A stretch of 64,000 nucleotides of DNA from Trichosphaerium sp. ATCC 40318. Lineage: Eukaryota > Protista > Tubulinea. Where the stretch lies: the NCBI GenBank assembly GCA_038496445.1, contig JALMLS010000143.1:434001-498000 (forward strand), in the 5' to 3' direction. The position numbers were made by a program, and so were the translations under genes. The notes below the pieces were generated by a model. That model was not told the origin of the DNA. It saw only the letters and a program-made list of their open reading frames with translations, and did no database searches. Position 1 is the first letter of the stretch. The number at the start of each line of letters is the position of its first letter. This document shows, one piece after another, positions 1 through 64,000 of the stretch.

Positions 1-394
1 TTAGTGTAGCGAACTCCTCGTTTACGTTTCTAGTCTGTTATTGATGTCAAGATTCGCGTTATTTATTTCACGATGTTTCTCGTGAGATTTCACGTAAAAC
101 TTATTGATAGAGGGCTTCTTGTCACGTTTCTGCTTTAAGAATGACCGTGATCAACCCTAAAAGCCGTAGTATAGACTATAAACTATACATACCATTAAAT
201 GGTTGATAGAGCTCCAATACATAGTATTAGCACTCGTTAATACTAGGTATCGCGAAAGAAGTGCTCGTGCAGCAAAGTGTTTATCGAGGAAACCAAATAA
301 AAATTGTGGTTGTCACGTCATTCTTGTTTCACTGATTTGAAAAAAAAATCAAAATCAAAATCAACAACAACCAACACAAACAACAACAAGCTAG

Positions 395-1300
395 ATGTCA
401 AACAAACAAACATCAACCAACAACAAAACAAAGAAACGTGTCACTCAAAAGAAGAAACCATCAAAGGCGCCAGTGTACGTTAATTTATCGTCAAGTGAAA
501 TCCAATGATTACTGACACTCTTCATGATAGTACAAAGAAACCCACAGTTAACCCTGCAACTGTTGGAGGAGGTGTCGGAGGCACATTCATGAAGTCATTG
601 CGTATGTTCTAAAGCCTGTGATGTATTCTAACAGTTTATGATAGCAAAACCTTGTGGTGTTGCTGGCTTGGCACCTTGTATCGGAATCATCAGCCCAAAT
701 CCAAATGGTACATGTTATTGTGCTCATATCAGCGACTCTTGCTCAATGAGAACATGGTGGACACCATACGATAAGATTCAAAAAGCAGTTCGTACAGCTT
801 GGATTGAAGAAAAAATCAAATCTGGTTTAGGTATGTAATTGTTTGCTTTGTTACTTTTGGTGATCGTGATGTATGACTCACCCTATGGTCTAGGAAATCA
901 TCCAATCAGTAAAAGAACATTTTACGTGATGACAGGAATGCCAGAAGCCAATGCAACACTTGCGGCTGTACTTGAGGTATTGAAGGGTGCTCGTAAAGTG
1001 ATCAACAAAACAGGATGTAAAAGGTTTAAAAGTGGATTCTACTTGAATTCCAAGGGTTCTATTCGTCCACTTGTTGAACCTGATGCACTTTGGGCATGTG
1101 GTTGGGTTAAAGGAACAGAACTATCACAACGTTATAAGAAGATGCCAAATAACAAGGTCAATGGAGATGGCATATTTGAAGTACCTGAAATGAAAAAGTT
1201 TGATACAGTCGTTTCACAAGTTCGTAAAGCAAAGAAGGGTTTGGTCAGTAAAGATGACCCAGCACTCAAAAAATTCAGGCCTGTATTGGCGAAGGTATGA
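395..1300 (+). CDS. Uncharacterised 4-exon protein with a CheD/CNF1/NTAN1-like Cys-His motif
   Basis: ATG 395; three GT-AG introns splice in frame to ORFs 638-838 and 839-1300; motif GVAGLAPCIGII-x7-CYCAH. Function is inferred only from the motif. Confidence 0.6.
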
Positions 1301-2148
1301 TCACATGCGAACTTTCGTATCGTTGGATGATACGCCTTGTATATACTACTATCAATAAACAAATTATCAATACTTTTTTATTTTATTCAGCTGAGGTAAG
1401 TCACGGACAATATAGGGCTTAGAGAAGCAGTATTTCTAATTTCTAGATTCTACAATTTATCTGTAAAGTTAATTGGATGGGCATCTCTCAGAGCTACATG
1501 TAGAAAACACATTTTTTCTGCCATTTTAACTGTACAGTCATAGCTTTTTCACCACTTCTTGAGTTAATAGATATGTGTGTATGTAAACTTCCACCAGCTC
1601 ATCATGTACTTGCTCTTGATAAAACCAAAAAAAGAAACAACACGTGTTAATAAAGAGCAAAAAGGGTTGAGATTCCGTTTGATTTTAGTCAAAAACTTGA
1701 TCGTACTTGTAAGTCTTTTGTTTCAATCTTCTTGATTTTAGCATATCTCTCAATCTGTGTCAATATAGCCATGTTCATATACATCTGAGTTGATGGGAAA
1801 GTAGTATCGGCATTGTGCACAACATCACTTTCAAATCCGTAAGTACTTCCTGAATGAAATATTAAAATCCGTAGACACGGTTATCATTTCGGCTTTCTTA
1901 AAACAAAATAAGAATAAAATAAGAACTTTCCTACTTTTGTTCGTCGGGCAATTGAATTGTACCGTTTAAGTTTTGCAAACTAATACCTCAAAGCTTTGTT
2001 TAAAGCATTTAGATACCAATTAGTCATTTCTCGACGTCCTAACGAAGGTATCTAAAACGAAAAGTTGATTACTTTTCGCGGGGTTTTCAGCGGTGTAATT
2101 GGCCGGATGCTCAAAGCAATACACTGTAGCACATACCATAGCACCCAC

Positions 2149-3127
2149 ATGTCCAAAACAAGGAAGCGTAAGGCATCAACGAGGTCGTCAAGCTCAAAAG
2201 CGGCTGTTAAGAAGCAAAAAACAGTAAGACGTTGTGACTGGGGTAACCATACAGAATTGATGAAAAAATATCATGACGAAGGTGCAGCAGCGTTTGTTAT
2301 TAGATTTGACGCTTTTGTATTTGTCGGACTTACAAATGAGTTTATCACGCAAACAACCTTATTTTTCGATAGAATGGGGCATACCGACGCGAGACGACGA
2401 CAAACTGTTTGAATTCTTGTTACTTGAGTCAAATCAAGCCGGTCTAAGCTGGAACACCATTTTAAACAAGCGAGAAAACTTTAGAGCTGCCTATGACGAA
2501 TTTGACGCCATTAAAATAGCAAACTATGATGACACGTTCGTTAGAATTCATTTTTCTCCTTCTTATTCTCTTGCAGAAAAGTCAGCGAGCTTCTTAAAGA
2601 CGCCGGCATTATACGACACAAAGGTAGCGCTTGTACCTCAGATTAAACCTTTGGCAGTCTTTATAACAGCTCATAGGAAAGATAAACGCAGCCATATCAA
2701 ACGCCAAGCTCTTCTTGGAGATTCAAAAAGTTCGTTTACAATTCTCATTTTTTTCTAAACAAAATACTTGTTTAGGAGTATGGTACCTTTGCAAAGTACA
2801 TTTGGGGATTCGTTGATGATAAAACAATAGTACGCGATTATACTTTAAAGCATGTGAGTTTTATTAAGTACTCATAGGTCAGCGAGTTTGATGAGATGTC
2901 TGATCTTCCTGCTAAAACTTCCGAAGCAGAAGCAATGTCAAAAGATTTGAAGAAACGCGGATTTAAATTTGTTGGACCTACTATTTGCTATGCATTCATG
3001 CAAGCCACAGGTATGTAAATATATGCAACAATAAAACACTAATGGATTTAACATGAAAGGTATGGTAGATGATCACTTGTCGTATTGCTTTAAACGCAAC
3101 AATTCAAAGACAAAGTCAACATCTTGA
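2149..3127 (+). CDS. tag: DNA-3-methyladenine glycosylase I (TagI family) with basic N-terminal extension
   Basis: Spliced product contains RCDW...YHDEEWG...LFEFLLLESNQAGLSW-TIL-KRENFR, KKRGFKFVGPTICYAFMQATGMVDDHLSYC (Zn ligands intact); six GT-AG introns. Confidence 0.93.
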
Positions 3128-3682
3128 TGAATACAGAAAGTTGGCTTGGTGTTCACGTGCCTCTTCCTCTACAGTCCTGTACTTATGGATTCCTTAATTT
3201 ACAAACTATTTCAGTCAATAGAGCTCAGCCAAACATTGCACTCCAGCTTAATGGCTTGCTGTCTTGTTTGTGAATTTTGTATTTACATCAAAAATAAAAG
3301 TACAATTTATTCTTCTTCGTTTCTTCTTAAAGGCTTACCATCTCAAAATGATCTAATAAGCATTCGTTAATAGATAGGCTAGTGTTGCTGTTGCTGCAAG
3401 GCAGGTATATCTTGCTATGAATATTAGAGACACCCTAGTTAACACTATTGACACCTCTTGTTTCAGATACTGCTGCAGCGATAGAAGATGCATTATCTTG
3501 CTCACCTACATAGGGTGCTTCGTTGAAACAACGTTCAAAGCTCAAGCTTGTAAAAAAATAAAAACCGTTACATCTGAAAGACTTTACTTTTTGTCACAAA
3601 CCCAGAATTTAGTGCAGAGCTATTTACAGGCGCAACGGGTCTACTTGTTTCAACACCTCGTACTAAACCGGGTTGCAACGCA

Positions 3683-4782
3683 ATGGAAGGAGAAGAGCGT
3701 GGAAATTCAGGTATACCAAGCAAACACAATTATTATCTAACGCTCCGCAAGAGCTACCTCCTGAGGTGTGGGATGCGATACTATCTTATTTAAAGAATAT
3801 TGGAGATTTTAGAGCGTTTGCGCGTTCATCACGAGAATTTAACTCTTTGGTGGATGCATCAGCCTGCAAACCATCTGTTTACGCCCACCTCATAATACAC
3901 AACTCAATTAAATACGACCACGTGAAAAAACTTGAAAAATACTTACCTCTGTACAACCCTCATTTAGACGGCTTTGATAGAGATGGTGGAAAGATTTATG
4001 GTTGCTGGAAACTCATTTTCAAATCTGTTACTGGGAATGAGTTTAAGCTTCATATTAAAAACAGTGACACTCTCAGAGATCTTCGGGAACAAATGTGTCT
4101 TAAGGTTGGTGCAAAAGATGTGGCGCTTATATGGGCTGGTAAGAGGCTTGTAGCAGGGTCAACATATCATTCTGGCAAGATAACAGAAGATTCTAGAATG
4201 GGTCAGTTGAACCCTGGTGTTAGAAGTGGGTATCCACCGATATTTTATGTTGTTAACGAATTATCACTTCCGCAGTCTAAAGAAATGAAAGAAAACCAAG
4301 GCAAGTATTTTTTATTTCCAGTTTTTTTTTTCTCGAAGAAAACTTTTAGCTTTTACCGTTTTCCATTTGACTGAAATTGTTATTGTCCCAGTGAATAAGA
4401 TTATAATCAAAGATAATAAGTCAAACTTAACAGTGCAATGTATAATTGTACAAGTCATAATGCTGTCAAACTTGCACGGATTAAACTTTAAATGATTTAT
4501 ATTTTACAATCCATTTTTTCTTGTCTTCTAATGTTATGTACAGCGTTTAAAATATGGTCAAAGCAACCTGGTAGACAAAAAAAATATTGGAGGTTTTCAG
4601 CACAACAATACTTACTAGCAAAGGCTGTAAATTGTAAAAGCCCTGGTGCTGCTAAACTTTTGATTAATAGTACCAAATTAACAGACGAGGAAGTAATGGA
4701 ACTTTTGAAGCATGGACATATCTGCAGGTGGTTGAAAAGAAACAAAATTGAGAGACATGGCAACTCTCAAAACGCCATGTAA
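3683..4782 (+). CDS. F-box plus ubiquitin-like domain protein with short C-terminal helical (ankyrin-like) region
   Basis: F-box ELPPEVWDAILSYL...FRAFARSSREF; UBL-like KLIFKSVTGNEFKLHIKNSDTLRDLREQM...LIWAGKRL. Last-exon joining is uncertain. Confidence 0.65.
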
Positions 4783-5646
4783 ATAGCAAGTATTTCCTTC
4801 GTCTTGTAAACTTGCTGTAAACTCAACTTGTACAAAAAATCCTTCATACAAAACACTTCATAATTGCAAAGGTGTGCAGAGTTTTTAATGAGCCACTAGG
4901 TATGAGACAAGAGGCAATTGCAATTACTAAAAAATATGACAATGGAATTAAATACTTGTTAAGTCAATGTATAACCGTGCTCATTCTAAAAACCACGCGT
5001 TCAGTTTGCTGTCGTGAACGGTATTTTGGGATAATATTCCGATTTCTTACTCGTCTTGCTCACTCGATCTGCATCATTTCTTATTTCATTATTCTTGTAA
5101 CACCTTCTTCGTTAACTACTGCATCAAATGGTTGTTCGCAAAAGGCTTCAATTGTTTGAGCGTTTTTGTAAATTTACAAAACTATTTTTTTTTGCGAAAG
5201 TTAGTTTAGTTTACACATGTCAACACTCAACAAAAGCCAAGGCCGTGTTGTTTTTGTATTAAGCAAATACAACATTCAATTACCTCATTCCATTCCAATT
5301 GTACTGTAGGTTACCATCCTTCCCATAACGTTAAACTAAAGCTACCAAGCGTTTTGTAGTAAAGAAAAACGGCAGTCTGGTAGTAGACACGTTCATACTC
5401 AAGTTTGGAGAACTACAAACAAACAGTTGTATTTTTTAAACGTTTAGTGTACACGTGTCAAAACTCAATGATATCCAAAATAAAAACCGGATATCCACTG
5501 AAAGCTTACATTTGGTACTGTAGTATTATAAAAGTAGCGTTTCGTTTAGTATGAGGCCTTTTCTAACTACATATCACGTGACACAAAAAATTCAACAGCT
5601 CACTTAATCATTACTCACAAAAACAACAAACACTCAGTAGTAAGCA

Positions 5647-6278
5647 ATGTCTGAATGCGGTGGATGTGGAAGCGGTAACAACGGTAACACTGGAGGTGGA
5701 AACACTGGAGGTGGTAATAACGGCGGTAACAATGGTGGCAACGGCGGTGGTAACGGCGGTGGAAACAAGTTTAAGCTTCTGTCGTCTGCTCAAGGTTTAG
5801 GCGCAAATGTCACGGCATCTTCAAGTTTCGATTGTAATCACATGCCTACCAACTCAGCAATCGACAGGGTCCCTCCTCAAGTTTTCGCTCACGCATGGGT
5901 AGCTGGTCGTAGCGACTCTTCCCAGTGGCTCCAGTTTTCTTTTGGTTTCAAGATTGTAAAGGCAATGGCTGTGAGGACTCAAGGTTCGTTGAGGCCAACA
6001 CTTCCAAAATTGGATGTGTGTCTAGTACAATATGCTCATTTTGATTAGGAAGAGGTGAAGCAGGCATGTGGGTAAAACAATACACTGTCAGCACGACAAT
6101 GGACGGTCTAACATGGACACCTGTCGAAAATAATCGCGTCTTCAACGGAAACAGTGATATGAAAGGTCAAGTTGAAAATACGTTTTCAAAACCGGTACTA
6201 TGCAGAGCTTTGAGGATCCATCCAACTTCTTGGCAAGTTCTCATTGCAATGAGAGCTGATGTAATGGTAAAGATTTAA
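5647..6278 (+). CDS. Discoidin (F5/8 type C) domain protein with Gly/Asn-rich N-terminus
   Basis: One intron joins AW-AG-SDSSQWLQ...AVRTQG to RG...WVKQY...GLTWT...FNGNSD...F-KP--CRALRIHPTSW--IAMR, a typical discoidin domain. Confidence 0.88.
5665..5770 (+). repeat. Low-complexity GGT/GGC/AAC coding repeat (GGNNGG)n
   Basis: Directly visible; encodes GNNGNTGGGNTGGGNNGGNNGGNGGGNGGGN. Confidence 0.85.
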
Positions 6279-6658
6279 AAGCAGCTTCATTACGACCACT
6301 ACTTTTTGCAATAAAGCAATTAAACTTAATTATCGCAATGTTCTATTCTAGCTGACATCATTCTTCATTCTATGATTGATGACATATTGTCGAATGATCA
6401 TGGGGTTAAGAGTTGTTCGTTACCAGTTATTGTCGCGTGTTGTACCATAGTGAAATTACACTGAAGTAGTGATCCTAGCACTGGGAAATTCACCGTGTTT
6501 TGCAGTTGAAACGAAGAAATATACATATGGCAACCTACGCAAAACTAAGTTCTTAACCTATTCTTTTATTATTTACAAACAAAGTTTCACTGCAATTCTA
6601 CTTAGGGTAACGCTTTTCATAGTCACACTTCCATTTGATACCATTAAAGGCTTCTGTT

Positions 6659-9600
6659 TTAGTCTCTTATTGATGTGTCTGCTGTTTTGTCATCTTCCTC
6701 ATCATTTTTATCCTCCTTTAACTTGCTTTTTAAGTATTTTACCTCTTCTTTCAAGTCCTTAACTTGTTGTTTTAAGTCACCGTTTGCATCATCTATTACC
6801 GATCCCTTGGTAACACTTGAAAGATCCATAGTTGCTGTTCTTCTCTTAGAATCACTTGTTTCGGTGTCTTGTAGCATGTAGTGCATGCGTGGTATTACCA
6901 AAGCTAGTACTGTAATGAAAGGTCCAAGCACAAGACTCCCAGATCGTAAAACGAACGTTAGCGTCCGATTCTCACCTCCAATAACCTGCAAAGCATTAGT
7001 TTAGATGGCAAAATTCTGCACTATAACGTACTTGTACGATGCCTAATATGGCAATGAAGAAAGCGAGTGTGTAGACTGAGAATCCAATAATTCTATTGAG
7101 AAAAAATTAGAACAAAGATATGTCAACACTGTTTTACGTACTTGGACTCATTGTATAGTACTGACTTTAGTTTCCATATTCTTACAGCCCAGTATAGACC
7201 GTATATAATGATACCAATATTGAATACAGCGATTATACTAAAGAATATCTTGTCATTGTCTCCGAAAGTACAAACAAAGTAATCATCTGATAAAACAAAC
7301 GGTTCGGCTGTCTCTAGTACAGCCCGAGAACGGCTTACTATTGTCCAAATAGATAGAAACACAACCTCGATAGCAACAATACCAGCGACAATAGGAATAA
7401 TCATCATGTTTGTGACTTTAAATACTTCCAAAGTATCAACAAGGAAAATCTGCCCAATACGATAGATCCGAGCAAACAATGCTCCATAAGTCAACTAATC
7501 CTCTATCAGCGACCAAAATCAAACTCAGAACAATAACGCACACTAAAACCTATGCCAAGGAACCATCGTATTGCATTGCAATGAAAGTCGTTCGTATGTA
7601 GAGTCCAGAAAAAAACAGTAGAATACATAATGATGGTGCCAAGCTGTTCCAATTATTAATCACATGAAGAGGCTAAGATACGTACCAAGGTGAGAACAAC
7701 AAACAAAGGTTGTGAAGCACGTATTATCCGATTATTTTGGAATATGATTACCCATATTACAAGGCCCATTGTTAGTATAATAATAAGTGAAACCAGAGCA
7801 AGCACAACTCGTTCGGCTGTTGTTTCTACAGAAACTACTTAGAAGCAGTGACTTAATGTTTACACGTACTATACCACCCGTATGTGGTTTCACGTTCATC
7901 CCATTTCGGAGCTGGATATATAAAAGGTGTTGTAACAGCAAACAAAGGTGCTACAACTTCAGCATTCAAGTCTTGATCCAATTGATAAGTAAGTGAAAAC
8001 CTTCCTAAATTCTGTCCGTTCAAATCAAATTGAAACTCTCCAGCAAAGCCTTTCATATTCATATTATTAATAGCATCTTGTATCTTATCCGTGTCGAAAG
8101 AACTTTGTAAAAATAAGAAATAAATCATGTGATCAAAGGCATTTATCTGATAAAATTATTTGCTTACTTTGCTTTTTCAACAGCGTACTGAACCATGTAG
8201 CCTGCAACATATCCTGTCATACCATGATGGCCAGGAGATACACCAAATCTTTCTCTGTACTTCTGAGCAAACAATTGAGGTGACGGCAATGTGCCGTTAC
8301 TACGGAAGTGATAGTGTCTGATGTTAGGATCGTCTTCATCGTAGATATTGCTATTTAGATTTTCATTCCACTACAAAAACCACTGTAAGTTCGCTTTTAA
8401 AGAACAAGACTCACCATGTTTCCTGCATCCATAACGTATCTGACATCTGGGCCTAAGTTCGGAAGATTTGAAGGAAGAAGACAAGGGACTGACAATAGGT
8501 ACGCCTAAAAATGTGAGACACAAGAATTGTTTTTAATCTTCTTACCTTTGCATTGAAATTCAGTTCTCTAGATATTCTCATAAGCGCTCCGCATGACGTA
8601 AAAGTACCACCAATGACCACATCTACAATACACAAAATAATCAGTAAAGAAGACAGTCAGACTTATCTGACCTGGTTTCAATTTAATTAGTTCCTCTACC
8701 ATTTCTCGTACATCCGCTTCTTGACCTTCGGGATCAAACCTGTCTCTGATTTCTTTTTGGTAAACTAAATCAAACCCTAAGAATGATATAGTTCTAAGAG
8801 CGCCAACACTTATGCCTACGACCGATGCTAGAAGTAGTCAGTACATTTACATGGTTTTAATTTTTTTTGGCTCGTACGCTCCCAAAACAAGGCAACAGAC
8901 TTCACATTCTGGATTGCCAACAGATTCAACGGCTCGGGCATGAATTTTTCAGTTGGTATAAGGATCTCAACGGTATAAGGCAAGCGACGACCAAAAGGTG
9001 CTTCACAAGGAGGTCTCAGCTCTTCATCGCAAATCTGGTTTGTAGGGTTTCCAGCGGCACCTGTGTTGACTTTTAACCTCCCGAAACAGTGAAGTATTAC
9101 TTACCCCATATAGAGTTAATTTTAAATTCATGTGCAACGAGCGCAGCTGGCAATCCAAGCTCCGTTGAGAGTGGCTTAACAGAATGTTAAGTTTACTCTA
9201 AAATACACCTCACGTACAAGAAAAATCAAGTTTACATTGTACTCTGTAATAAGTACTCTTGTTGCATTTGCTGTAGCTTCACCTGTGGGTTCTATAAAAA
9301 TAATTAACAAAACCAAAATAGATTATGACGCCAAGTAACGTGTCCCAGAGTGTAACGACGCCAAAGTCACGTGTCCTAGAGTGTAACGACGAAGCACAGA
9401 TTGTGAGGCTCATTTTTTTGGTGTTTTGTGTGTAGTTTCAACGTGCTCAAACGTACCAACCGGAGTGAATAAGATTTCAACCGTATGCAGAGACCCATTA
9501 ATCAGTAGCCCTCCTCTTTCGTTTACCTTTGTAAATAAATATATTTAAAGGATATATTTAGTTGTACCGTGTCTCGCCACATCTCGTGGCTGTTACGCTG

Positions 9601-9717
9601 TAATACCGAATTGCCAAGAAAGTTTCCTTCTCGGGGATACACACTACCTATTCTGAACACCTTGTCCATAGATAAGACTATCATAATGAGAGACAAAAAT
9701 ATCACAAGCCGCAGCAT
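6659..9717 (-). CDS. Class C (GABA-B-like / Dictyostelium Grl-like) GPCR with periplasmic-binding-protein ectodomain
   Basis: Signal peptide MLRLVIFLSLIMIVLS; ectodomain motifs VNERGG, GPLSTEL; 7TM motifs IIRASQPLF, CNAIRWFLGIGF, TYGALFARIYRI, LYNESK; coiled-coil tail. Confidence 0.85.
9327..9391. repeat. Two imperfect 30/31-bp tandem units within a GPCR intron
   Basis: gacgccaagtaacgtgtcccagagtgtaac then gacgccaaagtcacgtgtcctagagtgtaac then gacg. Confidence 0.85.
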
Positions 9718-10055
9718 TTGCTTTTTGTACCAAACGGGCTTTTTTTTATCCCAATTCAAAACACCTAAGAAATGTGTACGGTGCTACTCCGTCTCCGTAA
9801 TTAACACTCAAAACGTTCGTTTTTAACTGTTCGTTATTACTAACAATAAACATTTACAAGCAATACAAAAGAAGTCATGCAACCTGAAAAAAAAGATCAA
9901 GCACTCCGGCAACAACAAAAAGAAAAGTCACGTGATATTTGCTAAAGCCGTCAGTGACTTTTGATAAAGCTTTAAGAGTACAATTTATTTACAAACAGCT
10001 GACCAGCCCATTCCCAAGTAGTATTGGGTGATTAATTTACAGATAAAGAAACTTT

Positions 10056-10757
10056 TCAATCCTGTTCTTCATCGTCATCTTCAGTTACGACTTTAGGAGT
10101 CAAATCCTTTTCTATTTTACCATCCTTCTTTATACAATGCATAAAAAGTTTTCCATCGCTATCCCACTCCTTATACTCACCAACCTCAACGTTATGCTTA
10201 CAATAACAATGAACATGCAATTGTCCATTAAAATACCATTGCTTATACTCTCCTTCATCCATACCTTCTTTACAGAAAGAATGCGTGTTTAACTGTCCAT
10301 TTGTATGCCACTGCTTATACTCTCCATGATGCTTACCCTTGACGTAGTAGCAATGAATATGAAGCTGTCCAGACCCATACCATTGCTTAAACTCGCCGTC
10401 GTTCAACCCATTCTTCTTAATCAAGCGTTCATGTAGCGAACCGTCAGAATAGAATTGTCTCACTTCTCCTTCCTCTTTTCCTTCCTTATATGTACTCTCT
10501 GTTTCGACTTGTCCGTTCTTATACCATTGACGGTGGTCGCTCACTTGAACTCCGTGTTTGAACCAAGATGCAGCCGATTTTTGACTACAGTCGTGCCATT
10601 TTAGCCACTGGCCTTGCTTTTCCAGATTCTTGTCGTAGTGCGTTGCTAACGCAGCACGCTTTGATAAAACGTGCCACTTATAAAAAGAGTAAGGAGCGAG
10701 TTTGCACATTTCCTTCTGAAGCTCCGTAGGGAGGTCCAAGAGCGTCATGCGAGGCAT
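10056..10757 (-). CDS. Intronless F-box-like plus MORN-variant (YwqK-like) repeat protein
   Basis: N-terminal LLDLPTELQKEM; about 6 repeats of 24 aa GEYKQWYxNGQLxxHCxYKxG; single uninterrupted ORF. Confidence 0.85.
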   Translation of the reverse strand: MPRMTLLDLPTELQKEMCKLAPYSFYKWHVLSKRAALATHYDKNLEKQGQWLKWHDCSQKSAASWFKHGVQVSDHRQWYKNGQVETESTYKEGKEEGEVRQFYSDGSLHERLIKKNGLNDGEFKQWYGSGQLHIHCYYVKGKHHGEYKQWHTNGQLNTHSFCKEGMDEGEYKQWYFNGQLHVHCYCKHNVEVGEYKEWDSDGKLFMHCIKKDGKIEKDLTPKVVTEDDDEEQD

Positions 10758-11554
10758 TTCTAAGTAATATATAAGTAAACAACGCAATTTGGTGACAAAT
10801 GTGCAAAAAAGGGAGTCAGAGCGCGTGACTGTTTTTTTTTTGATGCGACTACGTCAGTTAAGTACATAGACGGCAGTAAACGCGTAAAATGGGTTGTGAA
10901 TTAGTTTTGTTTTTAGATAGTTTGTTTACACAACCACACACGCATGCGTCGTTCATTTTGTGAAGATAAAACCGTTTGCGTACTACTTTGGTGCTGTACT
11001 CGTTTCTTCATAGTTATTTTACTTTTAATAGCTTGGTAATAACTGTTAGTATGCGATACGTTGCGTTTAACGAGCAACTTGTAACAGTCTACAAGTTTCA
11101 ATCACTAATTAGGCGTCTTTGCCGTTTGAGGCACCACAAAAACGCCGAAAGCTAAAAATGTCACACAGGACAGTTCCTACTTTTTGTAAACCTATTGACA
11201 TGTACCTCTTTGATGTTTCTCATTGTTGCGAAGCAATACGGAGAAAAAATATTAAAAATAAACTGAACAGTCGCAAGGAATTAACTTGTGGTAGCGCGGA
11301 GTCCTGTGGTTTACGTCATTGAGGTAAAAAACATGACCTCAAAAAGGTAAAAACTATACACCAGTCTCAGGAAACATAAATCTTTTGGTGTATTTTAAGC
11401 TTGTGATTGTGAAAAAAAACCCGCGACTAAGGCGGGATAATAAGTCCGAAAACTGCTATCAGAAAAACGTTTGGCATACACTTAAGAAGAGTGTCTCAAG
11501 CCCCACAATTTCAAAATAGGCGTTATAGCAAGAGTACAACGCCAATAATACACC

Positions 11555-13428
11555 ATGAAAGGTCACTAAAATTCAAGCATCTAAAAAGGAGCGTTATTTA
11601 CGTAAAACAGTTCCACCAGCGCATGGCATGCCCTAAAAAGTACAACAAACAGCATTCTGATGATAGATGAAGAAACTGAAATTGACTACGTCATAACGTT
11701 ATGTCCTCGGCTTGGGGATGATAGTAAGCTCTAGTTAGCATAAAAACGCCATAAGATTAACTATTTAACAGGTGGTACTGATTTTACTCTAACTCCCGGC
11801 GAGACGTATTTTATTGGTAGAGGCGTAGATTGTATAGACTTTGGAGTTTATCTAAACGATAATAACCACCTAAGCAGAAAACAACTATCAGTGACTCATA
11901 TAGAGAAGGAACCAACAGTTTTAATAACACAAGTACGTTGTACCAGTATTTAACGATATTTTTTTAAAATTATATCTCAAAACTATTTCCATTGCATTTC
12001 ACCTATAAAAAATCGCTTCTGACGCGTGGAGAACACGTAATAAAATTATTAGCAGTTTTTTTTTTCAGAACAAGACTTTTTTGGCAAGTCCGAAATTCGC
12101 GACTAAGCCTCTTTGTTTTAAGCTTGGTATTAACCCTGGATGTATCATTGGTACTAACGGATCCAAACATTCCCCCATGGCACAACATGATAGCGTAAAA
12201 CTTGCAGATGGCTCTTTTTTTGCTCTATTATACCGTACGCCTTTTCAAGGCTGTAACTATCTAAGGGTTTTACTTAGTTGATGGCAAACCTCTGTTTAAG
12301 TTTGAAGTGAAGATTAAACCAGCAGAGAGAACATCTCTTCCTAGGTCGAAAGTGCAACTCAAAAAACATACAACTTCGTCCCCTTCTATACAGGAACATC
12401 AACCTTCTATAGATTTTATCATGCGTCCTCCACTGTCAAAATCAATGTCAAAGTCAATGTCAAAATCAGGTTCTCTTTCAAGGTCTGTTTCAAGTCATGT
12501 TAAATCAGATGGAAGTGTTAGTTCGCATCCAATGGCAGCTGAGTTTAAAGCTATTTTTAATAGTTCAAAAGAGTCCGTAGCAAGCATTGAAGCCAACTAT
12601 AGTATGGGCAATCAAGCGGAGTCTTTGCCACCAAGCGTTGATTTTGGTGATGGTGCTACTAGTAGCTCAAGCCTAAAAAGAAAAACCGAAGATTCAAAGC
12701 CTTCTCAGTACACTCCACAGAAGAAGAAAGTTCGTAGAGAGTTATTTAGTGATACACCTCCAATGTCACCAGACGGCTCAGATAATAAACATAATATGAA
12801 TAAAAAGGTAAGTCACGTTTTGCTTTTTTTAAAGTATGCTGAGACTGGCTTATTGATTTTCTGTTCTAAGGTCAAAGAAATTCAGGAAATATTTCCTTCA
12901 ACCCCACCAAAGGAAGCAAAAGCTGAGTTACTAAAACACAATAAAGACGTATCAAAAACTCTTACAGCAATGCTCGCACAAGAGAAGATGAAAATAGACT
13001 ATGAAAATAGAAAACGTGAATCTATGGGTGGAGATCAGAGTGAACCTATTGAAACTGTTCCTCTACCAAAAAATAGTCTACCTAAGAGTAGTTCGTCACT
13101 TAACCTTTCTGGGAGTACCCCTTCATTATTCGAAAATGAAAACGAACGAAAGACTGGGTACGTCACCTTCTGTTTAAATCGTACTTTTTTCTTGGTTTTC
13201 TTGATTGTACCGAGTATTAATCTTTTATCTTCTAGAGTTGAGTCTTCAGTTGATGTAGTAGCGCTTCAAGCATTACTAAAGGAGAAGACTGAGCGAATAT
13301 CAGAGCAGTCTCAGTTATTAAAAGCTAAAGATGATAGTATAAACAAACTTCAATCCAAAGTACATAAACTTGAAGCAAAAGTTCTTAAGCTCGAAGCAAG
13401 GTTAAGAGACAACACAGATCTTGAATAA
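11555..13428 (+). CDS. FHA (PNKP/APLF/aprataxin-type) - Ser-rich linker - CUE-like - coiled-coil protein
   Basis: Spliced N-terminus contains YFIGRG...HLSRKQLSV...QLGINPG; KEIQEIFPSTPPKEAKAELLKHNKDVSKTLTAML is CUE/UBA-like; C-terminal heptads. Start codon is tentative. Confidence 0.65.
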
Positions 13429-13564
13429 AATTGTAATTTTAAAAGTAAAATACTACGTAATGTTGAGCTTTTTGAAACAACGAAAAACAATGAAGAAAGG
13501 TGTCACTTACCTGACAACGAGTGACCTTTTCTGACTGTGTACAAGAGGCTTTTTAGAAACAGTT

Positions 13565-15979
13565 ATGGCATCAAGGAGAGGCACCCAAGAGGTACTATAT
13601 TCATACCAGTTCTAGTAAGTAATATCAAAAAGGAAGCCCTTCTTGGCAGTTCTAACCGACAATGTCACTTCGCACGTGCCAAAGTAGTTATATCCTCGCT
13701 GGCTATATTATTGGTCGTTGTTACAATGGCTTTAGTTGTTGTATTAGCAACACAGCATCCTAGCATAAAAATACCTAAAGCTAGTACCATTGAAGGCTTT
13801 ACTGTAACTGCCGATCAAGGTACAGCAAATATAAATAACGGAAATATTGCTAAACAAGTTTCCACACTTTAGCACCAGACATTCTGTTGTATAACGCGGA
13901 TGTGTATACTATGGAAGAAGGCGCACCTAAAGCAACGGCTGTAGCGATTTCAGGCACGTGGTAAAACCGTTAGCACGTGAATTTTATTCTGAGTATAACC
14001 AAAAAGGGAATACGATTTCGGAAGTCTATACAGAGTTACCTCCTTCTGTACTTCGTCAAGCTATGGAAAGGTATGTCAACTAACTTTTAAATGGGATCTG
14101 TAACCATCCTTTAGCTCCACTTGTCAAGTTATAGACATGAAAGGTGCCTTTGTTTTACCAGGCCTTATTGATGGTCATACTCACTTCGATGACGCTGGAC
14201 GTATACTAAACGATGTCAATTTGCTCCTCGTATCTAATGACACTGCTTTTATTGAAGAGATAGAGCGTATTGTTCCCATAATTGGACCGAATGAATGGAT
14301 AACAGTACACAACAATTTTATTTATTACAAGTAACCTCATGTCTAGATTGGCTTCTGGGGAGCCTACGAGTTTGATAATAGACCTGGACCTAACAGATGG
14401 AATCCCACAAGATACACTATCGATCCTTACACTACCAAGAATCCTTTATTTGTCAACAGCTTTGACAGAGAGCTGTACCTCGCAAACACTTTAGCGCTTC
14501 AACAATCCGGTAAAAAACAAAGGAAAATACTAAGCAATTCTAACAGCTATTTCTCAATTAGGACTATTGGAAAATCCGGTTGAAGGTATGAAGATTGACG
14601 ACGGTGCACCGACTGGCCTTATTTACAAAGGATCTCCTGCAATAAATATGCTACAAGAGATTGTTAAACCAAAGTCTGACGAGAGACTTTTGAAAGAGTC
14701 TAAGGCAGCTCTCAAAGAGCTGAATAGGGCTGGTATAGTTGAGATACATGATATAACCACACCAAAACAAACAGAGTTATTTATAAAGCTACAAGAGCAA
14801 GGAGAGTTAACGTCAAGAATATGGATGCGATCTGATTTAGCACGAGCACAAGAGTTTTTGGACAAAGGAATAAAAATGGGTAAGCCAGACCACTTTTATT
14901 TTCAGTCCACAAAATAAGCCTATGTCGCATTTCTACGATCTAGTGCGTCCTCTAACGTTCGTATTAATAAGGTACCCATCCGGTGACTGGTAGATACGAT
15001 AGTTATTTACGATACGGCGCCTACAAAGGTAAGAAAAAAATACGAAAAGCAGTGCTTACAAATAGCGTAGGTTATACTGATGGTATAATGGGCAGCTATG
15101 GTGCTTTATTCTTTCAACCATATACTGATAGGCCTGATTGGTATGGTCACTACAGAAAACACTCAAGCGATACTCCACCAGACTATCTTGTAGGCAACAT
15201 GACTAAACTTCTCGAGTTGCTTAAAGTAGCACATGTTGGTGGGTTTAAAGCAAATGTTCACGCTATTGGAACAAAAGGTGTCGCTGAAACCTTGGACGTA
15301 CTAGAAGAGTTACAAAGACTTATTGGGCCGGAATTTGAAGGTTATAGGATGATACATGCGCAGGTAAAAACCTAAACTCACCAAATATTCAGTGTGTTAC
15401 TTTAGGTTCTCAGACAAGAGGACTTTGATCGATTTAAAAATCTTAAACTTACAGCTGAGATAAATCCCTATCATGTTTATGATGATATGAGATGGATGGA
15501 AGAACGTATTGGATATGAAAGGTGTAAAGGCGCTTATGCTTTCCGGTCACTTGAGAAAGGAGGTGCAAAGTTGATATTCGGATCAGATTGGCCAGGTACA
15601 GCTAATGCGTATTATGGTGTACAACCGGGCCTGTTATTGCACTCGGCTGTTAACAGAGTAAACTCAGATTTTGAGCCAATTGGAGGTATGAGCTTAATCA
15701 CGTGATGGAATAATGATATCAATATTAGGTTGGTTTCCTGAACAAAAATTAACGATTGAGGAGTCTCTAAGAGCTTATACTATAAACGCAGCTGAGGGGA
15801 CGTTCGAAGGGGATATAAAAGGATCTATTAAAGTAGGAAAACTAGCTGATATAACAGTATTTGACGTTAATCCTTTCGAACTGGAAGATACGAACGATTT
15901 ACTAAAGATCAAAGTACTCATGACTATGGTGGATGGTAACATAGTCTTCAATGAAGTCAAGATATTACCATCAGAATAA
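13565..15979 (+). CDS. Amidohydrolase-3 (YtcJ/LAF3-like) with N-terminal transmembrane helix
   Basis: PGLIDGHTH, VHAIG, RMIHAQ, FGSDWP, YTINAA, KGSIKVGKLAD; hydrophobic ISSLAILLVVVTMALVVVLA segment. Confidence 0.9.
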
Positions 15980-16353
15980 TAACTTCTTAGTACTGCACAG
16001 TAAATAAAAAGCCCACCTACTAAACCCAAAATGTTAAATGGAAATTGTGTGAGTTTTCTACATTATACGCAACATCACGTGCTTGGATTTACTGTTCTAC
16101 TTTATGAAAATTTTTGTGTTTATATCAAGGTAGTTGCTAACTCAACACTCAACATAACCAGAACTAGGGATGTTCAGATAATCATGCTCGTTTAAAGGAA
16201 GTGTTTTCTTTTTTCAGAACGCTGTCTTTATTGCTCTAACGCACGTCGTATTTCAGTATCTTACTGGCACTCTATTACTCGAGTGCTTTTGCGCAAGTCA
16301 ACTTAAGTTAGCGCTTAACGTTGATATTTCTTTGTACTTTTACTAAATTCTGA

Positions 16354-18852
16354 ATGGCAACACTTCGAGACGTTATAGTTTCTAACCTAAAGGATAACGG
16401 CGATAAAAAAGCTGTAGTTATTCCTGATGGAGGTCCTTCATTGAGCTACAAGTCGTTTTCAGAAGAGGTGACGCGCTTGAGAGACGTATTCGTTGCTGGT
16501 ACGCGTATTAGAACCTTTTTAGGAACTTATAACAATTAGGTGGATTAAAACCACAAGAAGTAGTGTCTATCGTCATTTCCAACAATATGGAGTACTTGAC
16601 AACATTCTTCGCAGTGACATGGGCACGAGGTACAAAATAATTTAAAGAAAGTCACTAAATACGCCGAAACGCGTAGTTAACACTTTATCTGTAATTTTCA
16701 AGCCTTTCAAAACGTTCGTTGACGTTTTCACTCTAAACTGTCCGAATTAACCTAATCCTCCCTTTATAGGCATATCTAACCCTCTAAACCCAAAATACCG
16801 CGTTGATGAATTTTCTTTCTACATGGAGGATGTAAAAACAAAGATTCTCCTTCTACCTAAGGGATCACCAGAAGATCATCCTGCAAGGTAAATACTAATA
16901 ACGAATTCCTTTTCTGACTTCCGAAAACAAACAAAAAACAAAATTCTGCTTTTTTCGCTAAGGAAGCTGTTTTGAAGCGTGAAGCACACGTACAACACTT
17001 TATTTGTTGTTCTTTTTTCTCACCATACTACTTAGGGAAGCCGCTAAAAAATTGAGCGTTGCTGTATGGGAAGTAAGCCTTGAAGATGGAAAAGTACAAT
17101 TACACCCTTCTGAAGCATTAGGCACTGCAAAGCACGATGAAGTACCAAAACCAGGTTAGCTTTTTTTGATGTTTTTTCTTTTTTCGGCGTGGCTGTGTTG
17201 ACACTCACTTAATTCTGTGTTTAGAGGATATTGCAATGTTTCTACATACTAGTGGTACAACTAGTAAGCCAAAAGGAGTACCATTGAGACATGTTAATAT
17301 AACAACAACATTGAAGAATATTGTCAGTACGTAAAAAAAAACCTGTTTGTATATTTAATTAATTTCTGTTGTAGATACGTACACTTTGACGCCTAAAGAT
17401 ACTTCCCTCATTGTTATGCCTCTATTCCACGTACACGGACTAATTGGAGCCACATTATCTACGCTCTTATCTGGCGGTACAGTACGTAATATCTTGTCAA
17501 TTTTTTCTTCTATCTAGCGCCACCTTAAAACTGAAAAAACAGCCCTTCACGACAATTTTGAGCTTTTTCCTATTATAAAAGCCGAGTTATAACATCTGTA
17601 TACATTCTAAGAGTACCTGTTTTAGGTTGTGATCCCTCCAAAGTTCTCAGCATCAAACTTTTGGAGATTGGTAAAAGAAAACAATGTTTCATGGTATTCG
17701 GCTGTATCGACTATTCACCAAATCCTTCTATCAAGAGCTGATTCCGACAAAGCACCTACAGGCGTTTTAAGGTTCATCAGGTGCGTATTTACTAGAAAAG
17801 AAAAAAAAAACCCACACATTTTGTTTCATGTAGATTTTGAAGTCTCATGTGATTGTTTAGGTCTTGCAGTGCTTCACTTGCTCCTGTTGTCATTGAAGGT
17901 ATTGTAAAGAGATTTGGCGCACCTGTCTGCGAAGCATACGGTATGACTGAAGCAGCTCATCAAATGTCTTCAAACCCAATCGGAAAAGCAAAGGTAATTT
18001 GTTTTTCGGTCTTGAGTTTTACATCCCAATTAATTTTCGACAAATTCTAACTCGTTCAATAGCCTGGAAGTGTTGGTTTACCTACAAATGTAGAAATAGC
18101 TATCATGGACACAGAAACAGAGGAGAAGAAACCACAAGGTAAGACTATCACGAGTCAAAAAAGAATAAAACAGTTTTCTCACAATATTCTTAGGTGAAAA
18201 AGGTGAAATTTGCATCAGAGGCAAAAACGTTACATGGGGGTAAGTGTATCGCACTCCTGTCTTACTGTTTATACTGACTATTAAATAGATACCATAATCG
18301 CCCAGAAGCAAATGAAGCATGCTTCACAGAAAACAAGTGGTTCAGAACTGGAGACCAAGTACGATTATTGTTTTAGTGCTTGCTGCTTATGATGCTCTTT
18401 CGCAGGGATTTTTGGATGAAGAAGGTTACCTTACCCTCACTGGTCGTTTGAAGGAGCTTATTAACAGAGGAGGAGAAAAGATATCTCCTATTGAGCTCGA
18501 TAGCGTTCTATTGGTAAGTGTTGAAGATAGTAACTTTCCTTTTTACATTTGTCTCTTTGCTCTTTTAGTTTTACAGTCTTTTAACATGTTGTAGGCACAC
18601 CCAAAGGTTGGTGATGCTGTAGCTTTCGCTATTCCTGATGAGAAATACGGAGAAGAAGTTGCATGTGCTGTTATTCCTAAAGAAAACGAAACAGTTACTG
18701 TTGAAGAAATCCAAAACTACATCAGGGAGAAACTTGTTGATTTCAAAGTACCAAAGCGCGTATTTGTTACTGATGGATTCCCACGTACTGCTACTGGTAA
18801 AATTCAAAGACGTGTTGTTCGTGAGTTCTTCCTCAGCAAGGATAAAAAGTAA
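16354..18852 (+). CDS. Oxalate-CoA ligase-like acyl-activating enzyme (AAE3/Pcs60 type)
   Basis: [92 protein letters not shown]. Confidence 0.88.
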
Positions 18853-19071
18853 TTGAAAAACAAAAAACAAAAAAAAGAATAAACTGAGAAAACAACAAAT
18901 TTATTGCTAATGGCGTATGCTTGAGTTGTTCACGTTAAATATTTGTTTATAAAACAAGCAACTACAACGGCATAGTTATGTTACGTATTTAGCTTGGAGG
19001 ATACCACCATTACAACCCAGTTGTCAAGATGTTTTCAAATTTAGCTTTTTGAAAGACATTTTAGTTTTGTC

Positions 19072-20130
19072 TTAGATTGGTTCTCCTGAATTCCACTTCT
19101 TGTATGCATTACGTATTCTGCCATAACAACACTCGTAGTGGCAAGATAGCTGTCCATTTTCACGCCACTCTTTGTATTCACCATGTATTTCATTGTCGAC
19201 ATAGAAAGTCTTTGTTTCAAGATGTCCATTCTCATACCACTTTTTATACTCACCAATTCTTTTGTCATCAACATACATACACATTTCATCAAGCTGTCCA
19301 TTTTTGTACCAACGCTTAAGCTCACCATTCTTTTTACCGTTAGTAAAGTTACATTGCCAGTTAATTTGACCATTCTTAAACCACCTCTTACAGACACCAT
19401 GCCGTTTATCATCAACAAACATGTGATGTATACTCATTTGACCATCCTTTTCCCATGCCTTGTACTCTCCACTTTTCTTGCCATTGATGTAGACAACATG
19501 TACACATAAAAGACCATTCGTATGCCACTCTTTAAACTCACCATTCTTAACACCATTAGAATAAAAGTAGTGTTGGGAAATTTGACCATCCTCTAACCAA
19601 TGCTTAAACTCTCCATTCCTTTTGTCATCAATATATGCTGCCTGTATATCTATTTGTCCGCTGTTGTACCACACCTTATACTCTCCTTCAAGCCTGCCGT
19701 TCACGTGATAGCAATGCTTCCGCAATTTACCATTAGCGTGCCATGCCTTGTACTCTCCTTCTCGTTTACCATCAAAATAAAAACCATTCGTTTCCATTTG
19801 AGCATTGTAATACCACTTCCAGTATTCCCCTTCTTTCTTGTTGTTGACGTAATTTTGATGCCTTTTTTTAACACCCATATGCCAGTCTTTACACACTCCT
19901 TCAACTTTACCATTTACATAGTCGCAGTGTCTAATGAATGGGATCAGTGAATCCCTATCATTGTATCGTTTCTTCCATTTGCCGTGTTTCTCAAAGTTGC
20001 CATCAAACCTTGATGACATTGCAGTGTACTTTGATAAGAGAGGCCACATGACATACAACCTAAAGTCTAAATCAGTGACACAAAGATGTAGCTCAACAGG
20101 AAGCCGTAATAAACGGCATATCTCATCCAT
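19072..20130 (-). CDS. Intronless F-box-like plus MORN-variant repeat protein (paralog of 10056-10757)
   Basis: LLRLPVELHLCV N-terminus; about 11 repeats of 24 aa GEYKxWxxNGQxxxxxxYxNGKxx; uninterrupted 352-aa ORF. Confidence 0.88.
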   Translation of the reverse strand: MDEICRLLRLPVELHLCVTDLDFRLYVMWPLLSKYTAMSSRFDGNFEKHGKWKKRYNDRDSLIPFIRHCDYVNGKVEGVCKDWHMGVKKRHQNYVNNKKEGEYWKWYYNAQMETNGFYFDGKREGEYKAWHANGKLRKHCYHVNGRLEGEYKVWYNSGQIDIQAAYIDDKRNGEFKHWLEDGQISQHYFYSNGVKNGEFKEWHTNGLLCVHVVYINGKKSGEYKAWEKDGQMSIHHMFVDDKRHGVCKRWFKNGQINWQCNFTNGKKNGELKRWYKNGQLDEMCMYVDDKRIGEYKKWYENGHLETKTFYVDNEIHGEYKEWRENGQLSCHYECCYGRIRNAYKKWNSGEPI

Positions 20131-20985
20131 TTTAGTAATATTTATCTACGTAAATAAATTATTACAATAACTGAAACAAATCTTGTGCTGATCTCAATTT
20201 TGTTTATGCTGGTGAGAGCGGATAGAAAAATACTAACAGCGAATAACGTTTTATTCTTAGGCGGTTAAAAATGGTAAATAAATAAAACGCACGTGATAGA
20301 TTTTTCAGATGTCTAAATGTTAGACCAAGGATCCCTAGTCGTTACACCTACGAAAATAGAATACCACGAGTTTTCTACGTTAGGTCAACGGTTTTAAAAA
20401 AACCATCACTGCTAATTTTTTTTCCATGTTTTGAAAAAGTACCAATTTCTATTGTCAAGGTGTTCTTGGCAGCCATAGTATGCTTTTTAGGTTTTTTCAT
20501 CTCAACAGCCTTGATATTGCTTTGTAAGTTGCAACTTGACTACAGTCGAAAAAAATCAGCTAAATTTGCCAGGAAGCAACGAAGATAATAGCACTATAAA
20601 ATCGAATATATTACCCTCCCAGTTGAGATCAATCTTGATATAAGTAGGTGTCATGACGCCCTTTTTATTCTTGTATGCTTATTCTGCTTGCAGAGCAACC
20701 CTGTTGTTCATCAAGTAATCTAGTGTCTAGGTTGCGTATCTTAGTCTATTTTGCTGACAAAATCAGTATCACGTGCTCTGTTTACAAGTAAAACAACTTC
20801 CAACTACTGTCACGAAATATCGTCATCTCTAACAATAGAATGTGTTGCCTCTCACGTTCATTTTTCAGTTCGGTTTTCTATTCTCAGATTAGTTTACCAC
20901 AAATTACGTGAATACCTTTTTTGTCGAAAATCGTATCGTTATTAGGCAAATACAAAAATAATACTTACAATACAGCAACAATACA

Positions 20986-22836
20986 ATGCAAAATATATCA
21001 GCGGACTCTTTAGCACAAAAAGGCAAAGAATTAAGCCAAACAGAAACAACAGTAACAAAACCTGATGGGAGCCAGCACACAGGTAATATAGCGCCCCGCA
21101 TAGGTTTTGCAAGGCGTTTTAACACTTTTACAGAGAAACGCGGTAAACAAACAGAAAAAGGAAGCGAAACCACGACTTGTACGCTGACGAGTACAGACGC
21201 CTCATAAAACGCTAAAATAAAACATAGATGTAAGAAAAGTAAAGAAAAAGGAGTGGGAAGACGAACCAGACGTGCTCAGTAAGAAACTTAAAAAACTGGA
21301 GGTACAAACAATCAAAAACAATAGCGTTCAGATTCGGAAAACGCTAAAAATACAACATCCTTTTGATCAAAATAATTATTCTCAAACACTCTTAGGCACT
21401 TGCTCATTCGGCTTCCAATATTGTTTTTTACACTGGCGCTGGTGTAAGCACTTCTGCAGGAGTACCGGACTTCAGGGTATGTTGTATTAGGGATTTAGAG
21501 AGACGCTAAAAGTAGCAATAGGGAGACAAGGGACTTAGAAAAAGAGGTCTTCTTGGTTTACGAGAAGAGGATTTAGATAGTACGTTTTAGATTCTGTTTT
21601 TCTGTCTTCTGGCTCACGTGTGTTAGCTACTATGCCAACAATATCTCACGTGATTATTCAACACTTCTTGGACAAGGGTATTGCTAAAGCTATTGTCACC
21701 TCAAACCACGACAACATGCATCGCAAAGCAGGTACACAGAACTTTCAGTAGCAGTCTTTGTTTTCGTTTATTTGGTTTTTTACATTGGTCTGTACTCACT
21801 TGTACTAAGGTGCACCTGATAACAAGCTAGCAGAACTCTTTGGAAATGCGTAAGTGAAGTTTGTTAAAGAGTTACTCATGCTGATACTTTCAGATACATC
21901 GAAAAATGTCTTAAATGTAAAAAAATGTTTCAACGTAAAGTGATTGTTCCTCATCTCGGAAGAACATGTGAGGAGTGCTCTGGTAGATTAGTAAAGACAG
22001 GTAACATTCCTTTTGGTATGTCACAAGTATTAACAAGTAATTATAGGAGTACGCTATGGGCAAGCAACGCCAGAGGAACCGCTTGAGCTAGCTTGTAAGT
22101 TCACAAAAAAAGCTGACTTGGCTATTGTTCTTGGAAGCTCTATGAGAGTACGTCACGTGATTTTTGTCTTTCCCTAAATGAGGGTACAATACTTACCTGT
22201 TTCTTTTGTAGACAGGACCTTTTTGTAACCTACCACCTAAAGCAAAGAAAATGGTTATTGTTAACTTACAACCTACACCTTATGATTCTAAAGCTACCAT
22301 TAAAATTAACGCTCCTTGTGATAAAGTTATGACATACCTCGCAAATACTTTTAAGATAAATCCAACAGAGTTCACATATGAACAAGAGTTCCAGCTCGAG
22401 TACAAAAAGTCTGATGATAACGTAGATTACACTGGTATGTATTTATTGTAGTATATAACTCAAGCTTTGATGGTTTGTTATTAACTATATTTTACAGTTA
22501 AGAGTACAAGGACAAATGAACCTGTCACATGTATAGATGATGTAACGATTGACGGTAGTTACATGCAGGTAAGCTCTATACTTTGGACTTTTCAGGTATT
22601 AATTTTGTTGACAGGAAACACAAAAAAATGATTTGGTGTTAACAAAACCAATGAAAGACTCAATCAACATTGTATTCAATTTTAAAGAGGTATGCCAATA
22701 CAATTAAAGGTTTTCTATAAATCATAAGTATTAATCTCTGTAGGACTATAACGTGGACCCTCTAAAAATGACATTATCTCTTGATAAAAAATCAGATGTT
22801 TTAAAACTCAAGATGACAAAGACTATACAACTGTAA
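20986..22836 (+). CDS. Class IV (SIRT6/7-like) sirtuin with atypical catalytic motifs
   Basis: IVFYTGAGVSTSAGVPDFRG, PTISH, TSNHDNMHRKAG, AELFGN, CLKC...CEEC zinc ribbon, ADLAIVLGSS, IVNLQPTPYD. Confidence 0.88.
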
Positions 22837-23191
22837 TATAGACGCTCCAACAATTCAATTTATACACCAGAAAAATTGTAACTTTTATTGCACTACAAGT
22901 GCCCCATGTGTTAGCTTGGCTGCAAAATAAATAGGCCTAGCAAACAATTGTTTCAGTAATTTTTTTTTTTTTAAATAGTGGGTTGCAAACCAACACATGC
23001 CAGTAAGCTAACTACCTTGACAGCAAAGGAACTTGATAAACTTTAAAAAAAAAGACAAATTTTTTTTATTTTGCTTTTACCATACACGTGTGTCTTTAAT
23101 TCATTTTTTTTTCTTGTTTTGGGGGTTTTTGTTTAACATTCTTTTTTTTTCTTTTTTTTTTGAAAACAAGCGGTTTTTTTTTGGATTTGTT

Positions 23192-26100
23192 TTATATTTT
23201 AAAGTCTACCAAGTCCCATATTTTATGCCACAGTGTAGTTAACTTCTTCTCTGGAGGTGGATCATATGCTTTAAGCTTATGATCAACACCATTAGAGGTA
23301 GTACCAGATACTTTTGTCTTCAATGTTTGTTCAGGTGATGCTGCCTTGTATGAGTATTTTTTAGTCAATGCAACCTCTTCTGGTTCATCTGTTTGGTACT
23401 CTTCTGAAATAATACGATCCTTATAATCCATTCTACAAAAGATTATGAGTTACAGCTTACCAGACAACAAAAATTAAAAACAAACAAATGAATGGCGTAA
23501 AAAAGGTTTTTTTTTTCTTTGTTGAAAATCAAAAATGATTCATGTTCACGTACTCTTTGAACATTTTGGTCATTACTTCAAGTACCAAGTGTCTTAGATG
23601 AGAACGTGTTTCACGAAGCTCAGACATAATACGCCATGCGGTATTAAGAGTTAGAAGAGTGGACATTGTCTTTAGTACAAAGCTTCCTTCTTCAAAAGCA
23701 CGAACACTGTAAAAAAATAAGCGTCAGAGGGATAAAAACAACTAGGTCGTACCCAAAGTAAGATACGAAAGGCAAAGAGCAGAAGAAACCGACACCAACG
23801 AAGAAACCGTAGAAATACATAATAATGACAGTGTAAAGTGCGTAGAGCGAAGGTACAACAACCAATCCAATTACAAGCTAAGATGAAGTGTGAGTTGAGG
23901 TTGTTTAATTATTTGTAATAATAAAGAACCTTTTGAGATGCTAATACATCAAGACCCTTTATCTTTACTGTTGACTTGTTCAATGCTTCAATTTGCTACA
24001 AACAAAGAGTCAGAAAAGTTACGCAAAATAGTAGCCAACTGTGTTGGTTTGTGGCTAAAATTTTGATGGCACGTGTGTTCGATGGTACGGTTATAAAGAT
24101 ACTCAAAAAAGATATTCGAGTATATTTGGCCGTATTTCTCTCTTGTTAAGTTTAAACAAGCCACAAAATGATGACGTCATCATTGACGCTTGTTGAAGGA
24201 CAAAACAAAAGAAATGCCAACCATGTCGCGGGTTTTTTTACCTTTTTCTTTGAGAGGTAACGGACGATTAATCCAGCAGGTGCGTTGATTAGGATAGAAG
24301 GGAATGATAGTATAGCGGCTAATACAACCAAAATAAATCTTGTTACAGTCAACTTCATGAAAGTAAAAATGCCAATCTCTGGGTAAGCAACCTTAGAAAA
24401 AAAAGTTAGTAGAGCCAGAAAAAAAATCATTGTCTTGGACACCACGTGTTCAAGTGATAAAAACCACGCACGTGATGGTCTGTAAGTCCATATCTCTTTA
24501 GTTTACTGATGTAATCTCTAATTTCTTTGATAGGCTCTTGGAACTCTGGTTTATCGTTGAAACGCTTCCATCCCTCTGAAAGAAAAAAAGTTAAGAAAAA
24601 GTTGACAAAAAAAAACAAACTTTTCTCTTTAATGACTGTACCTGATAGACGTCTACGTAATGCCATAAATTCTTTTGGAGATAGTACGTAGTTTACAGGT
24701 TGGTATAGACGTCTTAGAATGTGTACGACTTCGAAAGATTCGAAGTCAGGCATGTTTACTGTTACCTATAAAAAAAAGTAAGAAAAAAAAATGTAACGGT
24801 CAATAAGTGATAGTTGTTTTTATGATACCACTGAGATTTTGAAAAATAGAACTGCGGTATGGGTGATGGTATTAAATATACGTACCTTTTCCAAGCCTTC
24901 CTTGATTGATGAAAGAAATTCATCGCCTGTAATAAAGTGTCAAATGTTGGTATCGAAAAGTTTAATTAATTTGAGCATCGTACCCGCTTTGTACTTATTC
25001 GCTGATACACCTGTTTTATATAGATCGAGTAGGTGTGGTGGTATGCTCAGTGGAGTACCAAACTCTACGACTACACGACCGCTTAAAGACATGTGAGAAG
25101 ACAACACATAAATTGTGAACAGATACCAAATCTTTAAAATTAACGCTTTTTGAATGCGTACCGAAATTTGTGGCCTTTAAAGTACGTTAATCCCACTGGC
25201 ACAATACGTACATTTGTATTGTAGTTAACAGCAGCATCCTAAACTTTCGATTAAAACAGGAATAACGGAGGAAAAAAACGAATCAAACAAAAAAGTTTCA
25301 CGTCAACTTTAAACCAAAAATAAAATTTCGCGAAATAGCGTACAAAAGCTATCCTAGATACACCGGCTTTGAAAGGAAGTAATTCTGGTCTATCATGGGA
25401 CCCACCCTCAGGGAATATACCGACACTAGAGACAAAAAAAAATAAGAAAAAAGAAGAAAAAAAGACGTTGTGAAAAAAACAAAAAATCAATCAATTTTCA
25501 TTTTTTGCGTTATAGCGTTTATCACGTGCCAGTGACCTTCTTTCAAACGATTACAAACTTCTTCAAAAGTTTTTGAGTGGTCAAGTTTAGGGTACACCTA
25601 CAAGTACAACGTGAGTTTCGTATGAACACGTCAACATGTGTTAAAAAACGAAAAAAAAACTTCAAACAAAAAGGATTGCTAACAGCACCTTAAACGCGAA
25701 ATTAGCCATTTCAGTATCCCAGGTACCCTTAATAACGATCTCTGTATCAGATAAGACCTATTGTAACATTAGCAAACAAGAAATAACGCCCAACCAACAA
25801 TTTCGAGCAAAAAAAAAAAACCCACAAAAACACCTCATACCTCTACCACACGTATTGGTTTGAATGATCCTTTGTAATTTTTATCGTTTTTCGGTTTTGT
25901 AGGACAGATTGCATCGCCAACGTTTACTTGCTTCAAAAACTGTGTGCCAGTACCTGTTACCTTTACTCCTGATACCTCAATAGTACCAACGCCCTTGACA
26001 AAAAGTGTAAACGTAAATAGAGTTGAGTTTTTTTCTTTTTAGTACAGCTTTTGCGACGTCTTTAGGCCTCGTTACTGGTATACTGTTTACTGCGCGAGCA

Positions 26101-26484
26101 AACCAACCCACAATAGCGCGTTTCATAGACCTGAAGGCGTAAACGTCAACTTTAGCTGTTAAACTCGTACGAAGCAGCAATCATGAATCCAGGCTTCCTT
26201 GGTGCCTTTGTAATGAGTAGAAGTGCATCCTTGGCTTTTGTTAGTATTTTTTGTACTGAAGGTAGCCAAGTCCTCTATTCCGTACCACGAACTGATTTTG
26301 ATGGTTTCCTAGCGTCCAAAGGGTAAGAAAAACGAGAAATAGTTTACTTGAACGTGCCGACAAATATCAAAGGCCCATCAGTAGGCACTTCAGAAGCGCC
26401 TACAATCTCTATACTACGAAAGAAGATGTGCAACAACATATCCAGGAAGCCATAGACCATCTGAACAAGTATCCCGTCCAACAT
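23192..26484 (-). CDS. Glycerol-3-phosphate/DHAP O-acyltransferase, fungal Sct1/Gpt2 type
   Basis: IFFRSIE...VPTDGPLIFVG-NHQNQFVD, SMKRAIVGWFARAVNSIPVTRPKD, GIFPEGGSHDRPELLPFKAGV, C-terminal TM helices. Confidence 0.88.
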
Positions 26485-26698
26485 TATTGCGTGTGACGTT
26501 CAAGGTGCAATGACCGTTCCCGTATTCTAAAATAACTTACAGAACTTGGTCTTTGACTTTTTTCGTACCACCTGTACTGTTTTTTTTGGTTTTATTTGCA
26601 GCTCTCGCATGCTCCTATAGCGCTAAAACCCCTACATTTTTGATAGAAACCATTTAGCAATAATACCGCCAACGGCATTTTCAATTTGGTAAAACAAT

Positions 26699-27551
26699 AT
26701 GAGTGAAGGTGCGGCACCAAAGACGCTATTTAAGAAACGAAAGCCTAAAAAGCGGAAGCTTCGAGAAAGAAGGCAAACAGATGGAGACGACGATGAGCCT
26801 CAAGATATACAGTATGTTACTCAAACGCCTACCAGCATTCTCTTTGCTATTTTTTGCAAACTATCGAAGTCTCCGTGTCATTTCGCTCAAAAAAGCGTGT
26901 GCTAATCCCCACCGCGTAGAGCGCTCGTAGAAGAAACAAAATTAGTCCAACAAGTGAGACAACGTGCAAAGGTACACCACACTTTCCCAAATCACATAAA
27001 AACGCATAAAATCATCAAAACTACGCTCAATAACTCAATGGCACTAATAAAAAAAAATAAAACAGGGTACTAACTTCAACGAAACTCAAAAAACGGATGA
27101 AGAACAGATAAATAATAAACCACTCCATCAATTTACATCTTTACTTCCAGGCGCAAATATGCCTGCAGCACTGGAATCAAAAATGTACGTACTAGCTAGC
27201 TGCAATAACATTGTTGCTGTGAGTTGTAGTAGCGAGAATGTAGAATGCTGACACGTGTTTGATAGGAATGAGTATATCGAAACTGAAATACAAAAAAAGA
27301 GAAGAAAAACAGAAGACGGGTATGTAGAAGTGGGTGATGCAAAAGTAGAAGATAGTACTGTAGATAATAATAATGATGAACAAAATGTGACTGGTGATGG
27401 GGTACAGGAAAAAGAAAAAAGCTCGTAACTTGAGAACTAAAATTGTAAAGAACATTGTAAAAAAAAAAAGAAAAAAGTGTTTGCACGAAACGAGTTCTCA
27501 ATTTCATGTACTGACAAGAAGCTCTGCTTTCTTATGCTCAAAGTTCTGTTA
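26699..27551 (+). CDS. C9orf78/Tls1-like splicing factor, apparently lacking its C-terminal half
   Basis: LFKKRKPKKRKLRER...ALVEETKLVQQVRQRAKG...ESKMNEYIETEIQKR resembles the C9orf78 N-terminal half; no GIPEVDL-type segment was found downstream; 3' end is uncertain. Confidence 0.5.
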
Positions 27552-27989
27552 AGATACTTTCTTTTCTTAAAAAGCAAATTGTCGTATCTAATAGTGCATC
27601 TTTTTTTTTGTCGATTTTAACAACAACCTTTTGCAACAACACTATGATGGCTTACTTGGAATTGCAAAACCAGTGCTTGTATTTTTAAAAGGCAATCTGT
27701 TGCTTAAATCTCTAAATATTTGATTTACAATCAAGTGGTGCCAGAGAAACACTCTTGATAGCATCTGATCGGCTTATTTTCAACTTGGAAACAATGAACA
27801 CTGGTTGTAAGTATAGAACGCCTGTGATGGCATACTACAAAGCAATAATCAAATGGTGTCAGAGTAGTAACACTCCTGAAATCCAATTGCATCCAAGTCT
27901 TTGAGGTGCCAACATCCAATAAGCTCAACTGACTTGAGAGATTTTAAGTACTTCATCAATATCATTACAAGTCAAAGATGTTCACTTGC

Positions 27990-28137
27990 GGCATGAGAAA
28001 TTTAAGCTTGTTCATCTTTATATCTCCAAGGGCAGCTCTGAAATCAATCTTATATTCGTATTGCGTGACAACTTCAAGATGTCCAAAGATATAGCATGCC
28101 TGGCGCAGAATTCTCTTTCACTGTCGGAGAACATTGT
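27990..28137 (-). pseudogene. Degraded, rearranged fragment of the LRR-BTB gene family (cf. 61928-62725)
   Basis: Reverse complement of 28070-28137 aligns with deletions to 62140-62231; 28048-28069 is a 22-nt exact reverse-complement match to 62696-62717. Confidence 0.7.
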
Positions 28138-28628
28138 TCGCACTTCTCCACAAAAAGGACTATAGCAAGTTTCACCAATATTATGGTAACAGTAATCTTA
28201 CCACAGACATTGTTGTTCTCATTCATAAGCCAGTTTGCAACTTACAATTACGTAAAATCGAAACGGAGATTTTCTGAAAATTACTTGTTGCCTATTTGGA
28301 ACTGGCTTGAAAATCGTATGTATTGTTTTCAACACGTACCCTCATAGTACTAAAACATCCGTGCATATAAATTCTAACGAACACTACCGTACTAACCGAG
28401 CTTTCTATTCAGGAATAAACCGGTTCGGAATTTCAACCGTTTTTACCCTTTGACCGTTCTATGAGTTAGCTCTCTACCTGATAACACTAACAAATGATTT
28501 AGGCTAAAGTGAGATTAGGATGTGACAAAAGAATGGAAGATCATTGAGAATAGTTCCGTAGATATCAAATGTCAACTTACTTCTCGAAGTTGTAAAATGT
28601 CAAAGTGAGTCTTTTTTCTGAGTTGCAA

Positions 28629-29224
28629 ATGGCCAATAATAACGTTAACGCATACTATATTGATAGACTTACAAGACTGCAAGAGCTATGTGACAGGTAT
28701 AGAACCGCTTATGAACAAGAAAGAGAGGACAAAAATGCACAAATAGAACAACTTCAAATCTTCCATAGACAGTATGAAGAGCGCACTGAGAGCGAAAAAG
28801 GACAAATGCAGGAACAAATTAATATCTTGACTGTAAGTTTAACCGTTTCTTTGTTTTGTCAAAAAAATAGCATTATTTCAATTGCTCACACAATGGTTAA
28901 AGGCTCGCCTACGCGAAAGACAACCAGTAGCACCTGTTCAGCGATACCGACATGACCAACAAGTAGAACCAGCATATAACCATCCGAGGAGACATAGTTT
29001 TACCACTGGACATGTACACGTCCATTCAACGCCTGAGCTGAATAGGTAAGGTGTTCTTGTAAGGTTAAATCTCACGATGAATTCTATTAGTGAGAAACAG
29101 TTTGATCCTCTTGATTATGACCCTAGAACCAGCCAGCAACAGCTGTATGATTGGGTGCGTCATATAGACATTAATACAAAACAATTGTTCGCCATATTAA
29201 TTTGTGATAGCAACAAATGCCTTG
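28629..29224 (+). CDS. Uncharacterised coiled-coil protein
   Basis: Heptad-rich exon YYIDRLTRLQELCDRYRTAYEQEREDKNAQIEQLQ followed by in-frame GT-AG-bounded exons; no family recognised; ends approximate. Confidence 0.45.
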
Positions 29225-29599
29225 ACGCCATCTCGTAATAATTGTACCACCGAGAGCTTGTAAAACAGTGAATTCTTAATGTTATTGTAGCATTTTTAGC
29301 TTGTTTTTGAGTAGTCCCGCTGTAGGAGCAGCTGTTGCCTATAATATCAAGTGATAGCTCGTTCTATGGCGTTTTAGCTGTAAAGACCTCCCAAGTTACA
29401 ACTTTTTCGTGTAGTGTATTAAATCGCGTAATTATGTGTTTTCAGACAACACAGAAGGTTTGAGGACAAAACCTGAGGCTTGCTAAACAACTTTCGCGAG
29501 AAGTGATAGTAAATGAAAGTAAAACTTTTTTTTCAAACTCATGACATTTCATTTATTGTTTGTCTTGAAATACGATTTTATAAGCTTCAAGGGTTTATA

Positions 29600-31605
29600 T
29601 TAGCTTTGTTTTTGCTTCTTGGATGTGCAAAAACAACAAGCACAACAGCAATATAGCGTATACATGCTTAAAATGAATATTAAAAAAGTTACTGCGTAAA
29701 CAATATAACCCCATTTATACTTTGGCCACTTTGCCCAATCAGGTCCCTCTGTGCACTCCTCTGTAGAAGGTTCAAATGAACCTTCTTTCATATTTGCAAA
29801 AGGTAGCACATGTTCAATGACAACCTTACAAAGAGTTCAGTAACAGCAGAAGCGGTTGGTGTAAATAAAAGCGAAATTTACCTTTTTCTTGTCACGGATT
29901 TGAACTATCACATTCTTTGCTTCCCAGTCTATTTCAATGACACCAAAATTTAATCCAGTGTACACATCAAGTTGTGTAACAGATTTCATCGGATTTTTTA
30001 ACAGCCACTCACAAAGATCTAAAAAAGGATAAAAATAAAAACCTGTCACGTGACTAAAAAAAAATATCTAGGTTAAGTTTTTTCGTACTTCCTGGGAGTT
30101 GAGTGCCACAGGTATGAGTGATACCGGATGAAGTGACTTCAAAAAGGGGATATGCAAGTTCTTTGTTGTAGATTGAGAATGTTTCACCTGTCAAAGCATT
30201 TAACAAACACAAAGCAATTTTTGTGTACCATGATGAACGTCACCAGATAGAATTATGGCACCTGGTACTTTAGTATCACCTATAAGTTTGAAGAGTCGCT
30301 TTCTAGCATTTGGAAAACATGACCTAGGCCAATAAGACAAAAAACGAAAATGACGAAAGTGTCAAAATGTCATGTACCATTTTTCAATGAATGCAATGTC
30401 ATTGGGTATAACTTGTGTACCAGATCCAATCAAATGAATTTGAGCCGTGGAGTTTGTTAATTGGTCCTCTAATGACATAAGAAGGAAATAAATTGCGTCA
30501 ACACAGAAATGACCGAAGTAGAAAAAAAAGTTTGACAATTGAACACATAGTAATAACTAACCTAACCAAGCCCATTGGGCTTCACCCAGGATATTACCAT
30601 CTCCAGTGTAACCTTCTCTAAAATATCGAGTATCAAGTAGTATTATCTTGACTTGATTTGGAGGTTCTCCATACGACTGAGGTTTGAGTGAGTTGAAAGA
30701 AAGAGAAAAATAGTATCAAAAATCTGCTTATTATCTTCAACGTACGTAGCTCCCATAAAGGCCTGTTCATATTACTTAATTAGATACACACGTCATGGAG
30801 GGAAAGGGTACCTTCTCTTGAGCGTCTAACGCTGGTTTCTGGCTCATCAACAAAATCCATAAAAATTTCTTTAACTTCGTTTTTGTATTTGTAAGTGTAA
30901 TCGCCGTCATTCCTTCAAACTGTCACAGATTGTAACGCCAATAATTGATTACGTACATGCCATAGTCATGATCATCCTAATAGAGGTAAGGAGATGACGA
31001 CAAGCCAACAAAAAGCAAAAAACATACCCAAACGCCAATTATTTTTGAAATGCCTCTCAATTTAGTGTACGCAGGCTTGTTCTTTTGTTCATTGTAAATG
31101 TCTTTCATCTCATCAATAGTAGAACTCTCCCAGTAAGTTCTGGATTGTAGAAAGTCAATTAGAACGTCAAAGCACAAGTCTAAGCGTAAAACGTACGGAT
31201 ATGTCATTTTGTCAGCGTAGACAACGTCACCAAGCCAGACTACACAAAACGCGTAAGCAAGTATCAGATATACCGTATTTAGTATATATTCATGCTTTAG
31301 AGCGGGTTTTAGATTGTCCGCAAGAAAAGGGTACATAACGCATATAAACGCTTTCCTGTGTTAGCATACGCGTGCTTACGTACCCCAAAGGTCAGGTTTG
31401 TAGTCTACGATGTCATCCCACATGTCTTGAGGCAATTTGCGTCTATTGCAGCTTCCAAACGCGATTTTAGATACTCCATCGCTAATTACTTCATCTGCTG
31501 GAACCTGGCACTCAGTAAGCGCTAAAACTCATAGTAAATACGTACACAGTATACTACTTGTATTAACACAATAAGTGTCGCTACTAGGCGACCAAGCACA
31601 GTCAT
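29600..31605 (-). CDS. PhoD-family alkaline phosphatase/phosphodiesterase, signal peptide plus C-terminal TM anchor
   Basis: IAFGSCN, VWLGDVVYAD, GVWDDHDYG, LLDTRYFR, LGEAQWAWL, ILSGDVH, EVTSSG; TM followed by CCCACCFC tail. Confidence 0.92.
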
Positions 31606-31767
31606 TCACCTAGTTGCAACCTTCAATGAAGACAAAGTGAGTAAGTGAGCAACTTAGTTTGCGCCAGTCATTGTGACTTCAATGAAAACAATTTACGTTA
31701 AACTTGTTATCCAGTGTAGTATGTACACAAAAACTTGATTGCTCAAGTGTATTTTAACCTCGCAATC

Positions 31768-32310
31768 TTAGTGTAAGTGTAAAATACCATAAAAGGAAGA
31801 CAGTTTGAATATAAAAAACGGAAATAGACAAAAATGGTCAGTTTGCCTCTCAGGATTTGTTGCATTTGCGAGTCTGTCAATCAATACCTGTTTGTTTCCT
31901 TGCTTGTTAAGGTTCAATGTACTATAATGTCTTGCAGAGAATGATTTTTTCTTGTTTTCTACCATTTCCGGGGTCAGGTGAGCACGGCCTGAAAACACTT
32001 TTGTGTAAAAATCGTGACAAATTACTACACCATTCTTTGGCCTTACTTTTTCTCTTCCCTGTCTTATTGTCCCAATCAAGGCATTCATAGTGGTACCATA
32101 TATCACAGTAATCTCATCGTATCATCGCTTTGTCTGTTACTTCTTTTCTACTGTCGGCAATCTTCAAAACAATGAAATTTTGGTTTTTTATCTCTTTTCT
32201 GTGATGTTCACTTAACGAAGCTTTCTACCTTTTCTTCTGATAACGCTTTTACTTTCTCGGATAGGAGCTCACACACCTCCTGTGCTAATACTATATTGTT
32301 GCCTATACCA
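31768..32310 (-). other. Possible degraded gene with a SAP-like motif
   Basis: LNLNKQGNKQVLIDRL resembles the SAP domain C-terminal half; could not build a continuous spliced frame. Confidence 0.25.
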
Positions 32311-32692
32311 TGTCTGTTGCACTTCCGTGACAAAAAACTTAAGTCACGAGATAGTCCACAGTTTTTTTTCAAAATCAGACAAACACGTGGAGTTGGAATC
32401 TGTTTTGGATCACCAGTATTTTAGCCACTATCCAAGTAACCACTCAACAATCTTACCCTAGATATTTTTCTTACGCATGAAAGATGCCACCTTAACCTTA
32501 GAGTTAGTTTTCTTTGGTTTATTGCGATACTCGCACAACAGGTTAAAAATGCGCACGTGATGAGTTTTTGAAGATTGTTAGGAAGTTTTGACAGGGTTTT
32601 ACCATAATTTTCAACTACCGGAAAGAGCTAACATCGGAAAGCAATTACAGTACAACTAAACAGTAGCCTGTAAAGCTTGGCAACGAAGTATT

Positions 32693-35600
32693 ATGGCCAC
32701 TACTGAAAAGCCACGCCTTGGTAAAACCTATAATTGCGCCTGCTGTTTCAGAAAAATTAAACATGGTGAAATACGCTATGGGTGTACCTCTAGTTCATGT
32801 ACAAAGATTAGTTTTTGCGTTCAATGTAAAAACGCGAATATTCATTCAAAACATACTCTTTTCCCTGAAGAAGGTACTTATTAGCTAATCAGACCGCCTA
32901 AACTATCGTTTAAAGTATAGTTTGATTCGAAATGTTAACGCCTGGTTAATATAGTGTTTAAATATCATCGAAAACACCTAGTTTCAGCTGATACAGTATC
33001 AGGATCACTGTGGTACGTCAGGCTTTACGCTTGTTTGTTAATTGAATCGTAACGTATCAAAAAGGAAGGCGTTCCTTCTCTACGCCAATAGGCCAGCTAT
33101 TGGTTATCAAACACCTGAAATGACAGAACCAAAATGGCTTTCTTACAGAGATCTACATAAGCTTGTTTTTCGATTTCGTTGTGTTCTTTCAGAACGTCTT
33201 GGATTATGTCGTGGAGACTTTGTTGGTATTTCAAGTGCTAATTGTATCGAATGGATAGTAGCTGACTTGTCTTGTATTACACTTGCAATCATCCCCGTGC
33301 CAATACACGTGCCTTTTGGTAATTGTTTTTTTTAATGATCTTTTTTGGTCATAATTTCTCTGTTGATTTTTCCGCTTATGCTGTGGTCAACACTTTAATG
33401 TACTATCCTTAGATGCAACCCAAATATCGACAGTTGTAGATAAGACAAAAATGACGTGTGTTGTATGCTCAAAGGCTTTGAGTGAAAAGGCAAGTTTAAA
33501 CTGTACTGAAATCAAATACCAACATACTTGAGGTAGTTTCTGAATGTTAGAGAGCAAACCTATTCGCTAAAGAAATTGGTTGTGATAGGAGATGTTGCTA
33601 CCGACAAGAGCAAGAATATATATTCTTATACATCGCTTATGGATGATATAACAGAACCTACAGATGAGCAACTAAAGTTCTTTATCGATCCTTCTTCACC
33701 GAACGATATATTTGCTGCAGAGACAACAAGTGGCTCCACTGGCGTGCCAAAGGCAACTACATATTTCTAATTAGTGTACATGTATCTAATATTGCTTGTT
33801 AGTGCGTTATGTTTAAAGCAGGCGCTTATCTATGTGATGCTCTTCGTGTTTTTTATGGACAAGGAAACGTTTTGCTACATGCTCCTTTTGCTTATTGTAC
33901 TCGAAGAACAATAATTAGATCACTTATTCATGGAACACGTCTTGCCTTATCAACTAATGCAAGTATAAGTTGGTGTCCCCTTTATGCCTTTCTAATATAT
34001 AAGTTAGGGATCAGCCAATGTGTTTCAAGATATGTATGTGTTCAAGCCAACAAGAATAAGTGGTATGCTTTTTTTTTCTTCTTTGAAATAAATTTATTTG
34101 TTGTTTTGTTTGCACTTACTTGAGTGGTAAGGTGTCCCTCGATTTTGGAAAATATTATATTTAAGATATCAAGATCTACTCGAGGAACACAAAAGAAGAA
34201 ACAAAAGTGATACAGTAAGTAGTGCTGCCGTTGTAAAAAAGTGAGTTCACAGTACGAAAATATTAGCCTTTTGATGAAAATGTTGTACGGACAGATTTTT
34301 ACGAGAGGCTTGGCGGACAGCTTGCTGGTATATCTATTGGAGGTGCATCGGTACCAAGAAAGATATTGAAATGGATGAAGAGGTACAAAGCATTTTTCAT
34401 TCAAATCTAACGTGTGTAGCACATTTGGTGAAACGACGGATATTTATGAAGGCTATGGTATGACTGAAATCGGCGGTATTTATTCAAACAATCAGATCAA
34501 ATCAGCTGCACATGTTAAACTTGTTGATTGGCAAGAGTATAAAGCAACAGATAAACCTTATCCACGTGGTAAATATCGTCAAAAAAACATTAAAAAAAAA
34601 AAAAGGAAGTTTCTTTTTCTATTCAGTAACTCTTTGTACAGGTGAGATTTGTGTTAAGGAACCATCCATGTTTTGTGGTTATTATGGAGACGAAGCAAAG
34701 ACGTAAGTTACAGACTTGTGCTAACTGTGCAGTATAAATAATAAACGAAAAGGGCTGAGGTTATTGATAAAGAAGGGTATTTCCACACAGGCGATATAGG
34801 AAGACTTGATAATGGTAACCTTGTCATTGTGGATAGGTATGTTTTTGAACATACTACAAAATTCATGTATTCTAAACATTGTTTAGGAAAAAGTCGTTGT
34901 TCAAGCTTTCTCAAGGAGAGTTTATTGCGTATGTACAAACATGTTTTAAATAATTTATATTATTGTAGGCCTGAATGTTTGGAGAATATTTACGAACGGA
35001 GTGAGTTTATAGATCAGATATTTATTTGGGGGGACGTCCAAAAGAGTTATATTATTGCAGTTATCATCCCAAATGAGGAAGCTGTCCTAAATTGGATTCA
35101 AAACAACAAAGAACCTCCAGTGCGTTGCATTAAAACCCCAAATCCCTTTTAATATGGTTTGGTTTAGAAGAGTGTTGATGACGCCCTCATGGACAAAAGG
35201 TTGATAAATGATATTATGAATACTATAAACGATCTTGCTAAGAAAGCACATGTGCGTCATTGAGCATCATTTCTTAGGGACAGTCCGGAAGGACAGAGAC
35301 GAGTTATTGTTGTGCTAAGATTATTAAATCTTTACTAGGTCCGGCGCTATGAAATACCTTCTGGTATAATACTCTCAAACCACAGGTGGACACCGATGAA
35401 TCAATTATTAACGCCTTCTCTAAAGCTAAGAAGACCGTTACTGGAAAAACATTATCGTGCTTCATTAGAAAAAGAAATGGAAGAAATAGACAACCAAAGT
35501 GGTTCTGTTACAGCTAATACTAAAGGTACAATGGTGGGTTATTTGCGGGTTTTCTTTTATAAGTATTAACACTAATTAAGCTACTGGAATGGCGTCAATC

Positions 35601-37661
35601 TTAAACAGAGTTCTACAACTCGATGCAAACAGAGATATTTCAAAAGCAGATGATTTTTCTTCTCTTGGCGGAGATTCAATGGCAGCTGCTCAAGTAAGAA
35701 AGACGTCTTCACAACTAAACTAACCAATGTACTTTAAATAGCTTGTTAAGATTGTTAAAGATGAAATGGACGTTGATATTTCTGTACAATCTCTTTACGA
35801 AGTTGAAGGGTACTGACAAGCTTTTTCTCTTTTTTTTCTTGTGCTTCACTCAGAATAATTTCATTGATAATAATAATATCTAGACTACGCCAACTTGCAG
35901 ATTACGTTGATGGCGCTTCATTACTACCGAGTGAGCCTGTAGAAGTGAATGGAGACTTACAAATCTTCGACTGGGCTTCTGAGACCTCTCTTGATGATGA
36001 CATCAAACCAAACACGTCTTATAGCGGCCCTAGAGGAAGCGATATATTTCTCACTGGTGCTACAGGGTTTGTTGGGTGTTTTCTTTTGAGGGAATTATTG
36101 GATAAAACAACCTCTAAAATTCTATGTTTGACACGTGTGAACGAGTGTTCAAAAGATCAATCTCTCAATGAGAAACATGCGAAAGAAAGGATTGAATCTA
36201 CTGCAAAAAAGTTTGGGATATCTCTAGAAGGATACAACGAAAGAATTATACCTGTACACATCATGCACATAACGTTGACTAAATGTTTTGTTCAAGATTG
36301 TTGGAGATTTGTCACAACTGAGGTTTGGACAAAGTGAAAAAGATTTTTCTACGTTGGCTTCACGCATAAATACCATATATCATTGTGGTGCTCTGGTGAA
36401 TTTTATAAAGCCTTACTCAGCACATAAACCCGCAAATGGTACCACTCAATACATCTTTCTCAAAACATACTTAATCTTTTCGTATCATAGTGACAGGGAC
36501 ACGTGAGGTTATTAAACTTGCTTCTATTGGATATCCAAAACCTATACACCATATATCTACTGTATCAGTATTCCCACCTGGATTTCCCGTATGTTAAAAG
36601 AGTTTAATACCCATGCTAACCTAAGGTTACAGATAAAACGAGAGGAGGAAATTACTGATGAAACTCATAAAATGAGTGGATACGGGTACCTTTTTTCATA
36701 GAATGTTTGCGTTTGATATGTGCTAACAAGTAGTAAGGTTAAGCAAGCTTGTTTCTGAAAAATTGTTGTTAAAGGCAAAAGAAAGAGGACATCCAGTAGT
36801 CGTGTATAGACTTGGCACAATAACAGGTGAGATTGACTGATTTTTGATTAACGAAAAAAACGTAATTGTTTGTTGTTTTTCCACCTACTCAGAGTCTCCA
36901 TACTTAGTTTCTTTGTAATTTTTGCCTATTCGGTCCTATTCTTTTCATTTCCTTCTTCATCCTCTGATTGTTTCTTTGCGCTTATAAAAACCTGCACAGT
37001 TTTTTGCATTCATTTTGTTGTTAACTTTTTACTTCTACAGGCCACTCTGTCACTGGCAACTGCAATGAAACAGACTATATCAATAGACTAATTATTGGTA
37101 TAATCAATGCAAAGTGTATACTGCCATATGATAAAGCAGCATATAAAGTCGTACCTGTCGATACATGTGTACAAAAGATAGTTCAAATAAGGCACAAGAA
37201 AAACTGTCTTTTCTGTTGCTCTTTGCTAACTATGTTGATAGTTTGATGCCTGCATTGAAACACTACATATTCCATATAGATCATGAAGGTGAAACAAAGT
37301 TATCTCTTGTCATAGATCACGCAAGGAAAAGTGGATATAGCATTGATAATGTCGGTATAGAAGATTTTCGAGACAAAATAAAGAACAAATCAAACCCGCT
37401 CTGCGTGTTACAGCATGTTTTCAAAGATGGACACAAATGGCCTAGACTAGTTAAAACAGTGTAAGTAGCCTTACCAAACCCTCATTTATTTAATGCTAGC
37501 CCTTTAAAACTTACAAACAATGTAGATGTGACAACACCAATGAAGCATTGAAAGAATCTGGATTAGAGTTTCCTAAACTTGATGTTAAGCTGATTGATGT
37601 CTACTTGAATTATTTTGAGTCCAGAAATCTTATACACAAGGATTCTAAATTATATGACTGA
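32693..37661 (+). CDS. NRPS-like carboxylic acid reductase (adenylation - carrier - thioester reductase) with N-terminal ZZ-type zinc finger
   Basis: ZZ-like CACC...RYGC..C..FCVQC..H..H; A domain TTSGSTGVPK, EGYGMTEIG, YFHTGDIG, KLSQGEF; carrier SLGGDSM; reductase IFLTGATGFVG, IYHCGA, GYGLSK. Confidence 0.88.
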
Positions 37662-38575
37662 ATATGTGGTACATTTCAGGCGTTTGAACAATATGAACCA
37701 GATCCAACGACAGTACTAGTATACGACAACAACAACCCGTCAGATAGCAAGCAGAAATCACCTCCCAACCCTCAAAATTTTTTTTCTCTACCTTTTGTAA
37801 AAATTTCCTTTTTCTAAAAACTTTATTTTTGCATGACGCGATCGTGACTGTAATGTAAATAAATCACACACACTCACTCTGCGCCTGAGCTATCTGTCAG
37901 TAAATATATGTTCCTACCTCCCAAAATAACGTCGTAGTTGCAAGTGAGGATCTGGAATAAGTGGTCTAAAATTGAGTTTTGCACAGTAACCAACCAAGAA
38001 CATTCTTCGAAAATATGGGCATTAACTTGAAAGCGTTGTCTTGCAAAACCATGTACTATGTTAAATACCTTTCTGTTAACAAGGTTTAATATCTTATTAG
38101 TGTACCTTGTTTTATTTTGGTAAGTACCAAATGTTAGAACCCTGAGAGCATTGATAGCATGCTGGGTAGAAACCAAAGAACGATTTTCTTTGGAAGAAAA
38201 AATTTATTTACTCACTTAAATAATGCCAGCCAGTTTACGTATATCGGCCTAAGGAAATATGCATATCCTCATAAATCTCTATCAAAGGGTTTTCTAAAAA
38301 CATGTCATGATAGTTAACAAAAATTGTGAGCATACGATCAAATGGAACTCGATGTATTGAGCCTACCGAAATCCTTGTTATTATACTCTCTGAATTCAAT
38401 GGAAACTTTTGTACAGATACACTACAATTGCTACAGTCACCTGCATCGAATGGTTAACGTAAAACGTCATACTACATTTACAAACGACATTCTAAAATCA
38501 CAAGAACAATCAAGACAATTACCATAGCTAGTAAAAAAAATTCATGCATACATTTAATCTTTTGGTTGCTTGCGT

Positions 38576-40503
38576 TCATACAAAAAAGTTGTTCTCAGCA
38601 TGTGTTCTGTCTGTCTGAATAGGATGTCCACTTTCTTTTTCAAGTGCTTTTATGCATTCTTCCGTAATTGAAGTGCGTTCAAAGTATATTGTATGAATTG
38701 TGTTCAGTTCTTTTACACCTTCATCTGTCAAATGCTTGCACGATCTCACACTAAGTGTATGGACTCCTTTCAGAGCTCTTATTCCTTCATCCGTAACAAA
38801 AGTGTAATCTAGGTGTAGGCTATGAACTCCTTTCAGTGTTTTGATCCCATCATCCGTCACATTTAAACACAGTGTAATGCTAAGCGAATGAATTCCTTTC
38901 AGAGCTCTTATTCCGTCATCTGTAACTGAAGTGTTAGTGAGATCAAGGGTATGAACTCCTTTTAAGGCTTTAATGCCTTCATCTGTCACATTCGGACAAT
39001 CTGTAAGGTCAACCGCACGAGCACCTTGCAGTGCTTTCAATCCTTCGTTTGCTACTGCCGTGTTACTGAGATTTATCGTATGAACTCCTGACAACGCTTT
39101 AACACTTTTATCTGTTGCTAAAGTGCCAGCAAGGTCAATGGTATGAACTCCTTTCAACGCCTTTATCCCTTCATCTGTTATTCCAACACATTCTCTGAGG
39201 TATATGGTGTGAACTCCTGCTAGCGCTTTGATTCCTTCATCTGTAACTGAAGTGTAGTCAAGGGAAATGGTATGGACTCCTTTCAAGTCTTTGATGCCTT
39301 CATCCACCACATGCATACAATTTGTAAGGTTAACATCGTAAGCACCTCGAAGTGCTTTGAGACCTTCATTTGCCACAGCTGTGTGGCTGAGATTAATTGT
39401 GTGAACTCCTGACAACGCCTTAACACCCTCATCTGTTGCTAAAGTACCCTCAAGGCTAATAGTATGACAACCTGCTAGTGCTTTTATCCCTTCATTTGTA
39501 AATTCTTCTGAATAGTCAAGGCCAATGGTATGAACTCCCGCCAGCGCTTTGAGTCCTTCATCTGTAACTACTGTGTAGTCAAGGCGAATGGTGTGTACTC
39601 CTGACAACGCTTTGACTCCCTTGCTTGTAACATTTGTCCCATCCAGGTGAATGGTGTGAACGCCTTGTAGTGAACTTACACCTTCATCTGTTATACTCAT
39701 ACAATTGTTAAGGTCAATCGTGTGAACTCCTGATAGTGCTTTGATTCCCTCATCTCTAACCATTGTATTACCAAGACAAATTGTGCGAACACCAGCAAGT
39801 TCTTTTAGATTAGAACTATTAATAGAACCATCATTTGGATGTGGAGGTTTGTGTTCCATGTAGCTTATAGTAATTTTAGTATTGTTCATGACTCCTCTAT
39901 ACTGTTTTATCTTTAACATATCTTGAACACAAGCTATTTTAACCTCATAATATCCAACTACATCGTGAATGACATCAGCCATCAAGTGACATGATTGAGC
40001 AACAGAAAACTTATCAAGATTTTCTGTATGGCATAGAATACGTGCAATAACCTCGACTGGAAGATCCAGAATAGTACATTCTTTGACACCTGAGACTTCT
40101 CTTTTTCTATTTTAGCGAGTTAAAACGATTGAACTTTAACACAAAGGGGTCGCACTTTCACGAAATCACGATTTACGAACAAGCTGTGTTTTTTTTCAAA
40201 TGTTGTACAAAAGGCGGTAAAAGAACTGATTTCTTAGAATGACTGAACAAACACTTACCTGGACAAAATCTCGTGTGTTTTTGAAAGGGTATCAGAGTGC
40301 TTTGCGTTTACGACAGGATCCACGTGATTTAGTATTAATTCATCAAGTTGCTTTGCCAGAGACGCATTTGAGATGTTTAAGATACTCTCAAGCTGTTTTA
40401 TAAACGTTTTTTGTTTAGTCAGTGCCATTTTATTGAACGCTTCTGAGTGCTTGTTTTGATAGTATAGTAGTGCTTGTTGAACTGATGTACCAAATGAAGT
40501 CAT
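38576..40503 (-). CDS. F-box plus about 18 leucine-rich repeats (VHTIxLxxTxVTDEGIKALxG type)
   Basis: Exon 1 (within ORF 40255-40539) splices at AG|gtaagt to RKREVSGVKECTILDLPVEVIARIL (F-box), in frame with the 469-aa LRR ORF. Confidence 0.85.
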
Positions 40504-41009
40504 TTGTTTAGACGTTGTAGTGCAAGCGCTTTGTCCCAATGTCTTTAAGTAACGTCATAGAAATAATCGTTTCTTCCACGAAAAATAGTTTGTTTGACTG
40601 AATAGTCGAGTGAAGGAGTAGCTGCGTTTATCGCCCGGAAAACGTTAGCTATTTCGGGTCAAATCCATGCTTTGAAATAATCTCAACTTGAATATGTTTC
40701 CAAAAGGATTCTCGGGTAATGACAAAACTAGTTTAGAAGTAATCTTTTTCCTATTACGGAAGTATATTGGAACTATTATCTTGAATTTATCCGAGTTCGC
40801 TCTTACTTACTTATTTGATGGCTTCGTTCTTTACGCTTTATCTTTCATTCCCATATGTGCGCTCCATGTTATAAAACAGAAAAGCAAGGAGGGCTGCTAG
40901 TTGTTTGAGGAAAAGGTGTTTATTATGTGTACAAAAAAATTGTGGTACGGATATCTTGTTTTAAAGAAGAGCGCGATTACACGCCCAGTGGTACATCGTA
41001 AATAATTTT

Positions 41010-43372
41010 TTATCCAATTACCCATGTATAAATAGCATACCACATTGTGAAGTTTAAAAAATACACTAATCCTATTGCTAGAAAGCTCAAAATCCTGAAA
41101 TAAAGTGGTGTGTGATATAAATTATGATTTTTAGGCAATGTGGTGTTGGCTGTTAACATGGCCTTGTATGAACGCTCCAAAAGTGTATGTGGTGTATCAT
41201 CTTCACTGACTAAACATTGCGTAAGTAACAAGCATCAAGAATGAGAAAGTTAGAGTGAGATGAATCCAAAGTACTTTTAGTAAAAGTATCAATTTCTTTT
41301 ATGAAATATTAATTCATCAGGCGAGACAATGACTTTTGAGTAAAGCACTTACCTGTGATTGGTTTTAAAACACGTAGAATTACATGTCCTGGTTTCCATA
41401 ACTTATGTCTTGGTGGCCATAAGTCGTACGCTCCAAATAAAAGCTTAAACAATTATTAGGAAATGTAAAATAAGCGAAAAGAGATGCTAGCTTGTGTAAA
41501 ATGGAACGTACAATTGGAACTAATGGAGATTTTGTTTCTTCTGCAAGATAAAATGCTCCTTTTTTAAATGAAAGTAATTGGCCACTCTAAAGTAACGTAC
41601 TTTGTCAGCTCGATAAAGAACAAAGATGTCAAAAAAAAAGAAGAAAATACAAAGATAAAACTTGTAGTGTCATTGACATACCTTTGATCTAGTACCTTCT
41701 GGTGAAATAGCAACTGATCGATCCCACTTTAACATTGCTTTTGAAGCTTTTTTGAGAGTATTTACAGCTTTTGTCCTAAAGCTCGTCACACACAAGTTAA
41801 AATTGACGCCTTTCATTCATTGGCGGAGTCAAATAAAACTATCTCGCTAGTATGGTCCGTTTCAGTCAAGTGTCAATCTTTCACCCGTTATTTCGCCAGT
41901 TATTTTCCGCTCTCAAAGCTCTTTATTTGTATTGTAGTTTGCTCCTTTTCGTGGGAAAAAATAAATGACGAAATAACGGGTGAAAGAATTGACTTGCTTG
42001 ACTGAAACGGACAATAAAAGACTTTTAGTGTACCTATTTGTTCTCTCAATACTAAAATTACCAAGTAAATATCCTGCCCAACCAATATAAGGTACATAAA
42101 ACACTAAAAAGTAATAAGCTACAACATTAACATTCCAACTGAAAAAAGAAAAAAAAACGTGCAACGTGGATAAAAAGAAAAAAAAGAAAAACCAATTCAC
42201 TTCACCCTTTAACACGTGCTGTAGAAATTTTTTATCCTCGAAAAGGGATTGGTACAACTATTATTCTTTGCGTAGAAAATACTTTAAAATTAATAAAAGA
42301 GCTTACAGAAGCAGAAAACAAAGTAACAAAAAAATTTTAATTTAATGTCAAATTGTCTCGTCAACTCACAAGACGTCAATGGTCTTAAATCTCACGTACT
42401 TGATTTTTTTCCTACCCATTTAAAGTAGATAGGGCTCTCTGACATTACAGAAAAGAAATCAAGGAAGCTAGAGTGTTGAAATAATCCTATTGTAGAGCTA
42501 CCTTTCTTCACCATATCTTTTATATGTTCTGTACCTTCAGTCTTAGTGATAAACAAAGTCAGTATGGTTTTTTTTGTAGATTCGTATAAAACGAACTTTG
42601 CGTCTAATGATTAAAAATCGCCGAAAAACCCTTGCTCGTTATTGCTACGCATAGGCGTACGCGTTGAGGTTATGTTTTCGGCATAAAAAGAGTTTTGTGA
42701 AGAAACAGTAATTTAAACGGGAATGGTATTTCTTTCCATACCGTAATGTAAACGCCTGATACTAGGCACAGCGCTTTCGCCCATAATCTAGTCAGTAGAT
42801 CAACGGGAAGCGAATTATTCTGAATACCGAAGAGTTTACGCAGAATAGGGTGTAAAATGCGTATAGGCACCGCACACACGATCAAAATGAATCCCCAGGG
42901 TAATGGACCAATAAGCAACGCCTAGCAAAGTGTAACTTTAGTGTCGGCTCTAAACGGTCTTGAATCATACTATTGCCCGAAGAACTGCCACGATCCAGTG
43001 TAACCATTGATTCTTTTCGAAGCTGTCGAAACTACTGAGATACAAAGCTTTTTTCAACGTATTATATTCTTTCTGTAATATACATTGAATACAAGCGTAG
43101 AAATGGAGTAAAAGAAACGAAGAAATTTCCTCTTAACATTTTTTTTGATCAAAAAAAAGTTTTTCGCGAACCTCTATTTCCTCTGCTTCTTTTGAGTCTT
43201 TTGGTACTGTTTGACGCATTGTCCACATGAAAGAAGATAGCTGAAGCCATAACCGGCGTTTTATCTCTGAATCTTCATAGCGGTACGATTTTGGTTCTAG
43301 AGCTTGTGTTTTCTCGAATGTCTTTATTTTTTGGCGTAGTGCCTGCCACTCCTGCAGTAGCTCTTCGTTCAT
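41010..43372 (-). CDS. 1-acylglycerol-3-phosphate acyltransferase (LPAAT/PlsC family)
   Basis: FQHSSFLD (HxxxxD), WVGKKS-LFYVPYIGW, IERTNR, ISPEGTRS, FKKGAF, GAYDLWP; N-terminal helical extension and TMs. Confidence 0.88.
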
Positions 43373-44702
43373 GGCCTTCTTCTTACGTGTCAGAACCTAT
43401 GATTTACTTGTGAAGACTTGTTCTCAAAGTCTCCAATCCATCTCTTTCTGTAAAACAGCGCTACTACGCGCAGCTATGAGTACGCATAAAAGTTGGTTTC
43501 TTTTCCCAAGTCTACCTTTGTATTCAGCATTTTTTGTATTCTTTGAAAGGCAGCAATTTAAATCAAGTTGAAGTCAAACATGTGCAACGACCTACTTGTA
43601 AATACAATATCGCTAACTTGCATCTCAATATTATTTGACACTTGAAACGTCGTAAAAGTGATGTAAAGATAATGTCTAATTTCGGTCTCTGCCTTGTCAT
43701 TGGTTGTTTGCGAAACAGCGCTGAGTATTTTGACAACATAATTTGTAGTAAGTTGGACGTGTAGTAAAAAATACTTTCTATTCACGTTTGGTAACATACT
43801 CTTTGTTACCAATCGTCCTTTAAGATCATGCAAGGTCTCGGTAATTTTTTAGTAAACTTGAGCTAAGATGCCAAACAAAATTGGATAATGTCGATACTTG
43901 TCATCTTCTCTTTATGTGTGGAGTCACGACGGCGTACCCAACGCGGGCCAATCTACAAGTGCTGCTGCAGCAGGGATCAATATGGTGCACTATGTATTTG
44001 GACCACGCTTCCATGCAGGAGACCTCGCTGGGTAGCAAATGCCCTCAAAACACAATACGATTGTTATATGTTAGATTAAAGGAATGTGATGTACAGAAAA
44101 AGATACCCAAACAGGTGGTTAAATTACTCAACCAAATAAATCATTGACTTGTACTGTACAACTTTTACATACCTATTGCACCGAACGTACCAAACACTAC
44201 TATACTAACGCTGTATCTTTGTTATAGTATGTTAAACTCTTCTAGACCAATTAAGGAAGTGGGGCGGCATCGCTTTTTGAGATAGTTTCGAAAAGTACAT
44301 TTTTTATTTTGTATTTTACGCGTTTCAGAATCTTTGAAACGTTTTTACTCACCTCAGAACTATCTTACACTTCAATTGCTATTTTACCCATGTTATAATT
44401 ATGCTATACTTATGGTTGCATAACCATTTTGCGATTCATTTATGCTGTGCCGAGGAAAAGTACCAAAGCAATTTTTTTCAAAAAAAACATAATTTCATTA
44501 CTTTCTGAAACTCAAAAGCGATGCTGCCCAGTCGCTGATGTTAAAGTCAATGTGTAACATTACAAAAAGTGTCAAAATAATTGTCGTACTAAGACCTATA
44601 CCGAGTCAAAAGGCGCTATAGAGAGTCATGAACAATACCAAAATAGATATGCTAAGCATAACAAACATTTTAATGGTACTTTCTTATTTTACAAACGTCA
44701 TT

Positions 44703-45957
44703 TTATAGCACTGTTGTCGGATTCCAACTTACACGCATATCCACATGCTTGGTTTCTAGTACATGCATATCATCATCATCCAGAGTAAAGTTAAAAATAT
44801 CCGCATTGGCTTCAACACGAGCAGGTTTTGTAGATTTTGGAATGGTGATTGTTCCAGTTTGCCAACTCCATCGAATAAGAACTTGTGCTGGTGTCTTTTT
44901 ATGTTTCTTTGCTATACCAGCGATGCATCTATCACTCAGAGCACGTCCTTTGCACATTGGTGACCAGCCCTCAACCAGAATTCCATTTTGTTTGCAATAC
45001 TGTTTAAGCTCGTTTGGATTCTGGTAAAAAAGTTATTTTGTTAGGTTTTGGTTGTTTATTGTTACCTGCAATGGATTGTATTCGACTTGATTTATCATTG
45101 GTAATATGCTAGCATGCTCTGAAAGATGTTTTAAGTGTTTTATTAGGAAGTTCGAGACACCAATGGATCTGCATTTCCCTATCAACAAAATAAGGCTTTA
45201 TTCTTGTAGTAAAGTAATCGTTGATCAAGTCTTTTATACCAGCTTTAAGTAAGTCCTCTAACGCTCTCCAGGTCTCAATACGATATTTTATATTCATCTC
45301 AGCAGTTCCTGGAGGACTAAAGAACCCAGGCCAATGAACCTAAGGCATTGAAAGAGTAATTAAAAAGTGAAAACAAATAAACAAACAGAAAAACTGCTGT
45401 GCAACTAACACTACTTATAAAAACACGTACAAGGTAACAATCAATGTATCCGCAATCCAACTTCTGAAGAGACGTATTAAACGCCTTTATCGTATCTGGA
45501 AATTAGTTTTTTAAGCACGTGATACGACCACCATAGAGCTGTCACTAACCTTCGTAAATAGACCCAATATGGACATCACCTGGCCACAACTTTGTTGTGA
45601 TGAAGTACTCCTCCCTGGGAACGTTGGACGCTTTAAGAATTTTACCTACTAGTCGACAGTGTAAGTGTTGTTGATTTGTAAAAAAAACTTCAATCAACAG
45701 AAAATTGTGAAAACTACAACGTCCAAATGACGTGTTTAACATTGCTACATACACTCTTTTTCGTTACCATAGCGTGCAGCTGTATCAAACAGTCTGTATC
45801 CAGCGTTAAGAGCCGTGATGATTGCTTCTGATGAAAACCCTTCAAGTTGTCAGTACTGGTAATGTTAGAACCACGTACCGCCACGGTGGCTCAAACCTAA
45901 CCCAAATTTTGGTATCTGTACACCATTTCGCATTTTACAGACAGTACGAATTGACAT
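44703..45957 (-). CDS. Aldo-keto reductase
   Basis: IPKFGLG, GYRLFDTAARYGNE, FITTKLW, YIDCYLVHWP, SIGVSNF, NQVEYNP, TPAQVLIRW, IPKS; D-Y-K-H tetrad present. Confidence 0.93.
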
Positions 45958-46056
45958 GACACTCAAGAGCTGCTAGACGTACAGCACAACAATATATACA
46001 GGCCTGACTTAAGAATAAATCCGTTTAGACTGTTTGCGCTCATTTACAACATTCCA

Positions 46057-47516
46057 ATGAGCGCAAAACGTAAACCTCCTGATCCCACGTTTGTACTGCG
46101 AGGGCAGGTACAACACTAAACGGACCAATTGCCTAATTAGCATTATAGAATACCAGTATTCGCAGTGCGTGCTTTGGAGATACTAGCGATAGATTGTGGA
46201 CGGCAAATGAAGCTGGTGATCTTCTATTGTATTCTATGACAACGAGACGGTACTTTTCATAATCTCCTACGCGTACAATACTCAAATAATCGTTAGACCG
46301 GCACATACAATAAAATCAGCTCACAGCACTGCCATTATTTCTCTACAATATGTTAATGAACCTCAAATAGTAGTATCGTACGTAGCCAACGCACACAAAA
46401 ATATTTCAGACTAAAACAGCGAAGACGAGGTAGAATGGGAATAGTTAAGGCTTGGGATGCGTCAACGTATCAAGAAAAATATCGTGTACTCTGCAACACA
46501 GCTAGTTTTTGCAATGCTCACGCTTGTACGTGTCAGAGGTCAAAACTGTTTCAAAATAATAAATACATTTTTTTAAAACTAAAACATGTTTTTTTGCAGG
46601 TACTTCAAACGGTAACACCTTTGTGGCAGTACCAAGTGAAGAGAAAGGAGAAGTACTCATATTCAATTCAAAAACAGAGAAACAAATTGCTAAAGTGTCA
46701 CCTGGACCATCAGTCGGTTAGATTTTTTATTTAGATTCAATGAAATAAGTTTAATTTTTTTTAACAGGAATGCTCATGCATTTGAAACTCTATGAGGTTG
46801 GAGATAAATTAATAGTAGTCACAGCACATGAAAATGGTGGTATATACTTTTGGGATGCGATGAGTAGTAGTGACAATGCGATAACAAGCATAAAAGACCA
46901 TAAAGAACCAGGTCAGTTATAAAAACAGAAGTTTTTAACTTACGTCACCACTATCGCTAAAATTCTCTCAGCTTTATGTTTTAATATGAACAAATCATTG
47001 ACAAGAGGTATATCAGGTGGAGCCGATAATATATTATCATTCTTTAACGTTGATTTGGCATCAGTACGTTTAAAGCGTTGGTTGCAACAGAAGAAAAAAA
47101 TTCTGTCTGTACAACTCAACTCTAACTAGGGAACAAGTAAGAGTAATACACAGATGTTAAGTAGTAATGGAGTAAATGATGCTAGTATAAGACCAGACGA
47201 GAAGATTTGTGTCACAGCTGGGTGGGATAACAGGTGAGGAGAGAAAATTTGGTTTCTTAACGTGGTTTGTTTGTACTGACAAAAAAATTTGTAGAGTTCG
47301 CGTTTTTGGCTGGAAGAAAAGAAAACCTCTTGCCATTTTGAAGTACGTACTGAACCCACACTGTCTATCTGGCTTTTCCTGTTGCTTTCCTAATTCTCAC
47401 TTCTTTACAAAAGGGGCCACTCTAAAAGTGTCTATGCTGTTGCATTTGCTCCAGAAGGAAATAGATTCGCATCAGTTTCTGAGGATGGAAATGTAGCTGT
47501 ATGGAACATATACTGA
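46057..47516 (+). CDS. GNB1L: WD40 protein, GNB1L/Asa1-like (PIKK co-chaperone family)
   Basis: N-terminal [41 protein letters not shown]; ends SEDGNVAVWNIY. Confidence 0.8.
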
Positions 47517-48964
47517 ATGAAACGCAGGTCCACACCGCACAGCAACCCACTAAGAAATTTGAAAAAAATGACAACACCGGCAGGTGTACGCCAAACAAAG
47601 CAAGGCAACGCTGATGCGTTTAGCACAGCACATATTATTGTACTTCTAATACGTTGTCATAATAAAACAAGCGAAAACAACTAAAACCTCAGTTTAAACC
47701 CTCATTCTTCCCTACAAGCGTAACAATACCGTGAAAGTCCAACGAGAATTGTTAATAGAGGCCACAATTCGCAATTTGTTTGCATTACAGTTGTAATTAT
47801 AGGTTTCAGATAATTCTAAAAATTGCAAACCAAAAAAGCCAAACTCTTCTGAATTTAGGAGCAGCTAAAGACATACAACTTTGTTTAGGTCATTTGTACA
47901 CGTAATTCACCTCGTTCGGCTTAATAGTAACTCGTAAAACTTTGCAAAAGATATTTTATCCACAAACTTTTTACTTTGGCTGCTGGTACGCTTGGCGTAG
48001 CGTATCATGCAGTATTTCGAGGCTACAAACGCCTCAGAGGAAATCGCTATGAACGCATTATATTTCAGTTTGTACCGGACAACCTACTTCAAATGGGCTA
48101 CTATCGCTGTAGAGCAAACGTACGCAATACTACAAAGCAGATTTTGACTCCTTTTAGGTCTTTTTCCGCGGACTACGTTAGTTCCCACTTTTATTTCTCT
48201 AAAAATATTTCGTTTCGCTCTGCGATACGCACACCCGCAAAAGAATGGTACGTCACGCATTTTTGATGAACAACAAACGAGTTCTTTTCAAAACTACCCT
48301 TAACGCAAACCTTTCTAACTTCCGAATGTTTAGTGTTGTCGCGAAAGTACTCTTGGAGCGAAAGAGAGCCTCAGAAAAGCCTAAAAGTAACGGAATTCTT
48401 TGGTTTTTTGCAAACCGAACACAGGCCGGTTTTTCTAGCGTACTAAGCCTGAGAGTCTACACTATAATGCAAGTGCATCACAACAAGCGCGAACAAGCCG
48501 CTATGTGTCACATATCATGTGTCGTTTTTTTGTGTTAGTTTGTCACGTGAGCAGTTTATTTTTGTTTTGTTCAAACAAAAACTGAGAAAGCGGTTTCGGT
48601 TTTGTGAGAGATCATTCCGCACTTTGTTTGTATTTTTAAGTTCTTACACACCACAAGTGTATTCCCTCGAGCACGTGTGTGGTAGGCTTCGAAAAAGCGT
48701 GGAGGCATGAAAATCTATTTTTGGTTTTTCAGTGAAGGGTATTATTTATATGTTGAATATTTATTTATAGCTAATACTCGCACACACAAAGCGCTGCCTG
48801 TTAATAACTTTCCTCATTCTGGTACACTTGCCATTTCATACCTAGTTATAACCGTTGGTGTAAAATCGAAGCGGTTGAGTGCTTATTTCAATACCGTTCG
48901 GCTTTTGTATTTGCACACCTTTGTTTACGCCCCGTAGTGTACCCACAACGCGTCAAATACCAAC

Positions 48965-50450
48965 ATGGGAAGAAAAACAATAGAAATAAAGAAGATAAAA
49001 GATAATAAAAAGAGACAGGTAAGTGGAACACAAAAAAAAACAAGCGAAGTGAATAAGAAAAAAACAATATTGAACGTTTGTAGATAACGTTTAACAAAAG
49101 ACGTGCTGGTGTACTCAAAAAAGCCATGGAACTGTCTATCCTATGTGGTTGCCCTGTTGCTGTAGCCGTATACGAGACTCACGAACTAGGAGACGCACAG
49201 TGGTACGTTAGAAAGAAAATTTTTGCCAGCCACAAACGTTGTGATAACTGACAATAAAAAGGCACGTGTACGAGTCACAACCGGATTTTCTAAAACAATG
49301 CGTTGACTGGAATACAAAAGCCACAGAGAAGAAGGTATGGGAACCAATGACAAACGAAGACGTAAGTGCAAAGAAATTGTGTTTCATATTTAGCTGATAT
49401 TCTCTTTTGTAGTACTTTCGCATGCACCCTACAAAGAAGAATGGTTTTGTCAAAGAGAAGCAAAAGGTATGGAATGCGGTTTTGACTATTTGCAGCTTAT
49501 TTGTTAACTTCTCGTCAGGTTCCAACTACCAGACTTGAATCAGGATACAGTGCAATCTTACCAGATGTTACACTACCTGCTGTTAATGTAGCGTACCATA
49601 ACTATTGTCAGTATTGGCAAACAGTAAAGAACGCCAATCTTCAAGGTAAATAGCACCTAAACTCAACTAAATCTAAACCATTCTAGTTACTCAACCACCT
49701 GCGCCTGTACATACGTCAACTATACCAGTGTTTTCACCTCAGTTCATGATACCAGGACTGGTATTTGGTACGCTCTTGACTAGATTGTGTATAGCAATTG
49801 TCCGCTAACTTTGGATCGTATTGCAGCTCAACCAAGTATTCAACAAACACAGCACCAATACAACCAAATGCTACAAACACTTCGTCCTATCCAACCCTTA
49901 AACAACGTCAATGATAAGGCACCAGCACAACCAGCACCAACGGTCGTTCCCAGTATCACGCTCCCATTTGCCCAAAATCAAATCCTTACACAGCCAGTTG
50001 TTCAGTTTCCCATTGTTCAAAGTAAACCAGTTGACTCCAGTACGTTAAACAACCGCAACTGAGGATAAAATCTTAACTACCTCTATAGATTCTGATCCTG
50101 TAGAACCTCTCGAGTCTTCTACGGAATCTACGACTGATGATCAACCTGGTAATTATAGAAAACGTCAACAAGTAACAAATCCTTCAACTCAACCACCTGC
50201 CAAGAGGATGAAAAAAGGACGAGAATTGTCTATTATTATACCCAAGACACCAACATCTGCAAGGCCTTTTTGTTGGCCAATGTCGGCTTCTGGATATCTC
50301 ACATTGAACACACCAAGTGAAAGTATGTTCACACCTCCCCTCTTCCTTCCACAAACAAATCTATTTTCACCCGTGTCACAAACAGACACAGCTTCCCCAT
50401 TGGAAACAGTTCAACCTGCTGATTTTTTAGACTATGAAGGATTAGAATAG
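48965..50450 (+). CDS. MEF2-type MADS-box transcription factor
   Basis: MGRKTIEIKKIKDNKKRQ|ITFNKRRAGVLKKAMELSILCGC; Pro/Gln/Thr-rich C-terminal region. Confidence 0.9.
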
Positions 50451-50666
50451 AAGTATATTAGCGGTTAGAAACTGGAAGATAGACTCCACACAACTTTTTT
50501 TTTTTAATTGTACATAATAAAGTAACTATTGGCTTGATCATGCTGTCAACTGTGCAACTTTGCTCGTTGCTGGTTTCTGTTGCAAATCGCTATCGCGTCA
50601 TAGAAAAAGGGAAAATTCACTGAAGCAGTTTAGCATTTGGCTCAGTTATTAATCGATTTGCAGCAT

Positions 50667-50891
50667 ATGGGCAAAAGCAGAAATAGCAGAAAGGGTGTAA
50701 GACAACGTTACGGCGACCACGCGCACAAGGACTGGAAAAAACGCGCAAATGGATGCAAACGCGCAGCATACCGTAGTTCATTATCTAAAAATGAAGTAGA
50801 TGGAGCCGAAGACCTTCCTCAAATAATTAATCATGGTAAAACCTATTGGGACTGCAAACCATATAAATCCAACGCAGCAAACCGCATTTAA
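50667..50891 (+). CDS. Small intronless basic protein (74 aa), unknown function
   Basis: MGKSRNSRKG...KDWKKRANGCKRAAYR...YWD; followed by AATAAA; fills the gap between two genes. Confidence 0.5.
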   Translation: MGKSRNSRKGVRQRYGDHAHKDWKKRANGCKRAAYRSSLSKNEVDGAEDLPQIINHGKTYWDCKPYKSNAANRI

Positions 50892-50995
50892 TTGTAGAAA
50901 AGAATAAACCGTGTATTTGTATCAAAATCGCTCATTTTAAGCCTGATTTACAAACTTAATGACGCACCAGGTTGTTTGCCAACGGTCGTTTAGCA

Positions 50996-52185
50996 ATGGA
51001 TACATGGCGTTTAACCGATTTAAAGCGTAACTACGTTCATTTCGCAACACGAAGAAAAAGCAACTCTACAAGAAGAAAAGGTTCGATGAGGGCCCTTTTT
51101 AGATACAATGTACGTGTTAACGAAGTGTTACACTGTTATTTGTACATTTCGGCGTTTGCCCCATTTGTTTCAAATAAAAACTGAAAAAAAAACCAAAGGC
51201 CGACTCTTCAGATTGTCATATACCGTTCATCCCTGAGGTTTGGTGCTGCATTTTTCGCTTTGTGGATTACAACGACATGCTTAAAAGTGAACTGGTACGA
51301 TTTCTTTGCCACTTGAGAGCCATCGCTTTCAAGCAATCAAATGATAGAAGTCAGATCTGCGCTCTAACTAAATTTTTTCTTGACATTTTTTTTGGTTTGT
51401 CACGTGCTTTTCGTTTAATTTTGTCCATGTAGGCATGCAAATTCTTTATGAGGGTCATAGATGATGTAGTATGGAAGTACCATTATGAAAAGTTCTTTTA
51501 TTGTGCAGAAGGAAAGAGTTCTCCTTTGAGTTGGAAGCAAATGTTCAGAAAGAAACTTGATGATATTTCAAAGCAAGGTGCTTTGTATTTGAAACACCCA
51601 GGCAGATGGTTCTCTACATGGACTAGAGTATGGGTAAGAGTAATCAATAAAGTAAAATCAGTCATTCTAAATGAGTTTAGGTCGTTCTAGAAGGCGTGAA
51701 CTTTATTTATTTTCCGTACAATTGGTACGCACTTGTTTCATCAAAAACACGCTTTGGTATCATAACCATGTTATGCTACCCTCATAACAACGTAGAATAG
51801 GCCATGTGGCTACATCTTTACCATTTTAGAACGTTGTATAACAAGACCTCTTACGTCAATTTAGTAAAGATGACCCGAAACATATTCTATCCCTTATCAG
51901 ATCCGTACCTCCTTCAAATGTCGCCTTCCTGCCTTTTATGAATAGTACGCATACTACAAAATTGATTGTACATACTCTTCATCATCGTAACTCGGTATAG
52001 TCGGTTGCAGTAAAAGCACACGTTGGTCAGGGAAGTTTGAAATATTTATAACAGGATTCGAGTCCGAGTATTTGGTGTTTGGCGTTGACAACGAGCAAGA
52101 CGGGAGGCTATGGCTGAATGCTATTCAAAGAGCAAAGCTAAAGTTCCAGTCTCAAATGTACGGCCAAGAGATGGCTGTAGGATAG
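50996..52185 (+). CDS. F-box plus PH-domain protein
   Basis: FIPEVWCCIFRFVDYNDMLKSELACKFF...VWK (F-box); KQGALYLKHPGRWFSTWTRVWVVLEG...FGVDNEQDGRLWLNAIQ (PH). Confidence 0.75.
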
Positions 52186-52388
52186 CTTACTGTTACTTTG
52201 TACTTGTACAAATAACTGTAGTTGTATATTTTGTGATTTGATAATGAGTAAAGCGATTGGTTACCGCGTAGTGTAAGCATGTTTTTTCATTAAGATCCGA
52301 AAAAAACGCGGCCAAAGTACATAGTTTCAGTTAAACTTGCTTACAAAGTCAACGCACCTCCTTGTAACGTTACAAGGTAAAAAGCAGC

Positions 52389-52941
52389 ATGTCTGCACCA
52401 CAAGAGAACCATGTACAAAAAACTACGGCTACTGGTTTGGAAGGAGTCGATAGGAACCAAGAAATGAACCAATTTGTACGTTAGATACCGTGGAATATAC
52501 TATTCGGTTCGTAAAACATAATGCTTACTTTGTTCTAGATGAATAATTTAGTAAGCGCTCTCGTACGTCTAGAACCAATCCCCATTGCGTATTTTTACCA
52601 CAAAATAGTACAGGAGTAACTTCGGTTGCAACATGTACAAAACGCGAACTTATCGCATCTTACCACCTTACCACGCACTAAAAACGCTTTAATAACATTC
52701 TACCATAGTCTGTAAAATTCGAACAAATGTCCCAACAGATCATTGGAAAACGTATCCCAAAGTGATCAGATAACATTTTGTAATTCGTTTTTAACAACAA
52801 TAACTCCTTAACGATACAGTGGACCAGATGGGAGACAGAATTGATAGCCTCGAGAAACAAATGGACGATATTATGGACCAAGCTGGTATTGACAAACAAC
52901 AAGTACATAATCAGACAGATAGAACATTAGACAATCACTAG
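52389..52941 (+). CDS. HSBP1: Heat shock factor binding protein 1
   Basis: Spliced: EMNQF|MNNLVSAL|SVKFEQMSQQIIGK|LDQMGDRIDSLEKQMDDIMDQAG; includes a 24-nt microexon; exact 3' end uncertain. Confidence 0.85.
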
Positions 52942-53117
52942 TAATTTAACAAACAAATGAAGCCAAAGCAGGCAAGCCTCTGCAAGAATAAAAACAGAAA
53001 ACAAAATAAAATCTTGCTTCTCCAATGTCACGGCTACTCAACAAGTTTAATCCTTTCTAAAGCAGTAAAACTTTGTTTGTCATCAGTACAGCCGCGCCAT
53101 CACGGGTACAAGAGTAT

Positions 53118-53672
53118 TTACTTAGTCTCAGGCTTCTTTGCGGCGATAGCTTCAATCTCAATGAGGCAACTAGAAAAAATAGTTAGCGCCTTGCCACTAA
53201 TGAATAAAGAGTACCCAGGTGGTAGCGCTTTGACAGCGAACGTAGCTCTGGCAGGTGGTGGAGAACCAGTGGCTTCTTGGCTGAAAAACTCACTATACTT
53301 CTCATTGAAAGCCTTGAAATCATCAAAGTTTGCCAACAAACACGTTGTCTTTAACACGTGCGCCATGCTAGAAAAAAACAGTAAATGAATGCTGACCAGC
53401 GTTTTATAAGGTTTAATACTTACCTTGAGTTGCCAGCTTCTAGTACCGCCTTCATATTCAACAATACACGCTCTGTTTGTACTTTGATGTCACCCTTTAT
53501 CCATTCACCTTGTAACGAGTTTGTTTTAACCCTTAGTATAATACGCACGCGTCTTAGGGTCTACGGCTACTTGTCCAGCAACGAAAACGAGGTTACCGTA
53601 TGCGATACCTGGAGAATAGCAACCACCTGGTGCTGGAGCGTTTTCGCTGACAATTGCTTGCTTTGTTGCCAT
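53118..53672 (-). CDS. RidA/YjgF/UK114 family reactive-intermediate deaminase
   Basis: APAPGGCYSPG...LVFVAGQV, QTERVLLNMKAVLEAG, VLKTTCLL, FNEKY..FF, PPARATFAVKALP, IEIEAIA (catalytic Arg present). Confidence 0.92.
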
Positions 53673-53820
53673 TGTTTCGGTTGAAAAGTTAATGAAAACT
53701 TTCATTTACTACAATTGACTCTGGTTGCCAGTGACATGTTGTTGGTTGCCTACAATGAGCGAGTGCCAACTATTAATTTTAATCAGTTTATTTTACAATT
53801 CATCCCAGCGCTACGCAATG

Positions 53821-54291
53821 TCAATATTTCAAATGATCCTGTATTGCCTGGCGCTCTACAGATTCTTTAGTACCATCGTGAGTGACTTCTCGCTCGTTAT
53901 TAAGATAATCGTCTATTTCTGTATAAAAGCCCTCCCAGCCCAGACCCTCAGGAAATTCCTTTCGATAGAACGTTTTTTGAGCTTTAGACAATGTCTGCCA
54001 ACCGTCGTACCACGCCAATTTGTACCCTTCGCCGCCACCCATCCGCCATCCAAGGCAATAGCGCTCATAGTTAGGGAATTCCAGCCACAAAGGAAGCATT
54101 TTTAACGGCGTACTCCACTTATTAGCCTTTCTTTTCTTCAATTTGCTTACAAACTCCGCTGGCGTAATATTTTGAACGTGTTTTACGCAGTAGAAGTTTG
54201 CTTGCTCCCTTTGAACTGCACAGCACTTACCACACAGGTCACGAGTGCAATCCGCACTTCCTTGCTCGTTACAAGCCTCACACTTCAACAT
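53821..54291 (-). CDS. Cys/His zinc finger fused to a bacterial-type PxWxxxP...GWRMGxGE domain
   Basis: CEAC...C...CGKCC...C-KH finger, then LPLWLEFPNYERYCLGWRMGGGEGY...W...FPEGLGWEGFY; coding part has no intron. Confidence 0.7.
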   Translation of the reverse strand: MLKCEACNEQGSADCTRDLCGKCCAVQREQANFYCVKHVQNITPAEFVSKLKKRKANKWSTPLKMLPLWLEFPNYERYCLGWRMGGGEGYKLAWYDGWQTLSKAQKTFYRKEFPEGLGWEGFYTEIDDYLNNEREVTHDGTKESVERQAIQDHLKY

Positions 54292-54472
54292 AACTGAAAA
54301 AAAAATACGACCAAGATATGAAAAAAACGCCCAAAAATAGCCATCACACATAACCGTTAAATTTTTCTCGCAATTTCTACACATACGTACAGCTTTGTTA
54401 AAGGTGGTTTCATATTTATTAGAATACAAGTGAAGATACAAGAGATGGCGGAACAAACGCGTAAGTTTTTTT

Positions 54473-55818
54473 TTAAAAGTCAGCGTTCATTACGAACATG
54501 TGGTTAGAACCACTATCAGTGGCCTTATCACCAAGCGCTACGCCGGTCTTTTGATACTCCGAAACACGCTTCTCGAAGAAGTTTGTCTTACCCTAAGAAG
54601 TACAAGTTAGTAAACAGCCACTCGAGGTAAACAAAAAAAAAAGTGTCGGTTGCAAAAAGTAACTAAAAAGTTACGCGGTGAAAACAGATAACACGTGAAA
54701 AAATTACGCCTTACGCAATCCGTAAGGTTACGATAAGACAAAAGAGAAAAAGAAACAACTTTGTGAACCAAGAAATAACGTACAGGAAGTGAGATGAGTT
54801 CCATCCAGTCGAAAGGATTTTTGGCATTGTACAATTTAGGATATCCAAGAGCAACGATGAGACGATCAGCGACGAATTCGATGTAAGTTCTCATCATATC
54901 AGAGTTCATACCTGTTTGAAAAAAAAAAAGTTAGAGTCTAAAGAAAATAAAGGGTTTCAAGAAAAAGAAACAGTAGAAACGGATTAAATAACGTACCGAT
55001 TAGTTTTACAGGCAAAGAATCGCAAATAAACTCTTGTTCACACTCAACAGCGTTTCCAATGATCTTAGAGCGTATGTTAGTGTTAAAATTCCTGTAAAAA
55101 AACTTTGTGCCAAAAGTACCTCGTAAATTTTCTCAGCTGGTAATTTGTTGATGAGTTGAGAGTATAACAAGCAGGCGAAATCACAGTGTAATCCTTCGTC
55201 GCGGGAAATGAGTTCGTTCGAAAATGTTAAACCAGGCATTAGATTTCGCTTCTTGAGCCAAAATACGGCACAGAAGGAGCCAGAGAAGAATATACCCTCA
55301 ACTGCAGCGAAAGCGACTAAACGTTCGGCAAAAGAGGTTTCTTCGCTATTAATCCAGTTGGTAGCCCAATCAGCCTTCTTTTTGATGCATGGGATGTGAT
55401 CAATAGCATTAAAGAGCTCGTTGCGTTCTTTGGCGTCACGAATGTAGGTATCGATTAAGAGGGAGTAGGTTTCGCTGTGGATGTTCTCAATGGCAATTTG
55501 AAAGCCATAGAAGCATCTAGCTTCTGGTGATTGTACTTCCTTCATGAAACGGACAGCGAGGTTCTCGAGGACAATACCGTCGGATGCAGCGAAGAAAGCG
55601 AGGACGTATTTGATGAAATGTCTCTCGTTATCGTTGAGTTTTTGGCTCCAGTCTTTGATGTCGGTATGGAGATCAATCTCTTCAGCAGTCCAGAAGGAGG
55701 CTTCTGCTTTCTTGTACAACCGCCATACGGCATCGTTTTTGATAGGGAACAAGACAAAGCGTCCTGGGTTCTCTTTGAGTAGAGGTTCGTTCTTCTCAGC
55801 AAGTTTAATAGCGTTCAT
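54473..55818 (-). CDS. RRM2: Ribonucleotide reductase class Ia small subunit (R2)
   Basis: [72 protein letters not shown], ends NADF; three introns. Confidence 0.97.
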
Positions 55819-55968
55819 TTTTTGGAGTTGTGTTACTAGCCGTTGTAATTAGCGGTATTTTGAATTTACGAATTTGCCGGTCAAATGCCAATTCCACGCT
55901 TTTTTCTTTGTGGCGCCAAAATATCACTTATCGTTATAACCAATCCTACTTGACCACACTTCTCGAAC
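55819..55968. promoter_or_regulatory. 150-bp bidirectional promoter between RNR subunit genes with E2F, CHR and two CCAAT motifs
   Basis: TTTGAA 55859-55864; CCAAT 55888-55892 and 55940-55944; TTTGGCGC on minus strand 55913-55920 around palindrome TGGCGCCA. Confidence 0.7.
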
Positions 55969-58900
55969 ATGTCAATGTTCGTAGTAAAGCGGGATGGCGA
56001 AAGACAGAAAGTACGTGGTTGTTTTTCCTACTCCCAAACTTTTGGATATAAAACTTTCCTCCGCAAGTTTCTACGCTCGTATTAATCTATTTAACGCTAG
56101 GTTGCTTTCGACAAAATTACAAAGCGTTTAGAAAACCTTTGCCTCAACATAGAGCCTGTTTTGAAGCCTGATGATGTAGATCCTACCATTGTCGCTCAAA
56201 AAGTAACTGCTGGTGTATACTCCGGTGTTACAACCAGAGAATTAGACAATCTCGCTGCTGAGACAGCCGCTTACATGGCTACAACTCATCCTGGTACGCG
56301 CCAAAAATTACACGTTGGCATTCGCAGAAGTAATAACTTTAAACCCAGGATACGGTGCTCTCGCTGCTAGAATTGCTATTTCAAACCTCCACAAAGAGAC
56401 TGAAGGCAATTTCGCCAACACAGTTGAAAAAATGTATACCTACATCAACCCTAAGACCCAAGAGAAGTCGCCACTCATCGCTGATGATGTTTACAAAATA
56501 GTAATGGATAACAAAGACAAACTTGAAGCTGCTATTGATTACAACCGCGATTACCAAGTACGTTTGAGCTTGTAACATCTACAGTTACACTTTGAACCCT
56601 TTTTTTACATTATCTAACGGCTTTTTTTGTAGTACGACTTTTTCGGTATTAAGACCTTGGAGCGCTCGTACTTGATCAGACTCAGCGGTGTTATCGTAGA
56701 ACGCCCACAACACATGCTTGTACGTTAAAATAACACTTTTTGTAGAATTAAAATTTTTTGTTTTGTCTTTTTTTCAGCTGTAACTAATGACTATTGCAGA
56801 TGCGTGTTGCTGTTGGTATCCATAAAGAATCTATTGAAGATGTATTGGAAACATACGACAAAATGTCTCGTATGTTGTACACGCACGCTACACCAACTCT
56901 ATTCAACTCTGGTACGCTCAATCTCTTATTATCTTCACAAGCAACCTTCAACAGCTTATTTCCCGCTTTTTTTTTCTCGCACCATTTGTCCGCTACTCAC
57001 TCTACAAAATAGGCACACCATGCCCTCAAATGTCTTCTTGCTTCCTTTTGGACATGACAGACGATTCTATTGAAGGAATTTACGAAACTCTAAAACGATG
57101 CGCACTCATCTCTAAAAGTGCTGGTGGTATCGGCCTTGCCATGCACAAGATTCGTGCAAGCAACAGTTACATCAAGGGTACAAACGGTACATCTAACGGA
57201 ATTGTACCTATGTTACGTGTATTCAACGACACTGCACGTTACGTCGATCAAGGTACGATGCCAAACGAGCGTTAACGCCTATCCGTTATTTTTTCTTTTA
57301 AAGTTGTATCTCTTTGTTTGTTATTGTTCTCGCTCTTACTCTGTGCTTAGGTGGTGGTAAAAGAAAGGGCGCCTTTGCCGTATATTTGGAACCATGGCAC
57401 GCAGATGTCTTTGATTTCTTGGACTTGAAAAAGAACCACGGTAAAGAAGAACAACGCGCTCGTGATTTGTTCTACGCTCTATGGATATCCGATTTGTTCA
57501 TGAAGCGTTGTGAGAGTAACGGCGACTGGTCATTGTTCTGCCCTAATGAAGCACCTGGCCTCCATGAAGTATGGGGTGAGGAGTTTGAGAAGCTCTACAC
57601 TCGATACGAGAAAGAAGGTACGAATAGATTTTTTTTTTGTTTTTGCTTTTCTTTGGATGTTTTTTCGTTCTTTGTTGTTGACTCTTCATCCAGGACGTGC
57701 CAGAAAGGTTATTAAGGCTCAAAAGCTTTGGTTTGCTATTATGGAATCTCAAATTGAGACTGGTACACCTTACATGATGTACAAGGACGCATGTAACTCA
57801 AAGTCAAACCAACAAAATCTTGGTACTATCAAGTCTTCCAACTTGTGTACAGAGATTGTTGAGTATACTTCTCCTGATGAGGTACGTTGTGATTAACTAT
57901 TGCCTTTGGTCCTGTACTCATGTTTGTATCTTTAGGTTGCTGTATGTAATCTTGCTTCTTTGGCTTTGCCTAAATATGTCGCTGAAGACGGAACTTATGA
58001 TTATCAAGCACTTTACGACATCACATACCATGTCACAAAGAATTTGAACAAAATCATCGATGGTAACTACTATCCTGTACCTGAGGCTCGTGTATCCAAC
58101 ATGAAACACAGACCTATCGCTATTGGTGTACAAGTACGTACTTGCGCTTCTCTGCTCTATAAAATGTTCCTCTTTTTTTTGAAGCCATTATTGACTCGTG
58201 ATTTTAGGGTCTCGCTGATGTATTCTTGAAACTAAGACACCCTTGGGATTCTGATGAGGCAAGAAAGGTCAACAAGAGAATATTTGAGACCATATACTTT
58301 GCCGCTCTTACTAGCTCCAAAGGTACTTGTCTTAGCGTCTCTATCCAAACTTGTCTTTTTTTCTTATTTGAAACTTTTTTATTTGTTGTTTCTTTTCTAA
58401 TGCTTCTTCTCTAGACTTGGCAATCAAAAATGGTGCCTATGAAACGTTTAAAGGATCTCCTGCAGATAAAGGACTCCTACAGTACGATTTGTGGGGCGTT
58501 AAGCCTTCATTCGATAAATGGGACTGGGCTGGACTTAAAGCTGAGATTAAGAAACATGGCTTGCGTAATTCCCTATTGGTAGCTCCTATGCCAACCGCTT
58601 CATCATCTCAGATTCTCGGTAACAATGAATGCTTTGAGCCTTACCACTCGAACATCTTTGTTAGACGTGTTCTTGCAGGTGAATTCATGGTTATCAACAA
58701 ACATCTTGTTAACGACTTGTTGAAACTTGGTCTATGGACTGATGATATTCGTAATCAAGTACGACTTTTGTTTTTGAGTTTTTGTCATTTTCTTATTGTG
58801 TTGTGGTTGTATACTTATGCTTTTTGCTCTTAGCTTGTTGCTGATAAGGGATCTGTTCAAAATATCCCAGAAATTCCACAAGAATTACGTGACCTTTATA

Positions 58901-59302
58901 AGACTATTTGGGAAGTAAAACAAAGAATCATGATTGACCTTGCTGCTGATAGAGGTGCTTTTATTGATCAGTCTCAGAGTTTCAATTGTTTCATTGCAAA
59001 GCCTGATGTACAGAAACTCACGTCTATGCACTTTTATGGATGGAAAAAGGGATTGAAGACAGGTACGATATTGAGACCTTCTTGTTTTTTATTTTCTTTT
59101 TTCTTGTTTTTTTCCGCCGTTTTTTTGACTTTGTTGTTTAGGAATGTACTACTTGCGTACACAGCCTGCTGCTCATGCTATTCAGTTTACTGTAGATAAA
59201 CAAAAGCTTAAAGCACGTGCTGCCGCTGCTGCTGCTGAAGAACCTGAAGTTGTCGGACAAATTTGTAGAATGGAAGAAGGTTGTATTTCATGCGGCTCTT
59301 AA
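55969..59302 (+). CDS. RRM1: Ribonucleotide reductase class Ia large subunit (R1)
   Basis: ATP cone VVKRDG; [64 protein letters not shown]; C-terminal CISCGS. Confidence 0.97.
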
Positions 59303-59537
59303 ATGATTGGTTTTTTAAATTGTACTATAATTTGCGTATTGTGAATAAAGTGAGTTGTTGTTACTGTCCTTAAAGAACCTTGTATGTTTATCTCTTGGCC
59401 TGCAGTCCTTTTTTTATATTACTTCATCACTCGCGATAGTCACGTGATCTAAAATGGTACTTGTAAAGGATGAAATGGGAAGTCAATCTTGAAACAGCTT
59501 AATATTCATTTTTTTATTTTTGTTATTTGCATAAAAA

Positions 59538-60400
59538 CTACAAAGAGCATACACTCCAAAATGCAGAAGCTTCATCCATAGCTTCATATAATCCGTCCCA
59601 ATCAGAAGGAGGACAAGCTCCACGAAAATACATTGATTTTGGATAGTGAGCAAAACAACATGTATAAATATAATTAGCCAAGTCAGCTCGTTGATGTTCA
59701 TCCTTTCCATCACCACCAAAAATAAAGGAAACCAGTGGTATTACGTTATTCTCAAGGTTATTTTTTTCTTTTTGCTCATCCTTTTCAGCTGCATTGTATG
59801 TCTTTTTCATCCTGAAAGATGTTGTTTGGCTTGTACCTGGAGTAAATAATGACTTAATTTTTTCTCCATAGATTTCGTATTGTATCTCTTGTTCTCCTTC
59901 TGCTGTTTCTTTATCACCACTCTTGTAACGGGAGTATGTAAACTTTACAGGGAGCCCAGTAGCAAGAGAGTAAAGATTCCACTACGTAATAATAAGAGGT
60001 TTTGTCAAAACGATAAGAAAAAAAGGGGAAACACTCTTGAGCAAAAACTGTAAGTTTCGAAGTTGCTTGGTAAACGAAATGCGCCTCTTTCTGCCTAAAA
60101 TACACATTGAAATAAGCTCTTTGAAGCGGAGAAACAAAAATAGCGAAACCTAAGCTCATTCTTAGCTTGGTGAAGCACTGACTTTGGATTAAATTTTTCT
60201 GCCTTTGGACCAAAAAAGTCAACTATTTTATTGGCAGTGTGGTCGATAGGTTCAAATAGATTATCTTCAGCGTTACCTTGACGTATAAAAATTTCACTGA
60301 TGTTCGTTGATAAGCAATTATAGCAAAGTTTATGAGACTGAATAAGAATTCTCAAGTTGATCTCATCTTTCGGAAAAATTCGTCCTATTAACGTTTCACG
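59538..60400 (-). CDS. Uncharacterised protein
   Basis: Consecutive minus-strand ORF pieces (60095-60463, 59914-60222, 59538-59810) with coding-like composition; no family recognised; start not resolved. Confidence 0.45.
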
Positions 60401-60442
60401 TAATTGTAAAGAGTTGCTGATTGGCTTATCAACGGCACAACG

Positions 60443-62900
60443 ATGTCTGTGGTGCATTACCATACTGATGATGACCCATGTTATGGTCCTTCTTGTGGAG
60501 AAGTACGAAGTTGGTTTTTTAACGTAGAAATCCTTATAACGCGGTATTATCGTAGGTGCCCGTAATAGAATACTATCCTATGACAATCAGCACCGTAGCA
60601 TACCATAAAACTGCTACATGCGCTTGTAATGCTCCTGAACGACTACAAGAGCCTCTACCAGCGCCAAAGGACAATATATTCCAATATGCCAATTTGACAA
60701 CATTAAAAATACGCAACATAGGCATCAAGAGCGCCAATTTCGCCGAAATCAAGGTAAATACCACTATTTTGATGATTCTTAACGTGTTTGTAAGAAACTT
60801 CCTGGTTTGGCCCTCTTAGACATTTCAGGCAACGCAATAGACTCTATAGTACCACCTCCGAGTCTCCCTATATTCAACAGAGTAAATAGTTTCTCTAGGA
60901 AGGTGTTGAAGCGCTGACAACTTTGAAAAACCTCAACGTTTCACATAATTTGATAACATCGCTTCCTTCCAAAATATCATCTCTTACAGGGCTAAGAAAA
61001 CTCTACATCACCAGTAATAAGATTTCATACGTACCTTTGACTCTACTGAAGTTGACAGAACTCTCAGAGTTCGCTGTTGCTAATAATCCTTGGGTTTTCC
61101 CTCCGGACTACATCATGTCTTCAAGTACGATTAGACAGTATTTGGTCTTCTCAGTATTCTGATGTATGTGTAGCTTTCAAGTATATCAAACAGGCGCTAG
61201 AGGTTGTCAAAGGTATGTTGGGTATTTATGAATGGGTATATAATTGTTTTCTTGTTGTATAGTGCCAGTAGTCGTTGACAAGCCAATGTATTCAGAAAGA
61301 TTTAAGAAACTATTTAATTTACAAGTATTTTCTGACAAAACCTTTGATCTTGGAAGTACGACATTTCGCGTTCATTCTGTATGTCGTGCACCACAAAATT
61401 AGAAAAAGAACTTGCGGCTGACTATCTTAGGCATACTTGAAGTCAATTGAACCAGGACTTGAAACTAAAATGTCAAATCTTATTCAAAATGAAGAGATTG
61501 ATGTCGATCAGATGAGTGCTGTATTGACGTTCTTGTACGGAGGTAATAATTGAATACTATTTATCTTTTGGCAACTGGCATGTGCCAACTTATCAACAAT
61601 TACGCACATCTCACATGACTTACATTTATCGAAAAAAATAGAAATTGTGAAATCCAATGATGTGTCAATACTCGAAGACTTTTCAACACTGTTATCCAGT
61701 ACGTAATTATAGAGACAAAAACGAGATGAAAGTATTTCAGTTCGCCTCGTTACTTTACTTTTAATTTGGTCGTAGAGGTTATCCCTAAAAGCATGGCTGA
61801 TATTCCTCTTCAAAACAATGAAATCATGGCAAAGCGAAACAACATCAACCTGACGTAAGTGTACTCAGTATTTAGGTTCTTGATATTGTATAAGCTCCAT
61901 CTCATCATCTATTTAGTCTACAAACTACAGCTGGAGTGTTGCGAGATATAAAAGATGCATACGTGAAACATGAAGAAGCAACAAATTTTTGGCTTTCACC
62001 AGAACTTTTAATTCATAAAACGCTTCACGCCATGTACCTGGATGAATCAACAAAAGATGTGACTTTCACGTTTCCAAATATAACAGAAAAATATAAGGCA
62101 CATCTTATTGTGCTTTATATGTCATCAGAGATCTACAGCACAATGTTTTCTGGAAAGTACTCTGACAGTGAAAAAAGAGAATTTTTTGTACCAGACATTT
62201 CTTATGGTATCTTTGGACACATCTTGAAGTTCATGTAGTACGTTGCTTATGTATATCCTATCATACGTTAATATATCAATAGTGGTTTTGATATTGAATT
62301 TACAAGTGAGAATACAGTTGATTTACTTCAAGCTGCAAATCAGCTTCAACTGGTCAGGTGAGCGAAAAAGAGCAACTAATTTTCCCCGTTTAATTTTCTT
62401 CTCATTGCTCATTGCACACAAAGGTTACAACAAATGGCTGAAGAAGAAATATCTAAGTTTATAGACCATGATAATGCTGCAGGTAAGAATCTTTTAATTG
62501 GACTCCAGTGCTTTGATTAATTTTTTTCTTCTTTTTTTCTTAGGTCTTTTTGAGCTCTGTGATCGATTACATGTTCCTCAATTGAGAAAACAATGTTTAC
62601 TTTATCTCATAAGACATGCTGGCGATGCAAGCTTAGATATGGATAAGTTCATGCCAGAAGAGTTGAAAAAAGTTGTTGATTCTGGTTGTGTTGATGTCAC
62701 GCAATACGAATATAAGACTGACTTCTCAGAAAACAGGGAAAAAATAAGAGAGATAGCATCCACCAGCGGAACCTTTCTTCATCATAACATCAACAGAAGG
62801 TTCAACTTCTGAATTATCAGAAGTTCCTAAACCCAAAATTTTTATTCTTTTTCTTAGTAGAGCAGTAGTCAACTATTTAACAAGTCTACACCCCGAATAA
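60443..62900 (+). CDS. LRR plus tandem BTB/POZ domain protein (putative Cullin-3 adaptor)
   Basis: LRRs LKNLNVSHNLITSLPSKISSLTGLRKLYITSNKISYVP...NNPW; BTB1 FSDKTFDLGSTTFRVH...VLTFLYG; BTB2 KDVTFTF...YKAHLIVL...MFSG...ILKFMY. Ends are tentative. Confidence 0.8.
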
Positions 62901-63907
62901 AATATCCTCAATTTATATTACCGTTGTCAGCCAGAAAACTTTTCTCGCAGCAATTTTAGGTGTAGTAAACTTGTGAACTTCATGTACAACCCTGCCTTTA
63001 ATTTAACGGTACAGACTCAACGGCACGTGAGTAGACTGGGATGAAGGTTGAAGCTAATAACGCGAATTTACAAACTGTGGAAGTTACACAAAAATGTCGC
63101 TGTTCGCAATGTATCTACTACAACTACGTATGCGCCTCAACTAAATATCAATAATGTATGAGCGGTGTAACAAAAATACGTATTTTTATTTACACGTCCA
63201 CTTGTGGGCCTATTTACAAAGTGGAACGGTTATTAGAGAAGTTCCTTATTTGTTTTCAACATGTCGTTTGTCTGGATTGTAGTCGTGGTTGGCGCATTGC
63301 GCTATGTTTATGAACTTTAAACCATTGATATAAGAACGAGTTATTGGAGATATCTCGTAAGAATGTTCTCACTACTTTTTAACGAAGAAAAAAAAGGCAC
63401 TTCAAATTTGGTTAAACTGTGATTACCCTTACGCATTACAGGGAAAACATTTCTCATATTGAATTCATAGCTAGCGCACTAGCGGAAGTATCTTGTAAAG
63501 TAACGCGCTAGTAACAGTTTCTCTTTAGAACAACATCATCCGTCCATAGTTGGTCTGACAGACGTTATCTAAAGAGTGGACTATTGCCGGAGAAATTGAT
63601 AGTACGCGCCTCGCTTGCCACGTATCGCTTTATTTTATCTTGTCTGTGTGCTAAAGCATAAAACCTGTATTGAGAAGAAAGTTTACTGTCTCGCTCTGTC
63701 AGTATGTCGTGACATGGCAAACGCATATTAAATAACGGGTAATTAGTACCCGATACAGCCGAACCTTTCATTGCCAGGACCGTTACATCGGCGTAGTTGG
63801 TCTATCAAATCACAATTTATTAAAACTTGCAGAAAAAAATCACGTGAACACGTTATTGTACCAAAAAAGGACTCATTATACAAAACACAACACAACAGAC
63901 GCAACTC

Positions 63908-64000
63908 ATGAACTTACTTATTCTGATTGCGCTAGCTTGTTTTATCGCCGTAACTACTGCACAATGGAACCCAAGGCACCCATCTTGGACTGACAGCTAT
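63908..64000 (+). CDS. N-terminus of a secreted protein, truncated by the window end
   Basis: MNLLILIALACFIAVTTA|QWNPRHPSWTDSY: classic signal peptide, after a CA-rich leader like other gene starts here. Confidence 0.6.
   Translation, partial: MNLLILIALACFIAVTTAQWNPRHPSWTDSY

Follow-up and report, generated by a model that had tools for sequence, protein, structure and literature searches.

The window (the whole 64,000-nucleotide stretch of Trichosphaerium sp. ATCC 40318 DNA that was analysed) has a G+C content of 37% and carries eukaryotic spliced genes with short GT..AG introns. One of them is a SIRT6-like gene whose product lacks the catalytic histidine of sirtuins (Table 1). All 12 introns of this gene are of the GT..AG type and measure 44–94 nt each, and translation of the spliced coding sequence reproduces exactly the 389-residue database protein P0001, annotated at its source as an MMETSP transcript ORF. 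P0001 was retrieved by a large protein search with exon 10 (window positions 22212–22433) at 100% identity over the exon, and the full-length analyses were run on it. The RNA-derived contig L001 (MMETSP/JGI 3300016894, 1319 nt) matches all exons at 100%, including the TTT codon at the site of the missing histidine; the gene is thus transcribed and spliced, with phenylalanine in the RNA-derived sequence.

Table 1. Features of the His-less SIRT6-like gene, in window coordinates
Feature	Position	Strand	Remarks
Whole transcription unit	20954..22937	+	13 exons; L001 at 100% in 13 blocks
Start codon ATG	20986
Stop codon	22834-22836
Polyadenylation signal AATAAA	near 22927
Exons 1-5	20954-21082, 21134-21178, 21228-21301, 21396-21476, 21522-21579	+
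Exons 6-9	21627-21731, 21810-21849, 21894-22000, 22047-22147	+
Exons 10-13	22212-22434, 22498-22568, 22615-22689, 22744-22937	+
Sirtuin (SIR2) core, residues 56-283, exons 3-10	21251..22352	+	Pfam SIR2, SIRT6 match, AlphaFold2 model
GAGVS, Rossmann NAD-phosphate motif, kept	21435..21449	+	Ser90 invariant in both clade and canonical class IV
PDFRG, present	21465-21476 and 21522-21524	+	Split over exons 4 and 5
TSNHD instead of (S/T)QNxD	21698..21712	+	Alignment to SIRT6; S, N, H, D in 49/49 clade members
ELFGN instead of ELHGN	21833..21847	+	Phe in 49/49 clade members
Zn module, C172/C175/C192/C195	21907..21978	+	Cysteine codons at 21907, 21916, 21967 and 21976; clade-invariant
K-T-G-V-R-Y-G, over the exon 8/9 junction (intron 22001-22046)	21994..22060	+	Replaces SIRT6 D-T-I-L-D-W-E
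LGSS	22130-22141	+	Present
VNLQPT	22260-22277	+	Present
C-terminal beta-sandwich, YEATS-like fold, residues 284-389, exons 10-13	22353..22833	+	AlphaFold2, Foldseek, VIA-align

Scanned exon by exon, the gene gave only sub-threshold matches to SIR2 in Pfam, and matches to SIRT6/SIRT7 and Sir2Tm in the PDB. Full-length P0001 matched the Pfam SIR2 family (PF02146) with an E-value of 2.2e-21 and 77 bits (cut-off 24), and a sequence search of solved structures returned SIRT6 (E 6.7e-41, residues 56–280), SIRT7 (6.9e-34) and Sir2Tm (3e-28). An AlphaFold2 (AF2) model, built from a 40-sequence family alignment (pLDDT 86.5, pTM 0.81), superposed best on SIRT6 (rmsd 2.3 A, 36% identity) and also on Sir2Tm, making human SIRT6 (PDB 3K35, 3PKI, 3ZG6, 8G57) the nearest solved relative by sequence and by fold. 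The protein thus has the profile match and the Rossmann/Zn-module fold of the SIR2 superfamily but lacks the catalytic His of the (E/x)(L/I)HG motif.

A first-pass annotation of the DNA letters had read TSNHD and ELFGN as replacements in an otherwise intact set of sirtuin motifs, and this description holds. The two motifs fall in exons 6 and 7, respectively, and the alignment to SIRT6 is unambiguous (KLAELFGN against KLAELHGN, TSNHD against SQNVD); GAGVS, PDFRG, the four Zn cysteines, LGSS and VNLQPT were all found. SIRT6 and P0001 share GAGxS, PDFRG, the N and D of QNxD (N114 and D116 pairing with N145 and D147), the HG(N) spacing, the four Zn cysteines, the equivalents of R150/R164, GxS and VNLQxT. 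They differ at the catalytic H133, which is Phe164 in P0001 (TTT, 21839–21841), at Q113 (Ser144) and at V115 (His146, 21707–21709), and again in the substrate-loop segment, where K-T-G-V-R-Y-G sets K201 against D183, G203 against I185, R205 (22052–22054) against D187 and Y206 against W188. W71 of SIRT6 is lost, as is an eight-residue loop between its third and fourth Zn cysteines (T167–L174), and the C-terminus, a disordered tail in human SIRT6, is in P0001 a folded beta-sandwich. That the Phe codon is an artefact of sequencing or assembly is exceedingly improbable, given the identical codon in the RNA-derived contig and Phe in every member of the clade described below; moreover, a His codon (CAY) is two substitutions away from TTT, more than a single-base slip.

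To place the gene among its relatives we fetched 198 homologous proteins, 134 of which, at least 270 residues long, carry either version of the motif. Every [TS]SNHD protein among them has x-x-F-G (49 of 49) and every [ST][QT]NxD protein has H-G (85 of 85), with no mixed cases, so that the co-occurrence of SNHD and ELFG proposed for checking by the first-pass annotation is complete (49/49 versus 0/85). In the core alignment, every one of the 69 His-type rows has the catalytic His. Besides S144, N145, H146, D147 and F164, the 49 SNHD/F proteins hold G165, E170 and the four Zn cysteines invariant, and likewise R181, P186, R190, R205, P211, G232 and T258; a 40-row subset agrees with this whole set. 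A maximum-likelihood tree was built from 33 SNHD/F and 69 His-type class IV cores. Its SNHD/F rows make up one side of a single branch with SH-aLRT support of 100, or 99 when the nine discriminating columns are removed. The trait thus arose once; since the co-occurrence is then a single event, the evidence for function lies in long retention and not in repeated co-evolution.

The named members of this SNHD/F clade are Capsaspora owczarzaki CAOG_07119 (Filasterea), Ancoracysta twista (Provora), Lapot gusevi (Rhizaria) and, among Amoebozoa, Luapeleamoeba hula and Clydonella. Metagenomes also hold eukaryotic members, including one intronless copy that adjoins a CSN5 gene on a 1.07-Mb contig. Clade members are only 37–47% identical to P0001, and the names they carry in databases were assigned automatically (‘SIR2 family deacetylase’, ‘mono-ADP-ribosyltransferase sirtuin 6’, ‘hypothetical protein’). 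With SIRT6/7 as its closest relatives, and all non-clade homologues found being of the SIRT6/SRT1 type, P0001 is a class IV sirtuin, its placement inside or beside class IV being unrooted in a tree that has no class I–III outgroup. Judged clade-wide, other class IV hallmarks are missing, namely the RGP.G(V/I)WT helix and the invariance of D and R in PDFRG and of N and Q in VNLQ; P0001 itself retains P, D, F and R of PDFRG and N and Q of VNLQ, and is without the P and W of RGP.G(V/I)WT.

Selection could be gauged from a close pair of transcripts, P0084 and P0098, with dN of 0.13, dS of 0.73 and a dN/dS of 0.18, a ratio that describes this family pair and not the window gene, for which comparison with any of the relatives at hand shows saturated synonymous sites. 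The pair belongs to a subclade in which GIGTF(Q/T)G replaces GIPDFRG, with loss of P, D and R, and the full SNHD/F signature is still kept. The clade is old, under purifying selection and defined by its invariant S-N-H-D ... F-G signature, and the Trichosphaerium gene is almost certainly a maintained member of it. If the gene were instead a young duplicate decaying into a pseudogene, the His-to-Phe replacement would be one among several neutral changes in a redundant SIRT6 paralogue. We consider this effectively refuted, and its probability very small: the 389-codon reading frame is intact over 12 canonical introns and a spliced transcript exists, the substitutions are invariant in relatives from four eukaryotic supergroups with no more than 40–47% identity, the clade split is deep, and the family dN/dS is low. 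Even taken together, decay and sequence error account for very little of the probability. The first-pass annotation had taken the paired changes to suggest altered chemistry or an NAD-sensing pseudoenzyme and not decay, and the same observations, with the complete co-occurrence, bear out such a maintained state. What it had named as fatal to itself, a His codon at 21839–21841 or an unexpressed, neutrally evolving gene, runs counter to the RNA-derived TTT, the expression of the gene and, as far as the family pair can speak for it, the low dN/dS.

The changes extend well beyond the two motifs. Comparing 33 clade rows with 69 canonical class IV rows column by column, we found at least five further pocket positions altered clade-wide. 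The fixed differences (canonical state in parentheses) are S144 (Q 75%/T 25%), H146 (V/C/T/I), F164 (H 100%), K201 (D 88%), G203 (I 70%), R205 (N/D, never R) and F240 (A 83%). In RGP.GVW, canonical rows have the Pro in 64 of 69 cases and the Trp in 67 of 69, against no Trp in any of the 33 clade rows; P0001 has GLR in place of this class IV Trp motif, and its AF2 model drops to a pLDDT of about 56 at residues 101–110, where SIRT6 has an ordered cofactor helix. Kept as in canonical class IV are GAGxS, N145, D147, H150, G165-N166, the Zn site, GxS and T258, with the Ser of GAGxS and GSS invariant in the clade. A third group of positions is relaxed: P96 is found in 55% of clade rows, D97 in 70%, R99 in 70%, N254 in 61% and Q256 in 67%, whereas the corresponding D, R, N and Q stand in 67–69 of the 69 canonical rows and the Pro of PDFRG in 65.

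Residues 284–389 form a seven-strand beta-sandwich in the AF2 model (pLDDT 95). With this domain as query, the top 50 Foldseek matches in the PDB were all YEATS domains, and the top eight VIA-align matches were all different YEATS proteins (Z 9.7–7.8, about 95 of 106 residues, rmsd 2.2–2.7 A), led by Yaf9 (97 residues aligned at rmsd 2.5 A, Z 9.7); the best of the other folds scored Z 6.5. An ESM-Atlas structural search gave a plant SIR2 cluster as its best match (TM 0.79), followed by YEATS clusters. YEATS domains (Yaf9, GAS41, ENL, AF9) therefore share the fold of the C-terminal domain, but with no match at the sequence level. The Pfam scan of P0001 left the domain without a match at E-values up to 1, a profile search against PDB sequences returned only noise (FKBP, E about 0.7), and an hhalign comparison of the clade domain with a true YEATS domain reached only 14%, the alignment ending ahead of the cage motif. 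Of the marks of the YEATS family (PF03366), the domain has the immunoglobulin-like beta-sandwich fold and lacks the profile match and the aromatic cage. The acyl-lysine cage motifs LH.SF and GWG.F have no conserved counterpart in the clade, whose C-terminal domains have E318 as their sole invariant residue, and we infer from these sequences that the cage has been lost.

The C-terminal domain does have relatives among His-type class IV proteins. In hhalign comparisons, the clade domain matched that of fungal and amoebal His-type class IV proteins at 94.5% (E 8e-8) and that of plant SRT1 at 88.6%, and the fungal/amoebal and SRT1 domains matched each other at 96%. One His-type relative, P0074, carries a Pfam YEATS domain at the same position (E 4.8e-22), which the fungal/amoebal domain matches at 72%. 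In plant SRT1, as in many SIRT6-like proteins from protists and fungi, the extension at the C-terminus looks like a YEATS-type domain that has degenerated. Because the clade domain is homologous to those of His-type class IV proteins, the architecture of a sirtuin with a degenerate YEATS-like domain was inherited. Plant SRT1 and the fungal and amoebal SIRT6-like proteins, which share this two-domain architecture, retain the full set of NAD contacts as well as the catalytic His, Gln/Thr and Trp, and lie across the branch with SH-aLRT 100. The novelty of the clade is its catalytic chamber, not its C-terminal domain.

Among described sirtuins, the catalytic His is found in all classes except SirTM (class M), macrodomain-linked ADP-ribosylating sirtuins with Gln in its place (Rack et al. 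2015, PMC4518038). SirTM resembles the clade in having no catalytic His; a conserved Arg lies at another position of its site, and it does not act as a deacylase (PMC4518038). The two differ in that SirTM has Gln at the His position, is bacterial or fungal and is linked to a macrodomain and GcvH-L, whereas the clade has Phe and belongs to class IV, and the Pfam scan of P0001 found no macrodomain. Kinship to SirTM or to the bacterial defence SIR2 NADases is ruled out by sequence, fold and tree. The same position has also been substituted in engineered Sir2Tm (H116A, H116Y; the title of PDB 2H4H gives the H116Y protein with peptide and NAD) and in SIRT6 H133Y. Those are single laboratory mutations, whereas the change in the clade arose in nature, is ancient and goes together with seven or more other fixed changes in the pocket. 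Gold and Sinclair (2022) named additional class IV families, SIR8 and SIR9, with no mention of His loss or of Capsaspora, and Grau-Bove et al. treat only the origins of SIRT6/7. Our literature searches found no relevant work on pseudo-sirtuins, inactive sirtuins, His-less class IV sirtuins or the Capsaspora locus tag, and an ESM Atlas feature search gave only canonical fungal and plant SIR2 clusters. Within the literature searched, the SNHD/F clade is undescribed.

In the textbook sirtuin mechanism, cleavage of nicotinamide and formation of the O-alkylamidate do not strictly depend on the catalytic His, but activation of the 2'-OH does: the His is the general base that deprotonates the ribose 2'/3'-OH, which attacks the O-alkylamidate. 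Residues of the N145/D147 type hold nicotinamide and support its cleavage, and in structures of SIRT3 and Sir2Tm the chamber for acyl-lysine and ribose is lined by both the catalytic His and the x residue of QNxD. With the general base absent, the canonical deacylation cycle would be unavailable to the clade. The acyl-lysine/nicotinamide-ribose chamber would be rebuilt as an aromatic and basic pocket, with F164 for His, F240 for Ala/Ser, Y/M/F at 206, H146 for Val and G203 for Ile, and with its charge reversed by K201 and R205 in place of two Asp. The residues on which all canonical class IV enzymes depend to hold and strain NAD+ (D97, R99, N254, Q256 and the GP.GVW helix) may be dispensable in parts of the clade. 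Instead of turning over substrate as a deacylase, such a protein could act as a reader, adaptor or sensor that takes up a modified side chain and/or a nucleotide in the old cleft, held by the invariant N145, H146, D147, F164 and R205. That NAD contacts have relaxed while the signature stays suggests a conserved function independent of canonical NAD+ activation. A repurposed, non-deacylating sirtuin fold acting mainly by binding is our preferred reading of the clade, and from the sequences and the model we put its chance close to even, though on the lower side.

Several features of the sequences would sit better with an enzyme. The three substituted positions, whose changes appeared jointly on a single branch, vary less than catalytically dead sites usually do, since such sites normally drift; N145, D147, the Ser of GAGxS and GSS are all invariant too. 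With P, D, F, R, N and Q in place, and with PDFRG and VNLQ entire, the window protein may well bind NAD+ productively. By analogy, loss of the His need not abolish activity, as SirTM, with Gln at this position, is a robust enzyme, an ADP-ribosyltransferase (PMC4518038), and the title of PDB 2H59 names H116A Sir2Tm with the reaction products, deacetylated peptide and 3'-O-acetyl-ADP-ribose. The protein could then still be an NAD+-dependent enzyme with a relocated catalytic base, His146 serving as base or ribose anchor and Phe164 as a hydrophobic floor. Ser144 would free space, and the imidazole of His146, two residues along, would fill the place where Gln and His once contacted the nicotinamide ribose, a parallel to the relocated catalytic Lys of WNK kinases. 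Slow deacylation, ADP-ribosyl transfer or NAD+ hydrolysis would be the candidate activities. We regard this, the main rival reading, as a real but rather doubtful possibility. Against it, about 30–40% of the clade is without R99, D97, N254 or Q256, the members that lack these NAD contacts keep the signature and are under purifying selection, and the GP.GVW cofactor helix is degenerate clade-wide. It is the relaxed NAD-contact residues that incline us slightly to the non-catalytic side and to a fold that acts by binding.

The catalytic His has been treated as universal in deacylating sirtuins, and here a whole SIRT6-like clade, spread over Amoebozoa, Rhizaria, Provora and Capsaspora, a close unicellular relative of animals, has Phe in its place and a new His in the QNxD motif. 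Since Capsaspora can be cultured and the clade proteins are small, direct testing is feasible. If the proteins are not enzymes, they would be, within the literature that we searched, the first natural family of sirtuin pseudoenzymes to be described, and one could look for the ligand of their conserved pocket. If they are enzymes, they would represent a second way of building a sirtuin active site. Should His146 prove catalytic, this would be the first natural migration of a catalytic residue in the sirtuin fold, and a new class of substrates would be possible, as suggested by the charge reversal from Asp to Lys/Arg in the substrate loop.

Among the His-less sirtuins, which carry Phe at the catalytic His position and a new His in the QNxD motif, one subclade (the proteins P0004, P0079, P0083, P0084, P0087, P0095 and P0098, loci L002-L005) has also lost three residues of the PDFRG motif (Pro, Asp and Arg), its NAD cofactor loop reading GIGTF(Q/T)GENAMG. 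All of SNHD, FG and the substrate-loop residue R205 are retained in this subclade, within which dN/dS is 0.18. About a quarter of the canonical class IV homologues that keep the catalytic His have Thr in place of the Gln of QNxD (STNxD; for example P0112-P0118, P0125, P0132 and P0136), so even class IV enzymes that are presumably active do not all have this Gln. Fusions to zf-UBP or CAP-C are frequent in these STNxD proteins.

The only transcript at hand for the window gene (L001, an MMETSP contig) uses the upstream of two in-frame GT donors in the substrate loop. Use of the downstream donor would add five residues (NIPFG-type) directly before R205. The final 16 nt of this contig map 368 nt past the sirtuin gene end with no GT/AG at their junction with the rest, and are probably a chimeric join with the transcript of the convergent neighbour or an assembly artefact. 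The MORN-repeat ORF immediately upstream of the gene is intronless in otherwise intron-dense surroundings, and the intronless sirtuin gene of a metagenome eukaryote (L007) directly follows a CSN5/JAB gene on the same strand.

Coordinates of features in and around the sirtuin genes
Feature	Position	Strand	Remark
MORN-repeat ORF, 352 aa	window 19072-20130	-	opposite strand to sirtuin gene
Donor region	window 22001-22017		used donor 22001; alternative 22016, 15 nt downstream
C-domain of sirtuin gene	window 22353-22833		
Transcript contig terminus	L001:1304-1319		window 23306-23321
Intronless His-less sirtuin gene	L007:1849-4080		1.07-Mb contig

The C-domain of the window gene is homologous to the extension at the C-terminus of plant SRT1 and to that found in many His-type SIRT6-like proteins of fungi and protists. 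When compared with each other, the long plant and fungal/protist extensions are likewise homologous (hhalign 96%; alignments A3 and A4; P0131, P0129, P0074 and relatives), and all of these, the window C-domain included, have a YEATS-type fold. In one His-type relative, P0074, the same position is occupied by a bona fide Pfam YEATS domain. Together, the shared homology, the common fold and this domain suggest that a SIRT6-YEATS fusion is ancestral and that its reader cage degenerated later.

Follow-up and report, generated by a model that had tools for sequence, protein, structure and literature searches.

Head-to-head ribonucleotide reductase genes of the amoeba Trichosphaerium and their probable shared promoter

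Structure and identity of the two genes

The window analyzed is a stretch of 64,000 nucleotides from Trichosphaerium sp. ATCC 40318 (assembly GCA_038496445.1, contig JALMLS010000143.1, positions 434,001 to 498,000). It carries the genes for both subunits, R2 and R1, of a class Ia ribonucleotide reductase (RNR), which are transcribed away from each other (Table 1). A recheck agreed with the first-pass annotation that the ATG of R2 (55818, minus strand) and that of R1 (55969, plus strand) diverge with exactly 150 bp between them. R2 is read to a stop at 54473 and encodes 337 amino acids in 4 exons, and R1 is read to a stop at 59302 and encodes 794 amino acids in 13 exons. The same annotation had described both genes as intact and intron-containing, which was borne out by open frames with one terminal stop each and by RNA-confirmed splicing. 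All introns of the two genes start with GTAC, and 13 of the 15 start with GTACG; in R1, the 5′ end is GTACG in 11 of 12 introns and GTACT in intron 10.

Database searches were run exon by exon, while the joined spliced proteins were used for local tblastn and blastp comparisons against fetched loci and for trees. In Pfam, PF00268 matched R2 (E=2.8e-94), and R1 showed the ATP-cone, PF00317 and PF02867 in this order, the single-exon match to the ATP-cone scoring 23.2 bits, under the curated cut-off of 25.8 bits. The di-iron ligands and radical tyrosine expected of R2 were found in the motifs AASDG, FYGFQ, ENIHSE, AVEGIFF, and RDEGLH. R1 contains the active-site Cys/Asn/Glu motifs (SSCFL, NLCTE, VCNL), the YY pair of the radical path (YYLR), and the C-terminal CxxC (CISCGS). 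Among solved structures, human RRM1 and yeast Rnr1 are its best relatives; exon 7 is about 80% and exon 11 about 60% identical to human RRM1. R2 and R1 are confirmed as intact class Ia RNR subunit genes, and the genes themselves are ordinary.

The locus resembles the published Trichosphaerium genome in its mean intron length (79 nt compared to 75 nt) and in its GC content (0.37-0.41 compared to 37.7%) (PMC10521059). Pfam and Atlas searches of the flanking open reading frames returned no match of any kind, viral families included, for the immediate neighbours, and only LRR and BTB exons farther to the right.

Table 1. Features of the R2/R1 locus, numbered by position in the window
Feature	Position	Strand	Remarks
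R2 coding region	54473..55818	minus	exons 55818-55120, 55063-54997, 54911-54784, 54592-54473
R2 introns	56, 85, 191 nt (lengths)	minus	frame and splice sites; RNA contigs
R2 mRNA, RNA-supported extent	54394..55849	minus	one contig ends at 55849; 5′ UTR of at least 31 nt
Inter-ATG spacer	55819..55968		150 bp; proposed bidirectional promoter
Core without RNA support	55850-55945		96 bp at most, between outermost RNA ends
CHR-like hexamer TTTGAA	55859..55864	plus	10 nt from outermost R2 RNA end
CCAAT box 1	55888..55892	plus	motif match only
E2F-type site TTTGGCGCC	55912..55920	minus	plus strand reads GGCGCCAAA; predicted, motif match
CCAAT box 2	55940..55944	plus	motif match only; just upstream of outermost R1 RNA end (55946)
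R1 mRNA, RNA-supported extent	55946..59374	plus	5′ UTR of at least 23 nt
R1 coding region	55969..59302	plus	13 exons, 12 introns of 54-101 nt
R1 exons 1-5	55969-56010, 56101-56293, 56349-56557, 56633-56719, 56800-56911	plus	gene model
Second E2F-type match TTTGGCGC	56298..56305	minus	5′ end of R1 intron 2
R1 exons 6-9	57013-57252, 57351-57617, 57694-57881, 57936-58133	plus	gene model
R1 exons 10-13	58208-58322, 58415-58758, 58834-59062, 59142-59302	plus	gene model

Transcripts

Spliced RNA contigs from four public runs, which belong to four studies, skipped all 15 introns (3 in R2 and 12 in R1) as modelled. Eleven of the R1 joints were listed, and the twelfth (57253-57350) was deduced from consecutive pieces of one contig record. 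Both mRNAs were detected in all four runs, with ratios of contig word depth from about 1 to 3.4, which are a poor gauge of expression level. For the control of subunit stoichiometry proposed in the first-pass annotation, the RNA thus offers the joint presence of the two mRNAs. The poly(A) site of R2 is probably near 54394, where the start of a contig is preceded by a T-run and adapter letters. That of R1 is near 59374, downstream of an AATAAA at about 59345, and the contig there ends in an A-run and adapter. The outermost 5′ end of R1 is given by a contig that extends for 65 letters into the exon 1 side of the joint 56010/56101. Both 55849 and 55946 are outermost contig ends, from which the true transcription starts may differ. 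With the ATGs 150 bp apart and the RNA ends at these two positions, the genes lie well inside the distance (starts less than 1 kb apart) used to define head-to-head pairs. The first-pass annotation had called the unit operon-like, a description that does not hold, as R2 and R1 are on opposite strands and yield two separate monocistronic mRNAs, and no RNA contig from the four runs crosses the spacer.

Candidate promoter motifs in the spacer

A consensus E2F site (TTTSGCGC) is present in the proximal promoter, and two CCAAT boxes flank it within the 96-bp core. This pattern has two matches in the 64-kb window against 0.77 expected, one in the spacer and the other in R1 intron 2; the latter could be an intragenic E2F site or a product of chance. 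With the pattern TTTSSCGC, five of the seven matches in the 64-kb window fall within 55201-58305, and the binomial probability of such clustering in the 4.8-kb locus is about 5e-5, a post hoc estimate in which GC content is uncontrolled. The TTTGAA near the R2 end is a weak candidate for a CHR element because the hexamer is common in AT-rich DNA. The sole TATA-like sequence is a TATAA at 55935. It precedes the outermost R1 RNA end by just 7-11 nt, a distance too short for a TATA box of that start. A lone E2F match together with common pentamers, the motif having been picked after looking, lends thin support to a promoter function.

Phylogeny and linkage in other organisms

Trees with viral homologs, which the first-pass annotation had suggested as a check, placed R2 beside Tubulinea. 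The maximum-likelihood (ML) tree unites Trichosphaerium R2 with unnamed transcripts and with Pyxidicula, an amoeba of the Tubulinea (support 90/85), in a position that adjoins the dictyostelids and lies outside the main giant-virus clade. When R2 was forced into the GVMAG clade, the AU test gave p=0.096, and the viral grouping was not rejected. Sampled without any amoebozoan R1, the R1 trees gave this subunit no firm position. The identity of R1 to all other sequences compared is 62-69%, and distance does not separate its origin. A word search with six cleanly aligned R1 exons returned R1s of stramenopiles, giant viruses, and Bacteroidota, and no amoebozoan R1. When the 13 R1 exons were aligned one per row to a full-length viral R1, MAFFT dispersed the short ones, and this alignment was discarded. 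R1 fragments the size of an exon on long contigs, considered as leads to intron-rich relatives, were also rejected: five out of five were noisy long-read Bacteroidota sequences with frameshifted tandem R2->R1 genes.

The neighbours of R2 or of R1 were inspected in each of six other eukaryotes, namely two dictyostelids (D. purpureum and P. violaceum) and four stramenopiles (Chaetoceros, Aureococcus, Pythium, and an ochromonad), and no R2/R1 linkage was found in them. The first-pass annotation had called for a synteny survey, and set against these six eukaryotes the divergent layout occurs in Trichosphaerium alone. RNR regulation in general can thus do without linkage, which may have arisen in a compact genome as a neutral accident. 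No R2 intron position is common with D. purpureum, Chaetoceros, or Aureococcus, and the intron sites are therefore uninformative on vertical descent. Given the approximately 27,000 genes in the published genome (PMC10521059), we estimate that two named genes would be immediate neighbours by chance in about 7 of 100,000 cases.

The layout of RNR genes was also surveyed at 316 viral and metagenomic loci. Of these, 151 have the genes in tandem as R2->R1, and tight divergence occurs at a single locus. This locus, L285, is on a giant-virus-like metagenomic contig of 480 kb (IMGVR_UViG_3300042922_000939), and a neighbouring gene encodes the Nucleocytoviricota-specific DUF5767. Like that of Trichosphaerium, its R2/R1 pair is head to head, with 157 bp between the ATGs compared to 150 bp, and both genes contain GT-AG introns. 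One intron site is common: an L285 intron matches Trichosphaerium R1 intron 6 in place and phase, at an AAG|GT protosplice site. The L285 introns (4 + 1, predicted to be spliceosomal) are 37-38 nt long and start with GTAA, whereas those of Trichosphaerium are 54-191 nt long and start with GTAC. Furthermore, the L285 proteins (902 and 420 amino acids) have long extensions, and their genes are surrounded by intronless genes of giant-virus type. The L285 R2 falls in the amoebozoan R2 clade (SH-aLRT 93), but its R1 has no specific kinship to Trichosphaerium R1, with which it does not group in the R1 trees. L285 shows no enrichment of the early-promoter octamer of mimivirus.

Explanations of the arrangement

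A wrong join of R2 and R1 in the contig would be compatible with the lack of an RNA contig bridging 55850-55945 in any of the four runs. In addition, the part of the published annotation table consulted has an R2 row alone, TRSP11064, and none of the neighbours listed for it bears the name R1. However, TRSP11064 may be the R2 of this locus, a paralogue, or a sign of an annotation gap. The repeat check found no repeat where the genes join, neither composition nor intron style changes across the junction, and the published assembly was made with long reads (PMC10521059); we regard an assembly artefact as very improbable. It is also possible, although unlikely, that rearrangement in a gene-dense genome brought the genes together, each with its own core promoter, and that their linkage is unselected. 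The missing linkage in all six other eukaryotes and the Dictyostelium RNR genes, which are unlinked yet co-regulated (PMC3386910), are in keeping with such neutral adjacency. The locus itself argues in the other direction: 96 bp or less between the RNA ends is scant space for two independent promoters, the sole E2F consensus outside introns sits between these ends, and by our estimate above the chance of adjacency for two named genes is small (about 7e-5).

A third explanation, shared ancestry with a giant-virus cassette, would have the divergent unit moved whole in either direction, or would make the locus an old viral insertion invaded by introns. As the first-pass annotation had stated, mimivirus has adjacent genes for the small (L312) and large (R313) RNR subunits on opposite strands (PMC1215527). 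The divergent L285 pair with its 157-bp spacer and viral neighbour, the amoebozoan position of the L285 R2, the common intron site, and the AU result for R2 all point the same way, as do the 1,581 virus-derived gene models of the published genome, about 40% of which bear introns (PMC10521059). Against this, the ML trees put Trichosphaerium R2 with Tubulinea and apart from both L285 and the main GVMAG clade, and the two R1s do not group together. The protosplice site makes parallel intron gain plausible, and the varied layouts at the 316 loci, mostly unlinked or tandem, indicate that divergent pairs can arise independently. Instead of the viral style of intronless genes among viral neighbours, the locus shows 12 + 3 host-style introns and immediate neighbours lacking viral family matches. 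We regard a viral connection as doubtful, and as less probable than neutral adjacency. We hold as equally doubtful the conjecture that the head-to-head R2/R1 pair is an old amoebozoan cassette exchanged whole, introns included, between amoebae and giant viruses. If true, such exchange would account for both mimivirus L312/R313 and the intron-bearing L285 pair, and the Trichosphaerium locus would represent in a cellular genome what viruses carry as a gene module. The L285 pair, being intron-bearing and amoebozoan-like, hints at host gene modules entering viruses as genomic DNA.

A probable shared cell-cycle promoter

The explanation that we consider probable is that the two genes belong to the amoeba itself and encode its functional class Ia RNR, arranged head to head on one bidirectional cell-cycle promoter. 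In the lineage of this amoeba, the two RNR genes have come to stand head to head and are transcribed divergently into two separate spliced, polyadenylated mRNAs. The 150-bp spacer would function as a single compact bidirectional S-phase promoter of the E2F/Rb and NF-Y type, so that one regulatory event could turn on both subunit genes for DNA synthesis. We infer that the E2F and CCAAT motifs may be bound and act both ways, and that the linkage may have been maintained through selection for co-regulation. In Dictyostelium, which is also amoebozoan, the Rb orthologue RblA represses rnrA as well as rnrB, and both genes are under cell-cycle control (PMC3386910).

How much DNA precursor is available depends on RNR, whose two subunits cells take great pains to match. 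In Trichosphaerium, both genes are apparently wired to one control region of 96-150 bp in a eukaryote, in a layout that mirrors one in giant viruses of amoebae. As a minimal natural system, the locus lends itself to two questions, namely whether two genes can be driven by one E2F/CCAAT module and whether subunit balance gains from physical linkage. Its significance for promoter wiring and for the transfer of modules between hosts and viruses is modest.

Comparison with known systems

Mimivirus L312/R313 resembles the Trichosphaerium locus in that the RNR subunit genes are adjacent on opposite strands, a likeness compared by description only. The L/R naming convention of mimivirus genes implies divergent transcription. 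In mimivirus the genes are viral, lack introns, and have viral promoters, whereas those of Trichosphaerium have 3 + 12 spliceosomal introns and a spacer of host type with E2F and CCAAT motifs, and the Trichosphaerium R2 groups with amoebae in the tree. The nrdB-nrdA operon of Bacteroidota type and of phages, which encodes a eukaryote-like class Ia RNR, also has closely linked subunit genes, with proteins 66-78% identical to those of Trichosphaerium. However, that operon, whose layout is the one at 151 of the 316 loci, is co-directional (R2 then R1, 4-200 bp apart) and gives one transcript, whereas Trichosphaerium transcribes its genes divergently into two mRNAs.

Among eukaryotes, the divergent histone H2A-H2B and H3-H4 pairs and human head-to-head pairs are examples of partner genes with a bidirectional promoter. 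Such promoters are covered in the general literature (PMC1487180, PMC7817982), and the pairs that they serve share with Trichosphaerium the head-to-head orientation of functionally coupled genes at a distance under 1 kb, the E2F and CCAAT-type motifs, and the short spacer without a usable TATA box. A full-text literature search found no report of RNR subunits as a divergent pair in a eukaryotic nuclear genome. Dictyostelium (rnrA/rnrB), mammals, and plants have the same enzyme as Trichosphaerium, with S-phase control by E2F/Rb likewise expected; their RNR genes are at separate loci with separate promoters, whereas the single Trichosphaerium spacer would serve both.

Structure and expression of the R2/R1 gene pair

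The genes for the small (R2) and large (R1) subunits of class Ia ribonucleotide reductase (RNR) are arranged head-to-head in the window. The first-pass annotation had described two intact, intron-containing genes 150 bp apart, and both the pair and its spacing proved real and precise when the coordinates were checked in the sequence. The gene models were derived from the reading frame and GT..AG boundaries, and each contains one stop, which is terminal. In a Pfam search in which, as in all database searches, the genes were queried one exon at a time, the R2 exons matched PF00268 (E=2.8e-94) and the R1 exons matched ATP-cone, Ribonuc_red_lgN, and Ribonuc_red_lgC in the correct order. R2 possesses the full set of di-iron and tyrosyl motifs, while R1 possesses the active-site cysteines, NLCTE, the YY pair, and the C-terminal CxxC. 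Among proteins of solved structure, human RRM1 and yeast Rnr1 come closest to the R1 exons.

Coordinates of features at the RNR locus (window positions)
Feature	Position	Strand	Basis or remark
R2 exons (four)	55818-55120, 55063-54997, 54911-54784, 54592-54473	-	GT..AG and frame; 337 aa
R2 start	55816-55818	-	CAT (= ATG)
R1 start	55969-55971	+	ATG
R1 coding region (13 exons)	55969-59302	+	GT..AG and frame; 794 aa
ATG-to-ATG spacer	55819-55968		exactly 150 bp
E2F-consensus match	55912-55920		plus GGCGCCAAA, minus TTTGGCGCC; predicted from sequence
CCAAT boxes (two)	55888, 55940		either side of the E2F site; motif match
TTTGAA hexamer, CHR-like	10 nt from the R2 RNA end		motif match

RNA contigs with at least 99% identity to the locus came from four public runs, representing four studies and three organism labels. 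These contigs skip the three introns of R2 and the 12 introns of R1, each exactly as modelled (11 of the R1 joints were listed directly, and 57253-57350 was deduced from consecutive pieces of one contig), indicating that the runs are RNA and that both genes are expressed. An R2 contig from one run (X1) ends at 55849 and an R1 contig extends out to 55946, so that the stretch unsupported by RNA (55850-55945) is at most 96 bp. Judging by the poly(A)/adapter tails, the 3′ end of the R2 transcript is close to 54394 and that of the R1 transcript close to 59374. No contig of the four runs crosses the spacer, which fits two divergent mRNAs. R2 and R1 contig word depths were ~1 to 3.4-fold apart per run, a poor measure that counts only as co-presence, and absolute word depth at the locus, also a poor measure, spread ~6-fold between runs. 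The earlier wording of an "operon-like" unit that co-regulates subunit "stoichiometry" goes further than this evidence reaches.

A putative bidirectional promoter

The spacer is most likely a compact bidirectional, E2F/CCAAT-type S-phase promoter, and this single putative element would serve both R2 and R1 of the amoeba. Binding and function of its motifs are predicted from sequence. TTTSGCGCS has two matches in the 64-kb window versus 0.77 expected, and the second is located where R1 intron 2 begins. Seven sites in the window match TTTSSCGC, five of them inside the 4.8-kb RNR locus (binomial ~5e-5, a post hoc value that leaves the higher GC of coding sequence uncorrected). The short CCAAT and TTTGAA motifs would be weak evidence if taken alone. 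In Dictyostelium, also an amoebozoan, the Rb orthologue represses rnrA and rnrB, both of which are cell-cycle regulated (PMC3386910), which would make E2F-type control of RNR genes reasonable in this group.

TTTGGCGC occurs at four sites in the window, one of which (60661-60668) falls in the opening ORF of an LRR gene on the plus strand (60556-61162); this gene may represent a second E2F-type target adjoining the RNR locus. Its next ORF (60923-61162) weakly matches the LRR of LRWD1/ORCA, and a BTB exon (61936-62238) follows the LRR gene ORFs. The next gene downstream of R2 (53821-54297, minus strand) appears to lack introns. Its ORF of ~158 aa opens with a Cys-rich segment, CEACNEQGSADCTRDLCGKCC, and includes the stretch GWRMGGGEGY; searches matched it to neither a Pfam family nor an Atlas look-alike.

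Gene layout in other genomes

Linkage of the two genes was absent in six other eukaryotes: no R1 was found within 5-10 kb of R2 in Dictyostelium purpureum, Polysphondylium violaceum, Chaetoceros tenuissimus, or Aureococcus, and in Pythium insidiosum and one ochromonad no R2 lies beside R1. In both D. purpureum and P. violaceum, a transketolase gene follows R2, a conserved synteny, and P. violaceum has an NF-YA (CBFB_NFYA) gene 2 kb upstream of R2. In C. tenuissimus, an annotated gene (893 aa) located 8 kb from R2 (19008-21260 of the fetched locus, L170) combines EF-Tu/eEF1A domains with a Ribonuc_red_sm match, reflecting either gene fusion or the merging of gene models.

Among 316 viral and metagenomic loci fetched by R2 or R1 queries, 151 are tight R2->R1 tandems, an operon type of Bacteroidota or phages; their proteins share 66-78% identity with those of the window. 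In Bacteroidota and in many IMG/VR contigs, the eukaryote-like class Ia RNR genes nearly always form such a tandem, and by BLAST their products resemble the amoeba proteins as closely as those of other eukaryotes do. The majority of giant-virus MAG loci carry R1 or R2 alone. The locus L220 is the sole convergent pair, and another (L239) is divergent but 3.2 kb apart. Exactly one of the 316 is a tight divergent pair, that of L285 (IMGVR_UViG_3300042922_000939).

Origin of the gene pair

We favour the reading that R2 and R1 are native amoebozoan genes, with an old exchange of RNR genes with giant viruses as a conceivable alternative. In an R2 tree that included viral homologs, the window R2 falls in a 10-row clade (support 90/85) with Pyxidicula operculata (Tubulinea, via EukProt) and transcript-sized contigs, close to the dictyostelid R2s and apart from the main giant-virus clade (21 sequences, 98/93). 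However, forcing it into that viral clade costs 23.4 log-likelihood units and is not rejected (AU p=0.096). For R1, full-length relatives were reached via a profile of viral R1 and six window exons as separate rows; in trees containing zero amoebozoan R1s, the window R1 is a long branch, sister to a stramenopile-plus-virus clade in one (SH-aLRT 93) and without firm placement in two others.

As regards the assembly, neither a repeat nor a shift in composition or intron style was found at the R2/R1 junction. The window fits the published Trichosphaerium draft genome: its GC is 0.33-0.41 versus 37.69% for the genome, and R1 introns average 79 nt versus a genome mean of 75 nt, with 8.7 introns per gene genome-wide (PMC10521059). 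In the same genome, 1,581 gene models are reported to derive from giant viruses, ~40% of them intron-bearing (PMC10521059), and even a gene with introns could thus be viral in origin here.

Among the rows listed in the published annotation, there is one R2, TRSP11064, whose best match is a Chitinophagales bacterium and whose listed neighbours include no R1 name; this row may describe either the window R2 or a paralogue. The published Trichosphaerium table has an R2 row that carries the figure 333 and has different neighbours. The closest relative of the window R2 (P0048/P0241, transcript-sized contigs from JGI and Logan) has 322/333 aa, 76-77% identity, and sister support of 93/78. The genome may therefore encode a second R2 paralogue.

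Comparison with known arrangements

L285 is a 480-kb IMG/VR contig in which R2 (minus) and R1 (plus) lie at 7549-11867, with an ATG-to-ATG spacer of 157 bp compared to 150 bp in the window. Its flanking genes are long ORFs without introns. One of them encodes DUF5767, a domain with Atlas clusters that are 96-100% Nucleocytoviricota, which makes L285 either a giant virus or an inserted viral segment. The introns of the L285 pair are of the GT-AG spliceosomal type, with four in R1, each exactly 38 nt, and one of 37 nt in R2 with a TACTAAC branch site. Its R2 groups (SH-aLRT 93) with the window R2, Pyxidicula, dictyostelids, and one other giant-virus MAG, while its R1 lies beside giant-virus MAGs or has no firm placement in two trees. 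One L285 R1 intron shares codon and phase with window R1 intron 6; since the common site is AAG|GT, parallel gain is plausible. The L285 pair may be a host gene module captured as genomic DNA.

The first-pass annotation had pointed to adjacent, divergent RNR genes in mimivirus, which holds as regards the gene names, L312 being the small subunit and R313 the large (PMC1215527). L285 now makes the relation between the window and giant-virus layouts worth testing. A full-text literature search turned up no report of a eukaryote with divergent R1 and R2 genes paired in this way. The arrangement is unusual among eukaryotes and apparently so far unreported, and it is a fresh case of a well-known type of gene organisation.
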